Assembly: GCA_020853815.1 (NCBI GenBank) | Contig: JADYYE010000107.1 | Span: 11,500-75,499, forward strand | Source of the DNA: Phycisphaerales bacterium | GTDB lineage: Bacteria > Planctomycetota > Phycisphaerae > Phycisphaerales > UBA1924 | Direction: 5' to 3' | DNA length: 64,000 bases | Part shown: one piece after another, positions 1-64,000 of the stretch | Position numbering within the stretch: the stretch's first letter is position 1 | Layout: every line of letters begins with the position of its first letter | The notes under the pieces: model-generated | What the model was told of the DNA's origin: nothing | Databases searched by the model: none | Seen by the model: only the letters and a program-made list of their open reading frames with translations | Made by a program: the position numbers and the translations under genes

Positions 1-245
1 GCGACGAGGTCATGCCCGACGGCCTGTTCCAGGAGAGCTTCGAGCACCGCGGGCGCTGGTACGCCGTCCGCGCCGTGCTGGTCGAAGACTACGCCAAGGT
101 GATGCGGACCCGCAGCCCGCGCTGGGGCACCGTGCATGTCCCGCCCCAGGTCTTCGATCGCATCAGCCAGCCCCTGACCCTCGGCCCCAACGCCCGCCTC
201 TCTCTGGCCCAGCCCGACGCCCTGCCGCTCCTGGACACGATCTGA
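1..245 (+). CDS. hypothetical protein, 3' end (gene starts left of window)
   Basis: Open frame entering from the left edge with stop at 243-245. No recognisable motif; supported only by GC-rich third codon positions. Confidence 0.35.
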   Translation, partial: DEVMPDGLFQESFEHRGRWYAVRAVLVEDYAKVMRTRSPRWGTVHVPPQVFDRISQPLTLGPNARLSLAQPDALPLLDTI

Positions 246-257
246 TCCGCGGCCTCC

Positions 258-2921
258 ATGGCCCGCGCGCCGAAAGGAACCGCCCACATGTTCATCATCA
301 CGAGGCGTTGGGCGCTGGCGCTGGTCTCCGTCCTGGTCGGGGCCGCGGCCGCGTCGGGCAAGCCCACGCCGCCAATCACTCCGGCAACGGACGCTCACGC
401 CGCCCCGCCAGTCAAGGTCTTCCTTCTGCTGGGCCAATCCAACATGGAAGGGCACGGGCGGATCCACGCCGATCCGAAGCGCCACGACGGCAAGGGCAGC
501 CTCGAGTGGCTCGCCAGGAACCCCTCCTCGCCCGAGAAACTCAAACGCCTGCCCGATCAGAACGGGCGTTGGGTCGTGCGCGACGACGCCTGGATCCACT
601 ACCTCGATCGCAAGGGCCGCCTCGCGCCCGGCTTCGGCGTCGGCGAGGATTGCATCGGTCCCGAGCTCGGCTTCGGGCAAGTCGTCGCCGATCACTTCAA
701 CGAGCCCGTCCTCCTCGTCAAGCTCGCCTGGGGCGGCAAGAGCCTCGCGGTCGACTTCCGCCCGCCCAGCTCGGGTGGTCAGGTCGGCCCGTTCTACACC
801 GAAGTCATCACCCGCGCCAAAGACCTGCTCTCGAACCTCCCTCGCGAGTTTCCCGAACTGGGCACTGAACTGGGCGATCGCGCCGTCGAGATCGCCGGCA
901 TCGGCTGGCACCAGGGCTGGAACGACCGCGTCAACGACGCGTTCGTCGCCGAATACCAGGAGAACATGGCCAACTTCATCCGCGACATCCGCAAAGACCT
1001 CGGGGCCAAGGACGCGCCCTTCGTCATCGCGGAAACCGGCCAGGGCGGCCCGAACGAAAAAGACCCGCAGGCGCTCGCGCTCATGGACGCCCAGGCCAAC
1101 GCCGCCAATCTGCAAGAGTTCCGCGGCAACGTCGCCTTTGTTCCCACCCGCGCGTTCTGGCGCGACGAGCGCGAGTCCCCCTCGGATCAGGGCTACCACT
1201 GGAACTCAAACGCCGAGACCTATTACCTGATCGGCGAGGCCATGGGCAACGCGATGGTGAAGATGTGCCGGCATCCCGTCCCCGCGGGCGAGCGCGCCCC
1301 CGCGCGGCCGCCTTCACCCGCCCCAGCCAAGCCGGTCCCCGGCGAGCTCTCCGGCTATCTCCTCGTGCCCCACGAAAGAGTCCCCAGCGATTTCAACGCG
1401 GGCTTCTCCATGTACGTCGCCGCCTGGCCCCTCCTCCGCCACTACCCCGGCAACGATTTCCAGTCCGGGCTCCCCGGCACCTGGATGTTCGCCCAACAGG
1501 ACACGCCCCTGAAAGGCGAGCATTACTCCGACATCGAGGGCGGCCTGGGCTGGTGGCGCGACACCCGCTTCGCCACCACCACTCCCAAGTTCATCATGGG
1601 CGGCGTCGCCCTCAACTTCCGCGAGTGGGCCAACGGGCCGGGTGCCGGCAAGGGTCGAGACTGGGACAACCCCGCCGGACACTACGCCATCGCACAGCTC
1701 AGCCCCTGGGTTCTCTGGCCGCCCGACGGCCTGAACGTCAAGCAGGGAGCCGCCGGCGAGCTCTTCGGCTATGGATACCTCCCCCTGCCCCTCGCCACGC
1801 CCAAGGCAACGACCAACGGCAAGGACATCCCCACCGGCGAACAGTGCTGGACGCTCTTCCTCAACACCGGCAACTTCAAGGGCCCCGTTGCGTTCTTCAC
1901 GCCGTATTTCTGGAGCAAGCCGACGATCGATCACCCGGAGTTTGCCGGCAAGTTCCTCGATGCACGCCCATCCGATCCCAACAAGGCCCTCCAGATGGAG
2001 ACGCAGTACATCCCCGCGTCGTTCGCCAAAGACGCCCAGGGGAACGCGTTCGCGCGCATCGCGCCCGTCAACTTCCCGCGCGACGCCAACGCCGACTCCG
2101 TCCTGGTTCATCGCATGACCGCCTACAAGCGCGACGCGCTCTGGACCAGCGTCCAAAGGTGGTTCGAGGGCGGCGCGACGGCGTCGGGCACGATCGACAC
2201 CAATCACGCGTCCACGCACTCTTTCGGCGCGCAGGGCGATTCCACCTGGCGGCTGCATCCTCCCAACACGCCCGACGACCAGCGACACCCGATCAATTGG
2301 CGCTCGTTCGCCACCCCGGTCGCGATCGACCAATTCACCTACGGCTATCGCTGGTCCGACGCCGCCGTCACGCCCAAGGGCAAGGTCACCACGCTCCCCG
2401 AGTACTTCCGCCTCGGAACCGACACGCACAACAAGCCGCAGTGGCAGGCGGTCCGCGCCGCCGACGTGCCGCCGGAAACCGGCCTGCACAAGCTCTCCTT
2501 CCGCCGCCCGCGCCAGACGCAAAGGCCCGAGCCCTACGTCACCCCCGAAGCTCCCGATAGCTCCTGGAAGAAGCCCGGCCCCGCCGCCGGCCCGTTCACG
2601 CGCGCCCTCGCCGACGGGAGCGTCGTGACCTACTCCTGGTACCGCTTCGCGGACCAGCCCTCCATGCTCAACGCCGACCTCTCGCCCGCTGAGCGCGAAG
2701 AGGTGCAGCGAAAGGTCGAACTGATCCACCGCCACTGGGCCAAGGACCGTAACTACCTCCCGCCCAACACCACCGGCACGCTCGCCGAGATCGATCCGGC
2801 CCTGCTGGTCACGCCCCCCAAGGGACTCGAAGCGGGGTATGTCCCCATCGTGACCAGACAGGAGGCCAGACGGGAAGCCAATCAGGAAGCCAAACAGGAA
2901 TCCAAACGGGAAACCAAGTAA
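258..2921 (+). CDS. secreted SGNH-type sialate O-acetylesterase-like carbohydrate esterase with large unassigned C-terminal region
   Basis: 887-aa ORF. Signal-like MFIITRRWALALVSVLVGAAAASG (alternative start 288). VFLLLGQSNMEGHG plus GWHQGWND and QGYHWN blocks are typical of the DUF303/sialate O-acetylesterase family. About 550 aa downstream are unassigned. The 3' end carries a 12-nt tandem repeat. Confidence 0.75.
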   Translation: MARAPKGTAHMFIITRRWALALVSVLVGAAAASGKPTPPITPATDAHAAPPVKVFLLLGQSNMEGHGRIHADPKRHDGKGSLEWLARNPSSPEKLKRLPDQNGRWVVRDDAWIHYLDRKGRLAPGFGVGEDCIGPELGFGQVVADHFNEPVLLVKLAWGGKSLAVDFRPPSSGGQVGPFYTEVITRAKDLLSNLPREFPELGTELGDRAVEIAGIGWHQGWNDRVNDAFVAEYQENMANFIRDIRKDLGAKDAPFVIAETGQGGPNEKDPQALALMDAQANAANLQEFRGNVAFVPTRAFWRDERESPSDQGYHWNSNAETYYLIGEAMGNAMVKMCRHPVPAGERAPARPPSPAPAKPVPGELSGYLLVPHERVPSDFNAGFSMYVAAWPLLRHYPGNDFQSGLPGTWMFAQQDTPLKGEHYSDIEGGLGWWRDTRFATTTPKFIMGGVALNFREWANGPGAGKGRDWDNPAGHYAIAQLSPWVLWPPDGLNVKQGAAGELFGYGYLPLPLATPKATTNGKDIPTGEQCWTLFLNTGNFKGPVAFFTPYFWSKPTIDHPEFAGKFLDARPSDPNKALQMETQYIPASFAKDAQGNAFARIAPVNFPRDANADSVLVHRMTAYKRDALWTSVQRWFEGGATASGTIDTNHASTHSFGAQGDSTWRLHPPNTPDDQRHPINWRSFATPVAIDQFTYGYRWSDAAVTPKGKVTTLPEYFRLGTDTHNKPQWQAVRAADVPPETGLHKLSFRRPRQTQRPEPYVTPEAPDSSWKKPGPAAGPFTRALADGSVVTYSWYRFADQPSMLNADLSPAEREEVQRKVELIHRHWAKDRNYLPPNTTGTLAEIDPALLVTPPKGLEAGYVPIVTRQEARREANQEAKQESKRETK

Positions 2922-3126
2922 TCTCGGCGCGCCGATGCGGTCCACCGGAACCAGCCCGCCGCCGCCGCGTCGATCCCCAATGCCCCGGCAGGCGCTGGAA
3001 CGACGCCCCGGCACGCTCCGGCACGCCCCGGGCCGAAACCGCCACGCCCCTTCCCGCGAATCGGGTCGGCTTTACTCGCCCGGCCCCTTCACTTAGCATG
3101 ACCCCCGCCCCGTCTTTCGCCCGTCT

Positions 3127-3180
3127 TTTCACTCGGTTTTTCACGCGACCTTTCACGCGGCCCAACGCGGAGGTTTTCAC
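3127..3180 (+). promoter_or_regulatory. phased TTTCAC direct repeats upstream of small membrane-protein gene
   Basis: TTTCAC at 3127, 3139, 3151 and 3175 (spacing 12, 12, 24 nt), ending 3 nt before the ATG at 3183. A related CTTCAC lies at 3087. Confidence 0.3.
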
Positions 3181-3182
3181 AC

Positions 3183-3407
3183 ATGACCCGCTTCGCCCGT
3201 TCGCTTGTCCTCGCGTCCGCCTTGACCCTCTCCCTCGCCTCCGTCGCCAACGCCCAGCCGTCCAAAAACCTCGCCCTCCCCAAGGCGCCGACCGCCAAGA
3301 TCCCGGACAGCCCGCCCGTGCTCATGTCGTACCTTTTTCTCATCGTCATCGTGGGCGGAGCGGTGGGGGCCGCCCTGATCCCAAGCAAGCGCGGACACCA
3401 GGACTGA
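3183..3407 (+). CDS. small secreted/membrane-anchored hypothetical protein
   Basis: 74 aa. N-terminal signal (LASVANA|QP) and C-terminal TM helix (LMSYLFLIVIVGGAVGAALI). Confidence 0.5.
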   Translation: MTRFARSLVLASALTLSLASVANAQPSKNLALPKAPTAKIPDSPPVLMSYLFLIVIVGGAVGAALIPSKRGHQD

Positions 3408-3531
3408 TCCATCGGGCCGCATTCCGCGAGCGGTCTTCCGCCGCCCGGAACCCGGCGAAGTCAAGAATCGCGCCCGCGTGTGCCGCGGCGTCGCGTCGGA
3501 TCGTGATTGCCCTCTGTTGAAAGGTTCGAAC

Positions 3532-3834
3532 ATGCGCGGCAAGCCGAGCGTTCGAGCGCTCGCCGTCGTCAACGGCGTGCTCATCCTGGCCCTGGGCCTC
3601 GTCATCCTCTCGACCCCGGTTGTCGCCCAGCCGGGCGGAGCCCCACGGGCCCGAGGCGAATACACCATGGTCGCCGGCAAGACCAGCGCCGGAGGGAGCA
3701 ACTCCGCCGTCTTCATCCTCGACGCCGCCAACCGCGAAATGGTCGCCGTCCGATGGGACCAGAGCAAGAGGTCGTTGACCGGGATCGGGTACCGCAACCT
3801 CGACACCGACGCTAAGTCCCAGCCCGGGAGGTGA
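3532..3834 (+). CDS. hypothetical single-pass membrane protein (paralogue of next gene)
   Basis: ATG at 3532 after GAAAGG. TM helix VVNGVLILALGLVILS. The GEYTMVAG..AVFILDAANREMVAVRWD block aligns with GDYTMMTF..DMLITLDNRSEELYVYRVE of the next ORF. Confidence 0.55.
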   Translation: MRGKPSVRALAVVNGVLILALGLVILSTPVVAQPGGAPRARGEYTMVAGKTSAGGSNSAVFILDAANREMVAVRWDQSKRSLTGIGYRNLDTDAKSQPGR

Positions 3835-3838
3835 TGCC

Positions 3839-4255
3839 ATGAACGACCCAGCCCACCGCCACACCGACGCCGAAAACCCGACCACGCCCGACGCCGCTCC
3901 GGTGCTGAACGACGCGGGCCCCGTCGTCCCCGCGCGAGATCGCGAGCGAGGCGTGCGCTGGCTGCTCTCGGCCAGCGCGGTCATGCTCGCGGGCCTGCTC
4001 GCCTGGAGCGCCCAGGCCATGCAGCTCGGGCGCGACGGGGGGGCGGGCTCCGGGATGGTGAGCAACGTCGGCGACTACACCATGATGACGTTCAGCGCCG
4101 GCAACGAGGACATGCTGATCACGCTCGACAACCGATCGGAAGAGCTCTACGTCTACCGCGTCGAGAACCAGAACGCGGTGGCGCTCTTCCAGAAGCTCAG
4201 CTTGCCCCGCCTGTTCAGTGAGGCACGCACGCGGGCGCAGGGGTCGTCGAAGTAG
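3839..4255 (+). CDS. hypothetical single-pass membrane protein (paralogue of previous gene)
   Basis: ATG lies 4 nt after the previous stop. TM helix WLLSASAVMLAGLLAW. Shares the C-terminal beta-rich block with 3532..3834. Confidence 0.6.
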   Translation: MNDPAHRHTDAENPTTPDAAPVLNDAGPVVPARDRERGVRWLLSASAVMLAGLLAWSAQAMQLGRDGGAGSGMVSNVGDYTMMTFSAGNEDMLITLDNRSEELYVYRVENQNAVALFQKLSLPRLFSEARTRAQGSSK

Positions 4256-4300
4256 GGGCCCCATGTCGGAGGGGCTTGGGCACCAGAGAATGGAGGCCTT

Positions 4301-4978
4301 CTACCGTGCCTTGGTCAGCTGCTCGCGGAACCACGCCTGGGGGAAGAGTTCGCCCGGGCTGGTGGTCGTCGCGATGTCGCGGTGGAGCACCACGCGATCG
4401 GCGGGGATGTTCAATTCGCGGCAGAGCGAGTTGACCAGCCCGACCAGGCGCGTCATCTGCTCGGGCGTGAAGGTCTTGCGGTCGCCGTCGCCGATCACGC
4501 AGATGCCGATGGTGTTGAGGTTGTACCACTCGCCGCTCTTGCCCGCGGCGTGGGCGCCGGGCTTCTGCTGCATCCAGCGGTAGCCGACGTGGACCTCACC
4601 GTCGCCGATGCCGCTCCCGTTGCCGAGAACGAAGTGATAGCCCAGGCCCTTCAGGCCGCGGGCCTGCGCTTCACTGTCGAGCGAGGCGGGCGTGCCGACG
4701 ACGGAGCCGGAATGGTGGATGACGAGGCCCTGCCAGCGGCCGGGGGTGATGGGGGCCTTGGTTGAGAAGATGCCTTCGTAGGAGCGAGGACCGGCGGACG
4801 CGACCAGGGCGGGGAGCGCCCAACCACCGGAAGAGGGGCCCTTGGCGCCGTCGAGCGTCCAGAGCAGACCGCCCACGACCGTCATGGCGCCGAGGAGCGC
4901 GCCCCAGACGACGCGGGTGCGCCGCGCGGCTGACGAGCGGGAAGCTGAGGAGCGAGATGACTTCGCGTTGCGCTTCAT
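4301..4978 (-). CDS. membrane-anchored N-acetylmuramoyl-L-alanine amidase (amidase_2 / PGRP fold)
   Basis: LVIHHSGS, GYHFVLGNG, NTIGICVIGDGD and FTPEQM..LV..LC..NIPADRVVLHRDI match amidase_2. N-terminal TM VVWGALLGAMTVVGGLLW. Confidence 0.8.
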   Translation of the reverse strand: MKRNAKSSRSSASRSSAARRTRVVWGALLGAMTVVGGLLWTLDGAKGPSSGGWALPALVASAGPRSYEGIFSTKAPITPGRWQGLVIHHSGSVVGTPASLDSEAQARGLKGLGYHFVLGNGSGIGDGEVHVGYRWMQQKPGAHAAGKSGEWYNLNTIGICVIGDGDRKTFTPEQMTRLVGLVNSLCRELNIPADRVVLHRDIATTTSPGELFPQAWFREQLTKAR

Positions 4979-5140
4979 GCGACCAGTTCCCCCGGCGCCT
5001 CGCCGTGCGGCCTTGGAGTCTTGCGCCCCGTGCCGCGATCAACAAGCATACCGGGCTTTCTCATCGTCAGATAGATCGAACGGCGCTCAAACTGCGCTCC
5101 GTGTGAATCGAGGAAATCAAAAGAATTTTTTCGCGCTTCG

Positions 5141-5386
5141 TCACTGCTTCTCAAGCAGGCGGGCCCGGAGATTCGGCTGGCGACGGCCGAACTCATCCTC
5201 GATGTACGACGGCGCGCGCTGGTCGCGTATCGCGTCGTATCGGTCGAACTGCGAACGCTCTTCATCGGGAACCAGCAACGGGTCGTAGCAGCCCGCGAGG
5301 AGACCCACAACAAGTAGAGCGCCGAGCGCCAGAACCGCGCCGACCGCCCTCCGAGAACCCGCGATGTTGGTGTTCCGAGAATGCAC
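5141..5386 (-). CDS. putative lipoprotein, hypothetical
   Basis: Lipobox-like LLAGC after a hydrophobic stretch. GTG at 5386 chosen; the ORF extends to a TTG at 5458. No domain recognised. Confidence 0.4.
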   Translation of the reverse strand: MHSRNTNIAGSRRAVGAVLALGALLVVGLLAGCYDPLLVPDEERSQFDRYDAIRDQRAPSYIEDEFGRRQPNLRARLLEKQ

Positions 5387-5532
5387 AAAAGCAGTGTACC
5401 GACCCCAAACGATCGGGGCCGGTCCACTGCCGAAGAGAGGAGGATCGATGAAGCTCAATCAACGTGCTCACAAGCACTTACGCACGATCTGCCCGGCATG
5501 TTCTGGGGCTTTTGGTCGTCCGGATAACTTTT

Positions 5533-6057
5533 TCACTCAATCAGGAGGCGGCCATCCGCCCCGATTTCGATCTCGCCGCGGGCGCGGAGCTGACGCACGC
5601 CCTCGTAGACCGCGGCGCACACCGCGGTCGCGAGGTTGAGCGATCGCTCGTTTCGCACCATCGGGAACGAGACGCATCGATCGGGGAAGCGATCGAGGAT
5701 GTCGCGCGGCAGGCCCGCGGTCTCGCGCCCAAAGAGCAGGTGGTCGCCGCGCCGAAGCTCGGCGTCAAAGACGCTGCGCGACGATTTGGTGGTGAAGACC
5801 CAGAGTCGCGCGGGCGCGGCACGCTCGATGTACGCGTCGAAACTCGCGTGCTCATGGACCCCGAGCCTGGGCCAGTAGTCCAGGCCCGCGCGGCGGCAGG
5901 CCTTTTCCGAGAGATCAAAGCCCAGCGGGTGAATGAGGTGCAGGGCGCAGGCGCACGCGACACAGGTGCGCCCGATGTTCCCCGTGTTGTTGGGGATCTC
6001 GGGCTGGTGGAGCGCACTGTGGAAGAGCGGCGAGGGCCGCGGGGGTGCGTCGCTCAC
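5533..6057 (-). CDS. trmL: tRNA (cytidine/uridine-2'-O)-methyltransferase TrmL (SpoU family)
   Basis: HQPEIPNNTGNIGRTC, LHLIHPLGF, LLFGRETAGLP and RSLNLATAVCAAVYE are TrmL/SpoU signatures. The GTG start at 6057 overlaps the upstream stop as GTGA. Confidence 0.8.
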   Translation of the reverse strand: MSDAPPRPSPLFHSALHQPEIPNNTGNIGRTCVACACALHLIHPLGFDLSEKACRRAGLDYWPRLGVHEHASFDAYIERAAPARLWVFTTKSSRSVFDAELRRGDHLLFGRETAGLPRDILDRFPDRCVSFPMVRNERSLNLATAVCAAVYEGVRQLRARGEIEIGADGRLLIE

Positions 6058-7346
6058 TTCTTCTCGCTCAGGTACTTCTCTTCGGCGGCGCGCCGGGCCT
6101 TGACGCCCGGGTCGGCGCGGAGGACGCCCTCGATGGCGGCCCGATAGGCCGGGGCCGAGGGCGGGCCTTCCCAGCGGACCACGCCGTCCGAGCTGCACAC
6201 CGCGACCCAGGGGATGCGGACCTCGCTCCCGGAGTCGCTGTTGAAATCTCGCCCCGCGATGTTGCCGGCGTAGAGCGTGATCGCGTGCTCCAGGCTCATG
6301 TTCTTGGAAAACTTCTTGGCCTGCTCGATGAGCTTCAGCGGATCGACGTTCTGCTCTTCGTTGCCGCTCGAATCGCGATCGCGGAGCTCGACCATGCCGC
6401 CGATGACCGCCACGTCGCGCCCGTACCGCTTCTGCTCAAGGTCCATGTCGCGCAGCAGGTTCTCGTAGCTGGAACGGACCTTGGGGCTCCAGATGTACAT
6501 GATGACGGCCCGCCCCTTGGTCAAGGGGTCGCTCGGGAAGCATGAGCCCGGCGCGGGGAGCGTGATGCTCTTGGGCCCCTGGCTATCGCCGGACGAAGAA
6601 TCTTCCCGGCTCGCCTTCTCGGGCTTGGGCCAGGGGGCGGCGGCGTAGGTCTCGGGCGAGGGATCGGAGAAGCTCTGCTCGGGGATGTTCCGCGTGTCGA
6701 CGTTGCTGCGGATCGCGTCGGTCTTCCGCGCCTCGCGGTCGGCCTTTTCCTTGGCGGCCGCGATCGCCCCGTTGATCCCCGCCGCCTGCTCGCTGGTCTC
6801 CGCGAGCAGCTGTTTCACGGCGGCATCGACCGACTCGGTGGCGATGTCCGCGAAGCGCATCTGCCCGGCGCGATCGATGACGTAGAAGTCGGGGTCCTGG
6901 TCGGACTTGATCGCTTCGCGGAACTTGCCGTCCTTGTCGTGCCCGAGGAAGAGGTTGACGCCCTCCTTGGGCCCGTTCTTCTTGGCCTTGTCCCATTCAC
7001 GCGCGTTGTGCGCGCCGATGACGACCAGTCCCTCTCCCGACTTGCTGCTCGCCAATCGCTCCGCGACCGCGAAGGCGCGCGACGCGGCGGGGTACCAGTC
7101 GGAATAGGTGCAGATCAGCACGACCTTGCCCGACAGATCGCCGGACGCCGGCGCTTTGCCCCCCACCCAGTCGGAGATGTTCTTCAATGCATCGCTGGAC
7201 CACGCGGCCAGCTCCATGGCGTCGAGCGACTTGCGGCGCTCGCCGGTGCCCTCGCGGACGATGCTGGGGCTGACGACCTGGGCCGAGGCCGAGAGGGCCA
7301 TGCCGCTGATCCCGACCACGATTGCCGCACGGATGATCCGGTTCAC
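6054..7346 (-). CDS. secreted protein with two thioredoxin-like (TlpA/redoxin-like) folds lacking CxxC
   Basis: GTG at 7346 preceded by AAGGA gives the signal peptide VNRIIRAAIVVGISGMALSASAQ. Two redoxin-like blocks are present (VVLICTYSDWYPAASRAF and AVIMYIWSPKVRSSYENL), and neither has the CxxC dithiol. The ORF is open up to 7625. Confidence 0.55.
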   Translation of the reverse strand: MNRIIRAAIVVGISGMALSASAQVVSPSIVREGTGERRKSLDAMELAAWSSDALKNISDWVGGKAPASGDLSGKVVLICTYSDWYPAASRAFAVAERLASSKSGEGLVVIGAHNAREWDKAKKNGPKEGVNLFLGHDKDGKFREAIKSDQDPDFYVIDRAGQMRFADIATESVDAAVKQLLAETSEQAAGINGAIAAAKEKADREARKTDAIRSNVDTRNIPEQSFSDPSPETYAAAPWPKPEKASREDSSSGDSQGPKSITLPAPGSCFPSDPLTKGRAVIMYIWSPKVRSSYENLLRDMDLEQKRYGRDVAVIGGMVELRDRDSSGNEEQNVDPLKLIEQAKKFSKNMSLEHAITLYAGNIAGRDFNSDSGSEVRIPWVAVCSSDGVVRWEGPPSAPAYRAAIEGVLRADPGVKARRAAEEKYLSEKK

Positions 7347-7510
7347 AGAGCGTCCTTTGGGCCGCTGGCCCCGCCACAAGCCCCGCCAAGCCCCGCGACC
7401 CATGCCGCGCGGGCGAATCGATCTCCAAGCGTATCGCATCCGCCCGCCCAGTCGCAGGACAATCCTGGCGCGGCCAGCGTGGGAATCCGCCCGAAGACCG
7501 ATCCTTGGTC

Positions 7511-8095
7511 TTACGAACCCGCGGGCGGCGAGTTCCCGTTTGGCGCGGGAGTTGTGACACCCCCCGCGCTCGGAAACTCGCGTTTCTTCAGGGGTCTGGC
7601 AGGGTCGCCGGCCGCGATGGTCCATTCGGGCACGTCGGTGTCGACCATGCTGCGGGCGCCGATCACCGCCCCCGCGCCGATCGTCACGCCCGGCAGCACC
7701 AGCGCGTCGGTCGCCACCCAGGCGTCGGCCCCGATGGTGATGGGCTTGTGGACCGGCGACGCGCCGGCGCGCGTGTGGTCGCGGGCCTCGGTGAGCAGGC
7801 TGGTGCGCTGGCTGACGACGGCCCGGTCTCCGAGCGTGATCGGGCAGCGCGCCAAGAGCAGCGCGTAGTCACCGACCAGCACGAACCGGCCGCAGCGCAG
7901 GTTCCAGGGACGGTCGAGAGCCACCGTGGGGCGGAAGTTGGTGGTGTCGGAGATGATGGCGCCGAAGGCGCGGAGGATGCGCCGGCGGAAGGCGTACCAG
8001 TTGTGGTACGACATGCTGAAGAGTCGTCGCCCGAAGAGCTTCCACAAGAAGCTGCGGATGGGGGGATCGGGCTGGCTCTGTACGTCGTGAGACAT
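7511..8095 (-). CDS. hexapeptide-repeat O-acetyltransferase, WcaF-like
   Basis: N-terminal WKLFGRRLF..WYAFRRRILRAFGA followed by left-handed beta-helix hexapeptide repeats (ITIGADAWVATDALVLPGVTIGAGAVIGARSMV). Confidence 0.8.
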   Translation of the reverse strand: MSHDVQSQPDPPIRSFLWKLFGRRLFSMSYHNWYAFRRRILRAFGAIISDTTNFRPTVALDRPWNLRCGRFVLVGDYALLLARCPITLGDRAVVSQRTSLLTEARDHTRAGASPVHKPITIGADAWVATDALVLPGVTIGAGAVIGARSMVDTDVPEWTIAAGDPARPLKKREFPSAGGVTTPAPNGNSPPAGS

Positions 8096-8152
8096 GGTCG
8101 TTCAACGCACCGCCCTGGAGAGCGGCGCCACCAAGAAGCGCCGGGCGAAAGT

Positions 8153-8755
8153 TCAACCGCCGGCGTTGAGCTGTTCCTCGCTGGTGCTCCCGATGGGCGG
8201 GCGGAGCTCCGTCACCGCCCGGGCGGGATTGCCCTGAATCACCGTCGAATCCGGGAAGCTCCGGTACAGGCTCGAGCGCGGCCAGACGCGGCAGTCGGCC
8301 CCCAGCGTCACGCCCGGCGCGAGATAGCTGTCGATCCCGATGAACGTCCGCGGGCCGATCGTGATGGGCGGCGTGAGCAATGGGAAACGCGGGTCGGTGA
8401 AGTCGTGCGTGCCGGCGCAGAGATGGGCGTGGTAGTCGATCACCACGCCGTCGCCCAGCGTGATCACGCCGAGGTTGTAGAGAAGGACGCGGTGCCCGAT
8501 GTCGCAGTCATCGCCCGCGACGAGGTTCCACGGGATCGTGACCTCCGACGTGCTGGCGAAGCGGCAGTTGCGGCCGACCTTGGCGCCGAACAGCCGGAGC
8601 AGCGGCACGCGCAGCGAGGAGAAATACTTCCAGAGCGGCTTGGCGAACGCCATCCACAGAGCGCGGGCGATGTTCTGTCGGCGCGTCCAGGCCGAGTGGC
8701 GGATCGGTGCAGACGAGACCGCCTCCGAGTGGATCGGGTCGGAAATGTTCGACAT
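8153..8755 (-). CDS. hexapeptide-repeat O-acetyltransferase, WcaF-like (second copy)
   Basis: ATG at 8755 (MSNISDP). PLWKYFSSLRVPLLRLFGAKVG plus hexapeptide repeats (ITIGPRTFIGIDSYLAPGVTLGADCRV). Upstream part of the 251-aa ORF rejected. Confidence 0.8.
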   Translation of the reverse strand: MSNISDPIHSEAVSSAPIRHSAWTRRQNIARALWMAFAKPLWKYFSSLRVPLLRLFGAKVGRNCRFASTSEVTIPWNLVAGDDCDIGHRVLLYNLGVITLGDGVVIDYHAHLCAGTHDFTDPRFPLLTPPITIGPRTFIGIDSYLAPGVTLGADCRVWPRSSLYRSFPDSTVIQGNPARAVTELRPPIGSTSEEQLNAGG

Positions 8756-8906
8756 TTGATCGGTGGTGCGCACACGCCCTCCGCGGACCTTCATCCTATC
8801 GGGAGCGCGCGTCCCGGAGGAACACCGAAGCTGGTGCGGAATATCAAGAGGAGGGCCTGGCGGGCTACAGAGACCCCCCGCACGGTCCCGATACACTCGG
8901 AGCCCC

Positions 8907-10298
8907 ATGATCGTCCCGGAAGGCCAAACGAACCACGATCAGACCTCGGCGCCAGCGGTGCCGGAGACGCCCGCTGGTCCGATGAAGTCGGGGCCCACGG
9001 GACCGACCGCACCGCCCACCCCGTCCGCTCAAACTCTCGCACCCGGCGCGCCTGTGGTCATCCTGAACCAGTATTACGTCCCCGACGTGGCGTCGACGGG
9101 GCACCTTCTCCACGAGCTGGCCCGCGAGCTGGTGACGATCGGCTGCGAGGTTCACGCGCTGACCGCCTGGCCCTCCTACGGCCCGCCGGACACTTGGGAG
9201 CCCTGCCCGCTCCGCGAGATGCGCGACGGCGTGGACGTTCGCCGGATGAAGACGACGCGCTTCAGCAAGGACCGGCTTCTGGGGCGCGTCGCGAACTTCA
9301 CGACCTTCACCATCCCGCTGGCGTTGCGCACGCTGATTGGCTCGCGGCGTGATCGGGTGTATCTGTACACGACCAATCCGCCCTTCCTGGGCGTGATCGG
9401 CGCGATGGTGTCGCTTCTGCGTCGTCACACCTATGTGCAGCTGCTGCACGACGCGTACCCGGACATGGCGGTGTGGGTGGGGACGATCAAGAAGGGCGGG
9501 ATCGCCGAGCGCGTCTGGCACGCGATGAACAAGCTCATGTACTCGCGGGCCGCGGAAACGATCGTGCTGTGCGACGCCGCCAAGGAGCTGGTGTGCCGGA
9601 ACTACGCCATCGACCCGGCGCGGGTGCATGTGATCTCCAACTGGGCCGACGGCGAAGTGATCGTTCCCAAGGACAAGCGCACGACCAAGTTCTCGAAGAC
9701 ACACGGGCTGGTGGAGCCCTTCACCGTTCTGTACTCGGGCAACCTCGGGCTGTACTACGAGTTCGAGACGCTGATCGGGGCGGCCGAGCGGCTCAAGGGC
9801 GAGAACGTCAAGTTCGTCTTCGTCGGTTCGGGCGGGCGCAAGGCCTGGATCGCCGAGCAGATCCAGAAGCGCAAGCTGACGAACTCGATCCTGCTCCCCT
9901 ACCAGCCCACGGCCGAGGTGCCCGACTCGCTCCCCTCGTGCGACACGTCGGTCGTCTCGATCGCCAAGGGGATCGAGGGAATCAGCTATCCGAGCAAGCT
10001 GTATACGTCGCTGGCGGTGGGCAAGTCGGTGCTGGCACTCTCGGAGCCCAGGAGCGAGCTCCGCGAACTGGTGGAGAAGCACAAGCTCGGGCGCTGGATT
10101 CAGATCGGAGACGTCGACTCCTGCGTCGCCACCATCCGCGACATGATGGCCCACCCCGAAGAAGTCGCGGCCGAGGGGCGACGCGCCCGCGAGATGTTCG
10201 ACCGCGAGTTCACGCGCCCCATGGCGGCCCGGAAGTACGCTCATGTGCTGGCGCTGGCCGCCCGACGCGCCGGGCTGCCGATCCGCGACGTGCCGTGA
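8907..10298 (+). CDS. GT4 glycosyltransferase, WcaI-like
   Basis: VVILNQYYVPDVASTGHLLHELARELV is a WcaI-type N-terminus, and the C-terminal half is a GT-B fold (YSGNLGLYYEF, FVFVGSGG). ATG at 8907 preceded by GGAG; alternative ATG at 8982. Confidence 0.85.
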   Translation: MIVPEGQTNHDQTSAPAVPETPAGPMKSGPTGPTAPPTPSAQTLAPGAPVVILNQYYVPDVASTGHLLHELARELVTIGCEVHALTAWPSYGPPDTWEPCPLREMRDGVDVRRMKTTRFSKDRLLGRVANFTTFTIPLALRTLIGSRRDRVYLYTTNPPFLGVIGAMVSLLRRHTYVQLLHDAYPDMAVWVGTIKKGGIAERVWHAMNKLMYSRAAETIVLCDAAKELVCRNYAIDPARVHVISNWADGEVIVPKDKRTTKFSKTHGLVEPFTVLYSGNLGLYYEFETLIGAAERLKGENVKFVFVGSGGRKAWIAEQIQKRKLTNSILLPYQPTAEVPDSLPSCDTSVVSIAKGIEGISYPSKLYTSLAVGKSVLALSEPRSELRELVEKHKLGRWIQIGDVDSCVATIRDMMAHPEEVAAEGRRAREMFDREFTRPMAARKYAHVLALAARRAGLPIRDVP

Positions 10299-10455
10299 CG
10301 CCTGGGCGAAATCGCGCCCGAGTCCACGACGATCCGGGCCTTGGAAGGCCCCGGTGTCCTTCCCCGCGCCGACGGTGAACAATCGCGCCGACTCCACGGA
10401 GCCCCGCGTGCCATCCCCCCAAGAAAAGTACGGCTCGCTCCCGTCCAACGCCGCC

Positions 10456-11304
10456 ATGACGATCGAGGTCGAGGACTGGTTCCACGACGATCTTCTCTCG
10501 CGTGCCGTGGAGCCCGGCTCGTGGGACACCCTCGAACTCCGGGTTGACCGCGCCGCCGACCGGATGCTGACGCAGATGGCCCACCACGGCGCGGCGTCGA
10601 CCTGCTTCATCCTGGGCTGGTGCGCCGAGAAGAAGCCCGCGCTCGTGAAGCGGATCGCCGCCGCCGGGCACGAGATCGCCTGCCACGGCTACGGGCACCT
10701 GCCCGTTTCCGTTCTCAAGCCCCACGAGTTCAAGCGCGACGCGGAGCGCGCCAAGAAACTCCTCGAAGACCTGACCGGAATGCCGGTCAGGGGCTATCGC
10801 GCGCCGGCCTTCTCGATCACCGACTGGGCGATCGACGTGCTGCAATCGCTCGGATTCGAGTACGACTCGTCCACCTTCGCCCGCCCGGCCCGCATCCACA
10901 ACGCGAATCTCCGCGGCCTGTCCGACGGCGCGCCGGTCGTCCAGCTCCGCAAGGGCTTCCATGAAATCGGCGTCTCGTGCGGGAGCTTTCTCGGGAGATG
11001 CACGCCGTGGAGCGGAGGATACCTCCGTCTCTCTCCATACCTGTTCTTCCGCGCGGGCGTGAAGAAGACACTTCGGGCCGCCGGGCCGTTTGTGTTCGCC
11101 ATCCGCTCCTGGGAGACCGACCACGGGCAGCCGCGGGTCGCCGGCCTGAAGCGCTCCCACGCCTTCCGGCACTATGTCAACCTCGCGCGCGGCGAGCGGG
11201 GCTTCAACAACCTCCTGCGCGATTTCAACTGGACCACCCTGGGCGACCTGCTCGCGCGCTCGAAGCCCGACGGCCCGCCGACGCAAAGCCCTTCCGCCGC
11301 GTAG
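10456..11304 (+). CDS. polysaccharide deacetylase (NodB fold plus DUF3473, XrtA/EPS-associated type)
   Basis: MTIEVEDWFH, FILGWCAEKKP..GHEIACHGYGH and RGYRAPAFSI, followed by a DUF3473-like tail. Possible upstream GTG at 10375. Confidence 0.8.
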   Translation: MTIEVEDWFHDDLLSRAVEPGSWDTLELRVDRAADRMLTQMAHHGAASTCFILGWCAEKKPALVKRIAAAGHEIACHGYGHLPVSVLKPHEFKRDAERAKKLLEDLTGMPVRGYRAPAFSITDWAIDVLQSLGFEYDSSTFARPARIHNANLRGLSDGAPVVQLRKGFHEIGVSCGSFLGRCTPWSGGYLRLSPYLFFRAGVKKTLRAAGPFVFAIRSWETDHGQPRVAGLKRSHAFRHYVNLARGERGFNNLLRDFNWTTLGDLLARSKPDGPPTQSPSAA

Positions 11305-11506
11305 GAATCGTGGCGGGTGTTGGTCCTGTTCCCACCTCCAACGACCGCCCGGGAGCAGGCCCGCCGCCCGAGTTCCGACCTCCGTCCGTCGGCGGGTTGG
11401 CACACCCCTTGGCGTGGGCCCCGTTGCGCGTTCCGGCGGCACCACTCGCGCTCGCCGGGTCGATGGACTCTCTCTCGTCGTTGTCCCTTGCCTCCAACAA
11501 TCGCGC

Positions 11507-12373
11507 GTGCCATGGGGCGGCGGCGTCATCATCGAACGGGTCTTCGCGCCGGGCGTGTCGGTCGCCGCGTGGGCGCGGGCGTTGTCGGGGTGGGTCAGCG
11601 CGGGCGAGCCGGGGCGCGTGCTGAAAAGCGACGGTCCAAATGTCGTGATTGCGGCGCGCCTGTTGGGGCGGGGCGTGGTGGTGAAGCGATGGCGGCCGTC
11701 GGCGTGGGCCAGGTTTCGATCGCGGATCAGCGGGAGCAAGAGCGAGCGGCACTGGCGCGGGGCGGCGTGGCTGGCGCGGCACGGGATCGACACCGCGCCG
11801 TGCCTGGCGATGGGCCACGATGCCGCGCTCGCCGCGCGCCGCGATTACCTCGTCATGGAGGAGCTGACCGGCCCGACGGCGCTGGAGGTGCTCGCGGGGC
11901 ACGCGGAGCCAGGGGCGATCGGTGTACGAGAAGAACTTGCGATCGCGCGCGAGGTCGGGCGGCAGGTTGCCCGCATGATCGCGCACGGGCGGTTCAATCG
12001 CGATCACAAGCCGTCGAACTTGATCGTGGCGTGGCGCGGCGGGCGGTTCAAGTTGGCGGTGATCGACTGCGTGGCGATCCTGCCCTTGTGGCGTGGCGGC
12101 GGCGCGGGCGCGGCGCAGGAGCGGATGCTGGCGTCGCTGTGCATCGAGCCGACCGAGCTCGGCGTTGGGCCGCGGCGGTCGCTGGTGTTGGCCGCGCTGC
12201 AGTCGGCGCTGGGATTGGAGCGAACGGTGGGGGGTGCGGTCGGGAGCGGGGGAGAGCGCCCTGGCGCCCGCACCGCGCTGAGGCTGAACCCCGCGGCGAA
12301 GCACGCGCTGCGCGGGCTGTGGCGCTCGGTCGCGGCCCGGGTACGGGCGCACGCCGGGTCGGCGGGCGGGTAA
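11507..12373 (+). CDS. protein-kinase-like fold protein (Kdo/WaaP lipopolysaccharide kinase family-like)
   Basis: YLVMEELTG hinge-like block, catalytic-loop-like NRDHKPSNLIV and AVIDC in place of DFG. Start (GTG 11507) is uncertain. Confidence 0.55.
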   Translation: MPWGGGVIIERVFAPGVSVAAWARALSGWVSAGEPGRVLKSDGPNVVIAARLLGRGVVVKRWRPSAWARFRSRISGSKSERHWRGAAWLARHGIDTAPCLAMGHDAALAARRDYLVMEELTGPTALEVLAGHAEPGAIGVREELAIAREVGRQVARMIAHGRFNRDHKPSNLIVAWRGGRFKLAVIDCVAILPLWRGGGAGAAQERMLASLCIEPTELGVGPRRSLVLAALQSALGLERTVGGAVGSGGERPGARTALRLNPAAKHALRGLWRSVAARVRAHAGSAGG

Positions 12374-12546
12374 TGGTGGGGTTGAGGACGGTTCGAGCTT
12401 TGGACGCCAACCATCGACCGGATCACGCCGCCGCCACACCGTCGTTCGCGGCGTCGGATGTCACAAATCGGCCGCTGGCGCTCGGCCCGCGTGGGGAATA
12501 TCCTTCCTGCCCGCATCGATCGTCATGGAAGAGAGGACTGTTTCGG

Positions 12547-13332
12547 ATGAGCCTGGTGCCACGCCCGCCGGTCGTGCTCCCCAAGAACCCTGTGTCGCGC
12601 CAGCAGTACGGGTTCTTCCCGACCTACGCCGATCGCCCGCACCCGACGCGCTGGGAGTTCCCGGCGTATCTGGACAATCCGAACTGCCGCTGGCTGCGGT
12701 GTCTCAAAGAGATGTACGAGATGCCGATCATCTTTCCCTCCTCGCTCTCTCCCGAGGCGGGGCTGATGATCCACGCGCTGGTCCGCAACATCCGCCCGCG
12801 CGTCGTGGTGGAGGTGGGCACCTATCTCGGCGTGAGCACGCACTGGATCGGGTCGGCGCTCCAAGAGAACGGCGACGGCGGCGTGATCCACTGCTTCGAC
12901 AATTTCGGCCCGATCCACAAGGGAGAATGGCGCGACGCGGAGATGCTCGAAGGGCGGCTGGCCTGGGTCAAGGATCGCCTCACCAAGGCCGGGTTGATCG
13001 ACCACGTCCGCTTCCACCCGGGCGACAGCTCGACGCAGATCGTGGCGGAGCGGAGCATGCTGCGTCTGGACGGCGGGGTCGATCTGGCGTTCATCGACGG
13101 CGATCACAGCGTGCCCGGCGCGTGCAAGGACCTGTGGGCGGTCGAGCCGGCGCTCAACACCGGCGGCTACGTGCTCCTGCACGATACCTATCCCGAGCTG
13201 TGCGGGAGCCACGAGGGACCGCGCCACATCCTCGACACGATCAACGTCATCTCGCAGGGATGTTATGAGAAGTGCGAGCTCAATCTCTCGCCCTTGAACT
13301 ACGGCGTGGGGCTGCTTCGGCGCGTGGGCTGA
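12547..13332 (+). CDS. class I SAM-dependent methyltransferase (Methyltransf_24 / O-MTase-like)
   Basis: VVEVGTYLGVST (motif I) and DLAFIDGDHS (post-II) are typical of cephalosporin-hydroxylase/O-MTase-like proteins. Only the last 261 codons of the 671-aa ORF are credible. Confidence 0.75.
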   Translation: MSLVPRPPVVLPKNPVSRQQYGFFPTYADRPHPTRWEFPAYLDNPNCRWLRCLKEMYEMPIIFPSSLSPEAGLMIHALVRNIRPRVVVEVGTYLGVSTHWIGSALQENGDGGVIHCFDNFGPIHKGEWRDAEMLEGRLAWVKDRLTKAGLIDHVRFHPGDSSTQIVAERSMLRLDGGVDLAFIDGDHSVPGACKDLWAVEPALNTGGYVLLHDTYPELCGSHEGPRHILDTINVISQGCYEKCELNLSPLNYGVGLLRRVG

Positions 13333-13374
13333 GCCAGTTGCTTTGGAAGCCGCGTGGAAGAGAGAGGTTGACGG

Positions 13375-14484
13375 ATGGCAGGGCGAAAGAAGTCAACAGA
13401 CGCCAACGTTGTAGCCGGCGCGGGCGGAGCGGCGGCAAAGCCCGCGCGCGGCCGCGCGGCGCGGAGGGCGGGCGAGAAGTCGACGCCAAGGGAGAAGCCC
13501 GCCAACGTCGCCGCGATGCACGACTCCAAGGAAGTCCGTCAGCGCGAGCATCGGGCGCGGGTTGAGGAGATCGGGCATCGCGAGGTGTACGAACTCGGGG
13601 ACCCGACGCTGAGGATTCACGTCGGCGATTGCCGCGAGGTTCTGTCGAAGCTCCCCGAGTTTCGGCGCAGCGAGGTCGACCTGGTGTTCGCCGATCCGCC
13701 GTTCAACTGGAGCCGGGCGTACGACAAGTGGGACGACTCCATGCCGCGCGAGGACTATCTGAAGTTCACGCGCGAGTGGCTGGACGTGTGCGTGGATGCG
13801 CTGCGACCGACGGGCGCGATCTGGGTGAACATCCCGGACGACACCTGCGCCGAGATCGTGATGCACCTGAAGTCTCGGAACCTGGCGATGGTGAACTGGT
13901 GCATCTGGCACTATCGCTTCGGGCAGAACACGACGGACCGGTTCATCAACAGCAAGGTCCACGCGCTGTATTTCTGCAAGGGCGGGAAACGCACGTGGAA
14001 TCCGCGGGAGGTGCTGGAGATGTCGGACCGGGCGGCGATCTACGCCGACCCGCGCACGCAGAACAAGGCCGACGGCATGCCGCCGGGGATGCGCGTGCCG
14101 ATGGACGTGTGGTACGGGCAATACTGGGGACGCATCCAGGGCAACAACGCCGAGCGGCGCGCCAACCACGACAACCAGCTCCCCGAGGTGTACCTGGAGC
14201 GGGTGATCCGCGCGTGCAGCAACGAGGGTGATCTCGTGGTCGATCCCTTCACGGGCTCGGGGACGACACCGGTCGTCGCGCACGCGCTCAAGCGCCGCTT
14301 CATCGGGTCGGAGTTCAGCGTCGACAACGCGCGCAGCGCGTTGGCGCGCATCAAGGCCGGCCCGGTCCGGATCGGCGCGGCGATCGGCGCCAGCACCGCG
14401 ATCTTCGAGCATCGAATCAAGGACAAGCGCCGGGGCCGGGCCGGGATGTTTGGCGTGGATGACGCTGCGCCGGCGACGCCATGA
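13375..14484 (+). CDS. beta-class DNA methyltransferase (N6-adenine/N4-cytosine, PF01555-like), orphan
   Basis: Motif IV DLVFADPPFNW precedes motif I VVDPFTGSGTTPVVA, which is the beta permutation. About 60 aa of basic low-complexity N-terminal extension. No nuclease gene adjacent. Confidence 0.85.
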   Translation: MAGRKKSTDANVVAGAGGAAAKPARGRAARRAGEKSTPREKPANVAAMHDSKEVRQREHRARVEEIGHREVYELGDPTLRIHVGDCREVLSKLPEFRRSEVDLVFADPPFNWSRAYDKWDDSMPREDYLKFTREWLDVCVDALRPTGAIWVNIPDDTCAEIVMHLKSRNLAMVNWCIWHYRFGQNTTDRFINSKVHALYFCKGGKRTWNPREVLEMSDRAAIYADPRTQNKADGMPPGMRVPMDVWYGQYWGRIQGNNAERRANHDNQLPEVYLERVIRACSNEGDLVVDPFTGSGTTPVVAHALKRRFIGSEFSVDNARSALARIKAGPVRIGAAIGASTAIFEHRIKDKRRGRAGMFGVDDAAPATP

Positions 14485-14744
14485 CCGCCGTCCTCCGCGT
14501 CAAGGTCGTGCCGGGCTCGTCGCGCGAGGCGATCGCGGGGCGGCTTGGCGATCGACTCAAGGTGCGCGTGAGCGCGCCGCCCGAGGCGGGCGCCGCGAAC
14601 GAGGCGGTGTGCCGATTGATCGCGGCGGCGCTGGGCGTGCGGACCCGCGACGTGCGCATCGCGTCGGGCCACGCCCGCCCGGAAAAGACGCTCGAAATCG
14701 ACGGCGTGGACCAGGCGAAGGCCGACGCGCTGATGAAGTCGTGA
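14481..14744 (+). CDS. DUF167 (YggU family) protein
   Basis: LRVKVVPGSSREAI..LKVRVSAPPEAGAANEAVCRLIA..LGV is the YggU/DUF167 signature. ATGA start/stop overlap with the methyltransferase gene. Confidence 0.8.
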   Translation: MTAVLRVKVVPGSSREAIAGRLGDRLKVRVSAPPEAGAANEAVCRLIAAALGVRTRDVRIASGHARPEKTLEIDGVDQAKADALMKS

Positions 14745-14795
14745 GTGAGACAGGGAAGCAGCGAGACACCGAGACACGCGGAAGAAGTCCACCTT
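14745..14795 (+). repeat. degenerate purine-rich 3' repeat (GAGACA/GCAGCGAG units then GGAAGAAG)
   Basis: GTGAGTGAGACAGGGAAGCAGCGAGACACCGAGACACGCGGAAGAAG starts directly after the stop at 14744. Related to the arrays at 45260 and 61477. Confidence 0.5.
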
Positions 14796-15019
14796 GATAG
14801 TCGGGCGACTGAAGGCGGCTTCAGGGCGAACCAGGGTAAAGCTTGGGGATTGACGCGCGTGGAACACACACGGCGCCGTTCGACGGCTCGATTCCGCAGT
14901 CGCGCCCGCGTTTTCATTCAGCTCGGCCCGTCGCCGTGCCACCCGCCCACTTCCTCGTTCGTACCCGCATTCCCCGTGCGATTCCCTACCATGCTCCGCC
15001 GCACCACCCGGAGCACGCG

Positions 15020-16690
15020 ATGGACCCCAACCTGATCAAGCCCGTGAAGGCCGCCCTTTCCGCGGGGAACAACGACGAGGCGGAGCGCCTGGCGCGGGAG
15101 CTGCTGGATCAGCACCCGGATGACGCGGTGGCGCTCAACACGCTGGGTGGCGTGCTGGCGATCGCCAACAAGTACACCGACGCGGTCGAGTATGCGCGCC
15201 GAGCCGTCAAGGCCGCCCCCGACAATCGCGCGTACCACCAGACCCTGCTCACCGTGCTCACGCACGCCGGTCTGCGCATGGAAGCACTCGAGGTGATGGA
15301 GTTCATGCTCCAGCACACCAACCCCAAGGCGCCCGAGCACGCGGGCCTGTGCCTGTCCTACGCGACCCTGCTCTACAACCTCCTCCGCTTCGACGATTCC
15401 AAGCTCGCCTTCGAGACCGCGCTCTCGGTTCACCCCGACGACTTTGGTCTTCATCTTGGCTTTGCCCAGATGATGAACTACCTCCCCGACGCCACGCCCG
15501 AACAGGTTTTCGCGCGCCACAAGGCCCTCGGCGACCTGATCGCGCCGCTGGCGCCGCCCACACCGCCGCGATTCGGCAACGCGCTCGACCCGGAGAAAAA
15601 GCTGAAGGTGGCGATCGTTTCTCCCGACCTGCGTGGGCACTCCGTCGTCTACTACCTCGAGCCCGTGCTGGAGCACGCCGACAAGAGCAAATACCAGTAC
15701 ATCTGTTATTCGACCGCGATGCCCCAGGACAGGATCACCGAACGCCTCAAGACCTATGTCTCAAGCTGGCGGCGAATCCCCGAGGGCTCCGCCGCCGACC
15801 TGGCGGCCAAGATGTGGACCGATGCTCCCGATATCGTCATCGACATCGCGGCCCACACCAACCCGCCCGTGCTCCACCTGCTCAATCTCCGGGCCGCTCC
15901 CATCCAGATGACGTGGCTGGGCTATCCCAACACCACCGGCGTGAAGAATTGCGACGTTCGTCTCATCGACTCGATCACCGATCCCCCCGGCGCCGAACGC
16001 CTCGCCACCGAACGACTCGTGCGCCTCGACCCGTGCTTCCTCTGCATCCGCCCCTCTCCCGAGGTGGGGCCGGTCATGCCCGGGCCCTCGGAATCCGGGG
16101 CGTTTGTCTTCGGCACGTTCAACAACATGGTGAAGTTCAACGACCGCGTGGCGGCCCTGTGGGGGCGCGTGCTGAACGCGGTGCCCTCGGCCAAGTTCGT
16201 GATGAAGAACGCCGCGCTGAACGAGCCCGCCTTCCGCGAGGTGATCGTGCGCATGTTCGAGAAGCACGGCGTGCCGCGCGAGCGCATGGAGTTCCTCCCG
16301 CGAACCCAGAGCGTCGCCGACCACCTCAACCTGTACCGAAAGGTCGATGTCGCGCTCGACCCGTTCCCCTACAACGGCACCACCACCATCAGCGAGGCCG
16401 CCTGGATGGGCGTCCCCACCATCTGCCTCGAAGGAAACAGCCACGTCTCGCGCGTCGGCATCAGCCTCAACGCGGGGCTGAACCTGCACGAGTTCAACGC
16501 CAGGACCGAGGACGAGTACGTTCAGGTCGCCGTCAAGTGGGCGAATGACCTGCCGAAGTTGCACGAGCTGCGTCGCACCATGCGCGATCGCATCCTCGCC
16601 TCGCCGCACGGCGACGCCCCGGGCTTTGCCCGCCGCTTCGAGGCCGCCCTACGGAACGAATGGCGGCGGCATTGCGCCGCGCGTTCCTAA
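15020..16690 (+). CDS. TPR-repeat O-GlcNAc-transferase-like glycosyltransferase (GT41, SPINDLY-like)
   Basis: N-terminal TPRs. The C-terminus has KVAIVSPDLRGHSVVYYL, FGTFNNMVKFN and DVALDPFPYNGTTTISEAAWMGVP, typical of GT41. Confidence 0.8.
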   Translation: MDPNLIKPVKAALSAGNNDEAERLARELLDQHPDDAVALNTLGGVLAIANKYTDAVEYARRAVKAAPDNRAYHQTLLTVLTHAGLRMEALEVMEFMLQHTNPKAPEHAGLCLSYATLLYNLLRFDDSKLAFETALSVHPDDFGLHLGFAQMMNYLPDATPEQVFARHKALGDLIAPLAPPTPPRFGNALDPEKKLKVAIVSPDLRGHSVVYYLEPVLEHADKSKYQYICYSTAMPQDRITERLKTYVSSWRRIPEGSAADLAAKMWTDAPDIVIDIAAHTNPPVLHLLNLRAAPIQMTWLGYPNTTGVKNCDVRLIDSITDPPGAERLATERLVRLDPCFLCIRPSPEVGPVMPGPSESGAFVFGTFNNMVKFNDRVAALWGRVLNAVPSAKFVMKNAALNEPAFREVIVRMFEKHGVPRERMEFLPRTQSVADHLNLYRKVDVALDPFPYNGTTTISEAAWMGVPTICLEGNSHVSRVGISLNAGLNLHEFNARTEDEYVQVAVKWANDLPKLHELRRTMRDRILASPHGDAPGFARRFEAALRNEWRRHCAARS

Positions 16691-16809
16691 TTCTTCGGCT
16701 CATGCCCTCGTTGCTTTGACATTCCCAGCCGGTGCCGTCGCGTTCAAGTGGCCTCCGCCTTGATCCTTACGCCCGCCATCCCGCCGCGAGCTCCAATCAG
16801 AGGGTCGGC

Positions 16810-17133
16810 CTAGGCCACCAGCGCGACCTGCTGGCCGCCCGCGAACTGCACGGCGACGGCCTGGTGGTGTTCGAGCGACGCCGCCACCCGAACCACGGTC
16901 GCGGGAACGAGCTCGCCCGAGTTGACGACCGGCTTCTTGCCCCAGGCGATGAAGACGTCGAGTTCGTCGCCCGGGTTGATCGGACGCGCGGAGTCGATGC
17001 GGACCAGCGCGCCGCTCGACGAGAGGTCGCACGTCCGGGCCGCCAGGTACTGGCGCGAGGCGCGGTGGTACACCTTGCAGGGCCGATCGATCGGCGTTCG
17101 TGCGTGTTGTCGGCGGTCGGGATTGGGTCCCAC
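16810..17133 (-). CDS. PilZ domain protein
   Basis: RRQHAR (RxxxR) and DLSSSG (DxSxxG) motifs at canonical spacing. Start (GTG 17133) is uncertain. Confidence 0.55.
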   Translation of the reverse strand: MGPNPDRRQHARTPIDRPCKVYHRASRQYLAARTCDLSSSGALVRIDSARPINPGDELDVFIAWGKKPVVNSGELVPATVVRVAASLEHHQAVAVQFAGGQQVALVA

Positions 17134-17299
17134 GCAAACTCCCGGTGTCGGCGGCCGAATGGCCGATGAAGTTGGAATGCGTATCGGACCAACCGCCGCT
17201 TGACTTTCAACTTTGCCGCGTCGCACCCGGTAATTCACGGCCTCCAAACCATCTTGTGGTGAAACACCTCCCAAGAAATCCACCGGAAATCGAGCCCCC

Positions 17300-18463
17300 A
17301 TGCCCCACCTCTCCGTGCTCATTCCGACCTTTCAACGCCCCGCCAAGGTGGCGGCGTGCCTGGCCTCGCTTCGGGCGCAAGTCCTTGAAGGTCTTGAAGT
17401 TCAGATCATCGTCGGGCTCGACGGTCCGGACCCCCGCTCGCGTGAAGCCATCGAACGTGCCTGGCCCGGTTCGACCCCACGCCGCGCAACACCTGCGGGC
17501 GCGACCCTGACCGTCATGGAATTGTCCAAACAGGGCTACATGGGTGTCCGCCGCGACATCCTCGCCAAGGCCACCGGGCAGGTCATGGTCTCGCTCAACG
17601 ACGACGTGGAGCTGTGCCCCGGCTTTCTGGCGGCCCACGCCCGTCGGCACCTGGCCGCCCCGGGGCCCGCGATCGTGGTTGGCGATTCGCCCTGGAAGGT
17701 CCACGCGGGCGACACGCTGTTCGATCGCATGGTGCGTGAGACCTCGTTGATCTTCTTTTATGACCAGATGTACGCCAAGGCCGCCACGCTCGGGCCCGGG
17801 CACGACTGGGGCTATCGATTCTGCTACGGGCTGAACTTCTCCGCGCCGCTCGATCTGGTCCGCGAGGTCGGGGGCTTTGCCGATCACGCCGACACCTACG
17901 GCTATGACGACATCGAGCTGGCGTTCCGGCTGGCGCGGGCGTTCAAGACGCCGGTGCTGTTCGAGCCCAAAGCCGCGGCGTTGCACGACCATCGATACAC
18001 GCCGCGCGACGTGATCCGTCGCGAGTACAACCTGGGGCGGGCGGCGTGGAAGTTCGCGAAGACGAGCCGCGAGTTTGCGCTGGACCTTTTCGGGCGCGAT
18101 ATTACGAGCGAGGGCGAGCTGGCGTACTCGCGCGAGTTCGTGTCGCGCGAGCGGAAGAGCGCGATGGGCCTGGCGCCGGAGTTTGTGTCGCTGGGCGAGA
18201 CGCCGTCGGGCTTGGTTGCGCCATCGGGCGCGGTTGCACCGTCGGGCTTGGTTGCACCGTCGGGCTTGGTTGCACCGCCGGGCGCGGTTGCACCGCCGGG
18301 CGTGGTTGCGCCGTCGGGCGTTCCTTCGCCGAACTCTGGCGCGGCGGGCATCGTGCGTGCCCTGGCGCAGCAGTTCATGCTGCTGAAGCGCTGGCTGTGG
18401 CGCCGCGGCCTGCTGGACGAGAGCGAGAATGCGCCCACGCGCGAAGTGCTGATCGAGGGATAG
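17300..18463 (+). CDS. GT2 family glycosyltransferase
   Basis: LSVLIPTFQRPAKVAACLASL and SLNDDVEL (DxD-like). The C-terminal third contains an in-frame hexapeptide repeat. Confidence 0.8.
   Translation: MPHLSVLIPTFQRPAKVAACLASLRAQVLEGLEVQIIVGLDGPDPRSREAIERAWPGSTPRRATPAGATLTVMELSKQGYMGVRRDILAKATGQVMVSLNDDVELCPGFLAAHARRHLAAPGPAIVVGDSPWKVHAGDTLFDRMVRETSLIFFYDQMYAKAATLGPGHDWGYRFCYGLNFSAPLDLVREVGGFADHADTYGYDDIELAFRLARAFKTPVLFEPKAAALHDHRYTPRDVIRREYNLGRAAWKFAKTSREFALDLFGRDITSEGELAYSREFVSRERKSAMGLAPEFVSLGETPSGLVAPSGAVAPSGLVAPSGLVAPPGAVAPPGVVAPSGVPSPNSGAAGIVRALAQQFMLLKRWLWRRGLLDESENAPTREVLIEG
18203..18328 (+). repeat. 18-nt in-frame tandem repeat (about 7 units) inside the GT2 gene
   Basis: Units ccgtcgggcttggttgcr encode PSGLVA/PSGAVA/PPGAVA. 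Confidence 0.9.
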
Positions 18464-18585
18464 GGCTCGACGCGCCCCCAGACGCGAATCCCGGGAAAAG
18501 TTCCGCCCGCGTTGTTAGTGTACACTATAGCAATCCCCGCGGCGTACACTCGCGCCGTCGGGTCATCCGCCCCGGAGGCGATCCC

Positions 18586-20289
18586 ATGCTCGCCGGCCAG
18601 CTCCCCCCTCGTCCGCACCCCCGCCGCCCGCCGCACCTTTACCTCGCCGGCCTGACGTTCAAGCGCGCCGACTCCGCCGACGAACTCCGCCAGGTCCACG
18701 AACTGAACTACCTCACCTTTGTCCGCGAGATCGGGCAGCACGAAGACCCCGGAGGCCCCGCGCTCGTCGACAAGTTCCACGATCGAAACCTCTACCTGAT
18801 CGCCAAGCGCGGCCCGGAGGTGGTGGCGATGCTGGCGGTGCACGATCGGCCGCCCTTCTCCGTCGAGTCGCGACTCGATGACCCCTCCTGGATCGACCGC
18901 CATTGCCCGCGCCCCCTGGAAGTCCGCCTGCTGGCGGTGCGCCCCACGGAACGCAAGAGCGTCGTGCTCCCGGGGCTCCTCCTGCTGCTCTACCGGCACG
19001 CCGGCGACGCGGGATACTCGCACCTGCTCGCGTCGGGCGTGCGCCGGCAGCTCGGCATGTACCGCAAACTCGGCTTTGAAGCGATCGGCGCGGAGCGGGC
19101 AACCGGCCACGCGTTCTTCACGCCGCTCGCCATGGCGGTCGACAACCTCCCCGCGCCCATGCGCCGGATCGCGGCGCGCCTGGAGCGGCACGCGGAATCG
19201 AACGAGACGCCCACGCCGGCGGAACGCGTGATCTCGCTGCTCCCCGGGCCGCCGGAGTTTTCGCCCGAGGTCGAGCGGGCGCTGGCGGAGCGCGCCGTCT
19301 CGCACCGGACCTCGGCCTGCGTCGCGCGCTTCGAGCGCTGCCGCGACGTGCTGGGCGCGATGGCGGGCGGCGTGGACGCGGCGATGATGATGGGGAGCGG
19401 CACGCTCGCCAACGAGTGCGTGGCGGCGACGCTCGCGTCGCTCCGCCCGCGCCGCGCGGGGCTGGTGCTCGTCAATGGCGAGTTCGGCGCGCGGCTGGCC
19501 GAACAGGCGCGGCGCTGGGGGCTCGAGTTCAAGATGCTCGAATTCGCGTGGGGGCGTGCCTGGAACATGGACGAAGTGGACGCCGCGCTGAAAGGACTCG
19601 ATGCCGGCGCGTGGGTCTGGGGCGTTCATGGCGAGACCAGCACCGGCGTGCTGAACCCGATCGACGATCTCCTCGCGCGCGCACGCGGTCGCGGCCTGCG
19701 CGTGTGCCTCGACTGCGTCAGCACGCTGGGGAGCGTGCCGCTCGATCTCGACGGTGTGTTCCTGGCGACCAGCGCCAGCGGCAAGTGCCTGGGCTCGCTG
19801 GCCGGGCTGGCGATCCTGCTCGGGAGCGCCGGCGCGCTCCGCGGGCTGCCGACGAACACCGTGCCGCTCGCGCTCGACGCCCGGGCCGCCTTCGACACGC
19901 GCGGCCCGCGCTTCACGATCGCGTCGACGCTGATCAACACGCTCGACGCGGCGCTGGAGCGATTCGCCTCGCGAGAAAAGCGCGAGGCCGAGTACGCGCG
20001 CCTGCGCCGCCTCGGCGCGATGGTGCGCGCCGGGCTGCGTCGCGCGGACGCCCGGCCGATCGCGCCCGACGCGTGCGCCAGCCCGACGGTGACGACCTTC
20101 GAGCCGCCGCCGGGAGAGTCCCCCGAGCGATTCGCGCTGGTGTGTCGGGCGGCGGGGTTCGAGATCAACGTGCAGAGCCCATACCTGCCGCCACGCGGCT
20201 GGGCCCAGATCGCGACGATGGGAAACGTGCAGGAACACGACGTGGAGCGCGTCTTCAAGGCGCTCCATCAATGGCATGGCGCGCGATAA
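18586..20289 (+). CDS. GNAT N-acetyltransferase fused to class V (PhnW/AGXT-like) PLP aminotransferase
   Basis: The N-terminal ~190 aa are GNAT-like (LLAVRPTERKSVVLPGLLLLLY..GMYRKLGFE). The rest is class V aminotransferase with a PLP-lysine context TSASGKCLGS, resembling SSANKC of PhnW. ATG at 18586. Confidence 0.8.
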   Translation: MLAGQLPPRPHPRRPPHLYLAGLTFKRADSADELRQVHELNYLTFVREIGQHEDPGGPALVDKFHDRNLYLIAKRGPEVVAMLAVHDRPPFSVESRLDDPSWIDRHCPRPLEVRLLAVRPTERKSVVLPGLLLLLYRHAGDAGYSHLLASGVRRQLGMYRKLGFEAIGAERATGHAFFTPLAMAVDNLPAPMRRIAARLERHAESNETPTPAERVISLLPGPPEFSPEVERALAERAVSHRTSACVARFERCRDVLGAMAGGVDAAMMMGSGTLANECVAATLASLRPRRAGLVLVNGEFGARLAEQARRWGLEFKMLEFAWGRAWNMDEVDAALKGLDAGAWVWGVHGETSTGVLNPIDDLLARARGRGLRVCLDCVSTLGSVPLDLDGVFLATSASGKCLGSLAGLAILLGSAGALRGLPTNTVPLALDARAAFDTRGPRFTIASTLINTLDAALERFASREKREAEYARLRRLGAMVRAGLRRADARPIAPDACASPTVTTFEPPPGESPERFALVCRAAGFEINVQSPYLPPRGWAQIATMGNVQEHDVERVFKALHQWHGAR

Positions 20290-20325
20290 GACACGCGGCC
20301 GCCCGATCAGATTGATGCGGATCGC

Positions 20326-20643
20326 TCAGGCGACTTCGCGCAGGCGACGATCGAGGCCCACGCGGTAGCCATTGCCCATGGGCAGGCAGCGAACCACCAT
20401 GCCCGACGCGCTCGGGAACCGCGAGCCCTCGGAATACACCGCGACCACCGTGCCGTTCGCCAGCGGCGTGTCGCTGCGCAGGCCCACGCCCGTCGTCGAG
20501 ATGTCCTGCAGGCGCACGCGCGCCAGCGTGGAATCGCCGTCGGGCGTCGTGATGGTGGCCATGACCGTGCCGGCCGCGATCCGCCGACGCGCGCGCCGCC
20601 GGTCAAAGGGGAGCGTCTCTCGAATCTCGGGCTCGTGAGACAT
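20326..20643 (-). CDS. PilZ domain protein
   Basis: RRRARRR (RxxxR) and DISTTG (DxSxxG). ATG at 20643. Confidence 0.7.
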   Translation of the reverse strand: MSHEPEIRETLPFDRRRARRRIAAGTVMATITTPDGDSTLARVRLQDISTTGVGLRSDTPLANGTVVAVYSEGSRFPSASGMVVRCLPMGNGYRVGLDRRLREVA

Positions 20644-20969
20644 GGTCGGGCCTCGCGTAAACCGGGAAGGCGGTCGGGGCGTCCTTGCCCCACCTGACTT
20701 CCCATTGGGATTCCCACCGGGCTTCCCCACTGGGCTTCCCCGTGAGGGCTATCGGCGCTCACATGCCCCGACTTGACCGGGAGTTTCGCGGTTCGCGCCC
20801 CCACCGCGCCGACCCGAGCAGCGAATAACGAGAGCGGACGTGGAATCGTGACGGCGAGCGGAGTGGCGCCGAATTCTGGACGAGCGCGCGGCGGCCATGG
20901 GCCACGAGCTCACATGAAATACCTTCACATGGCACATGAGCAACCGCGTGGAGAGGCCTTGGCGGCCAC

Positions 20970-22361
20970 TCATGACTTCCTCGGCGTCAGCCGGCGCGCC
21001 ACGATGAACGCCAGCTCCAGCGCCTGCTGATAGTTCAGACGCGGGTCGCACAGCGTCGCGTAGTTGCGCGTGAGGTGATGCTCGGTGATGCCCGCGGCGC
21101 CTCCCACGCACTCGGTCACGTCGTCGCCCGTCAGCTCAAAGTGAACGCCGCCCAGGTGCGTGCCGCACGACTGATGAGCGTCAAAGGTCTCTTCGAGCTC
21201 GCTGGCGATCGCGTCGAACGAGCGGGTCTTGATGCCCGAGGCGGTCTTGATCCCGTTGCCGTGCATCGGGTCGCACACCCACAGCACGCGGACCTCGGCC
21301 TTGCGCGCCGCGTCGATGAGCGCCGGGAGCACCTGCTTGGCCCTTCCCTGGCCCAGGCGCGTGATGAGGATGATCTTCCCCGGCTCGTTGCGCGGGTTGA
21401 GCGCGCCGCACAGCGCCAGCACGTCCGACGGCGCCGCGCCCGGCCCGAGCTTGATGCCGATGGGGTTCTGAATCCCCCGGAAATACTCCATGTGCGCCCC
21501 GCCCAGCTCGCGCGTCCGCTCGCCGATCCAGGGCAGGTGGGTGGTGAGGTCGTAGTACCCCTCGCGCCGCGGCACGCGCCGCGTCTGGGCCTCTTCGTAG
21601 TACAGGTTCAGCCCCTCGTGGCTGGTGAAAAACTCCACGCGGTTCATCTCGCCCACCGCGCGCTCGCCCAGCGCTTCCATGAAACGCAGGCCGTCCGCCA
21701 GCGTCGCGGTCATCTGCTCGTACTCCGCGCGTCGCGCGGGCGGAAGCCCGGCGGCCCCGAAGAACGAAAGATCCCAATACTCGGGGTGGTGCAGGTCCGC
21801 GAAGCCGCCCTCCACCAGCGAGCGGATGAAGTTCAGCGTCATCGACGAGTGCTTGTACGCGCGGACAAGCAGGTACGGATCGGGCCGCCGGCTCTTGGCG
21901 TCAAACGGCGCGCGGTTGACCAGGTCGCCGAAATAGCTGGGGTGCGTCACCGGCTGCCCGTCGATCGTTCGCGTCTCGCTCATGCTCGAGCGCGGCTTGG
22001 CGTACTGGCCCGCGAAGCGCCCCACGCGGATCACGGGCTTCTTTCCGCCGTGAACCATGACGAGCGACATCTGCAGAAGGATCTTGAGCTTGTTGGTGAT
22101 GATGTCGGCCCGGCAATCGTCGAGGGTTTCGGCGCAGTCGCCGCCCTGGAGCAGGAAGCGCTGGCCGTTCTGGGCGTCGGCGATCAGCGACTTGAGCCGC
22201 TCGATCTCCCACGACGTGACGAGCGGGGGAAGCGAGCGGAGCAGCTCGACGCTGGCGTCGAGCTCCGCCCGATCGGGATAGTCGATCATCTGCGAATGCG
22301 GGAAACGACGCCACGATTCGGGCGACCAGGGTCCGGGCGTGGCGGTTCGATCGGCGGTCAT
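20970..22361 (-). CDS. class II 3-deoxy-7-phosphoheptulonate (DAHP) synthase
   Basis: 463 aa. WSPESWR, LPPLVTSWEIERLK, LLQGGDCAE and IGERTR blocks are characteristic of plant/actinobacterial-type class II DAHPS. Confidence 0.9.
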   Translation of the reverse strand: MTADRTATPGPWSPESWRRFPHSQMIDYPDRAELDASVELLRSLPPLVTSWEIERLKSLIADAQNGQRFLLQGGDCAETLDDCRADIITNKLKILLQMSLVMVHGGKKPVIRVGRFAGQYAKPRSSMSETRTIDGQPVTHPSYFGDLVNRAPFDAKSRRPDPYLLVRAYKHSSMTLNFIRSLVEGGFADLHHPEYWDLSFFGAAGLPPARRAEYEQMTATLADGLRFMEALGERAVGEMNRVEFFTSHEGLNLYYEEAQTRRVPRREGYYDLTTHLPWIGERTRELGGAHMEYFRGIQNPIGIKLGPGAAPSDVLALCGALNPRNEPGKIILITRLGQGRAKQVLPALIDAARKAEVRVLWVCDPMHGNGIKTASGIKTRSFDAIASELEETFDAHQSCGTHLGGVHFELTGDDVTECVGGAAGITEHHLTRNYATLCDPRLNYQQALELAFIVARRLTPRKS

Positions 22362-22554
22362 CGGCGGCTCCAGTGCGGTCTCGCTCCGAAAAGGAGCGCG
22401 AAACCGCGTCCTCCTCTATCGGATTCTTGCGAGGTTGGCTCATGCGGGCTTGGCCCCATGACGATTTGCAAATCGGCCGATGTAACCACGCAGGGGCGTG
22501 GTCGGCCCAGTCAAGGGCGAGCGCCTCCGCCGCCCCGTGAACGGAGTCACCAGA

Positions 22555-22878
22555 ATGGCTTTCAGCAAACGCCGCACGACCAAGAACACCAAACGCACCA
22601 CGGCCCGCAAGAACGCTCGCAAGACCACCAAGTCCACCGCCCGCAAGTCCGCTACCCGCAAGAACTGGCGCGCGACGGCTCGCAAGACGGCTCGCAAGAC
22701 CACCAAGTCGACCACCGCCAAGGCGTGGACGCCCGCCAAGAACAAGACCTGGAAGCGCACCAGCGCGAAGAAGGCCAGCCGCTCCAACTCGACCAAGAAC
22801 AGCCGCACCACCGCGAAGAAGAGCTTCTTCAGCTTCTCGCGCACGACGGCCAAGAAGTCCTTCCGCCGCGCCGCCTGA
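22555..22878 (+). CDS. highly basic Lys/Arg/Thr-rich histone-H1-like nucleoid protein
   Basis: 107 aa of repeated ARKT/TKST/AKK units with consistent codon usage, followed by a hairpin terminator. Confidence 0.6.
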   Translation: MAFSKRRTTKNTKRTTARKNARKTTKSTARKSATRKNWRATARKTARKTTKSTTAKAWTPAKNKTWKRTSAKKASRSNSTKNSRTTAKKSFFSFSRTTAKKSFRRAA

Positions 22879-22925
22879 ACGACAGGCCAAGCCACCTCGT
22901 CGCGCGATCAGCCGCGCGAAGAGCC

Positions 22926-22950
22926 GAAAGCCCGGTCCGCCCGGGCTTTC
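22926..22950. terminator. bidirectional hairpin between convergent genes
   Basis: GAAAGCCCGG-tccgc-CCGGGCTTTC is a perfect 10-bp stem. It lies 1 nt beyond the stop of the minus-strand GT4 gene and 48 nt after the plus-strand gene. Confidence 0.6.
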
Positions 22951-22951
22951 T

Positions 22952-24262
22952 TCATGCGCACGCGGAGTCGGCGTGAACCTCCGGGCTCGCCTCCCGCGCC
23001 GCGGGCGTCGTGCCGGTGTCCACGGGCGCACCGGGCACGTCGGCCTTCCGCCCGCCGAACCGATGCTTGCGCCACGCGTCCTCGTGTACACGCCAGAAGT
23101 GCTCGAAGGATCGCTCGATCGACATCGCCCGCATCGACTCAAACGCCGCCTCGCCCATCGCGCGCCGTCGCTCGGAGTCGGTGACGAGCGACGCGATCTG
23201 ATCCACCCACAGGTCGGGCCGGTCGGCGGGCAACACAAAGCCCGTCCGCCCGGCGTCGACCACTTCCTTCGGCCCGCCGACATCGCTCACCAGCACCGGC
23301 AGCCCCGACGCCTGCGACTCCATCACCACCTGGCCCAGCGTGTCCGTCACCGAGGGGAACACGAAAAGATCGCTCGACGCGTACAGCGCCGACAGCTCCG
23401 CGCCGTGCCGGAAACCGAGGAACACCGCGCCGCTTCCCTCCAGCTCGCGCTCCATCGTCTCGCGAAAGGGCCCGTCGCCCACGATCACAAGCTGCGCCCG
23501 CGCGCCCGCGGCACGGAGCCTCGCCGCCGCCCGCTTCCACACCGTGTTCAGCAAGGGCAGGTTCTTCTCGATACTGACGCGCCCCACATACAACACGCGC
23601 ACGACGCCGTCGCCCCGCGTTTCGTCGCCGGGCTTGCTGTTGCCGGTCGTGTCGCCGCCCGCCGTCGCGGGGTATCGCGACCAGATCGATGGATCGCGGA
23701 ATCGCCGATCGAAGACACTCGTGTCCACGCCCGGCGCCAGGGCCGTCATGCGCTCGCGGGGCAAGCCCAGCGACACCAGGCGGTCCGCGTAGTCCGCGGA
23801 GCGCGTGAAGACCGCCTTGAACGGACGGTAGAACCACGTCATGTACTGGCGCGTCGTCCACGTCATCGCGTGGTCGTCAAAGAGCTGGTCGATGTACGCC
23901 GGGAAGTCCGTGTGATACACGCCCAGCACCGGCACGCGCAGCATCCTGGCCGCGATGTACCCGATCAGGCCCATCGGCCCGGGCGTCGAGATGTGGATCA
24001 CGTCGGGCTGGTGCCTGTCCAGGTGACGCAGGATCTTCGTCAAGGGCGGCAGCACCAACTCGAGATTCTCATACTTCGGGATCGCGCCCGCGACCAGCGG
24101 CGCAAAGTTGTAGATGTTCGATCGCGTCGGCACCGGCAGACGCGTCGAGGTGATGACCTCAAGATCGCGTCCCGTCCGCTCGGCCATCTCGGCGACGTTC
24201 TGGATGAAGCGGCACACGCCGTTCACGTCGCCCAGCGTGTCGGTGAAGAGAGTTACGCGCAT
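22952..24262 (-). CDS. GT4 family glycosyltransferase
   Basis: MRVTLFTDTLGDVNGVCRF and the C-terminal FPSVTDTLGQVVMESQASGLPV (E-x7-E region). ATG at 24262; upstream extension of the ORF rejected. Confidence 0.85.
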   Translation of the reverse strand: MRVTLFTDTLGDVNGVCRFIQNVAEMAERTGRDLEVITSTRLPVPTRSNIYNFAPLVAGAIPKYENLELVLPPLTKILRHLDRHQPDVIHISTPGPMGLIGYIAARMLRVPVLGVYHTDFPAYIDQLFDDHAMTWTTRQYMTWFYRPFKAVFTRSADYADRLVSLGLPRERMTALAPGVDTSVFDRRFRDPSIWSRYPATAGGDTTGNSKPGDETRGDGVVRVLYVGRVSIEKNLPLLNTVWKRAAARLRAAGARAQLVIVGDGPFRETMERELEGSGAVFLGFRHGAELSALYASSDLFVFPSVTDTLGQVVMESQASGLPVLVSDVGGPKEVVDAGRTGFVLPADRPDLWVDQIASLVTDSERRRAMGEAAFESMRAMSIERSFEHFWRVHEDAWRKHRFGGRKADVPGAPVDTGTTPAAREASPEVHADSACA

Positions 24263-24483
24263 CACGCCGCCCCATGGTTCGCCTCGCTCAAGCGTACGGC
24301 CCGCGCTCGCTCCAAACACGACGCGATCCGGCAATCCCTCCATGACGCGACCCACGAGACGCGCCCCGAGTGGCGCAACCACCCACCGCCGCGAACCCCC
24401 GCCCGCAACGGCGTACCTTTTTCCGGGAACCCACACGCACCCGCGCGCCTCCAAGGTGCGACGACCTTTCACAGGAGACCCAC

Positions 24484-25014
24484 ATGGCCCGCATCACCCC
24501 CGTCGACCCCGCCACCGCCACCGGCCGCGCCAAGGAGATCTTCGAAGGCCCCCTCAAGGGCAAGCACTTCAACATCTTCCGCTCCATGGCCGCCGGACCC
24601 GCCGCCCTCGATGTCTACCTCGGCATGTCCGGCGCCCTCGCCCGCGGCGAACTCTCCGCCAAGGAGCGCGAAGTCATCCAGCTCGCCGTCGGACAGGCCA
24701 CCAACTGCGACTATTGCATCGCCGCCCACACCGCCATCGGCAAGGGCGCCGGGCTCACCGAGGCCCAGACCATCGAGGCCCGCCGCGGCACGCTCAGCGA
24801 CCCCAAGCTCGACGCCCTGGCCAAGTTCGCCCTCAAAATCCACGAGAAGCGCGGCTTCGTCAACGACGCCGACCTCGCCGCCTTCAAGAAGGCCGGATAC
24901 TCCGACGCCCACGTCGCCGAAGCGATCGCCAACTACGCGCTGGCCCTCTACACCAACTACTTCAACCACGTCAACGACACCACGTCCGACTTCCCCGCCC
25001 CGCCCGCGATCTGA
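24484..25014 (+). CDS. carboxymuconolactone decarboxylase / AhpD-like family protein
   Basis: ReviQLAVGQATNCDYCIAAHT contains the AhpD-type CxxC motif. Typical ~175-aa size. Confidence 0.85.
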   Translation: MARITPVDPATATGRAKEIFEGPLKGKHFNIFRSMAAGPAALDVYLGMSGALARGELSAKEREVIQLAVGQATNCDYCIAAHTAIGKGAGLTEAQTIEARRGTLSDPKLDALAKFALKIHEKRGFVNDADLAAFKKAGYSDAHVAEAIANYALALYTNYFNHVNDTTSDFPAPPAI

Positions 25015-25053
25015 AACAAGCGGCGACCGCGGCGCAGGGTCGAATGAACGTAG

Positions 25054-25151
25054 GGAACTTCTGAGTATTTGGTGGCCCGCTTCTCCGAAGCGGGTTTTCT
25101 GGACCAAGGGAGGCGATGTTCGCTCCGCGGTTTGAATTGATCAGAGGTTCC
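25054..25151 (+). mobile_element. 98-bp MITE/REP-like element, copy 1
   Basis: Termini GGAACTTCTGA ... TCAGAGGTTCC (inverted, 1 mismatch). Internal hairpin CCCGCTTC-tcc-GAAGCGGG followed by TTTT (25076-25098) can serve as terminator of the AhpD-like gene. Collinear with 44110..44207. Confidence 0.6.
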
Positions 25152-25214
25152 GTGGTACTGTGATCGAACGATACGGCGTTTCCGAGAAAAGACTGCAATC
25201 CCACGGCACCCAGG

Positions 25215-25242
25215 TTGACAAGCAGGGAGGGGGGGGTATTCT
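25215..25242 (+). promoter_or_regulatory. candidate sigma70-type promoter with G8 tract in the spacer
   Basis: TTGACA (25215-25220), then a 16-nt spacer ending in GGGGGGGG (25229-25236), then TATTCT (25237-25242). This lies about 50 nt upstream of the ATG at 25295. Confidence 0.4.
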
Positions 25243-25294
25243 GCGCACGATCGTTGGGCCGGACTCCTGACGTACATTATTCAAGGGGAGTGTG

Positions 25295-25573
25295 ATGAAG
25301 CGTTCCTCTCGGGTGCTGAGGCTTGGGTTGTGCTTCATTGCGGGTTTGGCGGGCAGGGCGTTTGCCGACGAATGGCCGTTTCCCTGGCCGCCGGACCCCA
25401 CCCCGGGGGGTGCGCTGTGCGGGCACAACGCGGGGTGCTACGAGCGATCAAGCTTCTACGACTGCCGTCGCTGTTGTGAGGCAAATTGCGACGACAGTAA
25501 CAATTGCAACAATGCCTGCTGGAACCACTTCTGCCGCTTTAGTTCCTCCGATCCGACCTGTCCGCAAGCGTAA
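25295..25573 (+). CDS. small secreted cysteine-rich protein (10 Cys), module copy 1
   Basis: GGGGAG SD lies 4 nt before the ATG. Signal peptide ends AFA|DE. The mature ~68 aa align with 29961..30233 and all 10 Cys are conserved. Confidence 0.7.
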   Translation: MKRSSRVLRLGLCFIAGLAGRAFADEWPFPWPPDPTPGGALCGHNAGCYERSSFYDCRRCCEANCDDSNNCNNACWNHFCRFSSSDPTCPQA

Positions 25574-25642
25574 GACTCCCGGTGGTTGTGGCCGCAACCG
25601 TTGCGGACCATGAAGTATCGCGGCGGGGGTACGGAGAAAAAC

Positions 25643-26257
25643 ATGCGGGGGCGTCGGCTCACGAGCGCGTTCGGTGCGTTGAGAGAGCGTCCGAGGCGGA
25701 CGATGGTTCTGTTCGGCGTCGTCCTGATCGGGGGTGGGTGGCTCGTCGGAAGCTGGTTGCTCGGGGAACGGCACCGGAAGGAGCGTGATGAGCGCATCCG
25801 CGCCGAGGCCGTTGAGTTCTCCAAGAAAACCGGTGCAGGTATGGACGCGTCGGTTGCGATCTGCACGATGGGCGTGGACCCCGACCAGCTCCAGAAGCTG
25901 CCGCTGGATGAGTTGAAGCGCTGGAGCATTTGGTACTCGGAGTTCGAGGGCAAGGATCGTCGCCGGGTGGCCGGATATTGCAACGCGCTGTTCCATCCCG
26001 CCTCGATCAGGAATTTCAGACAGGAACAGCTGGAGATCGCGCGGAACGCCACCAGGGAGATCATCGGAGAGTTCTGGAACGATCCCAAGATCATCGGGCA
26101 GGCCTATCTCATCGCGGTCGGCCTCGGGATGCGGGACGAGCCATACATTCAAGAAATGGCGCTCGATACGATTCAAGCCCCGGGGATGGCGCCCGAGTTG
26201 ATCAGCATGATCTCCCACTCCGTACTTCCCAAGAAGAAGAGCGAAAAGGAAAAATAG
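25643..26257 (+). CDS. single-pass membrane protein, module copy 1
   Basis: GGAG lies 6 nt before the ATG at 25643. TM helix MVLFGVVLIGGGWLVGSWLL. The block LEIARNATREIIGEFWNDPKIIGQAYLIAVGLGMRDEPYIQEMA is nearly identical in 30246..30842. Confidence 0.7.
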   Translation: MRGRRLTSAFGALRERPRRTMVLFGVVLIGGGWLVGSWLLGERHRKERDERIRAEAVEFSKKTGAGMDASVAICTMGVDPDQLQKLPLDELKRWSIWYSEFEGKDRRRVAGYCNALFHPASIRNFRQEQLEIARNATREIIGEFWNDPKIIGQAYLIAVGLGMRDEPYIQEMALDTIQAPGMAPELISMISHSVLPKKKSEKEK

Positions 26258-26259
26258 CC

Positions 26260-27393
26260 ATGCCGACGGGAAACCACTCGGCGCAACGTCACCACTCTCT
26301 CGCTCCGAGGGGGAGACCGCCGGGGCGCCGCGGGGGTTTCTCTCTAGTTGAGCTGCTGGTCGTGATCGGGATCGTTGCTGTATTGGTCGGGCGTACTCTC
26401 CCGGCGCTCGCGGCCGCGAAGGCGCGCGCCGCGCGGGCGGCGTGCTTGTCGAATCTCAGAGGACTCGGGCAGGCTGTTGCCCAGTACCGAAGCCGGCACC
26501 AGGATCGCTTCCCGGACGCGGACTTGCTCCCGGACATCCCGGCCGGAAAGCCCGGCGTGATCGAACCCCTCTCACCTTTCTTGGACTGCGCCCTTCCTCG
26601 CGTTGGCGCGGCGGGCGATGTCGAAACGGACGCCCCGTGGCGCTGTCGCTCCGACGCAGTCGTCGCGCGACGCTTCGGAATGAGCTACGAGTATGAACTC
26701 GCGACGCTGATCATGGCGTACAAACTTGGCGGCACGCAGAACCCGCACGCCAAAGTCGCGAACACGGCGGACACCGACGGCGGCCTGGTCCTCTTCTCGG
26801 ACGCAGGCGCCGCCGCGCGACTTGCCGCGGGTGATTCAGCCCCCTGGCACCGCGGCCCAAACGGAAAAGAGCGCAACTCGCTCTTCGCGGACGGCCGCGC
26901 GGATTGGGAGAAGAATTCGCCGACCCGCGCAACACGCCGCGGGCCGCCGCTTGCCCCGCGCCGACGACGGACGAACGGAGAGCCGATCCGCCTCCTCTTC
27001 GCCCTCAGTCCACGCTCGCCCTCGCCATCGGCCTCGACAACTCCAGCATCCGATCAACCGCCAAGAGCGCCTGCGCGCACCTTCTCCGGCACGCTGATCT
27101 GGTTCACAACCTTCGCCTTGCCGTCCTTCGACAACGCGCCCGCCATCGCTCATCGCGCCGACGAGCGGGAGGCATCGCGAACCCGCACACCTCGGGCGGG
27201 ACGGCGGATCAACATGCCAGCACTGGCGAAGAAAAGAGTCACGGCCCCCGGCGCGGGCACAACCCGCCAGACCACATGGTTCGTCAAATCGGAGACGTAC
27301 AAATGCCCGGCGTCGTCAAAGGTGAGGCCGCTGATCTGGCCGAACCCCGAACCGACCTGTTGTACCGCGCCGCCGGCGCGCGGCAGCGAGTAG
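26260..27393 (+). CDS. prepilin-type N-terminal cleavage/methylation protein (H-X9-DG-like), module copy 1, abnormally extended 3' end
   Basis: GFSLVELLVVIGIVAVLV leader/helix. Aligns with 30839..31501 up to ADGRADWEK (~26915). The frame then stays open for a further ~480 nt through the nadA fragment and the antisense of the next gene. Confidence 0.65.
   Translation: MPTGNHSAQRHHSLAPRGRPPGRRGGFSLVELLVVIGIVAVLVGRTLPALAAAKARAARAACLSNLRGLGQAVAQYRSRHQDRFPDADLLPDIPAGKPGVIEPLSPFLDCALPRVGAAGDVETDAPWRCRSDAVVARRFGMSYEYELATLIMAYKLGGTQNPHAKVANTADTDGGLVLFSDAGAAARLAAGDSAPWHRGPNGKERNSLFADGRADWEKNSPTRATRRGPPLAPRRRRTNGEPIRLLFALSPRSPSPSASTTPASDQPPRAPARTFSGTLIWFTTFALPSFDNAPAIAHRADEREASRTRTPRAGRRINMPALAKKRVTAPGAGTTRQTTWFVKSETYKCPASSKVRPLIWPNPEPTCCTAPPARGSE
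27004..27145 (-). pseudogene. duplicated, frameshifted fragment of the nadA 3' end
   Basis: By hand alignment it is about 90% identical to 28577-28720 (the last ~47 codons and stop of nadA). A 2-nt deletion breaks the frame. Confidence 0.8.
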
Positions 27394-28133
27394 AGATTCT
27401 CGCCGTCACCGACGATGAACGAATCGGTCGACGGCTGATACACCATCGCATCGGGGAGAGACCAGGCATGACCGCCATCGGAGACCTTGGCAATCGACCC
27501 GTCCGGCGCGATCGCCCAGACGCCGAGGTCTTCCAGCGTCTCGGTGCAGTACAGGCCGCCCGCCGCGAACTGGATGGAACGCACGACCGACAATTTGGGC
27601 GAGGAAACCAGCGTCTGCGCAGGGCTGCCGGCAAACAACAATTCAACATCGGCGCCGTCCCGTGCGTTACCGACAACCGCCGTTCCAGCGGTGAAATACG
27701 TGCCGTCCTTGTCAATGACCATGCTCGACTGATTGGGTGATCCGCTCGCGCTCGCCCAGAGGGTCGTTATGCCGGTCGTAATCTCGGTGCGATACACCGG
27801 GCCTTCCGTCGAGGCGTAGACATAGCCGTCGTACACATCAATCCCGTCGGGGTCTTCGGGTGTGATCGAGCCGAACGCGACCGCCGCGCCCCCGCCCGCC
27901 GGAATCCGATAAATATCGGCCGCCCCGTTGCTCGGTGAGTGGTGTCCGGCGAAAAGAACCCCCCCCGGCCCGAACGCGAGCTCGAACGGGTTCGTCGCCG
28001 TGGCATAGACGCTCGCCGGGTTGCCCAGCCAAGTCGGCTGAGCGCACGCCGAGCTCGTCACAAAGACACAAGCGCAAACAGCGATGAGCGCGCTTGAACG
28101 AGAAAACGATCCGCCATTATGATTCTTTCCCAT
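27150..28133 (-). CDS. secreted beta-propeller (NHL/SMP-30-like) protein with PEP-CTERM-like tail
   Basis: GAGGAG lies 8 nt before the ATG at 28133. Signal peptide LIAVCACVFVTSSACAQP. Repeated G..Y/L-strand motifs (LYCTE, LYSLP, LYVSD). C-terminus VPAPGAVTLFFASAGMLIRR resembles a PEP-CTERM sorting signal. Confidence 0.7.
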   Translation of the reverse strand: MGKNHNGGSFSRSSALIAVCACVFVTSSACAQPTWLGNPASVYATATNPFELAFGPGGVLFAGHHSPSNGAADIYRIPAGGGAAVAFGSITPEDPDGIDVYDGYVYASTEGPVYRTEITTGITTLWASASGSPNQSSMVIDKDGTYFTAGTAVVGNARDGADVELLFAGSPAQTLVSSPKLSVVRSIQFAAGGLYCTETLEDLGVWAIAPDGSIAKVSDGGHAWSLPDAMVYQPSTDSFIVGDGENLYSLPRAGGAVQQVGSGFGQISGLTFDDAGHLYVSDLTNHVVWRVVPAPGAVTLFFASAGMLIRRPARGVRVRDASRSSAR

Positions 28134-28577
28134 CTCTCTTCTCCTCAAAGGACACCGCCGAGACTACTGGGTGCTTGACCCCACTTCAAGCACAATTCCG
28201 CCCGGCTCTCCTTTATTTTCAGGATCACACAATCCCAATTCTCGGACCTTGGGACTTCGCTTTCGCCGCGTTGCGACGCGCGGGGGAGAGGTGCCGCATC
28301 AAGGGCGACCGGCCTACGCGCCCAGTTCACCGCTTCAGCTCTACGTCCTCGAGCCCCGCGCCTTCGGACGCCGGACCTGATACGGATTCTGCTTGGAAAC
28401 CGCGCGTGACTTGGGCTACCCCCACGCTCCGCGTGGGGTTCCTTCAGGCCCTCCAAGCGCATGTTCCAACGAGAATCCGTATGAGGCATTGCGAAGGTCC
28501 GGGTCGACGCAACGAGATCGCCCGTTCGCGCCGAACTCACTCGACCACTTGACCACTTTGCCACTTTTCGCTTGGCC

Positions 28578-29819
28578 TCAATCCACGCCCGCCTTCGCCC
28601 CCGGCCTCGACAACTCCAGCATCCGATCGACCGCCAACAGCGCCTGCTCGCGCACCTTCCCCGGCACGCTGATCTGGTTCACGATCTTCGCCTTGCCGTC
28701 CTTCGACAGGCCGCCCGCCAGGTGATCGAGCACCCACAACAAATGCGGCTCATCGATCCGGTACATCGTCGTGCACAGGCACTGACAATCGCTCAGGATG
28801 CGCACCTCAACGCCCCGTGCCGCGGCCTCTTTCGCAAGCCTTCCCACCAGGTGCGTCTCGGTACCAACCGCCCAGCGCGATCCCGGCGCCGACGCGCGGA
28901 TCGCCTGGATGATGAACTCCGTCGACCCCGACAAGTCCGCGAGGTCCACAACCTCTTTGCAGCACTCCGGGTGAACCAGGATCTTCACGCCCTCGCGCGT
29001 CGCGCCCGCCGCCTTCTCGCGCTCGTTTTCCTCGCGGATCGCGCGGCAGTGCTCCGGGCGGAACAGCTTGTGAACCGAGCAATGCCCCGCCCACAGGATC
29101 ACCTCCGCCCGCTCGATCGCCCCGCGCGATGAGCCGCCCAGCTCCTTGCCCGCGTGCGCCGCGCGCGGGTCATAGAGCGCCGCCCGCGTGGCGACATCGA
29201 TCCCCGCCGCCGCGGCCGTGTTCCGCCCCAGGTGCTGATCGGGCAGGAACAAAACCTTGATCTCCTCGCCCGGGCGCGTCGGGATCGTGCCGCCCGCGCG
29301 GGCCCACGCGAAGACCTGCCTTGCGTTCGAGCTGGTGCAGCACGCGCCGCCGTTCGCTCCGACAAACGCCTTGATCGCCGCCGACGAGTTCACATAGGTG
29401 ATGGGCACGACACGCGCGTTCAGTTTCGCGTCCTTGATCACGCGCTGGATCGAATCCCACGCCTCGACCGTGTCGTCGTACTGCGCCATGTCCGCCATCG
29501 AGCAGCCCGCGGAAAGATCGGGCAAGATCACCGCGACATGGTCGGGCGTCAGCATGTCCGCCGTCTCGGCCATGAAATGCACGCCGCAGAACACGACGTA
29601 CTTCACCGGGCGTTCCTTGGCGACGCGGGCGGCGACCTGCGAGAGCTTGAGCGAATCGCCCGTCGCGTCGGCGTGCCTCACGACCTGATCGGTCTGGTAG
29701 TGGTGGCCCAGGATGAAGAGCGAATCGCCGAGCTCCTTGCGGCGCGCGTCGATCCGGGCCGCGAGCTCGTCCTCGCTCAGCGTGCGATACACCTCGGGGA
29801 GTGATGGTTGCCAGAGCAC
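28578..29819 (-). CDS. nadA: quinolinate synthase NadA
   Basis: ILGHHYQ, VVFCGVHFMAETA, ILPDLSAGCSMADMA, CCTSSNA and HPEC blocks are NadA signatures. GTG start at 29819. Confidence 0.9.
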   Translation of the reverse strand: MLWQPSLPEVYRTLSEDELAARIDARRKELGDSLFILGHHYQTDQVVRHADATGDSLKLSQVAARVAKERPVKYVVFCGVHFMAETADMLTPDHVAVILPDLSAGCSMADMAQYDDTVEAWDSIQRVIKDAKLNARVVPITYVNSSAAIKAFVGANGGACCTSSNARQVFAWARAGGTIPTRPGEEIKVLFLPDQHLGRNTAAAAGIDVATRAALYDPRAAHAGKELGGSSRGAIERAEVILWAGHCSVHKLFRPEHCRAIREENEREKAAGATREGVKILVHPECCKEVVDLADLSGSTEFIIQAIRASAPGSRWAVGTETHLVGRLAKEAAARGVEVRILSDCQCLCTTMYRIDEPHLLWVLDHLAGGLSKDGKAKIVNQISVPGKVREQALLAVDRMLELSRPGAKAGVD

Positions 29820-29878
29820 GCGGGGATGGTAGTAATCCCGGGGTTAGACGGGATGCCAAACTCGACTTGACGGGTTGA

Positions 29879-29893
29879 GGGGGGGGGGGGGGG
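29879..29893. repeat. G15 homopolymer in the nadA / module-2 divergent intergenic region
   Basis: 15 consecutive G counted directly. It is preceded by TTGACG (29867-29872) and followed by ATAGGCT. Confidence 0.95.
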
Positions 29894-29960
29894 ATAGGCT
29901 CGGAGGAGGGTCGTGAACGATTCTGTGCGATAGACCAGCTTGTTGAAGGGACTCGAACTG

Positions 29961-30233
29961 ATGCAAACGCGAAACATCACCCGTCTCGGCCTGTGCTTTG
30001 CCGCTGGGATTGCGTGCTCCGCCATCGCCGACGGGTGGCCATATCCTTGGCCACCGGACCCGAACCCAGGCGGCGCTTTGTGCGGCTACCAATCCGGGTG
30101 CCAAGACAAGGCAGACTTCAACTCCTGCACGCGTTGCTGTGATACCCATTGCGACGCGAGTAATAATTGCTATAATGCGTGCTGGTTCTTCTTCTGCACC
30201 AACGGCAAGACCAGTGCCGGCTGCCCACAGTGA
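29961..30233 (+). CDS. small secreted cysteine-rich protein (10 Cys), module copy 2
   Basis: MQTRNITRLGLCFAAGIACSAIA|DG signal. The mature part aligns with 25295..25573 (WPyPWPPDPxPGGALCG...RCC...SNNC.NACW..FC...CPQ). Confidence 0.7.
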   Translation: MQTRNITRLGLCFAAGIACSAIADGWPYPWPPDPNPGGALCGYQSGCQDKADFNSCTRCCDTHCDASNNCYNACWFFFCTNGKTSAGCPQ

Positions 30234-30245
30234 CAGGATTAGACG

Positions 30246-30842
30246 ATGCGGACCAACGACCTCACGCGTGGCGCGTCTTCGCAGAGTCGGCGCCGAGTAG
30301 CGGTTGTGCTGGCAGGGTTGTCCTTGATCGCCTCCGGGTGGCTTGGCGGCCGGGCGATCCTTCGCGAGATGCACCGGCGGGATCGGGCGTCCCAAGTCCA
30401 CGCCGAAGCAGTTGAGTACGCCCAGAAAGTTCATGTGAGCATGGAGGTCGCAACCGCCATTTGTGAACTTTGCGGCGACCCCGGCGCGATTGCGCGCATG
30501 TCCCCGACGGAGCTGCGCCGGTTGGCGACGCGGTACGCGGACTTTGAAGGCCCCGACCGCGCACGCGTCGCCAGGTATTGCAACGGGCTGTTTCATCCCG
30601 CCTCCATTCGAGAGTTGAGTGACGAGCAATTGGAAATCGCCCGGAACGCCACCCGCGACATCATCGGTGAGTTCTGGAACGACCCCAAGATACTGGGTCA
30701 GGCGTACCTCGTCGCGGCCGGACTTGGTCTGAGGGATGATCCATACATCAAAGAGATGGCAAACCAGACCTTGCAAGAGCCCGGGCTTGATCCAACGCTC
30801 GCCGACACGGTCATCGTGGCCATTCTGCGCCCTCAGAAGTGA
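30246..30842 (+). CDS. single-pass membrane protein, module copy 2
   Basis: ATG lies 12 nt after the previous stop. TM helix VAVVLAGLSLIASGWLGG. Conserved C-terminal block shared with 25643..26257. Confidence 0.7.
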   Translation: MRTNDLTRGASSQSRRRVAVVLAGLSLIASGWLGGRAILREMHRRDRASQVHAEAVEYAQKVHVSMEVATAICELCGDPGAIARMSPTELRRLATRYADFEGPDRARVARYCNGLFHPASIRELSDEQLEIARNATRDIIGEFWNDPKILGQAYLVAAGLGLRDDPYIKEMANQTLQEPGLDPTLADTVIVAILRPQK

Positions 30843-31501
30843 CGCCGGGACCGGAGTACGCAGTGCACGCCGCCTCTCAAATGCTCGCTCGAATGGCGGC
30901 CCGCAGGCCGTCCTCCCAGCCCACTGGGTTCACGCTCATCGAGCTCTTGGTCGTCCTTGGGATCGTGGCTCTCCTGATCGCGATCTCGCTTCCCGCGCTG
31001 GCTTCAGCTCGCGCCACGGCCGCCAGAACAACATGCCTGTCAAACCTTCGAAGCCTGGGGCAGGCTCTTGCGTTGTACCGAAACGCCCACCAGGGGCTCT
31101 TTCCCGATTCCGCGATCCTGCCCGATCTTCCCGCCGGGAAGCCCGGACTGATCGAACCTCTCTCGGCACACATGGATGGCGCCCGTCCTCAACTCGGTCC
31201 GACGGGCGAGGTTGATGCGGCGCTCCCGTGGCGCTGCCCGCCGGATCGGGTGGTGGCAAACAGGTTCGGAATGAGCTACGAGTATGAACTCGCGGCCTTG
31301 GTCCAGGCCTACAAGATGGACGGCATCCAAAACGCCATGAGCCGAGTTTCACGCCAGGCCGACGACACGCGCCTGATCGTCCTCGCCGACGCGCCGATCT
31401 CCCTCCGATATGCCGCGGGCGATTCGACACCCTGGCATCACGGGCCGGACGGAAAGGACCGCAACGCCCTGCGCTCCGATGGCGGCGCGGACTGGAACTG
31501 A
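30839..31501 (+). CDS. prepilin-type N-terminal cleavage/methylation protein (H-X9-DG-like), module copy 2
   Basis: GTGA start/stop overlap with the previous gene (alternative ATGs at 30881 and 30893). [23 protein letters not shown]. The C-terminal WHHGPDGKDRNALRSDGGADW resembles the H-X9-DG region with longer spacing. Confidence 0.75.
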   Translation: MTPGPEYAVHAASQMLARMAARRPSSQPTGFTLIELLVVLGIVALLIAISLPALASARATAARTTCLSNLRSLGQALALYRNAHQGLFPDSAILPDLPAGKPGLIEPLSAHMDGARPQLGPTGEVDAALPWRCPPDRVVANRFGMSYEYELAALVQAYKMDGIQNAMSRVSRQADDTRLIVLADAPISLRYAAGDSTPWHHGPDGKDRNALRSDGGADWN

Positions 31502-31584
31502 TACGGCACCTTCCCCACCCACATCGTCCGCCCGCCCCTTCCTGCCACCCGTGCCACGCCCGGCCCCAACGCCTCCTGCCCTCC

Positions 31585-32706
31585 TCAATACCCCGCCTCC
31601 ACGTCCACGCAATTGAGCAGCGCTTCCCCCGCGCCGAACCGCCGCACGTTCTCCTTGTACAACGCCCACCAGCGCTGATCCGTCAGTTCCCCGTCCGCCG
31701 CCACATGCGGCGTGATTACCACGTTCTTCAGCCCCCACAGCTCGTGCCCCGCGGGCAAAGGCTCCGGGTCCGTCACATCCAGCCCCGCGCCCGCCAACCG
31801 CCCATCCTTGAGCGCCGCCACCAGCGCCGGCGTGTCCACGACCTTCCCGCGCGCGATGTTGATCAGGTACGACCCGCGCTTCATCGCGCCGATCATCTTC
31901 TCGTCGAACAGCCGCTCTGTTTCCTTGGTCAACGGCACGCAGATCGCGACCACATCCGCCCTGGGCAGCATCGCCGCAAGCTCGTCCGGTTTGCCCACAT
32001 GCTCCACAAACTCGGGCGAGGGCGCGTCGCTCCGCCGCGTCGCGATGACGCGCATGTCGAATCCGTGCGCCCGCTTGGCGATCTCGGTTCCGATCCCGCC
32101 GATCCCGACCACGAGCATCGTCTTGCCCGCCAGCGCCACGCCGCGCGTCGGCGGCTCGTCACGCGTCCACGCTTCCTTCTCCTGCGCGTCGCCATACCAC
32201 GCCAACTGGCGCGTCAGCGAGAGCAGCATCGCCATCGCGTGATCGGCGATCGCCGGGCCGTGGACGCCGCGAGCATTGGTCACGACCAGCGATGCGTTCT
32301 CGCGCAGGCCGGGGATCGTCAACAGCCGATCCACGCCCGCGCTGGGCGAGTGGACCCACGACAGCTTCTTGGCCTTGCCCAGGAACTCCGCGCTCACCCA
32401 GCGCCCGTCGACCCCGTCCGCCTCGGGCGCGAGCTTCATCGCCTCGTCGCGCCCCTTGGCGCGCACGATCTTCACGTTCGGCGCGACCTCGCCCAGTTCC
32501 TTCACCTGCTCGTCGCTCAGGTCGCCCGCGATCAGCGTCAGCAAGACCCTCGCCCGTTCGCCAACGTCCGCCGGGAGCACCCGCGCCACGCGCGCGTTCC
32601 GCGTCAAACCGGGGAGATCGTTCTTGTCCTGCCGAGCGATCGCGTCGGGAATAATCACCGCCAGCGCGAGGCACGCCGCCACCAGACGAACCATCATGTT
32701 TCGCAT
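31585..32706 (-). CDS. D-isomer-specific 2-hydroxyacid dehydrogenase family protein with signal-like N-terminus
   Basis: GKTMLVVGIGGIGTEIAKRA (NAD-binding GxGxxG), INIARG and TPHVA catalytic blocks. About 45 extra N-terminal residues include MVRLVAACLALAVIIPDAIA. Confidence 0.85.
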   Translation of the reverse strand: MRNMMVRLVAACLALAVIIPDAIARQDKNDLPGLTRNARVARVLPADVGERARVLLTLIAGDLSDEQVKELGEVAPNVKIVRAKGRDEAMKLAPEADGVDGRWVSAEFLGKAKKLSWVHSPSAGVDRLLTIPGLRENASLVVTNARGVHGPAIADHAMAMLLSLTRQLAWYGDAQEKEAWTRDEPPTRGVALAGKTMLVVGIGGIGTEIAKRAHGFDMRVIATRRSDAPSPEFVEHVGKPDELAAMLPRADVVAICVPLTKETERLFDEKMIGAMKRGSYLINIARGKVVDTPALVAALKDGRLAGAGLDVTDPEPLPAGHELWGLKNVVITPHVAADGELTDQRWWALYKENVRRFGAGEALLNCVDVEAGY

Positions 32707-32796
32707 GGGCGCAGCATACCGGCGCGCCCGCCCCCACGCCCACGCCCATGCCCTTGCCCTTGCCTTCGCTTTCGCCGCGCTCTCCCGCGCCCGCCC

Positions 32797-34194
32797 TCAA
32801 TACGCCCTGCGGATCGAGCACCCCGGATAGAACGCGCGCACGCACGGCTGCCACTTCTTCCCGCGCTCCACCATCCCCTTGGCGCACCACTGGCACATCC
32901 CCACGCCATGCCCGAACCCGCGCCCGCGGATCCGCACCGTGTCGGCCCAAACCTCGATCGTCATGTCCCCGCTGTACACCCGCGTCTCTTTGGTCAACGG
33001 CGCCGCGCCCTCGGTCTCCGTGTTCAGCGCGTTCCGGAGCTCCTCCGCCGCGATCTCATAGCTCGTGTTCGAGTCGTCCGTCACCACAAACCGCGTCGGC
33101 CGCCCCGCGTCACCCGTGCGCTTCACGCTGAACGCGCGCACGCGCCGGATATCCGCGATCGGCTTGCCGCTGGCCCTTCCCCACGCGCGAAGCCGCCGCG
33201 ACACGTCGTCGTCGCTCCGCACCACGTCCCAGCGGTAATAGGTCGCGCTCTCGCAGAACGCGTCGCGTCCCTTGGTCTGCAGCGGCCCGACCATGTTGAA
33301 CGAACTGGCGCTGTCAGTCGGGAACACATCCCGAGCCGACGCCGCCCGCCCCCCGCATGTGCTCGAGTAGTACGCCCGCACGATCTCCCCGCCGTAGGCC
33401 ACGACCTGCCCGCGCGTCTGACGCACCGCGTCATACGCCGCCGCGTTGGCGTGCGATCCTCCATACACCTGGTCCGCCGTCGTCGCCTCCACGTCAAACC
33501 ACCGCCCCAGCTTCCGCGCCCGACCACGCTCGTGCAGCGCATAGCTCCGAGACGCCACCGCCTGCACCGCGAACGCCTCCTGCGGCCACTTGGGGAACAT
33601 CTCCTTCACCACCACGCCCGGCAGATACTCCTCCATCTGCATCACCGCGACCACGTCGAACCGGTCCGCGCCCTCGTCCGACCTCGGACGCACCACCAGA
33701 AAGCCTGGATGCCCAACGCCATCCAGCTTCAGCTTGGGCAACCCACCGATCACGCTCTGCTTCGAGTCGCGCGCCCGATCCTGCCCGCCCGCCGCGATCG
33801 TCGCCGCGCTGTCAAACGAGTTCGGCGCACCCGCCCCGTCCCATGGAATGATCTCCAGGTCCGTCCCCGCGCCCAGCTCGGCCTTGGTCCCCGCGACGTC
33901 CGTCACCGACAGCCCGCCCGCCGTGCTCGCCAGCATGATCGGGGCGCTCAAAAGCTGCACCTTGCCCGAGTTCACACCCCGCACAACAAACTTCGCGCTC
34001 CCGTCGATCTTCGCGGCCGTCGCGCCCTTCCGCACGCGCACGCGAACGTCCGGTTCCGAACGCATCAGCGTCGGTGCCGAGGCTTCTTCTTCCGTGAACA
34101 GCCCCTCGAGCGTGGAGCACCCGCCCAGCACGCCGCCAAACACGCCCGCCACGATGGCCAGCGCCGCGACCAGGCCGCGACGCGCCATCTTCAT
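32797..34194 (-). CDS. SpoIID/LytB domain lipoprotein
   Basis: YYSSTCGGRAASARDVF and GRGFGHGVGMCQWCAKGM are SpoIID signatures. Lipobox VLGGCS after MKMARRGLVAALAIVAG. Confidence 0.85.
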   Translation of the reverse strand: MKMARRGLVAALAIVAGVFGGVLGGCSTLEGLFTEEEASAPTLMRSEPDVRVRVRKGATAAKIDGSAKFVVRGVNSGKVQLLSAPIMLASTAGGLSVTDVAGTKAELGAGTDLEIIPWDGAGAPNSFDSAATIAAGGQDRARDSKQSVIGGLPKLKLDGVGHPGFLVVRPRSDEGADRFDVVAVMQMEEYLPGVVVKEMFPKWPQEAFAVQAVASRSYALHERGRARKLGRWFDVEATTADQVYGGSHANAAAYDAVRQTRGQVVAYGGEIVRAYYSSTCGGRAASARDVFPTDSASSFNMVGPLQTKGRDAFCESATYYRWDVVRSDDDVSRRLRAWGRASGKPIADIRRVRAFSVKRTGDAGRPTRFVVTDDSNTSYEIAAEELRNALNTETEGAAPLTKETRVYSGDMTIEVWADTVRIRGRGFGHGVGMCQWCAKGMVERGKKWQPCVRAFYPGCSIRRAY

Positions 34195-34354
34195 GTTCCG
34201 TCCCCAGGCCGACTCCATGGCCCACTGCATGTTCGCGCTCTCCCGGGCTTGCGCCCTGCCTACCGATCCGACTGCCACCTATTCGCGGGGGTCGCCCGCC
34301 CATCGATCCCTCACGCCGCTTCGTGTACCATCGCGTGAACCAGGAGGCCCTTCC

Positions 34355-34828
34355 ATGCCCTGCATGCCCCGCACCCAACGCCACGCCCACGCGCGTGGCG
34401 TATCCGCGCTCGCCAAACCCGGGCTCGCCGCGCTCCTGCTTGTCACCAGTGTACGAATCATCGGCTGCGGGTCGACCCAGGGACCACCGCCGCCGAGCGA
34501 TGCCGCCTTCCAGGGCCCACCCGTCTCGATCGAGCAGGCCAACGCTGAGCACATCGTCGTCGTGCAGGCCCCAAGCGCCGGCTGGACCATCGAGCGCGAC
34601 GCCACCCAGGAGCAGCAGAATCGCTGGGACGTCTACATCACGCTCCGCGAGCCCGACCCCCGCTTCATGTACACCCAGGCCGTCGTTTCCCTCCGCGTCG
34701 TGACCGACGTGCGCTCCGCCGAGGCCATCCGCGTCCTGGCCCGCGTCGTCCCGTTCGGCGATACCAGCAACGAATCGCCGCACCACCCCGCCGCCAGCTC
34801 CGGCCCGGTCGCGACCCCGCCGAAGTAG
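34355..34828 (+). CDS. putative lipoprotein, hypothetical
   Basis: AGGAGG lies 7 nt before the ATG at 34355. Lipobox-like IIGCGS. Only the last 157 codons of the 412-aa ORF are credible. Confidence 0.55.
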   Translation: MPCMPRTQRHAHARGVSALAKPGLAALLLVTSVRIIGCGSTQGPPPPSDAAFQGPPVSIEQANAEHIVVVQAPSAGWTIERDATQEQQNRWDVYITLREPDPRFMYTQAVVSLRVVTDVRSAEAIRVLARVVPFGDTSNESPHHPAASSGPVATPPK

Positions 34829-34834
34829 CCTCTC

Positions 34835-36148
34835 GTGAGCGGCCACCCTTCCATCCCGCGCGACGAGGAGCTGCTCTGGCTCCTCTCCCTCACCTCGATC
34901 CCCGACATCGGCCCGATCCGGGCCGCCCGGCTGGTCGCCGCGTTCGGCTCGGCCTTCGCCGCCCTGCACGCCGCCCAGGCCCCGCTTGTTCAATCCCGGA
35001 TCATCAGCAAAAACCTTGCTGCGGCCATCGTGGCGGCACGCCCCGCCGCCGTCGAACACGCCAAGGCAGAGCTCGATCGCGCCCACTCCATGTCGCTCCG
35101 CCTCATCATGCGCAGCGACCAGGAATACCCCGAACTCCTCCGCCCCCTCCCCGACGCCCCGCCCCTCCTGTACGTCCGCGGCCAGTTCGACCCCGCCGGA
35201 CGCGATCGCTTCGCCCTCGCCATCGTCGGCTCGCGCGCCTGCTCGCACTATGGCATGGAACAGGCCGGACGCTTCGCCTCCGTCCTGGCGTCCAGCGGCA
35301 TCACCATCGTCTCCGGCGGCGCCCGCGGCATCGACACCGCCGCCCATCGCTCCGCCCTCCGTGCCGGCGGGCGAACCGTCGTCGTGCAAGCCTGCGGCCT
35401 CTCCAACACCTACCCGCCCGAAAACCAGAAGTTCTTCGACGAGATCATCGCCGAAGGCCGCGGCGTCGTGATCTCCGAACTCCCCCTCAAGACCGAGCCC
35501 AAATCCGAAAACTTCCCCGCCCGCAATCGCATCGTCTCCGGGATGAGCCTCGGCGTGCTCGTGATCGAGGCCGACCTCCGCTCCGGCTCCCTTATCACCG
35601 CGCGACTCGCCGCGGAGGAACATGGTCGGGAGGTCATGGCCCTCCCCGGGCGGGTTGACTCTCCCACCAGCCGCGGCTGCCTCGAGCTCATCAAGTCGGG
35701 CGGAGCGGCGCTCGTCACCGAGCCCGGCGATGTCATCGCGCTCATCGAAACTCCCGCGCGCCATCAGCACAACGGCACGCACGCCGATCGGTACGCGCTC
35801 GCCGAACAACAACCGCTCTTGCCCCTCGACGCATCGAGTGATTCACCTCCCGCGCCCGAGCCAGCGCCGACCAAGGGCCGCCGCGCCAAGCCGAACAAGG
35901 CACGCGACGAAGCAGACCACGCGCCAATCACGCACCCCTCGATCGCCCGCGCAGAGCACTCGATCGAGGAGGGTGCTGGTGCGCCGACTGATCCTGTTCT
36001 GCGAGCACTCACCGAACCGCTCACGCTCGACGCGCTCATGACCCGAACGGGCCTGGACGCGGGAGCTCTCCGCGCGTCCCTGACCATGCTGGAAATCCAG
36101 GGAAGGGTCCGTCGCGACGGCCCGCACTTCGAAAAAACCTCGAAATAG
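34835..36148 (+). CDS. dprA: DNA-processing protein DprA (Smf)
   Basis: AIVGSRACSHYG, IVSGGARGIDTAAH, FPARNRIVSG and LVIEADLRSGSLITA are DprA Rossmann-fold signatures. C-terminal wHTH-like tail. Confidence 0.9.
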   Translation: MSGHPSIPRDEELLWLLSLTSIPDIGPIRAARLVAAFGSAFAALHAAQAPLVQSRIISKNLAAAIVAARPAAVEHAKAELDRAHSMSLRLIMRSDQEYPELLRPLPDAPPLLYVRGQFDPAGRDRFALAIVGSRACSHYGMEQAGRFASVLASSGITIVSGGARGIDTAAHRSALRAGGRTVVVQACGLSNTYPPENQKFFDEIIAEGRGVVISELPLKTEPKSENFPARNRIVSGMSLGVLVIEADLRSGSLITARLAAEEHGREVMALPGRVDSPTSRGCLELIKSGGAALVTEPGDVIALIETPARHQHNGTHADRYALAEQQPLLPLDASSDSPPAPEPAPTKGRRAKPNKARDEADHAPITHPSIARAEHSIEEGAGAPTDPVLRALTEPLTLDALMTRTGLDAGALRASLTMLEIQGRVRRDGPHFEKTSK

Positions 36149-36271
36149 CGTTCCAGCAAACATTTACACATCATCTTGCCACCCACCGGACCGCCTTGGT
36201 CCGAGAAAAACACCCCGCACGGGTGCCGGATGAGGCCATGCCCAATGCCGAACGAAAGGCGGAAAATGGCC

Positions 36272-36300
36272 TTGACGTGGGGGGGATGTGCGGCTATCTT
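36272..36300 (+). promoter_or_regulatory. candidate sigma70-type promoter
   Basis: TTGACG (36272-36277), then a 17-nt spacer containing G7, then TATCTT (36295-36300). It lies in a lower-GC stretch with no convincing ORF before about 36669. Confidence 0.4.
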
Positions 36301-36668
36301 CTACCAAACTAGTGGCACGAAATCTGATCGGATGTCGGTAGCTCGGCCGACGAAAGAGGAGCCAGACGAAACCGATTGCCGGGAACTGTGAGGGACACGG
36401 CAGCACGAATCGAACGGCACATGGGAGAGAGAAGTTCGGAAGCCGAGCGAGTTTGAGTGGTCCACGAGTTGAGCGAGCTTGAGTGAACTGGTGGGCAGTT
36501 CGTTCGAAGCGGCTCGGCGGGGCAGACGGGTCAGAGGACGTGCCGGGTTGAGTGGGTGGCGTGCGTCGGAGACGCCGCGGTCGGCGAGGGCAACGGACGC
36601 CCGAGCCGGAAAGTGCCAGGGTCGGGCGGGACGCTCGGCTCGGCAGCGCGGTGGTCGGAGAGACGGCG

Positions 36669-37616
36669 ATGGATGGATCGATGACGCCCGTGATCTGCCT
36701 CGGCTCTGGCGAGTATCGCCAGGAGTTTTCCCCCGCGCCCGGGGACGGCGGCCCGTGGTCGCTGCTTCGCGCCCTGGGCGCCTGCCTCCGCGACCTGGCC
36801 CTCGACGCCGGCCGCCTGTGGTCACCCGCCGAATCGGACGAATTGGTCGGGTCGCGCGCCTCGGAAAAGGATTTCGATGTCGTGTGCGCCGAGTGCGGCG
36901 GGCTCTCCGAGTGCGAATGCAACGCGGCGATCAACGCCGAAGCGACGATGACCGCGGGGACGGTCACGGGGTTGGCCGCGCTGGCTCCGGCGGTTCCGGT
37001 CTCGGTTTCCCCGGTGGGAGTTTCGGCCATCGAAGTCGGGGCTTCCGATCCCGATCGCGCGCTACGGATCGCGTCGCGCTTGGGAGTGTTGGTCGCGTGC
37101 GAGCACCAGATGGTGGCCCAGCGTTCGGGCATCTGGCGGGCCCTCTCCGCCCTTCGCCCCGCGGCCTCGGCGTCGCTCCGCCGCGCCATCGAACGCCACT
37201 GGATCGACAGCCGTCCCGCGGATTCAGCAGTACATCAGGCTTTCAGGCCCGGGGCGGCGTTCGCCACCGGCGCGTGTTCGGAATGTTCGCCCACGGAATC
37301 GGGAGATTCCGGGGCGTGGGACTCGTCGGGACGCCGCGGGGCGACCCCGACCACCAAGGACGAGGATGGCCCGGCCAACTCCGGCCCGGGCGGATTCTCT
37401 GGGGAGCGTTGCCATGAATCTCACACCCAAGCAGCTTCGGATCCTGCAGCTCATCCGCGACTGGCGCGTGCGCCGGGGCTATTCCCCGACGATGCAGGAG
37501 CTCGCGGACGAGATCGGCGTCAGCAAGGTCACGGTCTTCGAGCACGTCGAAGCCCTCATCAAGAAGGGCGCCCTCATCCGCGAGCCCAACAAGGCACGCT
37601 CTTTGTCGATCGCTGA
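36669..37616 (+). CDS. hypothetical protein (3' end uncertain, overlaps lexA start by ~200 nt)
   Basis: Strong GC3 bias and a protein-like sequence from MDGSMTPVICLG to about 37230. There is no stop until 37616, so the true end is unknown. No domain recognised. Confidence 0.35.
   Translation: MDGSMTPVICLGSGEYRQEFSPAPGDGGPWSLLRALGACLRDLALDAGRLWSPAESDELVGSRASEKDFDVVCAECGGLSECECNAAINAEATMTAGTVTGLAALAPAVPVSVSPVGVSAIEVGASDPDRALRIASRLGVLVACEHQMVAQRSGIWRALSALRPAASASLRRAIERHWIDSRPADSAVHQAFRPGAAFATGACSECSPTESGDSGAWDSSGRRGATPTTKDEDGPANSGPGGFSGERCHESHTQAASDPAAHPRLARAPGLFPDDAGARGRDRRQQGHGLRARRSPHQEGRPHPRAQQGTLFVDR
37275..37288 (+). promoter_or_regulatory. candidate LexA operator: TGTTC-N4-TGTTC direct repeat
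   Basis: TGTTCggaaTGTTC lies 126 nt upstream of the lexA ATG. It has the GAAC/GTTC-type half-site and N4 spacing but in direct orientation. The palindrome GGAATCgggaGATTCC follows at 37295-37310. Confidence 0.3.
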
Positions 37617-38031
37617 CGGCATCGCCGTCCCCGACGAATCGCGCCCCCTCCGCTTCCCCCTGGTCGGCAAAATCGCCGCCGGCAATCCCATCGAGCGCGT
37701 CCCCGACATGGAAGAGATCGACCTGGTCGACGTGATCGGCTCGGGCACGCGCGGCGATTCCACCTTCGCCCTCAAGGTCGAGGGTGAGTCCATGCGCGAC
37801 GAAGGCATCCTCGACGGCGACTACGTCCTCATCGAGCGCACCCAGGTCGCGCAGAACGGCGACAAGGTCGTCGCCCTCCTGCCCGATGGCTCGACCACCC
37901 TCAAGACCTTCTTCAAGGAGGACGACCACATCCGCCTCCAGCCCGCCAACCCCGCCTTCGACCCCATCCGCGTCAAGTTCTGCCAGGTGCAGGGCATCGT
38001 CAAGGGCGTCGTCCGCCGCTACGGGCGCTGA
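37414..38031 (+). CDS. lexA: LexA repressor
   Basis: N-terminal wHTH (LTPKQLRILQLIRDW..GYSPTMQELADEIGVS), cleavage-site region VGKIAAGNPIE, catalytic Ser (GESM) and Lys (TLKTF). Confidence 0.92.
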   Translation: MNLTPKQLRILQLIRDWRVRRGYSPTMQELADEIGVSKVTVFEHVEALIKKGALIREPNKARSLSIADGIAVPDESRPLRFPLVGKIAAGNPIERVPDMEEIDLVDVIGSGTRGDSTFALKVEGESMRDEGILDGDYVLIERTQVAQNGDKVVALLPDGSTTLKTFFKEDDHIRLQPANPAFDPIRVKFCQVQGIVKGVVRRYGR

Positions 38032-38050
38032 TCGCCCGCCGATCGTGACG

Positions 38051-38072
38051 CCGATGTCGTCATCGACATCGG
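38051..38072 (+). terminator. hairpin downstream of lexA
   Basis: CCGATGTCG-tcat-CGACATCGG is a 9-bp perfect stem, 20 nt after the stop, followed by TGCTCTTG. The U-tract is weak. Confidence 0.45.
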
Positions 38073-38450
38073 TGCTCTTGAGTGGCCCGGAGGTGCCCGC
38101 CGGTCTGTGGCCTCATTTGGTGAAGCGGCCTTCTCTTCATTTGTCCATTTGGCGCTTTGGCCGTTCGACGATCTCCTGCGGCGTGCCACGGACCCATCCT
38201 CGCGTCCGTGCTCTTCCCTTCCTCGTCTCCGGGCGGCGTGGGCTCCGGGTGGCGTGGCCAAGCCCGGCTTTGCGGGCTTGACCACGATCTGGGTGGGTCG
38301 GCGCTCCGCGCCGACATCTTCTCGCTCTACGGCCCTCATCGCGCGACGAGCGATGGAGTAAGGGAAGGCGTCGGCACGGAGCGCCGACCGGCCAAAGGCC
38401 TCCGCGCGTACGCGATCCCGTGCCTTGCAATCACTTCCGGCCCTGATGCC

Positions 38451-39020
38451 TCAGCTCACGCCCTCGGGCGCGCGCCGACGCGGATGGGCCGGATGCCGAT
38501 GCCGCGGCGAATCGTCATGCCCAGGCTCGCGCCCCGCTCGCTCCAAGAGCTCGCGCGCCACCTCGACCATCGGCTCAACCACCAGCATGTTCTCGCGCGC
38601 CGTCGCCGCGGCTTCCGCCGCCTCGGCCCCCATCGCCGCCCGGTCGACGGCCTCTTCCACCGCGACCGCCGCCATCACCTCGTCGTCGCCCACCGCGACT
38701 TCGCCCGCGAAATCGTGATTCAACTCGTGCGCGACGCGATCGGCCGTGCCCATCGACTCGCGCCCGCGCGCCACCGGCGCCGCGTGACGGGCCCGACGCT
38801 CAAACTCCCACGCAGCCAGGGCGACGAACGGCAGCGTGAACAGCCCGATCAGCAGGAGCAACTGGGCCGTCCCAACCGACGCCAGCACGCCCGGACGGAA
38901 CAGGTACCACGCCAGCACAATGCCCGCGACGAACGTCCCCGCCGCCACACATCCCACGGCCAGTTTTCGCGCTCGCCTCAACACAGCCTCCCCACACACA
39001 CCGGCCCAACCCACCAGCAC
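38451..39020 (-). CDS. hypothetical membrane protein (two TM helices)
   Basis: Helices VGCVAAGTFVAGIVLAWYLF and LLLLIGLFTLPFVALAAW, then an acidic Ala-rich tail. The codon pattern looks more protein-like than the overlapping plus-strand shadow frame. Confidence 0.5.
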   Translation of the reverse strand: MLVGWAGVCGEAVLRRARKLAVGCVAAGTFVAGIVLAWYLFRPGVLASVGTAQLLLLIGLFTLPFVALAAWEFERRARHAAPVARGRESMGTADRVAHELNHDFAGEVAVGDDEVMAAVAVEEAVDRAAMGAEAAEAAATARENMLVVEPMVEVARELLERAGREPGHDDSPRHRHPAHPRRRAPEGVS

Positions 39021-39545
39021 GCGTCGCCGGCAATCCGCATCGCACGCTCCGGGAAAACCCCCGGGACGACGCGGCGGACCCTATCCATCGGTCCGAAGCG
39101 CTCAGAGCGATTACACCGGGATTTCCACGATAGCAAAACACCCCAGCGACCAATCGACCGCATCATTCGCGCGGGGGTCGCAAGTTTCGACGACTGTTCG
39201 CTCCATCGCGCGCAAGCTGTTGAGCGTGATGGAATTAGACTTCTGAAGATTTTTCACCGCCCGCTCCGCCGACGATTCAACAGCTTTTCCACAATCCTCG
39301 GTCGGGGTCTCGAGCACCCCCGGTCCGGCCCGCGCATCACCGCCTTGGTGCGCAATTGTGCGGTGATGCGCGCAAACCCCCGTCCGGCATTTGTGGCCGG
39401 GACGCGGCGCGGGTATCGTCCCCACCAGTACGCACGTCCGACCCCGTGGCGGGGTGGCGTGGCGCGGCAAGGCGGGCCTCGCGGACCAGGACTTCGCCAG
39501 GGGAACGGGAACGGGTTGACCCACAGCAAGCGACCATTCAGGACG

Positions 39546-42176
39546 ATGTTGACCCTCGCCCATCCGGCCCGTGGCGGGCACGCGCGGCGGCTGCTCGCGA
39601 TCGCGGGCTTGGCCTGTTTCCTGGCCGCCCCCGCGCTGGCCCAGCCCGTCGAGCCCCCGACCGACGACGATCCCCCGACGCTCGAGAAGCCCAAGGATTC
39701 GCCCGCGAATCCCCTGCCGCAGGACCTGGAGGTTTACGAGGGACGCCCGGTGCGCGCGATCCAGCTGCGCGAGCCGACGGGCCCCAGGGTGAAGGACCCG
39801 GCGGACCAGAAGTTCCGCGAGCCCGAAGCTCAGCTCGACACGCTGGCGCGGGCTCAGCTGCGATCCAAGGTCGGCCAGCCCTTCCGCCCCGGCGCGGTGC
39901 AGGACGACATCACGCGCCTCAATCGCCTCGGGCGCTTCAAGCGCGTCGACGGGCGCGTCGCGCTGCAGGACGACGGGAGCGTCGTCATCACCTACACCCT
40001 CATCCCCCAGCCGGTCGTGCTGGCGGTGCAGTCCGTGGGCAACAAGGAAGTGAGCGACCAGGACATCCTGAAGCGCACCGAGGGGCTGGTGAACACGCCG
40101 GTGGATCGCTACCAGCTCGCCGCCGCCTGCCGCGACATCGAGGACGTGTACCGCCAGAAGGGGTACTACCTGGCGCAGGCGACGGTGGACGAGGAGCAGC
40201 TGGAGGAGTCGGACATCGTGGTCTTCCGCGTGCGCGAGGGCGAGCGCACCCGCGTCACCGACATCCGCTTTGAGGGCAATCTCGCGTTCACGGCCCGCGA
40301 GCTGCGCAGCCAGATCAAGACCAAGACCGCGTTCCCGATCCTGGAAAAAGGCCCGCTCGACGACGAGGTGCTGGACCAGGACGTGGCGTCGCTGGTGGCG
40401 TTCTATCGCGACCGCGGCTATCTCGACGTGCGGGCCGACCGCGTCTATCGCACCAGCCCCAACGGCAAGGAGGCGATCGTCACGTTCATCGTCAGCGAGG
40501 GCCCGCTCTTCACCCTCCGCAATCTCACCGTGATTTACCCCGAGCGCGGGCGCGAGTTCCCCACCATCGAGGAGGCCCGCGCCGACGCCAAGCCCGGCGA
40601 GCAGGTCTTCCCGCTGGGGCCGAACGTCTTCACGGTGTATTCCTACGGCGTGTACTCGCCCGAGCAGGTCTCGGGGCTGATGCTCATCAAGCCCGGCGAC
40701 GTGTACTCCGACGACAAGCTGCGCAAAAGCATGGAATCGCTGCGCCAGGCCTACGGGCAGATGGGGCACACCGACGCGACGGTCGACCGGCGCGAGCTGC
40801 GCGACGTGGAGAAGCCGCTGGTCGACATCCTGCTCATCATCCGCGAGGGCAAGAGCTACAAGACCGGCGAGGTGATCACGCAGGGCAACGACATCACCAA
40901 GCAGTCGGTGATCCTGGGCGAGGTGGAGGTGAAGCCGGGGCGTCCGCTGGACTCAACGGCGATCTTCCACACCAAGCGGCGCCTCCAGCAGCTCCGCATC
41001 TTCGCCAATCCGATGCGCGACAACCCGGTGCCCATCGACGTGGTGCCGCAGGAGCCCGACCCCGACGAGCCCAGCTACCGCGACGTCCTCATCCGCGCCA
41101 CCGAGACGAACACGGGCGAGCTGGCGGCGGGCGTGCTGGTGGGGTCGGACGCGGGGATCACGGGTCGGCTGGCGTTCACGCAGAAGAACTTCGACGTGGC
41201 GGACACGCCCGACACGTTCGAGGAGCTGATCAAGGGCAACGCGTTCCGCGGCGCGGGCCAGACGTTCCAGATCGAGGCGCTGCCGGGCACGCGCTTCGAG
41301 ACGTACCGCATGTCGCTCTCGGACCCGACGCTGCTCGACACCAACTACGCGGGGTCGGGGTCGGTGTTCTACACGTCGCGGGACTACGACGAGTTCGACG
41401 AGGACCGGCTGGGGACGCGGTTTTCGCTGGGGCGGCGGTTCGGCACGCGCTGGCAGGCGACCATGCCGCTGCGCATCGAGAACGTGAACCTGCGCGAGAT
41501 CCAGGAGGACAAGCCGCAGGACGTGTGGGACTACAAGGGCGAGAACCTCATCACGGGCCTCGGGGTGGTGCTGTCGCGGACGACGCTGGACGATCCCTAC
41601 CGCCCGGGCAAGGGCTCGCGGGTGGAGCTGGGGGCCGAGCAGGTGGGGGCGCTGGGCGGCGACTTCACGTTCACCAAGCTGACGGCGGAGCTGACGACGT
41701 ATTTCACGATCAACGAGGATTTCCTGGGGCGGCGGACCGTGCTGAAGCAGCGCACGGCGGCGTCGTACATCCCGCAGGACAAGAGCGACGTGCCGGTGTA
41801 CGAGCGCGTCTACATGGGCGGGCAGTCGTTCCGCGGCTTCAACTACCGGGCCGTCTCGCCGGTGGGCGTGCGGCACGACAACGGGCAGATGGGCGATGAC
41901 GTGGTGGGCGGGACGTACTCGTTCTTCCACGGCTGGGAGATCGACCAGCCGTTCGTTGACGAGACCGTCTCACTGGTCGCGTTCCTCGACACGGGCACGG
42001 TGACATTCGATCCGGGCTTTGACGCGTACCGCGTGTCGGCGGGCTTCGGCGTGCGCCTCTATATCCCCGCCCTGTCGCCACTCCCCCTGGCGTTTGACTT
42101 CGGCTTCCCGCTCATCAGCGAAGAGACCGACCGCGAGCGCGTCTTCACGTTCTCGCTGGACCTGCCGTTCCAGTAG
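39546..42176 (+). CDS. bamA: outer membrane protein assembly factor BamA (POTRA repeats plus Omp85 barrel)
   Basis: Signal RLLAIAGLACFLAAPALAQP. POTRA-like repeats (I.FEGN..F, L...Y...GY). C-terminal barrel ending FTFSLDLPFQ. ATG at 39546; the upstream 463 codons of the ORF are rejected. Confidence 0.9.
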   Translation: MLTLAHPARGGHARRLLAIAGLACFLAAPALAQPVEPPTDDDPPTLEKPKDSPANPLPQDLEVYEGRPVRAIQLREPTGPRVKDPADQKFREPEAQLDTLARAQLRSKVGQPFRPGAVQDDITRLNRLGRFKRVDGRVALQDDGSVVITYTLIPQPVVLAVQSVGNKEVSDQDILKRTEGLVNTPVDRYQLAAACRDIEDVYRQKGYYLAQATVDEEQLEESDIVVFRVREGERTRVTDIRFEGNLAFTARELRSQIKTKTAFPILEKGPLDDEVLDQDVASLVAFYRDRGYLDVRADRVYRTSPNGKEAIVTFIVSEGPLFTLRNLTVIYPERGREFPTIEEARADAKPGEQVFPLGPNVFTVYSYGVYSPEQVSGLMLIKPGDVYSDDKLRKSMESLRQAYGQMGHTDATVDRRELRDVEKPLVDILLIIREGKSYKTGEVITQGNDITKQSVILGEVEVKPGRPLDSTAIFHTKRRLQQLRIFANPMRDNPVPIDVVPQEPDPDEPSYRDVLIRATETNTGELAAGVLVGSDAGITGRLAFTQKNFDVADTPDTFEELIKGNAFRGAGQTFQIEALPGTRFETYRMSLSDPTLLDTNYAGSGSVFYTSRDYDEFDEDRLGTRFSLGRRFGTRWQATMPLRIENVNLREIQEDKPQDVWDYKGENLITGLGVVLSRTTLDDPYRPGKGSRVELGAEQVGALGGDFTFTKLTAELTTYFTINEDFLGRRTVLKQRTAASYIPQDKSDVPVYERVYMGGQSFRGFNYRAVSPVGVRHDNGQMGDDVVGGTYSFFHGWEIDQPFVDETVSLVAFLDTGTVTFDPGFDAYRVSAGFGVRLYIPALSPLPLAFDFGFPLISEETDRERVFTFSLDLPFQ

Positions 42177-42194
42177 GCTCTCGGAGGGCACATC

Positions 42195-43097
42195 ATGAGA
42201 GGCGCGGCCGCCAACGCGGCAAATGAGGTGATCGAGCAGAGTCTGCAGGATGCCGCTCGGCGTGTCGAGAAGGTGTTTGGGGCGGATTTTCTAGCGTTCG
42301 TCGGCCCGATCGACGTCGGAGTGGACGACGTCGTGCGCGATGCGATTGAGCAGATCGATCGTCGGAACCCCGCACGACGGCTGGCCGTGCTCGTTGAGAC
42401 CGAGGGCGGTTACATCGAGACGGTTCAGCGGATCGTGGAAACACTCCGCCATTTCTATTCTCATGTCGAGTTCATTGTTCCAAACTACGCGATGTCAGCC
42501 GGTACGGTGCTGGTTCTGTCTGGCGACGCGATCTACATGGACTACTACTCCATTCTGGGGCCAATTGACCCGCAGGTTCGCAGAAAGGACCAGTTCGTTC
42601 CGGCACTGGGGTATCTGGAGCAGTACAAGCGATTGATTCAGAAGTCCCGCGAGAATACCCTAACTGACGCCGAATTGAGCTTTCTGCTGGAGAAATTTGA
42701 TCCCGCGGAGCTGTACCGGTACGAACATGCAAGGGATTTGTCCGTTTCACTGTTGAAGGAGTGGCTTGCCAAGTACAAATTCAAGGACTGGTGCGTGACG
42801 GAAACAAACCGAACCGCTGTGACGGACCAGATGCGTCTCCTTCGTGCCGAGGAAATCGCCACGGCCTTGAACGACGTCGAACGCTGGCATTCGCACGCTC
42901 GTGGGATTGGAATGGAGGCGTTGAGAACGGGATTGAACCTCAAGATTGAGGATTTGGAACAAGACAAGAAAAGGGCGGAGAGCATCGCCACGTTCTACCA
43001 CCTTTTTATGGACTATTCGGCAAAGCAGGGCGTTGTTGGCGCGGTATATGTCACGGACAAGAGTGGATACAGAGTGTTCTCTCAGCGATCGGGATAA
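42195..43097 (+). CDS. SDH-family (serine dehydrogenase proteinase) ClpP/crotonase-fold serine protease
   Basis: LAVLVETEGGYIE and VPNYAMSAGTVLVLSGDAIYMDYYSILGPIDPQ match PF01972-type Clp-fold proteases. GC content is visibly lower than the flanks. Confidence 0.75.
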   Translation: MRGAAANAANEVIEQSLQDAARRVEKVFGADFLAFVGPIDVGVDDVVRDAIEQIDRRNPARRLAVLVETEGGYIETVQRIVETLRHFYSHVEFIVPNYAMSAGTVLVLSGDAIYMDYYSILGPIDPQVRRKDQFVPALGYLEQYKRLIQKSRENTLTDAELSFLLEKFDPAELYRYEHARDLSVSLLKEWLAKYKFKDWCVTETNRTAVTDQMRLLRAEEIATALNDVERWHSHARGIGMEALRTGLNLKIEDLEQDKKRAESIATFYHLFMDYSAKQGVVGAVYVTDKSGYRVFSQRSG

Positions 43098-43101
43098 GGA
43101 C

Positions 43102-43302
43102 ATGGAGGAGCGCAAGCCAGCCATCGATGAGTTCAAGGGGTTGCACGTCGGCGATCAACAGGCAACCCGAGTCTTAAGGAAGCTCTCCGAACTTCGGAGC
43201 AAGGGTCTCATTCGTGGGACCACGTACTCGCTTGAATCACCCTTTTCTGGCAAGCGAGTGGCGCCGTCGGGCCATCGCGGCCTAACGCTCAGAAAAGTCT
43301 GA
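43102..43302 (+). CDS. small hypothetical protein, possible winged-helix fragment
   Basis: ATG lies 4 nt after the previous stop, in the same low-GC stretch. VLRKLSELRSKGLIRGTTYSLE resembles wHTH recognition/wing segments. Confidence 0.4.
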   Translation: MEERKPAIDEFKGLHVGDQQATRVLRKLSELRSKGLIRGTTYSLESPFSGKRVAPSGHRGLTLRKV

Positions 43303-43431
43303 TCGGCGAAGAACGTCGAATCACGCTCTCGATCCACAAGGGTCGATTGCCGGCCCGCGAACCGCGATCGAACTTGCTGGAGCTGACCATTCAGCTCAGG
43401 AAATCAAATCGGCATCACACGGAGATTCACG

Positions 43432-44088
43432 ATGAAGAACGCATGGATGAACGGCAGGCTGGCGATGGCGGCGGTGCTCGCGCTCGGGCTCGTCGGGGCG
43501 GCGCAGGTTTATGGCTTGACGGGCGGCTTGACGGGCGGCGTGCCGACGACGGCGCGCGTCCAGGCCCCGGCGACGGGCGTGGCGGTGGTCGACGTGGCGA
43601 AGATCATGGTGGGGATGGAGTTGGTGAAGACCGAGTCCGCCAAGCTCAAGGCCGACTTTGAGACCAAGCAGAAGTCGCTGGACGGGATGCGGAAGAAGAT
43701 CGAGGATCTGGTGACGCAGGTGAAGGCGGCGCCGAAGGACTCGGCGGAGAAGCGGGCGCTGGCGTTCGAGCAGATCAAGGCCGAGGCCGAACAGAAAATG
43801 ACGGGTGAGCTGTTCCAGCGCGACCTGAACCTGCGCCAGGGCGATCTCTACAAGCACGCGTACACCGAGATCAAGGCGGCGATCGACCAGGTGGCCAAGC
43901 AGAACGGGTACCAGCTGGTGCTGCGGAACGACGCGGACGTGGAGCTGCCGGCGAACATCAGCGGGCAGGACATGGAGAGCTTCATCGCCAACCAGCGGGT
44001 GTTCTACGCCGACACGAGCGTCGACATCACCGAGCAGGTGGTGCAGCTCCTGAACAACCAGTTCAAGGCGGGCGGGAAGAAGAAGTAA
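43432..44088 (+). CDS. skp: periplasmic chaperone Skp (OmpH)
   Basis: Signal peptide, coiled-coil K/E-rich core and the C-terminal IDQVAKQNGYQLVLRN OmpH signature. Position between bamA and lpxD. Confidence 0.85.
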   Translation: MKNAWMNGRLAMAAVLALGLVGAAQVYGLTGGLTGGVPTTARVQAPATGVAVVDVAKIMVGMELVKTESAKLKADFETKQKSLDGMRKKIEDLVTQVKAAPKDSAEKRALAFEQIKAEAEQKMTGELFQRDLNLRQGDLYKHAYTEIKAAIDQVAKQNGYQLVLRNDADVELPANISGQDMESFIANQRVFYADTSVDITEQVVQLLNNQFKAGGKKK

Positions 44089-44109
44089 GAGGCGCGGGAA
44101 CAAGCGGAA

Positions 44110-44207
44110 GGAACCTCTGAGTCTTTGGCGGCCCGCCACTCCGAGGCGGGCATTCCGGCCCAACGGAGGCGATTCTCACGTCCGAACTCGAACGGTTCAG
44201 AGGTTCC
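44110..44207 (+). mobile_element. 98-bp MITE/REP-like element, copy 2
   Basis: Perfect 11-bp terminal inverted repeats GGAACCTCTGA ... TCAGAGGTTCC. Same length as 25054..25151 and roughly three quarters identical to it. It ends 2 nt before the lpxD ATG. Confidence 0.6.
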
Positions 44208-44209
44208 GA

Positions 44210-45259
44210 ATGCCGAAGAAAGCCGACGGATCGCCGGTGTCGCTGCGCGTGGGCGAGCTCGCGGAGCTGGTCAACGCGGAGGTGGCGGGGTCGCGCGAGG
44301 TCGAGATCACGCACATGGACGTGCTGGACCGGGCCGGGCCCGGGGCGCTGTCGTTCATCCGGTCCAAGCGGTTCGCGCGCCAGTGGCCGACGAGCCGGGC
44401 GTCGGCGGCGCTGGTGACGCGCGGGATTGAGATCGAGCGCCCGGCGGAGAACGCGGGGCGGGCGCTTCTGATCGTGGCGGACGCGGACCTGGCGCTGGTG
44501 CAGGTGCTGGAGCGTTTCGCGCCGGCGCCCGCGGCGAGGGCGGCGGGCGTGCATCCGTCGGCGCACGTGGACCCGACCGCGACGGTCGGCGCGGGGGCGT
44601 CGGTCGGGCCGGGCTGCCTGGTCGAGGCGGGCGCGTCGATCGGCGAGGGCTCGGTGCTGATCCACAACGTGCATGTGGGGCGGGACGCCCGGATCGGCAG
44701 GGCCTGCACGCTGCACAGCAACGTTTGCGTGCTGGACGGCTGCATCGTCGGCGACGGGTGCATCCTGCACTCGTGCGTGGTCGTCGGGACCGACGGCTTC
44801 GGCTATCGCCCCGACCCGCAGGGGCGCGGGGTGGTAAAGATTCCGCACATCGGGAACGTGGAGATCGGCGCGGGCGTGGAGATCGGGGCCAACTCGTGCG
44901 TGGATCGCGCCAAGTTCGGCTCGACCATCATCGGCGCGGGCACGAAGTTCGACAACCTCGTGCATATCGCGCACGGCGTTCGCGTGGGGCGTGGGTGCCT
45001 GTTCGCGGCCCAGGTCGGCATCGCAGGATCGGCGACGATTGGTGACGGGGTGCAGATCGGCGGGCAGGTGGGCGTGGCCGAGGGGCTCTCGGTCGGTCGG
45101 ATGGCGCGCGTGGGCGGGCAGTCGGGGATCATGCGCGACGTGCCGGACGGCGAGACGTGGATGGGCTATCCGGCGGTGCCGATGTGGGAGTTCCTGCGCC
45201 ATTCGCCGGCGCTGAAGCGCCTGATCGAGCGGCGCGAGAGCGGCGGGGAGAAAGCCTGA
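44210..45259 (+). CDS. lpxD: UDP-3-O-acylglucosamine N-acyltransferase LpxD
   Basis: N-terminal uridine-binding domain (ALSFIRSKRF), a long hexapeptide beta-helix and the IAHGVRVGRGC block. Confidence 0.9.
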   Translation: MPKKADGSPVSLRVGELAELVNAEVAGSREVEITHMDVLDRAGPGALSFIRSKRFARQWPTSRASAALVTRGIEIERPAENAGRALLIVADADLALVQVLERFAPAPAARAAGVHPSAHVDPTATVGAGASVGPGCLVEAGASIGEGSVLIHNVHVGRDARIGRACTLHSNVCVLDGCIVGDGCILHSCVVVGTDGFGYRPDPQGRGVVKIPHIGNVEIGAGVEIGANSCVDRAKFGSTIIGAGTKFDNLVHIAHGVRVGRGCLFAAQVGIAGSATIGDGVQIGGQVGVAEGLSVGRMARVGGQSGIMRDVPDGETWMGYPAVPMWEFLRHSPALKRLIERRESGGEKA

Positions 45260-45299
45260 GCGAGGCAGCGAGGCAGCGGAGCAGCGTAACAGCGAGACA
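45260..45299 (+). repeat. octamer tandem array (GCGAGGCA family, 5 units) directly after the lpxD stop
   Basis: gcgaggca gcgaggca gcggagca gcgtaaca gcgagaca, followed by GGGAAAGAGAAGAAGAAG. Confidence 0.85.
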
Positions 45300-45494
45300 G
45301 GGAAAGAGAAGAAGAAGCCAGGTGGTCGGGGGGTTAGGAGCGCCGGCGAACCGATCATCGCGCCGAATCAGGAGCCCGACCGTAAGGGAGGGCGTGCTTG
45401 AACGGCGCGGTTTCGCCGCGGGCGAACGTGAAATTCGAATGGCCGAGTGAAGGCGACAAACGCGGCGATTGAGTCATCGGCGTGGGAGCGCGAG

Positions 45495-46409
45495 ATGAGC
45501 GTTGGTGCGAGCGTGGTGCGGCGAACGTTGCGGGCGCCGGCGGCGTTCGATGGGATCGGGCTGTTTACGGCGGGCGCGGGGCGCGTGAGGATCGTGCCGG
45601 GCGAGCCGGGCACGGGTATCCGGTTCGCGCGCGTCGATGTTGACCCCTCGCGACTGATCCCGGCCTTGGTGACGCATGTGTTTGTCGATCCGCGCTTGCC
45701 GGGGCGGAACACGTCGATCATCGCCGATGCGTCGCGCGCGCCGGGGCAGGACAATCCGGCGATTGCGACGGTCGAGCATGTGATGTCGGCGCTGGCGGGT
45801 TTGCGCGTGACGGACGTGGTGGTTGAGGTGGAGGGGCCGGAGGTTCCGATCGTCGACGGTTCGGCCGGGCCGATCGTGGAGGCGATCTTGGGCGCGGGGC
45901 TTTGCGATGTTGGCGTCGCGTCGCCGGCGCGGGTGCTGGATCGCACGATCGTGGTGGGCGAGGCGCCGGGGCCGACCATCACGCTCGAGCCGAGCGCGCG
46001 GACCGAGTTCGAGTATCGCCTCGATTATGGCGGCGACAGCCTGCCCGAGCAGCGGGCGAGCTTCGTGATGGACGCGCCGGGGTCGGTCGAGGAGTACGCG
46101 CGCGAGATCGCGCCGGCGCGCACGTTCTGTCTGATGCGCGAGGCCGAGATGCTGCGCCGGGCGGGGCTGTTCGGGCACGTCACGACGCGCCAGATGCTGG
46201 TGGTGGGCAAGGACGGGCGGCCGCTGGAGAATGAATGGCGGATGGAGCACGAGGCGGCGCGTCACAAGCTGCTGGACCTGATGGGCGACCTGGCGCTGTC
46301 GGGTGTTGAGGTGCGATGCCGCGTGAGGTCGGATCGCGGCGGGCACGCGCTGAACGCGAGGGCGGCGGGGGAGTTGAGGAAGTGGGCAGAGGAAGGCACT
46401 AGGCACTAG
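45495..46409 (+). CDS. lpxC: UDP-3-O-acyl-N-acetylglucosamine deacetylase LpxC
   Basis: GIGLFTAG, TVEHVMSALAGL, EVPIVDGSAGP and HKLLDLMGDLAL are LpxC signatures. The stop codon lies inside the heptamer array. Confidence 0.9.
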   Translation: MSVGASVVRRTLRAPAAFDGIGLFTAGAGRVRIVPGEPGTGIRFARVDVDPSRLIPALVTHVFVDPRLPGRNTSIIADASRAPGQDNPAIATVEHVMSALAGLRVTDVVVEVEGPEVPIVDGSAGPIVEAILGAGLCDVGVASPARVLDRTIVVGEAPGPTITLEPSARTEFEYRLDYGGDSLPEQRASFVMDAPGSVEEYAREIAPARTFCLMREAEMLRRAGLFGHVTTRQMLVVGKDGRPLENEWRMEHEAARHKLLDLMGDLALSGVEVRCRVRSDRGGHALNARAAGELRKWAEEGTRH

Positions 46410-46418
46410 GCACTAGGC
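46395..46418 (+). repeat. heptamer tandem array GGCACTA x3 (plus partial unit)
   Basis: ggcacta ggcacta ggcacta ggcat. The TAGs at 46400, 46407 and 46414 fall in all three frames, and lpxC terminates at the second. Confidence 0.9.
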
Positions 46419-46572
46419 ATCGGGGATGGGCGGAAAGAGGCATCGTGGCGGACATGCTCGTCCGTTCGCTGTTTGCACGGGAAATCGTGGGGCCTGAGCG
46501 GAGACGTGCATCCGGTTCGGTCGGTCGGTCGATTCGATGGTGGGGGCGCGTGGCGGCGGGTGTGAGGTTGTG

Positions 46573-46601
46573 TTGACCCGGGGCGCGGGTTCGGTTGCAA
46601 T
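46573..46601 (+). promoter_or_regulatory. candidate sigma70-type promoter for 46751..47524
   Basis: TTGACC (46573-46578), a 17-nt spacer, then TGCAAT (46596-46601). Confidence 0.3.
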
Positions 46602-46750
46602 TGAGGGCGCGGAGCGCGATGACTCGGTCGAATGGGCGCGCGGGGCAACCCGGGGCGTGTCGGTCGGTTGAATTGGTCCGAGGATGGCCTGTTGAGGCTG
46701 GCGGGGCGGCGTGATTGGGCGAGCGGCATCGGCGGTGCGTGGGGTTGAAC

Positions 46751-47524
46751 ATGCGTCAGTGGGTGCGCGTGACAGGGCGGCGGATGAGCGGCGGGCCTGG
46801 CGTTCGCCGGTCGTCGGGCGGGGCTGATTCGCGGGCGCGCGGATTCACGCTGATCGAGCTGCTGGTGGTCATCGCGATCATCGCGGTGCTGATCTCGATT
46901 CTGCTCCCGGCGTTGTCGCAGAGCCGCGAGGCGTCGCGGCGCCTGAAATGCCTGACGAACCTGAAGGGCATCGGGATGGGGCTGTCGATCTACATGCAGG
47001 AGAAGTCCAAGGGGGTGTTGCCAAGGGTTCGGCCTCTGCATGACGACAGTTCGTCGGAGAATGATCCGTCGCTCTTGGACATACTGGAGGAGTATGTGAG
47101 CGCCCCCAGGCCGCGCAAGGGGGAGGACGAGCTGTACATCGTGGCGGACCCGTACAAGTGTCCGTCGGATGTATCGTCGAACTCGGAGGAGGACGCGTTC
47201 CGCCCCGTATGGCAGACGACGGGGACGAGTTATGACTACATCCCGGCGATCTACATGCTGGCGGCGGAGGTGATCGGGCTGGTGAACCCGGACCGGACGG
47301 CGCGGGCGGTGACCAAGGCGTATGAGAAGTGGAAGGACTCGGGGAAGGACTGGTCGATCCTGGTGGACGCGGGGGACTGGCACACGCAGAAGAAGAACGC
47401 GATCCCGCGGAACGGGCTGTTCATGTTCGACTGGCGGGCGGACTGGGCGGGCGTGGCGACGGAGGAGGAGAGCACGGAGTTTCTGAAGGACGTGCTGAAG
47501 TTCGGGAACTCGCCGTTGAATTAG
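46751..47524 (+). CDS. prepilin-type N-terminal cleavage/methylation protein (DUF1559/H-X9-DG-like), solitary third paralogue
   Basis: [41 protein letters not shown]. The C-terminal [24 protein letters not shown] parallels the module proteins. Confidence 0.8.
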
Positions 47525-47526
47525 AA

Positions 47527-47603
47527 GGCACTAGGCACTAGGCACTAGGCACTGGGCACTAGGCACTGGGCACTAGGCACTTGGCACTAGGCACTAGGCA
47601 CTT
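47527..47603 (+). repeat. heptamer tandem array GGCACTA, 11 units
   Basis: Starts 2 nt after the TAG stop at 47522-47524. Variants are ggcactg and ggcactt. Confidence 0.95.
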
Positions 47604-47615
47604 GGGAAAGAAGAA

Positions 47616-47647
47616 GAGGCAAAGAGGCAAAGAGGCAAAGAGGCAAA
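47616..47647 (+). repeat. octamer tandem array GAGGCAAA x4
   Basis: gaggcaaa x4, preceded by GGGAAAGAAGAA. Confidence 0.9.
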
Positions 47648-47796
47648 GAGGGGGAGTGGCGGAGTGACGGAGCGAAGCAAGCCCTGAGCGAGAGCGAGGG
47701 GAAACCGGCGAGACGATCGAGCGGCCGAGCACGCCCTCCCTGACGGTCGGGCTACTGAATAGAGAAGCGCAGCGAGCGGGCAACGGCGAGTGGATC

Positions 47797-48654
47797 ATGA
47801 GTGACACGACCAACAAACCCGGGATGATGCCGAGCCTCTTGGACGAAGTGGCGGCGACGCCGGCGGAGAAGGCGAAGCGGCGGGGGCTGGTCGCGCGCAC
47901 GCGGGCGTCGCTGCGGGCGCGGTTCGATCGCTGGTGGTCGCCGATCGACGCCGACCCGGCGCGGCGACGGCGCTGGATCATGGGCGGGCGGGTGGCGCTG
48001 GGGGCGCTGGTGGTTGGTCTGGGCGTGGGGGCGTACTTCGTGTTCAGGCCCGTGCCGCAGCCTGATTATCTGGACGATCCGCTCAACGATGTTCTCGGCT
48101 ACACGCTGCTGACGGACGAGTTCAACAAGCTGCCGGTGGAGAAGCGGCTGGAGCTGATCGGGCAGCTGGTGCAGCGGTTCAAGTCGATGGACACGGGCGA
48201 TTCGGTGCTGATGGCGAGCTTTGCGGCGGGGATCGCGGGGACGGCGCGGGACCAATTGATGGAGAACGGATCGCGCCTGGCGGTGGACACCTGGGACAAG
48301 TTCGCGGTGGACTATGCCAAGGTGCCGGAGGGAGAGCGCGGGGATTATCTGGACAAGACGTTCGTGGACTTCACGAAGATGATGGAGACGCTGGGCGGCC
48401 GGCCGCGGGACGTGTCGGACGAGGATCGGCTGGCGGAAGGTCGTCGCCAGGCGCAGCGTGATATGGAGCGGATCAAGGAGAACCCGGAGCGGGCGCCGTC
48501 GAGCGAGATGGCGGGGCGGATGTTCCAGTTCATGAACGAGGGCGTGGGGCAGTACGCGTCGGCGTCGCAGCGGGTGCGCGGGCAGCAGATGATGCGGGAC
48601 ATGGTTCGGCGGATGCGCGGCGAGGACATCGTGACGGGCAGGCCGAAGCGGTGA
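47797..48654 (+). CDS. hypothetical single-pass membrane protein
   Basis: TM helix GGRVALGALVVGLGVGAYFVF followed by a helical, charged ~200-aa domain. No family recognised. Confidence 0.6.
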   Translation: MSDTTNKPGMMPSLLDEVAATPAEKAKRRGLVARTRASLRARFDRWWSPIDADPARRRRWIMGGRVALGALVVGLGVGAYFVFRPVPQPDYLDDPLNDVLGYTLLTDEFNKLPVEKRLELIGQLVQRFKSMDTGDSVLMASFAAGIAGTARDQLMENGSRLAVDTWDKFAVDYAKVPEGERGDYLDKTFVDFTKMMETLGGRPRDVSDEDRLAEGRRQAQRDMERIKENPERAPSSEMAGRMFQFMNEGVGQYASASQRVRGQQMMRDMVRRMRGEDIVTGRPKR

Positions 48655-48702
48655 GATAGCCCAAGACGGCGGTTTGAGATGCATCTCTGTTGGCGCCTTC
48701 GC

Positions 48703-49251
48703 TCACGCCGATTCGGCCGTGCTCGCGGCGCTTTGGGCGTCCTTCTTGGATGCAACCTTCCGCATTCGCAGTGCGGCGATGCACAGGTAGACGCCGCCGA
48801 GGCTCCCGGCGGCGTACGACGCGAGGTGGGACCACATCACGGTGAGGTAATCGACGTGGCGTTCCGGCGGGAGTTCGCGGGCGATCCGGCCGACGAGCCA
48901 GACTCGGTGATTCACCGCCAGGATGCGCCCGGTCATGGCCGAGACGCTCGCCAGCACGAGCATCACCAGCAGCACGATCACGATCCGGCGATGCAGGTCC
49001 TCGGCGGTCAGCCTGGGCCAGCGTCCGGCCCGGGCACAGATCGCCAGCGGCACGCCCAGTAATACACCCATCCACCAGGTGGCGACCACTCCCCACGCAA
49101 GGGCGAGCATCGTGGGAGAAGTCGAGGTGATGATGCGCCGGTGCCCGATCGTGAAATACTCGATGCAGATGCGGGCCGTAATCTGATCATGGATGACGCC
49201 GTAGGCAACCGCGGCCAGCACGCACAGGATGACGATGCGAATGAACTGCAC
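48703..49251 (-). CDS. hypothetical polytopic membrane protein
   Basis: Four or five hydrophobic helices (IRIVILCVLAAVAYGVI, MLALAWGVVATWWMGVLLGVPLAI, IVIVLLVMLVLASVSAM, LASYAAGSLGGVYLCIAAL). Confidence 0.6.
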   Translation of the reverse strand: MQFIRIVILCVLAAVAYGVIHDQITARICIEYFTIGHRRIITSTSPTMLALAWGVVATWWMGVLLGVPLAICARAGRWPRLTAEDLHRRIVIVLLVMLVLASVSAMTGRILAVNHRVWLVGRIARELPPERHVDYLTVMWSHLASYAAGSLGGVYLCIAALRMRKVASKKDAQSAASTAESA

Positions 49252-49387
49252 GATGCGAGTCTATCGCGTCGGGGTGGGGATTCACCAGCCGGCGGAATTG
49301 GCTGCAAAAGCGTTCGTTGGCGCGGCGTCTGGACGATCTAGACACCGCCGCGCGCCGCTCAAAGTGCGCGAGATCGGAGGGCGAGAC

Positions 49388-50875
49388 ATGAACCGCGACA
49401 GCCATTCACGGCAAGGAACGGCCATCATCGCGGCAAGCCTTGCGGTCGCTTGCACGCCGCTCTCTCTCGCCCAGCCCTCGATCCTCGGGCAGGCGCGGGT
49501 CGACGTCACGGCGCCGGCGAATCGGGCCGCGAACAACACGGTCGCGGCGGCGTCGGCGTTCAACCCCGAGCGGATTGTGGCGGCGTGGATTGACTGGCGG
49601 CAATCGCCCGTGCATTCCAGCGAGATTTTGAGCACGGGCGTGGGTTTGTCGCTGGACGGCGGGATCACCTGGAGCGACATGCTCGTCAGGCCGCCGATCG
49701 CGAACCAGACGCTGATCGAAGCGAGCCCGATGGCGGCGGCGGACCCGCGGACGGGCACGATCTGGGTGGGCGGGATCAGCTATGGCGCGGGCGGCGGGGT
49801 GTACGTCGCGCGGCTGGACCCGACGGCGACGGCGTTCACGACGGCGAAGATGGCGCGGCTGTCGGCCAGCGCGGACCGGGCCGCCATGGCCGCGGGGCCG
49901 AAGCCGGGCGACGCGAACTCGACGCGCCTGTACATCACGTTCAACGAGGGGTGCATCCGGTCGGACGATCTAGGGGACACGTGGAATGTTCCGGTGAGCC
50001 TGGGGAGCGGCGTGGGGTTCCTGCCGCGGGTCGCGAGCGACGGCACGCTGTATATCGCGTACTGGGACCAGGCCAGCGGGCTTCTGATCAAGCGATCGAC
50101 CAACGGCGGGTCGAGCTTTGTGACCAAGACGATCGCGACGAGGCTGGACACCTGGACGATCCAGGACAGTTCGCGATTCCCCGGGAATTTCCGCGTGATC
50201 CCGACGGTGTGCATCGCGGTGAGCCCCGTTGATGGGACGCTGTACGCGGTGTATTGCGACCGCACGAGGTTGCTGAGCGGGCGGCACGACATCGACCTCT
50301 ACTTCACGAAGTCGACGAACAAGGGCGACACGTGGAGCGCGCCCACGCACACGATCCACGGTGATGCGATGAACCAGGACCAGTTCTTCCCGTGGATCGA
50401 GGTCGATCGCGAGGGCCGCCTGCACGTGTCGTGGTGGGGCGGGAGGCGCACCGACCAGAACGACGCGACGACCAACACCGACGCGTGGTTCGACAACTAC
50501 TACGCCTACAGCGAGGACGCCGGCGCGACGTGGCACGAGTATCGCCTGTCGGAGAACACGTGGAACGCGGCGAACGACGGGCTGATCCGCAACCAGCAGT
50601 TCGTGGGCGACATGAGCGGCATGGCGTGCGCCGGGCGGCGCATCACGCCGGTCTATGTCGATACGCGGAGTGGCGATCCGGACATCTACGCGTCGCGCCT
50701 GTGGTTCTGCGGGCCGGACGTGAACCGCGACGGCTTCCTGAACGGCGACGACTATGACCTCTTCGCGGAGGCGTTCGAGGCGGCGGCGCCGCCGGCGGAC
50801 TACAACGGCGACACGTTCTTCAACGGGGATGACTACGACTTCTTCGGGCTGGACTTTGAGGAGGGGTGCCCGTGA
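49388..50875 (+). CDS. secreted BNR/sialidase-fold repeat protein with GC-type dockerin-like C-terminus
   Basis: Signal AIIAASLAVACTPLSLAQP. BNR/Asp-box motifs SLDGGITW, SDDLGDTW, STNKGDTW and SEDAGATW. The tail is CGPDVNRDGFLNGDDYDLFAEAFE...NGDDYDFFGLDFEEGC. Confidence 0.8.
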   Translation: MNRDSHSRQGTAIIAASLAVACTPLSLAQPSILGQARVDVTAPANRAANNTVAAASAFNPERIVAAWIDWRQSPVHSSEILSTGVGLSLDGGITWSDMLVRPPIANQTLIEASPMAAADPRTGTIWVGGISYGAGGGVYVARLDPTATAFTTAKMARLSASADRAAMAAGPKPGDANSTRLYITFNEGCIRSDDLGDTWNVPVSLGSGVGFLPRVASDGTLYIAYWDQASGLLIKRSTNGGSSFVTKTIATRLDTWTIQDSSRFPGNFRVIPTVCIAVSPVDGTLYAVYCDRTRLLSGRHDIDLYFTKSTNKGDTWSAPTHTIHGDAMNQDQFFPWIEVDREGRLHVSWWGGRRTDQNDATTNTDAWFDNYYAYSEDAGATWHEYRLSENTWNAANDGLIRNQQFVGDMSGMACAGRRITPVYVDTRSGDPDIYASRLWFCGPDVNRDGFLNGDDYDLFAEAFEAAAPPADYNGDTFFNGDDYDFFGLDFEEGCP

Positions 50876-50899
50876 GGGGCGTGGCGCGGCGCGAGACGG

Positions 50900-52501
50900 T
50901 CAGCGTGCGGGCGCGTCGTACAGCGTGTGGACGCGCAGGCCCTGGCGCTGGTAGACGCCCGCGCGCTCGACGATCGCGCTCTGGTTGATCCACGAACTGA
51001 TGACGACGTCGGTCGCGCCGGTGCGCGAGGCGTCGGCGGGCGCGACGATCGGCCAGTTCCACAGCGATCTCCCCTGGCGCGCGGGGTCGTCGTCGGTGAA
51101 GGCAACGAGGCGCGCGGGGCTGTCGGCCAGCACGCCGGCGAGTTCGATCGTGTGACGCCCCGTGCCGTGGACGACGATGGCCCTGCCCGCGAGGCGATGG
51201 AGCGTTTCGCGGAGGCGGGCCGCGCCGTCGGGGGGAACGGCGCCCGAGCCCGACGTGGCGGCGCCGGCGGTGAACGCGACGGGGCGCGACGCGGGCCAGT
51301 AGCGTGCGGGCGACTCGGCGATTTCGTCGATGAGCAGGGCCGTCTGTCGCGCGTGGGCATCGAGGCCGAAGCGCTCGCGGGCGCGCCGGACGCAGGCGCG
51401 GCTCAGCTGTTCCAGGCCGCGCGAGAGCGCCCGCTGCACTCCGTCGGCCATGAGCCGGGCGAGGGTGGCGTCGTCGGCGTCGGGCGCCAGATCGACGAGT
51501 TCGCCGTTCTCGCCGGGGGAGACGAGCTGGGTCGCGCCCGATTCGGTGCGGGTGATGACGGGCACGCAGCCGCGCGACATGGCCTCCAGGATCGCGACGC
51601 TGAGGCCCTCGGCGCGCGAGGCGAGCACGGTCATGTCATGCTCTTCGAGCAATCGCAGCACGCCGTCGGGCGCGATCGCTTCGAGGCGGCGGATGCGCCC
51701 GGGCTCGGTGCGCGCGACGCGTGCGTCGACCTCGCGGGTCGATGGCCCGTCGCCCACCAGCGTCAGGCGGTGCGAAACGCCGCGCCGGGCCAGCTCGTCG
51801 GACATCTCGGCGAGCGCCATGATCCGCTTGACGTTCTGCTCGATCCGCCCGTGATAGATGAGCGTGACGGGTCGGGCGGCCAGCGGCGGGCGCGGCCCGA
51901 TCGACGCCGGGACCTCCACGCCGTAGGGGATCGAGCGGGCGTCGGCGGCGCGATGGGGCACGGCCCCGCGCAGCACGCCGGCGATGTGGTCGCTCACGCC
52001 GACGAAGCGGGCGATGATGGGCTCATACGCCGCGAGCACGCGCGTGTCGTAGGGGTTGAGCAGGTGCTTGTACCCGACGACGCGCACGCGATCGGCGTCG
52101 GCGCAGCACAGGGCGGCGGCGAGGGCGTAGCAATCGCCCAGGAGATTGGGGGAAAGGACGACCGGGCGCGAGGTCTCGATCGAGAGCTCGCGGATCACGT
52201 CGCGATAGTGAGGAAGGAAGGGCGAGAGATCGCCGCTGGCGGCGTCGAGATCGGGGACGTTGCGGAGCTCGCGCACCAGCACGCGCGGGTGGATGGGGAG
52301 CGTGAGGCGCGCGTGCCCGGAGGTTTCGGGGTGCGCGATCAGGGCGGCGGGACGCCCGTGGGCGGCGAGCGTGTTCACCAGGCGCAGGGCCCAGGTCGTC
52401 ACGCCCGAGGTGGTGAAGCCGCGCGGGAGCGCGATCGCGATTGCCGCGGGGGCGAGGGGCTTGGCGCTCGGCGCGGAGGTGCGTGGGTTCGTGGCGACCA
52501 T
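50900..52501 (-). CDS. GT4 glycosyltransferase with C-terminal Rossmann-like extension
   Basis: LTLVGDGP and EGLSVAILEAMSRGCVPV (E-x7-E). The C-terminal ~130 aa, GRAIVVHGTGRHT...VVISS, look like a CoA/NAD-binding fold. ATG at 52501. Confidence 0.8.
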   Translation of the reverse strand: MVATNPRTSAPSAKPLAPAAIAIALPRGFTTSGVTTWALRLVNTLAAHGRPAALIAHPETSGHARLTLPIHPRVLVRELRNVPDLDAASGDLSPFLPHYRDVIRELSIETSRPVVLSPNLLGDCYALAAALCCADADRVRVVGYKHLLNPYDTRVLAAYEPIIARFVGVSDHIAGVLRGAVPHRAADARSIPYGVEVPASIGPRPPLAARPVTLIYHGRIEQNVKRIMALAEMSDELARRGVSHRLTLVGDGPSTREVDARVARTEPGRIRRLEAIAPDGVLRLLEEHDMTVLASRAEGLSVAILEAMSRGCVPVITRTESGATQLVSPGENGELVDLAPDADDATLARLMADGVQRALSRGLEQLSRACVRRARERFGLDAHARQTALLIDEIAESPARYWPASRPVAFTAGAATSGSGAVPPDGAARLRETLHRLAGRAIVVHGTGRHTIELAGVLADSPARLVAFTDDDPARQGRSLWNWPIVAPADASRTGATDVVISSWINQSAIVERAGVYQRQGLRVHTLYDAPAR

Positions 52502-52640
52502 CGCACCATTCTTCGGCGTTTGCGGGTTCGGCCCGGGAGTATCAGGGGAGGGGTGAAAGGCGGAACCGAGGTGCTCGTGAGCGGGCGGCACAGACCCGTG
52601 GGCGGTTCCGTGACGCCGCGAATCGGCACGATTTCGCCCG

Positions 52641-53141
52641 CTACTTCATCGAATCAAGAATCCAATCGCACACCTCGCGGACGGCGCCCCGCCCGCCCGT
52701 GAGCGAAGTGACGAGCGTCGCGCCCGCGAGCGCTTTGGGGTGCGCGTCGCGCACCGCGACCGACATGCCCACGCGTGCAAAGCAGGGCAGGTCGTTCACG
52801 TCGTTGCCGACGTAGATCACCCTCGCGCCGTCGAGCTTCCGCTCGGCGAGCAGCGCCTCGAGCGTCGGGAGCTTGTCCTTGTGCCCGTGGGCGCAGGGGA
52901 TTTTGAGCTTGTTGCAGCGGGCGGCGACGACGGGGTTGGTCTCGCTGGAGAGCACGAAGACGGGGAAGCCCGCGTCGCGGAGCAGGCCCAGCCCCCAGCC
53001 GTCGGAGCGATTGCACGTCACGGACTCCGTGCCGTCCTGGTGGACGACGACGGTGTTGTCGGTCATGACGCCGTCAAAGTCGAGGACCAGGAGCGAGAAC
53101 TCGCCCGGCATCATGGGGCGTTGGCCAAGGGGAGTGGGCAT
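52641..53141 (-). CDS. kdsC: KDO 8-phosphate phosphatase KdsC-like (HAD-IIIA)
   Basis: LLVLDFDGVMTDN (HAD motif I), SSETNPVV, and YVGNDVNDLPC (motif III), in a typical ~165-aa protein. Confidence 0.8.
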   Translation of the reverse strand: MPTPLGQRPMMPGEFSLLVLDFDGVMTDNTVVVHQDGTESVTCNRSDGWGLGLLRDAGFPVFVLSSETNPVVAARCNKLKIPCAHGHKDKLPTLEALLAERKLDGARVIYVGNDVNDLPCFARVGMSVAVRDAHPKALAGATLVTSLTGGRGAVREVCDWILDSMK

Positions 53142-53162
53142 GGGGCGAGGGTATCGCGTCGA

Positions 53163-54500
53163 TCAGGCCGCGGGCTTGAAGCGGCTCAGGAACTCTTCGC
53201 GCTGCGCGGGCGAGAGGCGCGAGAGGTAGGCGTCGAGGCTTCGTTGCCAGGCGCCGGCCGCCAGATCGGAGGGGGCGCGGAGGAGGTCGGGCTCCCAGCG
53301 GACCGACGCGACGGGCTCGTGGCGCGCGTTGGCGGCGCGCTGGAGCGCGGCGCGGTGGGCCGCGATCTCCTGATCGATGATGACGTCCAGGCCGAGGTTC
53401 TCGCGGACGATGCGGCTGGCGGCGGAACCCAGGATGCTGCGCCAGTCGTCGTCGGAGAGCAGGGCGCCGATGGCGTGGGTGAAGGCGTCGGCCTCGCCGG
53501 TGACGCGCAGGCCCGTCACGCCGTTCTGCACGACGTTGCCCAGCCCCGGCGATTCGGCGACCACGACCGAAGCGCCGGTCGCCATCGCCTCGAGCACCGT
53601 CTTGGGATGGCCCTCGAGTTCCGACGCCTGCGCGTAGATCGCGCAGCGCGACATGTGTTCCAGCAGTTCGCGGTGTGCGATCCGCGGCATGAACTCGGCC
53701 TTGATGCCCTTGGCGGAGGCCAGCTGCTTGAGCCGCCCTTCCTCCGGGCCGGTGCCGATCACGCGCAGCGTCACCTGCTCGCGCAGATTCTCCGGGAGAT
53801 TGGCGATCGCCTCGATCAGGAGGTCGACCCGCTTGCGGATCGCCAGCTGCCCGGCGTAGAGCACCAGGCCCGTCTGGCGCTCGCTCGCCTCGCGGAACGG
53901 CACGTCGGTGATGACGTAGTTCGGCACCAGGCGCGTGCCCGAATCATCCAGCCCGTAGCGCCACTCGAGGTCCTCGATCATCTCGCGCGAGGTGCCGACG
54001 ATCAGGTCGGCGGCCTTGCACAGCTCGCGTTCGACCACGCCGGCGTCGAGGGCCGCGGTCGAGTTGGCGCCCTGCTCGCGAGCGACGAAGCGCGACCAGA
54101 GGTACCCGCCGCGCGCGATGAGGGCGACGCGCTTGCCGTGCTCGGCCCGGAGGCGCTCGGTGATGCGCACCGCGACCACGCCGCTGGCGAGCTGATTGGT
54201 CTTGACGACGATGGACCGAGCGTCGGCGCACAGGGCGGCGACGCGATCTGGAACCGTGGCGGAGTATGCGGCCCGCGTCAGCTTCTGGTCGTTGCAGACG
54301 AGCTTTACGCCGGGCCCGAGCTCGACGGCGTGGGCCGCGTCCTCCGAGCCGTAGGTCACCAGAATGATGTGCCCGTAGTAAGGACGCAGGCGTTCGTACA
54401 TCGCCCACTCGCGGTCGAGCATCCCGGTGGTCTTCCAGTCATGGAGAGACACCCCGGTGGTGAACGCAAGAACCAGGGTGTCGGCGATCCGTTCCGCCAT
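53163..54500 (-). CDS. GT4/GT1-type glycosyltransferase
   Basis: GT-B fold. LRVIGTGPE and SELEGHPKTVLEAMATGASVV (E-x7-E). About 90 aa of C-terminal extension. Confidence 0.8.
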   Translation of the reverse strand: MAERIADTLVLAFTTGVSLHDWKTTGMLDREWAMYERLRPYYGHIILVTYGSEDAAHAVELGPGVKLVCNDQKLTRAAYSATVPDRVAALCADARSIVVKTNQLASGVVAVRITERLRAEHGKRVALIARGGYLWSRFVAREQGANSTAALDAGVVERELCKAADLIVGTSREMIEDLEWRYGLDDSGTRLVPNYVITDVPFREASERQTGLVLYAGQLAIRKRVDLLIEAIANLPENLREQVTLRVIGTGPEEGRLKQLASAKGIKAEFMPRIAHRELLEHMSRCAIYAQASELEGHPKTVLEAMATGASVVVAESPGLGNVVQNGVTGLRVTGEADAFTHAIGALLSDDDWRSILGSAASRIVRENLGLDVIIDQEIAAHRAALQRAANARHEPVASVRWEPDLLRAPSDLAAGAWQRSLDAYLSRLSPAQREEFLSRFKPAA

Positions 54501-54647
54501 GCGGCCACTCCGAGAGGCGCGGCCATCGCGCCGTCGTGAAGACGTTTATCGGCACGCCAACGCGCTTTCATCATTCAGGCCCGGAAATACACCACCCCAC
54601 CAACCGGGGGGATCCGGGTGTTTCCCGGAAGGGCCGGGCCCGGGTCG

Positions 54648-54689
54648 CCAACCCCCAAAAAGCAACAGAACCCGCCCCCGGAGGCGGGT
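54648..54689 (-). terminator. rho-independent terminator of 54721..54948
   Basis: On the minus strand the stem ACCCGCC-tccggg-GGCGGGT is followed by TCTGTTGCTTTTT. Confidence 0.6.
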
Positions 54690-54720
54690 CCTGCGTGCAT
54701 TTCAGGTCCGTCGAGGCGAC

Positions 54721-54948
54721 TCAGGCGGCCCGCGGGCCGTCGTCGTCGAACTCGTTGTTCATCATGGTCCGCAGGGCGTCCAGTCGGCGCTGGGCTTGTT
54801 CCAGGGCCTGTTCCGCGGGGTGCATCTGGCCGCGGGTGCGGTCCTCATGGAACCGCGGGGTCCAGTGGCCCGCGCCGGCGCGCGGGAAGGGGAACGGTTC
54901 GTCGTTGTCGGTCGTCCGATCAAACGTTCGCAGCTTCAGGGCGTGCAT
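54721..54948 (-). CDS. small hypothetical protein
   Basis: 75-aa ORF with a dedicated terminator downstream. No motif recognised. Confidence 0.4.
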   Translation of the reverse strand: MHALKLRTFDRTTDNDEPFPFPRAGAGHWTPRFHEDRTRGQMHPAEQALEQAQRRLDALRTMMNNEFDDDGPRAA

Positions 54949-55268
54949 CGTCGAGTCCCTCCGAGGCTTGGCCTGCCCATCCGTGGCAAGCGTTCAACCA
55001 AGATCATGCGATCGTCGAGCGTCATCGTCCGCTCGCCCGCGCGAGTTCAGCCCTTTTGCCGTTCGCGCTCCCCCAACTTCCCATACAACTCGCCGGACTG
55101 ACACGCACGGCAGGGGCCAAGGTCCGAAACCCCGGCGCACCACCACGCATCGTCCATTTCTTGAGTGAAACGTGAACGTGGGCAAACTTGCGCGTTTATT
55201 CGCGTCCGATAACCGATCGATTCGATCGAATCACGGTGGGCGAGCGGAACAGGCCTGTTCTTATCGGA

Positions 55269-55949
55269 CTATTTCTTGCCGCGCAGCCACGTCACCTTGG
55301 GCTCAGTGCCCTTCAGAACGCGCGACAAATTGGCGCGATGCTTGATGATGACGACCAGCGCCAAAGCCGCGCTGGTGAGCACAAACGGCAGGCCAAAACC
55401 GAGCGGGTCGACGCCCCGGGCGATGAGCAGCGCAACCACCGCGATGGGCAAGGCGGCGGCCGCGAGCACCGACGACAGCCCGACCATCGACCACAGCCAG
55501 AGCGAGGCGAACCAGACCAACGCGGCCGCGAATCCCGCGAGCGTGAGCGCGGGGAAGACACCCAGGAGCGCGCCCAGCGCCGACGCGACCCCCTTGCCGC
55601 CCTTGAAGCCGATCCACGGACAGAACATGTGCCCCAGGATGGGCGAGATCATGACGAGGAGCCAGTGCCAGGCGTGATGAGCCGGAAGCGAAAGCGATCC
55701 CGTGCCGCCGGAGAGGAGGCCATAGGCGAGGGTGGGCGCCAGCCCCTTGAGCAGATCGAGGGCAAAGACGGTGAGGCCGGCCCTTCGCCCGAGGACTCGT
55801 CCGACGTTGGTGGCGCCGATGTTCCCCGAGCCGCGCTTGCGGATGTCGACGCCGCGTGCGCGCGCGACGAGGAGCCCGAAGGGGATGGAGCCGACGAGGA
55901 AGGCGACGAGGGCGGAGGACGCGACCACGATGGGCGATTGCCAGTTCAC
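55269..55949 (-). CDS. plsY: glycerol-3-phosphate acyltransferase PlsY
   Basis: AFLVGSIPFGLLVA, GSGNIGATNV, DLLKG and FKGGKGVA are PlsY signatures. GTG at 55949 chosen; alternative ATG at 56021. Confidence 0.85.
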   Translation of the reverse strand: MNWQSPIVVASSALVAFLVGSIPFGLLVARARGVDIRKRGSGNIGATNVGRVLGRRAGLTVFALDLLKGLAPTLAYGLLSGGTGSLSLPAHHAWHWLLVMISPILGHMFCPWIGFKGGKGVASALGALLGVFPALTLAGFAAALVWFASLWLWSMVGLSSVLAAAALPIAVVALLIARGVDPLGFGLPFVLTSAALALVVIIKHRANLSRVLKGTEPKVTWLRGKK

Positions 55950-56099
55950 GCGGCGCAAGGGTACCGCGGGCCTCGGGCGGACGCACGTCCTTGCGAGTCG
56001 TCCGGGAGTGGCGACGCGCATCCAGCGAGCGGCCCGCGCCGGCCGCAACCGCCGGATCGCGGCTCCTGTAAGCTGATGTGCCCGCCCCGCGAGTCGACC

Positions 56100-57224
56100 A
56101 TGAATGACGCCGGCGCCCAATCCGCGGCCCAATGTCCCGCGCACGGCGCGGGCGAGTCGGGCTCGTCCCCGGGCTCACCATCCGCAACCAAAAAACCCGT
56201 CGCGGCCACGGTCATGGCCGCGGTCGCGAGCGATTCACCGCCCGCGCCTTGCGAATGCCCGCGCTGCGGCTACGACCTCTCGGGCGCGGCCGCCGCGTGG
56301 AACCACGCCGACTCCGCCTCGTGCCCCATGCGCGGCACATGCAGCGAGTGCGGCCTCGATTTCGCGTGGGGGGAGTTGCTCAATCCCTGCCTCAAGACGC
56401 CGGAGTGGAGCTACGAGCATGGGCACCGACGCCCGTGGCGATGCTTGGTGCGTACATCGTTCAAGACTCTCCGCCCCCACAGGCTCTGGCGTGACTTGAA
56501 GATGACGCATCCGATCAGAGGCCGCCGTCTGATACTGCTTTCCTTCTTCGGCATGATCCTGGTGCATACAAGCCTTTCGTTGGTCTCGCTCGCGCTGATG
56601 GCGGCACGACAACTCATGGTGATACCGACATGGAGACGAACCGCCGCCGACTTTGCCCGTTTGGCACTCGAGACCTTCTGGCCGTACAACGAGCGGTGGG
56701 CTGAGTTCATCATGCCGTCACGCCCCTGGACGGGAAGCGTGCCCGTGGTGATGAGCGCCAGGTCTCTGCTCGTTTGGGGATGGTGGATCGCCATGCCATT
56801 TGCGTACCTCCTTCTTCCTGCCACCCTCCGTCGGTGCCGGGTGAGGCGCGAGCATCTGGTGAGGATCGGGGCGTACTCGCTGGTGTTCGCTTCGGCCGGC
56901 GTGCTGCTCGCGGGAGCGGCGCCGAGCGTTGTACAGGATCCGTTCATGTTCGTCGTCGTGATCATCAACCGAGCCTTTAGCGGCGAACTCATCGACCGGA
57001 TGAACCTGAATCGGTTGGATGACTTGTTGCGCCGCTGGCTGCCCGGCGCTTCACCATTCGTCAGTTTCTCGATTGTCTGTGTGTTCTGGGGTTGCGCGGC
57101 GTCGCGTTACCTGAAACTCCCGCGCCCGTGGCTGGTGGCGTTCGTTCTCACGCTGGTGGGCGGGCTGCTGGCGATGGCGCTGCTCGCGCTGTGGCCCGGC
57201 TTCCTGCAGAGGCTGTTCTCCTGA
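56100..57224 (+). CDS. N-terminal zinc-ribbon, polytopic membrane protein (paralogue 1 of 3)
   Basis: CPRCGYDLSGA...SCPMRGTCSECGLDF (4-6 Cys ribbon) followed by at least 6 hydrophobic helices. The upstream 304 codons of the ORF are antisense to plsY and are rejected. Confidence 0.7.
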   Translation: MNDAGAQSAAQCPAHGAGESGSSPGSPSATKKPVAATVMAAVASDSPPAPCECPRCGYDLSGAAAAWNHADSASCPMRGTCSECGLDFAWGELLNPCLKTPEWSYEHGHRRPWRCLVRTSFKTLRPHRLWRDLKMTHPIRGRRLILLSFFGMILVHTSLSLVSLALMAARQLMVIPTWRRTAADFARLALETFWPYNERWAEFIMPSRPWTGSVPVVMSARSLLVWGWWIAMPFAYLLLPATLRRCRVRREHLVRIGAYSLVFASAGVLLAGAAPSVVQDPFMFVVVIINRAFSGELIDRMNLNRLDDLLRRWLPGASPFVSFSIVCVFWGCAASRYLKLPRPWLVAFVLTLVGGLLAMALLALWPGFLQRLFS

Positions 57225-57234
57225 CGATTCGTCG

Positions 57235-58275
57235 ATGTCCGACCGACCCGCTCCATCTTCCCCCTCCTGCCCGCGCTGCGGCTACGACCTCTCGGGCGCG
57301 GTCGCCGCGTGGAACCACGGCGAATCCGCCTCGTGCCCCATGCGCGGGACATGCAGCGAATGCGGCCTCGAGTTTGACTGGGGCGATGTCTTCAACCCGA
57401 CGCTCGGTCCGGCACGCGGCTACTTCGAAAACGCCGAGGGTCTCGGCTTGGTGAGTGCGCTGCGGACGTGGCTGTGGACGCTCTGGCCGCCCCTCTTCTG
57501 GTCGCGTGTCGGGATGCGGGCGACCAAATCGCCGTGGCGAATGCTGCTGTGGCTTGGACTGGTGCTTGTTCTTCAGCAGGCCGTGTTTGCGGCAACCGTG
57601 CTCGCTGTTCATGTGTTCGCGGGCAGAGTCGTCGCGCCGCTCCCTCGTGGGTCCAGCGTGAGCACGTCGACCAGGATTCAATGGCTCGAACGCGACCTGC
57701 TCAGTCCGATCCTGTGCAACAATGTTGATTGGACCTCCTTGTGGTCCGGGCAACCGACGCTTGTCTATCGAGTGCTTCCCGGATGGCGTGCGTGGGAGGG
57801 CGTTTTCCTCCCTTCCTGCGTTGGGCTCTTGGTGATCCCGGTCATGTTCGGCGCGCTCCCGGACTCGCGCCGTGCCGGCCGGCTGCGAAACGTGCATCTC
57901 CTCCGCGCCACGGCGTTCTCGCTCTCCTGGCTCGCAACACTCGGCGTTCTACGGCCGCTCGACATATTCGCAGGATGGTTGATCCAAGGATTGCGAGTCG
58001 GACACCAGGCGAGTTCGACCGTGCCGCACGGTATCGTGTTCGCGTATCTCGCAAAGCACCAGATCGTGTTCGCGTCGGGCGTGTTGTGCTGGGTCCTTTT
58101 CTGGTGGTGGTCCGCCGTCCGAGTCGGGTTCAGATTGCGGCGCGGTACGCTCGTGTGGATCGCCGTCTCTCTTCCTGCGATCATCGCCTGGACCATCTGG
58201 ATTTCGATTCTTTCTGAGCCGTTCGGAGATTGGCTCGACAGATTCATCAACGGCTTGCTGCGGTACTTCGGCTGA
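57235..58275 (+). CDS. N-terminal zinc-ribbon, polytopic membrane protein (paralogue 2 of 3)
   Basis: Starts 10 nt after the previous stop. The ribbon region is almost identical to that of paralogue 1; the rest is divergent. Confidence 0.7.
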   Translation: MSDRPAPSSPSCPRCGYDLSGAVAAWNHGESASCPMRGTCSECGLEFDWGDVFNPTLGPARGYFENAEGLGLVSALRTWLWTLWPPLFWSRVGMRATKSPWRMLLWLGLVLVLQQAVFAATVLAVHVFAGRVVAPLPRGSSVSTSTRIQWLERDLLSPILCNNVDWTSLWSGQPTLVYRVLPGWRAWEGVFLPSCVGLLVIPVMFGALPDSRRAGRLRNVHLLRATAFSLSWLATLGVLRPLDIFAGWLIQGLRVGHQASSTVPHGIVFAYLAKHQIVFASGVLCWVLFWWWSAVRVGFRLRRGTLVWIAVSLPAIIAWTIWISILSEPFGDWLDRFINGLLRYFG

Positions 58276-58278
58276 TCA

Positions 58279-59292
58279 ATGAACGCCCCGCCCCAGTCTT
58301 TCCCCTCCTGCCCCTTCTGCCGCTACGACCTCTCCGGCGCTGAGGCGGCCCTGCGCGCTACGTCACGCGATGCTCCACCGCGCGACCCCTCGGTTGAGCC
58401 GCACGGTGGTGCTTCATGTGGTCCTTCAACCGGTCCCTCGCGCGCGGACCAGCCCTCTGTGTTTCCCCCGCCTTCCGGGCGCGCGCGATGCAGCGAGTGC
58501 GGCCAGGACTTCGACTGGACCGACGCCTACCGCGCCCGCAACAACTACTTCGACGACCTGCCCCGCGCCGACCTCTGGAGCGGCTTTGGGCGCTCGCTCC
58601 TGGTCGCGCTTTTCCCGTGGACGTCGTGGAAGGTTGAGAGCGCGGCGAGGTTTCGTTTGCGGCGAACATGGCTCGTCACGATCGTCGCGTGCGTGGTGTG
58701 GCACGCGCTGGCCGCGGCGTGGGTGATGCTGATGCAGAGCGGCTGGCTCTCGCCGTGGGGGACGGGATTCTCGGCGTCGTTCCGCACGGTCGCGGCGAAT
58801 CCGTGGCCGATCGAGTGGGGCTACGTCATCGTGCGCGGCGGGGGCGGATCGATCACGATGCACACCATGGGAAGGGGCATGATCGAGCCGCTCCGCGTGG
58901 TTGCCGAGAACTGGCTCGTCGGCGTCGTCGTGCTCGGCCTGGTGATCGCGGCCCGACCAAAGCCCAATTGCGGCTTGCTCTGGGCGCGGGCGGTGATCAG
59001 AAGCGTTCCCGCGGTGGGCCTGGTTACATTCGTCATGTGTTTCGAGTGGATGATCGCGCTCACGATCGAAAGCTGGCGTACAACGGGAAATCCCGCGGTA
59101 CAGGACGATCGAATCGTCAGCCGGATCGTGTACGGGCTCCTACTCCTCGCCGCGCCGGTCGTGGTGTTGTTTCTGACCTGGACACGCCATGTGCGCGATA
59201 CAGGGCTGTTCGGGCGTACTTGGCCGATCGTGACGGCGATGATCGTGACGCCCGTGCTCGTGGCGATCGGGTTGGCGGCGTTGACGGCGTGA
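58279..59292 (+). CDS. N-terminal zinc-ribbon, polytopic membrane protein (paralogue 3 of 3)
   Basis: Starts 3 nt after the previous stop. CPFCRYDLSGA, a ~45-aa insert, then CSECGQDF, followed by multiple TM helices. Confidence 0.7.
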   Translation: MNAPPQSFPSCPFCRYDLSGAEAALRATSRDAPPRDPSVEPHGGASCGPSTGPSRADQPSVFPPPSGRARCSECGQDFDWTDAYRARNNYFDDLPRADLWSGFGRSLLVALFPWTSWKVESAARFRLRRTWLVTIVACVVWHALAAAWVMLMQSGWLSPWGTGFSASFRTVAANPWPIEWGYVIVRGGGGSITMHTMGRGMIEPLRVVAENWLVGVVVLGLVIAARPKPNCGLLWARAVIRSVPAVGLVTFVMCFEWMIALTIESWRTTGNPAVQDDRIVSRIVYGLLLLAAPVVVLFLTWTRHVRDTGLFGRTWPIVTAMIVTPVLVAIGLAALTA

Positions 59293-59575
59293 GAGCGCGG
59301 GGAAGAGCGGCTGGGCCTCGGTCGACATGGGCGTCGCGTGCGACCCAGGAGCACGGGCAGGAGGACGTGTCCGTGGCACGGGGCGGTCGGGAAGAGGTCG
59401 GCGCGGAATGCCGCGTACCGGGTGTCGGCGTGCTCGGGCGTTGCGCGGCGGAAGCCGGGGAGTCGTGGCGGGCATCGGGTCCTTGCGATTCGGCGTTTCG
59501 GCATGAAACGGCGCTTGCTCCATCACCTCGTTTGCGGGAAGATGGAGCGCCGCGTCGTCGGCCCGGAGATTCCGC

Positions 59576-61186
59576 ATGATCGTCCGCTCGCTCGCGTTCT
59601 TGTCTGCCGCCTCTCTCTTCTCCCTGGCTGGCTTGGCCTTGGGCGCACCGCCCGTCGATCTCGGCACGGCCTCGGCCAGCGCGCCCGCCCAGCCCCGGAA
59701 AATGTGGGTTTTTCTGAAGGACAAGGGCTTTGCGGACAGCGCCGCCCAAGACGCCGCGGTCCGGGCTCTCAAGGACTCCGCCCATCCGCGCCAGGTGGCG
59801 CGTCGCCAGTCGCGGCGGAGCATCGCGGGCTTGTTCGACGCGCGCGACCTGCCGATCGACGCGGGATATCGGACCCGGATCGAGGCGACGGGCGCGAGGG
59901 TTCATGTCGAGAGCCGCTGGCTGAACGCCGTGAGCGTGTATGCGACGCCCGACGAGGTCGCGGCGCTGCGTGGGCTTGAATGCGTGGGCGAGGTGCGCCC
60001 GGTGCTGGGCGGCAAGCGGCGCGGGTCCGACGGCGAGCCGAGCCCGGCCGACACGACGGTCGCGCGCGGCTTCTACGGCTACACCGAGGCCCAGACCCAG
60101 CAGGTCAACCTGGAAGCGTTGCACAACGCGGGCTTCACGGGGCAGGGCGTGGTGATCGGCGTCCTGGACACGGGGTTCCATCGCACGCACCAGATCTTCA
60201 CCCAGCCCTCGCACCCGCTGGTGGTCCTGGCCGAGCACGACTTCATCAACAACGACGCCAACACCGACATCCAGAGCGGCGACCATGGCGATCAGCACGT
60301 GCACGGCACGCTGATCCTTTCGGTCATCGGCGGCTATCTCCCCGGCACCTTCGTGGGCGGCGCGTACGACGCTCAGTTTGTCCTGTGCAAGACCGAGGAC
60401 ATCACCAGCGAGACGCCCATCGAGGAGGACAACTACGTCGGCGGGCTGGAGCTGTGCGAGGCCCAGGGCGCGGACATCACGACCTCGAGCCTTGGCTACA
60501 TCGACTGGTACACCCAGGGCGATCTTGACGGGCAGACCGCCGTCACGACCATCGCGGTGAACATCGCCAGCGACAACGGGCTGCACTGCTGCACGGCGGC
60601 GGGGAACGAGGGGAACGACGGCAATCCCAGCACCAGCACGCTGATCGCGCCCGCGGACGCGTTCCGCGTGATCACCTGCGGCGCGGTGGATTCGGGGGGC
60701 GCGAGCGCCGGGTTCACCTCGACGGGTCCGACCGCCGATGGTCGGGTGAAGCCGGAGGTGATGGCGCGGGGCGTGGACACGTTCTGCGTGTGGCCTTACG
60801 ACGACGTGAACTATGCGCAGGCCAGCGGGACGTCGCTCTCGACGCCGGTGGTCGCGTCGGTGGTCGCGTGCCTGACCGGGGCGCGTCCGAGCTGGTCGGT
60901 CGATCGCATGAGGACGTATGTCACGCGCTCCGCGTCGGACTACGCCGCCACGCAAACGACCGACCCGCTGTTCATCCGCGGCTATGGGATCGTGAACGCG
61001 CACCAGGCGTATCTGATCGGCTGCCCGGCGGACCTTGACGCCAACGGGTTCGTCAATGGCGACGACTACGACGCCTTCGCCACGCTCTTTGACATCGGCA
61101 ACGCGGGCGCGGACTTCAACGGCGACGGGTTCGTCAACGGCGACGACTACGACGCCTTCGCCAGCGCGTTCGACGCGGGGTGCTGA
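59576..61186 (+). CDS. secreted subtilisin-like S8 serine protease with GC-type dockerin-like C-terminus
   Basis: Signal peptide. Catalytic triad contexts VIGVLDTGF (Asp), HGTLILS (His) and SGTSLSTPVVAS (Ser). The tail is CPADLDANGFVNGDDYDAFA...NGDGFVNGDDYDAFASAFDAGC. Confidence 0.9.
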   Translation: MIVRSLAFLSAASLFSLAGLALGAPPVDLGTASASAPAQPRKMWVFLKDKGFADSAAQDAAVRALKDSAHPRQVARRQSRRSIAGLFDARDLPIDAGYRTRIEATGARVHVESRWLNAVSVYATPDEVAALRGLECVGEVRPVLGGKRRGSDGEPSPADTTVARGFYGYTEAQTQQVNLEALHNAGFTGQGVVIGVLDTGFHRTHQIFTQPSHPLVVLAEHDFINNDANTDIQSGDHGDQHVHGTLILSVIGGYLPGTFVGGAYDAQFVLCKTEDITSETPIEEDNYVGGLELCEAQGADITTSSLGYIDWYTQGDLDGQTAVTTIAVNIASDNGLHCCTAAGNEGNDGNPSTSTLIAPADAFRVITCGAVDSGGASAGFTSTGPTADGRVKPEVMARGVDTFCVWPYDDVNYAQASGTSLSTPVVASVVACLTGARPSWSVDRMRTYVTRSASDYAATQTTDPLFIRGYGIVNAHQAYLIGCPADLDANGFVNGDDYDAFATLFDIGNAGADFNGDGFVNGDDYDAFASAFDAGC

Positions 61187-61192
61187 CGAAGA

Positions 61193-61213
61193 GGCACTGG
61201 GCACTTGGCACTA
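61193..61213 (+). repeat. heptamer array GGCACTR x3
   Basis: ggcactg ggcactt ggcacta, starting 7 nt after the protease stop. Confidence 0.85.
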
Positions 61214-61476
61214 GATCGGTTTCACTTCAAGTGGCGCGTCTTCCCATTGCCCATTCCCTATTGCCCATCGCCTGGGCGTGCGACATGACGCCCGACTCCA
61301 AGCGAATCCGCTCTAGGCACCAGGGAGGAGCGGGAGAGACGAGGAGAGGCATAGGGAACAGGAGAAGTGGTCGAGTGGCGTAGTGGTCGAGTGGAAGACG
61401 GCGGCCACGAGATCACGGACAACATTCGCCGCGAGTCGGGCGGAATGCGACCGGAGTCGCTGTCTTCTTCCCTATC

Positions 61477-61640
61477 TCGCTGTGTCGCTGTATCGCTGTG
61501 TCGCTGTCTCGCTGCCTCGCTGCCTCGCTGTGTCGCTGCCTCGCTGTGTCGCTGTGCCGCTGCCTCGCTGTGTCGCTGTCTCGCTGCCTCGCTGTGTCGC
61601 TGTCTCGCTGCCTCGCTCGTTCGCTGTCTCGCTGATTCGC
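61477..61640 (-). repeat. octamer tandem array, about 20 units (plus strand TCGCTGYS; minus strand GGCAGCGA/GACAGCGA/CACAGCGA)
   Basis: The period-8 register holds across about 160 nt. The array starts 3 nt beyond the stop (61644-61646) of the minus-strand kinase gene. On that strand it ends in GGGAAGAAGA. Confidence 0.95.
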
Positions 61641-61643
61641 GGC

Positions 61644-64000
61644 CTACTTGTCCTTCTTTCGCACACCCTTGGCGTTGGCTTCTTCGGCCAGGTCGCGATG
61701 GTTCTCAGCGACCGTCGGGTCAAAGGGCGAGCCCTTGAGGCGCGCGGTCCACTTGGCGAGTTCTTCCTTGTCCTGGCGCGCTTCGGCCAGGTCATAGAAC
61801 AGCGTGCAAGCCTGAAGCACCTCGACGTGGTCCGGGTCTTTCAGGCGCGCCAGCGCGTGATCGAGTGTCCACTGCGCATCGGCGCGGGCTCGCTCCCATT
61901 CTTTCAGGCGGATGAGCACGGTGCAGCGCATGCCGTGGGCCATCTCGGCGCTGTCGTCCCAGTTCCCCTGCTCGTCCTTGGCGGCAGCGACGAGGGTGTC
62001 GGTGTAGGTGAGCGCGACGTCAAGGCGATCGTTCCCGATCATCATCATGGAGGCCTGGCCGAGGTAGTTGCGCGTGCGCGGGTGGCGCGGGCCATAGAGC
62101 TCGGTCGCGAGCGCCACGACCTGCTCGAATCGTTCGATGGATTCCTTGGTGCGGCCGGCCTTGGTGAGGTAGATGGCGAGGTTGAAGAGGGAGTTGGCGA
62201 CGTCGGGGTGCGTGTCGCCGAAGAGCTTGCGACGGACGGCGAGCGCGTCCTCCATGGGGGGGAGGCCCTCGTCGAGCTTCCCCTGGTTGCAGAGGCTGAC
62301 GCCCAGATTGTTGAGGGCGAAGGCCAGCTCGCGCTGGTGGGCTTCGTCGTTGCGGCGGGCGGCGATGATCTCACGATAGATCGCATCAGCGCGGGGGTCG
62401 CCGATCTCCAGGGCGTTGGCGAAGGAGTGCTTGAGATCGAGGACGGCGTCGTGGGTTGGTCCGAGCTCGGCCGCGGCGCCGGGAAGGTATTCGAGGCCCA
62501 TCGCCATGGCCTCCTCCGGGCGGCGGGTGTCGCAGAGGAGCTGGGCCAGGGCGGCGGCGGTGTAGACGTTGTTGGGCGCGAAGCGTGATTCGGCGGCGGT
62601 GCCGATCTCGAGCGAGGCGCGCAGGTGCGTCTCGCCCTTCTTCATCTCGCCGACGTTGACATAGGCGCGTCCGATCGTGCCGTGGATCGCGGCGCGGATG
62701 CGTCCGTCGTCGATGCTCTCGGGGGCGATGCGTTCGGCGGCGCGATCGAGGGCGTCGCGGACGGTGACCTCGCGCCCGAGGGTCATCTCGGGCGACGCGG
62801 CCATGATGATCTGGAGGAAGAACTTGTTGATCTGGTCGTTGGTGCGGAGCTGTTGTTCGACCTCGCGGGTGCGATCGCGCGCCTCGCTGGCCTGCCAGAG
62901 GGTGGCGGCGATCCCGCCCAGGAGGGTGAGGAAGATGATGGTCGTGGCGCCGACCAGGGTGCGGTGGCGGCGCACGAACTTTCGGATGAGGTAGGTGCGC
63001 GTGGGAGGGCGGGCGAGGATGGGCTGGTCGTGCAGGAAGCGCCGGATATCGTCGGCGAGTTCCGCGGCGGTGCCGTAGCGGCGCGCGGGGTCTTTCTCCA
63101 GCGCCTTGGCGACGATGGTTTCGATGTCGCCCCGGAGCGAGGGATCGTGGGTGGCGATGGAGCGCGGCTCTTGCTCGCTGATGAGGCGGATGGCGGCGTG
63201 AACACTGGCGGTGCCGACGTCCAGGGGCGGTTTTCCCGCGAGCATCTCGTAGAGGATGACGCCCAGGGCGTAGACGTCCGTGCGGATGTCGAGGCGGGCC
63301 GGATCGCCCGAGACCTGCTCGGGGCTCATGTACGCGAGCGTTCCGAGCACCTGCCCGGCCTCGGATTGCAGGGTCGCCTGGCCGGCGCGATCGGCGAGGC
63401 GCGCGATGCCGAAGTCGAGGATCTTCGGCTGCGCGTCGTGGGTCACGAGGATGTTGGCGGGCTTGAGGTCGCGGTGGATCACGCCGCGCTGGTGGGCGTG
63501 GGCGACGGCGTCGCAGACGCGGGCGAAGAGATCGAGCCTGGCGCGGGTGGAGAGGCCTCGCTCGCGCGCGAACTTGTCGAGCGGGCTTCCCTCGACGAGT
63601 TCCATGGCGACAAAGGGGATGGCGGCGCCCGAGCGGTGGTCGGTGCCGGCGTCGTAGACCTGGGCGATGCCGGGGTGCTGGAGCATGGCGAGGGTCGAGG
63701 CCTCGCGCGAGAGCCTTCGCAGCATCGACGAGGAGACGAAGCCGGGGCGCACGAGCTTGAGGGCGACGGCGCGGTCCGGCGAGTCCTGGCGGGCGGCGTA
63801 GACCACGCCCATCCCGCCCACGCCGATGGGCCTGATGATGGTGTATCGCCCGATGGTGCTGCCGGCGGCCATGCTGGGCGACTGCGCGCCCAGGTCGTCG
63901 CTGGTCAGGCCCGCGTCGGCGAGGGCCGAGCCTTCGAGGAACGAGGGGTCGGTGTCGTGGTGGGAGAGGAGCGATTCGAGCTCGCGGCGCATCGCCTCGT
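61644..64000 (-). CDS. Ser/Thr protein kinase with TM segment and C-terminal TPR repeats (5' end beyond window)
   Basis: Kinase motifs AVALKLV, HRDLKPANILV, DFGIARL and GTLAYMSPEQ. TM helix LVGATTIIFLTLLGGIAATLW, then TPR-like repeats. The frame is open to the window edge, and LRRELESLL is normally preceded by more sequence. Confidence 0.85.
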   Translation of the reverse strand, partial: EAMRRELESLLSHHDTDPSFLEGSALADAGLTSDDLGAQSPSMAAGSTIGRYTIIRPIGVGGMGVVYAARQDSPDRAVALKLVRPGFVSSSMLRRLSREASTLAMLQHPGIAQVYDAGTDHRSGAAIPFVAMELVEGSPLDKFARERGLSTRARLDLFARVCDAVAHAHQRGVIHRDLKPANILVTHDAQPKILDFGIARLADRAGQATLQSEAGQVLGTLAYMSPEQVSGDPARLDIRTDVYALGVILYEMLAGKPPLDVGTASVHAAIRLISEQEPRSIATHDPSLRGDIETIVAKALEKDPARRYGTAAELADDIRRFLHDQPILARPPTRTYLIRKFVRRHRTLVGATTIIFLTLLGGIAATLWQASEARDRTREVEQQLRTNDQINKFFLQIIMAASPEMTLGREVTVRDALDRAAERIAPESIDDGRIRAAIHGTIGRAYVNVGEMKKGETHLRASLEIGTAAESRFAPNNVYTAAALAQLLCDTRRPEEAMAMGLEYLPGAAAELGPTHDAVLDLKHSFANALEIGDPRADAIYREIIAARRNDEAHQRELAFALNNLGVSLCNQGKLDEGLPPMEDALAVRRKLFGDTHPDVANSLFNLAIYLTKAGRTKESIERFEQVVALATELYGPRHPRTRNYLGQASMMMIGNDRLDVALTYTDTLVAAAKDEQGNWDDSAEMAHGMRCTVLIRLKEWERARADAQWTLDHALARLKDPDHVEVLQACTLFYDLAEARQDKEELAKWTARLKGSPFDPTVAENHRDLAEEANAKGVRKKDK

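Follow-up and report, generated by a model that had tools for sequence, protein, structure and literature searches.

A MITE-type mobile element of a Phycisphaerales bacterium carries the REP hairpin of a valS-nested RAYT and has inserted at the lpxD start codon

Two 98-bp sequences in a 64,000-nucleotide stretch of a Phycisphaerales genome (the window) are diverged copies of a mobile element that is 97-98 bp long, non-coding and built like a MITE. The MITE-type family to which they belong is new to this lineage, and target-site duplications (TSDs), empty sites and strain polymorphism document that it is mobile. Two properties set the family above an ordinary MITE: it embeds the REP hairpin of a REP-associated tyrosine transposase (RAYT) whose gene is nested in valS, and one copy has inserted precisely at the start codon of lpxD. 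MITEs and REPs are generally seen as separate small bacterial repeats with different mobilising enzymes. The element described here joins a MITE chassis, with terminal inverted repeats (TIRs) and a TSD, to a RAYT recognition hairpin, and the family thrives only alongside that RAYT. The two window copies are built as follows.

25054-25151, + strand: copy 1, 98 bp, starting 39 nt past the stop codon (25012-25014) of an AhpD-like gene
25054-25064, + strand: left TIR of copy 1, GGAACTTCTGA, with one mismatch to the right TIR
25071-25094, + strand: REP hairpin of copy 1, GGTGG-CCCGCTTC-TCC-GAAGCGGG, with 8/8 pairs, followed by TTTTCT
25141-25151, + strand: right TIR of copy 1, TCAGAGGTTCC
44110-44207, + strand: copy 2, 98 bp, in the skp-lpxD spacer (nhmmer, 79 bits)
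44110-44120, + strand: left TIR of copy 2, GGAACCTCTGA, which includes CCTCT, the complement of AGAGG in the right TIR
44127-44150, + strand: REP hairpin of copy 2, GGCGG-CCCGCCAC-TCC-GAGGCGGG
44197-44207, + strand: right TIR of copy 2, TCAGAGGTTCC, whose AGAGG ends 6 nt before the lpxD ATG

The initial annotation had paired these stretches by hand alignment, and we confirmed that both are 98 bp long and collinear, with 73 of 98 positions identical in an alignment free of gaps. The 11-bp TIRs that it reported are real, being perfect in copy 2 (GGAACCTCTGA/TCAGAGGTTCC) and carrying 1 mismatch in copy 1. The pattern GGAACYTCTGAG-N(60-90)-TCAGAGGTTCC had exactly 2 matches in the window and 0 in 100 shuffles. 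A compensatory difference between the two hairpins is likewise present as described. Measured against the family consensus stem (CCCGCCTC/GAGGCGGG), the copy 1 hairpin has one compensatory pair, C-G to T-A, and the copy 2 hairpin has one disruptive change, T to A, giving an A.A mismatch. The hairpin of copy 2 also has a degenerate head (GCGG, not GTGG) and is followed by CATTCC without a T-run.

The window belongs to contig C214 of a 4.52-Mb assembly (G000; 329 contigs, 66% G+C), which is a 94%-complete MAG, and the public runs that contain this contig are wastewater and activated-sludge metagenomes. BLAST recovered 45 family copies in this genome and iterated nhmmer recovered 75, approximately 60 of them full length. 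The expectation that a repeated, TIR-bounded element would have more copies genome-wide was thus borne out, with at least 75 nhmmer matches. A 100% identical sequence over 97 nt is shared by 16 copies, and 36 match the master copy at 95% identity or more; the 16 identical copies indicate that the family was recently active. In the source sample, word depth was 167-326 in the element interior compared to ~3 in the flanks, from which we place the true copy number at 50-100. Some copies lie at contig ends or in tandem, with AATAGGCAATA between the tandem copies. The element is short, 97-98 bp, and has no ORF, and its copies are dispersed and include near-identical ones, all as in a MITE. The TIR, perfect over 11 bp in copy 2 and in the master and matching at 12/18 terminal bases, is present in all subfamilies. 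Both ends and the REP are conserved across copies and the inner right half is variable, a pattern typical of non-autonomous elements. Copy 1 falls in B, an older subfamily of 98-bp elements, and matches its consensus at 87/98 positions; copy 2 is distant from both consensus sequences, with 79/98 matches to master A and 75 to B. Although 82% of the genome is coding, nearly all copies, 60 of 61, lie between genes. Elsewhere in the genus, G001 has at least 22 copies and G002-G004 have 0-2 decayed copies each, with G004 lacking any element. We considered whether 'half' elements in G001 could be the ends of a longer element and rejected this candidate: the ORFs beside them are housekeeping genes (xerC-like, MBOAT), and the right end is absent over a distance of up to 3 kb.

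Most copies of the family are flanked by a 4-bp duplication. With the element set at 97 bp (GGAACC...GGTTCC), 40 of 61 copies had a perfect 4-bp TSD, compared to an average of 3.9, and never more than 12, in 500 shuffles of the flank pairs. Perfect TSDs were found on 29/36 young copies compared to 11/25 older ones. Position -5 was C in 50 of the 61 copies and position +5 was G in 54, from which the target reads C|NNNN|G, with a consensus of approximately GC|AATN|GGC. We rejected an alternative partition, in which a 6-bp TSD (CNNNNG) flanks a 95-bp element: the inner G and C are near-invariant and the outer C and G vary. The earlier statement that there is no consistent TSD therefore holds for both window copies, neither of which has a perfect duplication, but not for the family, given these counts and the empty sites described below. 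Flanking 4-mers differ between left and right in 7 of the 36 young copies. An empty-site reference is available for two mismatched-flank copies: in both, the native target is kept on the right and the left 4-mer is off by 2 nt, and one of the two is otherwise 100% identical to the master. Such mismatches could arise if donor flanks were carried over or if another copy served as template for gene conversion.

The flanks of copies are periodic at 7 nt, and many insertions lie within heptamer arrays of the (GGCAATN)n type. Arrays of (GSCAATN)x3 number 82 in G000, 75 in G001 and 3-15 in G002-G004; in other genera there were 0 in 7/8 genomes tested and one in G007. Such arrays might be the work of the element itself, if insertion followed by imprecise excision added a 7-bp unit composed of the TSD and GGC. 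The arithmetic is suited to this origin, in that GGC+NNNN equals three terminal bases (GG..C) plus the 4-bp TSD and would regenerate C|NNNN|G, and array numbers track element numbers in the genus (82 and 75 compared to 3-15). However, element-free G004 has heptamer and octamer arrays at orthologous loci, and neither the octamer arrays (GGCGAAGT) nor units of the GGG variant fit a 3-nt footprint. Moreover, array polarity is uniform, whereas symmetric ends should give both GGC and GCC, and no footprint allele was seen. At a young copy, where we looked for empty or footprint alleles, metagenome contigs break at the repeat and yielded only depth and tandem-junction information. We therefore rejected a footprint origin as very improbable. 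The arrays in element-free G004, together with the unfitting octamer and GGG units, argue that the arrays pre-exist and present target sites in tandem. By preferring heptamer microsatellites, the element provides a new instance of target choice that spares genes from a mobile element.

Sites occupied in G000 are empty in relatives and in other strains. The skp-lpxD spacer is approximately 20-40 nt long and free of the element in 4/4 other species of the genus (G001-G004); in G003, the closest relative, with an LpxD that is 97-98% identical, the empty spacer reads TAGgcgggcccgggaacaaccaATG. Among metagenome contigs, X3 includes both an allele that matches the window exactly (depth 6) and one that skips the element (depth 9). 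The empty allele of X6, ...GGGAACAAGC GAAT GCCG... (AAGC GAAT GCCG), is the predicted C|GAAT|G target. When the joined flanks of 20 young copies were searched in relatives, uninterrupted sites were found. At C79:86277, G000 has CATT[element]CATT compared to a single CATT in G004, and C214:1920 and several further sites are also empty in relatives. The family thus combines a TSD with empty sites in relatives and other strains, as a MITE does, and the empty sites in relatives prove insertion. The lpxD copy is a recent, lineage-specific and strain-polymorphic insertion.

As the initial annotation had placed it, the lpxD copy sits in the skp-lpxD spacer, with its last base at 44207 and the lpxD ATG following 2 nt later, at 44210. 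The locus is arranged around it as follows.

43432-44088, + strand: skp (our own gene call; tblastn of the Skp C-terminus in relatives), with its stop codon 21 nt before copy 2
44106-44109, + strand: left flanking 4-mer, GGAA, a mismatch to GAAT
44208-44211, + strand: right target 4-mer, GAAT, which together with G 44212 builds the lpxD ATG (44210-44212), on the basis of the X6 empty allele
44210-45259, + strand: lpxD, with the N-terminus MPKKADGSPVSLRVGEL conserved in relatives

Conservation of the LpxD N-terminus (M[PS]KKADGSPVSLRVGEL) in relatives identifies the ATG at 44210 as the true start. A faithful left duplication at this site would give a second in-frame ATG; the present sequence is AAG, and the reading frame through copy 2 is open into lpxD. 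The old purine-rich stretch (GGGAAGG in G002 and G004) has been displaced approximately 100 nt (98 nt) upstream of lpxD, and the proposal that copy 2 supplies the ribosome-binding context of the gene proved correct, with AGAGG of the right TIR 6 nt before the ATG. The genome uses SD: its 16S 3' end, ...CACCUCCUUUCU, is a canonical anti-SD, and a core SD is present in 48% of confident genes compared to 10% in a control window. GAGG and AGAGG are enriched 5-6.6-fold at SD distance upstream of the genome's genes (GAGG 5.4-fold). In an RNA reading through from skp to lpxD, the TIRs would pair, with CCUCU on AGAGG, and would mask the new SD-like site, and this predicted pairing may affect lpxD translation. 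Short contigs in a library labelled as RNA-Seq cross both junctions, from skp to the element and from there to lpxD, which hints at read-through between the two genes, with carry-over of DNA possible. The T-run after the hairpin has been lost in the lpxD copy, a change that would fit selection against termination inside the operon. The insertion thus hit an essential lipid A gene at its start codon and replaced its ribosome-binding context, yet did not kill the gene.

The same hairpins might suggest that the copies are structured RNAs or intrinsic terminators selected by the host at gene ends, with transposition being incidental. Several features point in this direction. The predicted fold of the element RNA, a TIR stem closing two hairpins, is more stable than those of shuffled sequences (z ~ -3.6). 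In the master copy, a G+C-rich stem of 7 bp precedes TTTTT. Among copies that face the 3' end of a gene, half are within 50 nt of the stop codon, and 9 of 19 solo hairpins lie 5-35 nt past a co-directional stop codon, some with T8 runs. However, when the TIR stem and two hairpins were imposed on 25 diverged copies, 77.0% of cells were paired compared to 76.5% in the shuffled control, with no excess of covariation. We therefore rejected a selected RNA structure as the cause of conservation within the genome, which is conservation of sequence. The compensatory pair that had been taken as a sign of selection on structure is found in one sequence only, and covariation over the 25 copies is at the shuffled level. 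RNAalifold on the 25 diverged copies did not recover the expected fold, with the alignment shifting, and stem covariation is real only between REP families and between genomes. A scan of the whole window at Rfam gathering scores gave 0 matches. The proposal that the copy 1 hairpin and its TTTT form a terminator is weak: a simple terminator-consensus scan called neither window copy, and the orientation of the element relative to the upstream gene is unbiased, with 19 co-directional and 16 opposite copies in tandem gene contexts. Finally, the 16 identical copies, the TSDs and the empty sites reflect spread by transposition and not local selection. Collectively, these data make host-selected RNAs or terminators a most unlikely explanation for the family.

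The most conserved internal part of the mobile element is the REP hairpin, G-GTGG-CCCGCCTC-TCC-GAGGCGGG, whose head has the GT(A/G)G form that defines RAYT-associated REPs (PMC2817692). Approximately 19 solo copies of TGGTGGCCCGCCTCTCCGAGGCGGG lie outside elements in G000. A search for a REP-associated tyrosine transposase, which the initial annotation had recommended, proved worthwhile, since it led to a RAYT flanked by the element's own hairpin. In G000, inverted REPs at C178:75258(+) and 75853(-) bracket a Pfam Y1_Tnp match (Y1 domain 75516-75692), and the 25-nt REP in the element is identical to these flanking inverted repeats. The bracketed 214-aa segment has SNHVHCIV as its HUH motif and EYIVRNPV as its Tyr motif and scores 87.3 bits against the REP-associated tyrosine transposase equivalog NCBIfam NF047646 (cut-off 80), over model positions 4-145 of 146. 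The RAYT lies in frame inside the single-copy valS, in a loop between LSDQWYVKV and WHDNIRDWCISRQ. The same REP-flanked cassette is present at the same valS position in G001 (C254), and the dN/dS of the RAYT between G000 and G001 is 0.16. The valS-nested RAYT is intact and under purifying selection. The valS genes of G002-G005 have a short loop without the cassette, and within the genus the cassette occurs only in the two element-rich genomes, G000 and G001.

Nesting of this kind extends beyond the genus. Approximately 90 ValRS clusters (1,220-1,440 aa) from Phycisphaerae contain a RAYT region, and our literature search found no publication joining ValRS with a RAYT. The REPs that flank same-clade valS-RAYTs of relatives share the head TTGGTGG and the loop TCC, and their stems covary (CCCGGATC/GAGCCGGG and CACCGCTCT/AGAGCGGTG). 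Three REP families in G000 itself combine a TTGGTGG head and a TCC loop with stems that differ by compensatory changes; family 3 occurs as classical REPIN doublets, and it also flanks a second nested Y1 domain. In G007 and G010, a different Y1 domain occupies the same ValRS loop, and the 25-29-nt repeat on its flanks has ~21 dispersed copies per genome, often arranged in inverted doublets. REPs and RAYTs co-evolve in these genomes.

As to the enzyme that moves the element, we favor with middling confidence a trans-acting DDE-type transposase, possibly IS5-like, that is absent from the 94%-complete MAG or already lost. This attribution rests on the TIRs, the variable 4-bp TSD at a palindromic target, and boundaries that are absent from the RAYT flanks. 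Such a transposase would cut and insert the element at its TIRs with a 4-bp staggered cut of the target, and the REP would be a passenger or an additional cis signal. No IS with the element's TIRs was found in G000 or the genus by a TIR scan or with Pfam PF01609 and PF13586, the assemblies being fragmented MAGs. Outside elements, the TIR scan returned only 7 unpaired TIR-like sites, and G001, although rich in elements, has no Pfam DDE_Tnp_1 or DDE_Tnp_1_2 match. The one IS5-like IS of G000 has a TIR (GACTTGGAGTTGCTCTGTCCAGAA) unrelated to the element, and a self-BLAST of G000 gave no multi-copy repeat of at least 300 bp at 95% identity or higher. The DDE search covered two families only, DDE_Tnp_1 (PF01609) and DDE_Tnp_1_2 (PF13586), and MAG binning often loses IS contigs. 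Abundance of the element only in the two valS-RAYT genomes is not predicted by a DDE transposase acting alone. The TIR of 11-12 bp is short for a bacterial MITE and counts against a DDE-type mechanism; the TIRs of bacterial MITEs are quoted at 15-30 bp (PMC3733652).

Another possibility, which we consider doubtful though worth entertaining, is that the valS-nested RAYT works on the element as its substrate, which would make the element a REPIN-like unit of different layout. The Y1/HUH enzyme would recognize the REP hairpin in ssDNA, the TIRs would close the element into a long hairpin, and insertion at C|NNNN|G would give the 4-bp duplication by an undescribed route. The element's REP is identical to the RAYT-flanking inverted repeats of G000, the same REP flanks the RAYT of G001, and the RAYT is intact and under purifying selection (dN/dS 0.16), with a score above the equivalog cut-off, all of which argues for such a role. 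So does the distribution of copies, which follow the RAYT, with at least 75 in G000 and at least 22 in G001 compared to 0-2 decayed ones in G002-G004, which are without the RAYT, although this co-occurrence is based on five genomes only. REPIN populations are reported to decay after RAYT loss (bioRxiv 10.1101/2021.07.10.451892). In addition, the REP is near-invariant over all subfamilies and species where the rest of the interior has diverged beyond alignment, the TIR scan, the two Pfam DDE families and self-BLAST found no DDE partner, and the other nested Y1 genes in the family likewise have cognate dispersed repeats. By contrast, Y1 transposases of the IS200/IS605 type act without TIRs and without target duplication (PMC2817692) and at a fixed tetra- or pentanucleotide, whereas TIRs and variable 4-bp TSDs are present here. 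Identical copies bear many different flanking 4-mers, and therefore a fixed, guide-defined target is excluded. Furthermore, the RAYT gene is flanked by the REP alone, without the element's TIRs, so its flanks do not define the boundaries of the element. Each element also has a single REP, its right half being an unrelated variable hairpin, whereas a REPIN has two inverted REPs, as in the doublets of REP family 3 in the same genome. The mismatched 4-mers on young copies are not explained by simple DDE insertion and point mutation, and neither enzyme accounts for them.

We know of no case in which RAYT-driven spread of REPs has been directly observed. The young identical copies, the empty sites, the strain polymorphism and a single candidate RAYT make the question of RAYT-driven spread testable in this family. 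If the RAYT does move the element, then the C|NNNN|G target, the TSDs and the empty sites would for the first time record at sequence level how a RAYT inserts a substrate that bears its REP, and the valS-nested cassettes would be active transposases with a live repeat population. In that case, the mismatched flanks, with the native 4-mer on one side and a common donor-like 4-mer on the other, would reflect flank carry-over, like the coupling sequences of Tn916-type elements.

The element has counterparts among the bacterial MITEs, such as Correia/NEMIS of Neisseria, RUP and SPRITE of Streptococcus pneumoniae, and MITEAba12 (PMC10969869). Like it, these are shorter than 100 bp and non-coding, have TIRs and a TSD, occur as tens to hundreds of intergenic copies, nest in one another and form tandem arrays, and can alter the expression signals of neighboring genes; SPRITE has a terminator-like hairpin, as the element does. 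Unlike these MITEs, the element has no cognate IS that we could find, has a TIR of only 11-12 bp, favors heptamer microsatellites and carries the REP of a RAYT. Correia elements target TA, whereas the element has a 4-bp TSD at the palindromic C|NNNN|G. The element's hairpin resembles those of REP/REPIN-RAYT systems (PMC2817692, PMC3116915, PMC3733652) in its GT(A/G)G head, its G+C-rich stem and its unpaired middle. Here too, the hairpin flanks the RAYT in inverted orientation, its stems covary between RAYT lineages, and the repeat population is large with the RAYT and decayed without it. However, the dispersed unit is not a REP singlet or inverted doublet but one REP in a TIR-bounded, TSD-making element, and the RAYT is nested in frame in valS rather than free-standing.

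The TIRtrons/TIRYT, and the composite TIRs of Pseudomonas putida and P. fluorescens, likewise associate a Y1 transposase with multicopy repeats of REP plus other sequence (PMC3733652), the composite TIRs being degenerate REPs joined to unrelated stem-loops (Di Nocera 2013, PMC3733652). There, composite repeats flank the transposase gene and TSDs are not reported, whereas here only the REP flanks it. Ends that start with GGAA and a TSD of 4 bp, both traits of the IS5 group in ISfinder, may liken the element to that group. However, no IS5-type transposase with the element's ends was found, and the target is not YTAR. Separately, the window holds a bona fide REPIN at 38292-38393, where synteny is broken in 4/4 relatives.

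In the Phycisphaerales genome under study (G000), valS is present as one copy and contains an in-frame cassette of about 213 amino acids: a REP-associated tyrosine transposase (RAYT) with a REP on each side. Two loci outside the window are relevant here:

C178:73821-77972, valS with the nested cassette, the insert lying at about C178:75250-75880
C163:4681-5348, second weak Y1_Tnp match, found also at C1:2710140 of the congeneric genome G004

The same REP-RAYT-REP arrangement is present in valS of G001, of the same genus, and is absent from G002-G005. The RAYT region was found in about 90 ValRS clusters from Phycisphaerae, with lengths of 1,220-1,440 amino acids. We found no paper describing a RAYT cassette nested in valS. 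In two genomes of other genera, G007 and G010, the same ValRS loop holds a different HUH/Y1 domain, also in frame, with the motifs NVRTNHVHVVV...RYVLEEQG. This domain is bordered by ACGAGCCGCGACCGTMAGGGAGCGG repeats, which translate as TSRDRQGA / PLPDGRGS and are dispersed at about 21 per genome. valS of G010 also has one inverted doublet of these repeats, in frame, some 2 kb farther into the gene. The C163 match is enclosed by a 1276-amino-acid open frame and has inverted family-3 REPs (GGT[AG]GGTCGGC.CTCCG.GCCGAC) on both sides; the probable reading is a further RAYT cassette, nested here in a host gene other than valS.

Further repeats and insertions were located:

window 38292-38393, plus strand, doublet of family-3 REPs in the classical REPIN-like arrangement
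window 61211-61316, minus strand, second MITE-like repeat of about 105 bp, with CTAG at its bounds
C275:537-1567, IS5-like IS spanning about 1031 bp; its transposase belongs to DDE_Tnp_1 and its 24-bp TIR is GACTTGGAGTTGCTCTGTCCAGAA

The doublet consists of GGTGGGTCGGCGCTCCGCGCCGAC, a 54-nt spacer and the inverted partner. Upstream is another palindromic unit, GTGGCCAAGCCCGG...CGGGCTTGACCAC, and together they form a BIME-like mosaic. Synteny breaks at about 38030-38450 of the window: the genes on either side of this intergenic repeat cluster are at different loci in G003 and G004. REP family 2 (GGTGGCCCGGCGGTCCCCGCCGG) occurs genome-wide as about 24 singlets (e.g. C214:119911, C21:5936 and C91:17532), often adjoining another hairpin repeat, GCACCGATGTCG...CGACATCGGTGC.

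Neither the 105-bp repeat nor the IS is related to the 97-bp TIR-bounded element. The former occurs at least seven times in the genome; its TIRs are imperfect, and a heptamer array lies within it. At loci other than 61211-61316, this array contains four nested copies of the 97-bp element. The IS adjoins a phage-type integrase gene.

Among young copies of the 97-bp element, 7 of 36 have mismatched flanking 4-mers, including those at:

C214:1920-2016
C23:28532
C305:13613
C233:29456

These copies have a common family 4-mer (CATT/AATG/AATA) on one side and, where the empty site is known, the native target 4-mer on the other. At C158:14882, a shortened element comprises a left-end remnant and a REP variant (CACGCCTC/GAGGCGTG) with a compensatory A-T pair, followed immediately by the right-TIR-like CAGAGGTTGG. 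It looks like an internal deletion that removed hairpin 2. At lpxD, positions 44060-44209 of the window contain no ATG, GTG or TTG in the lpxD frame, and that frame is open backwards across the entire element copy (…KEPLSLWRPATPRRAFRPNGGDSHVRTRTVQRFR-MPKK…).
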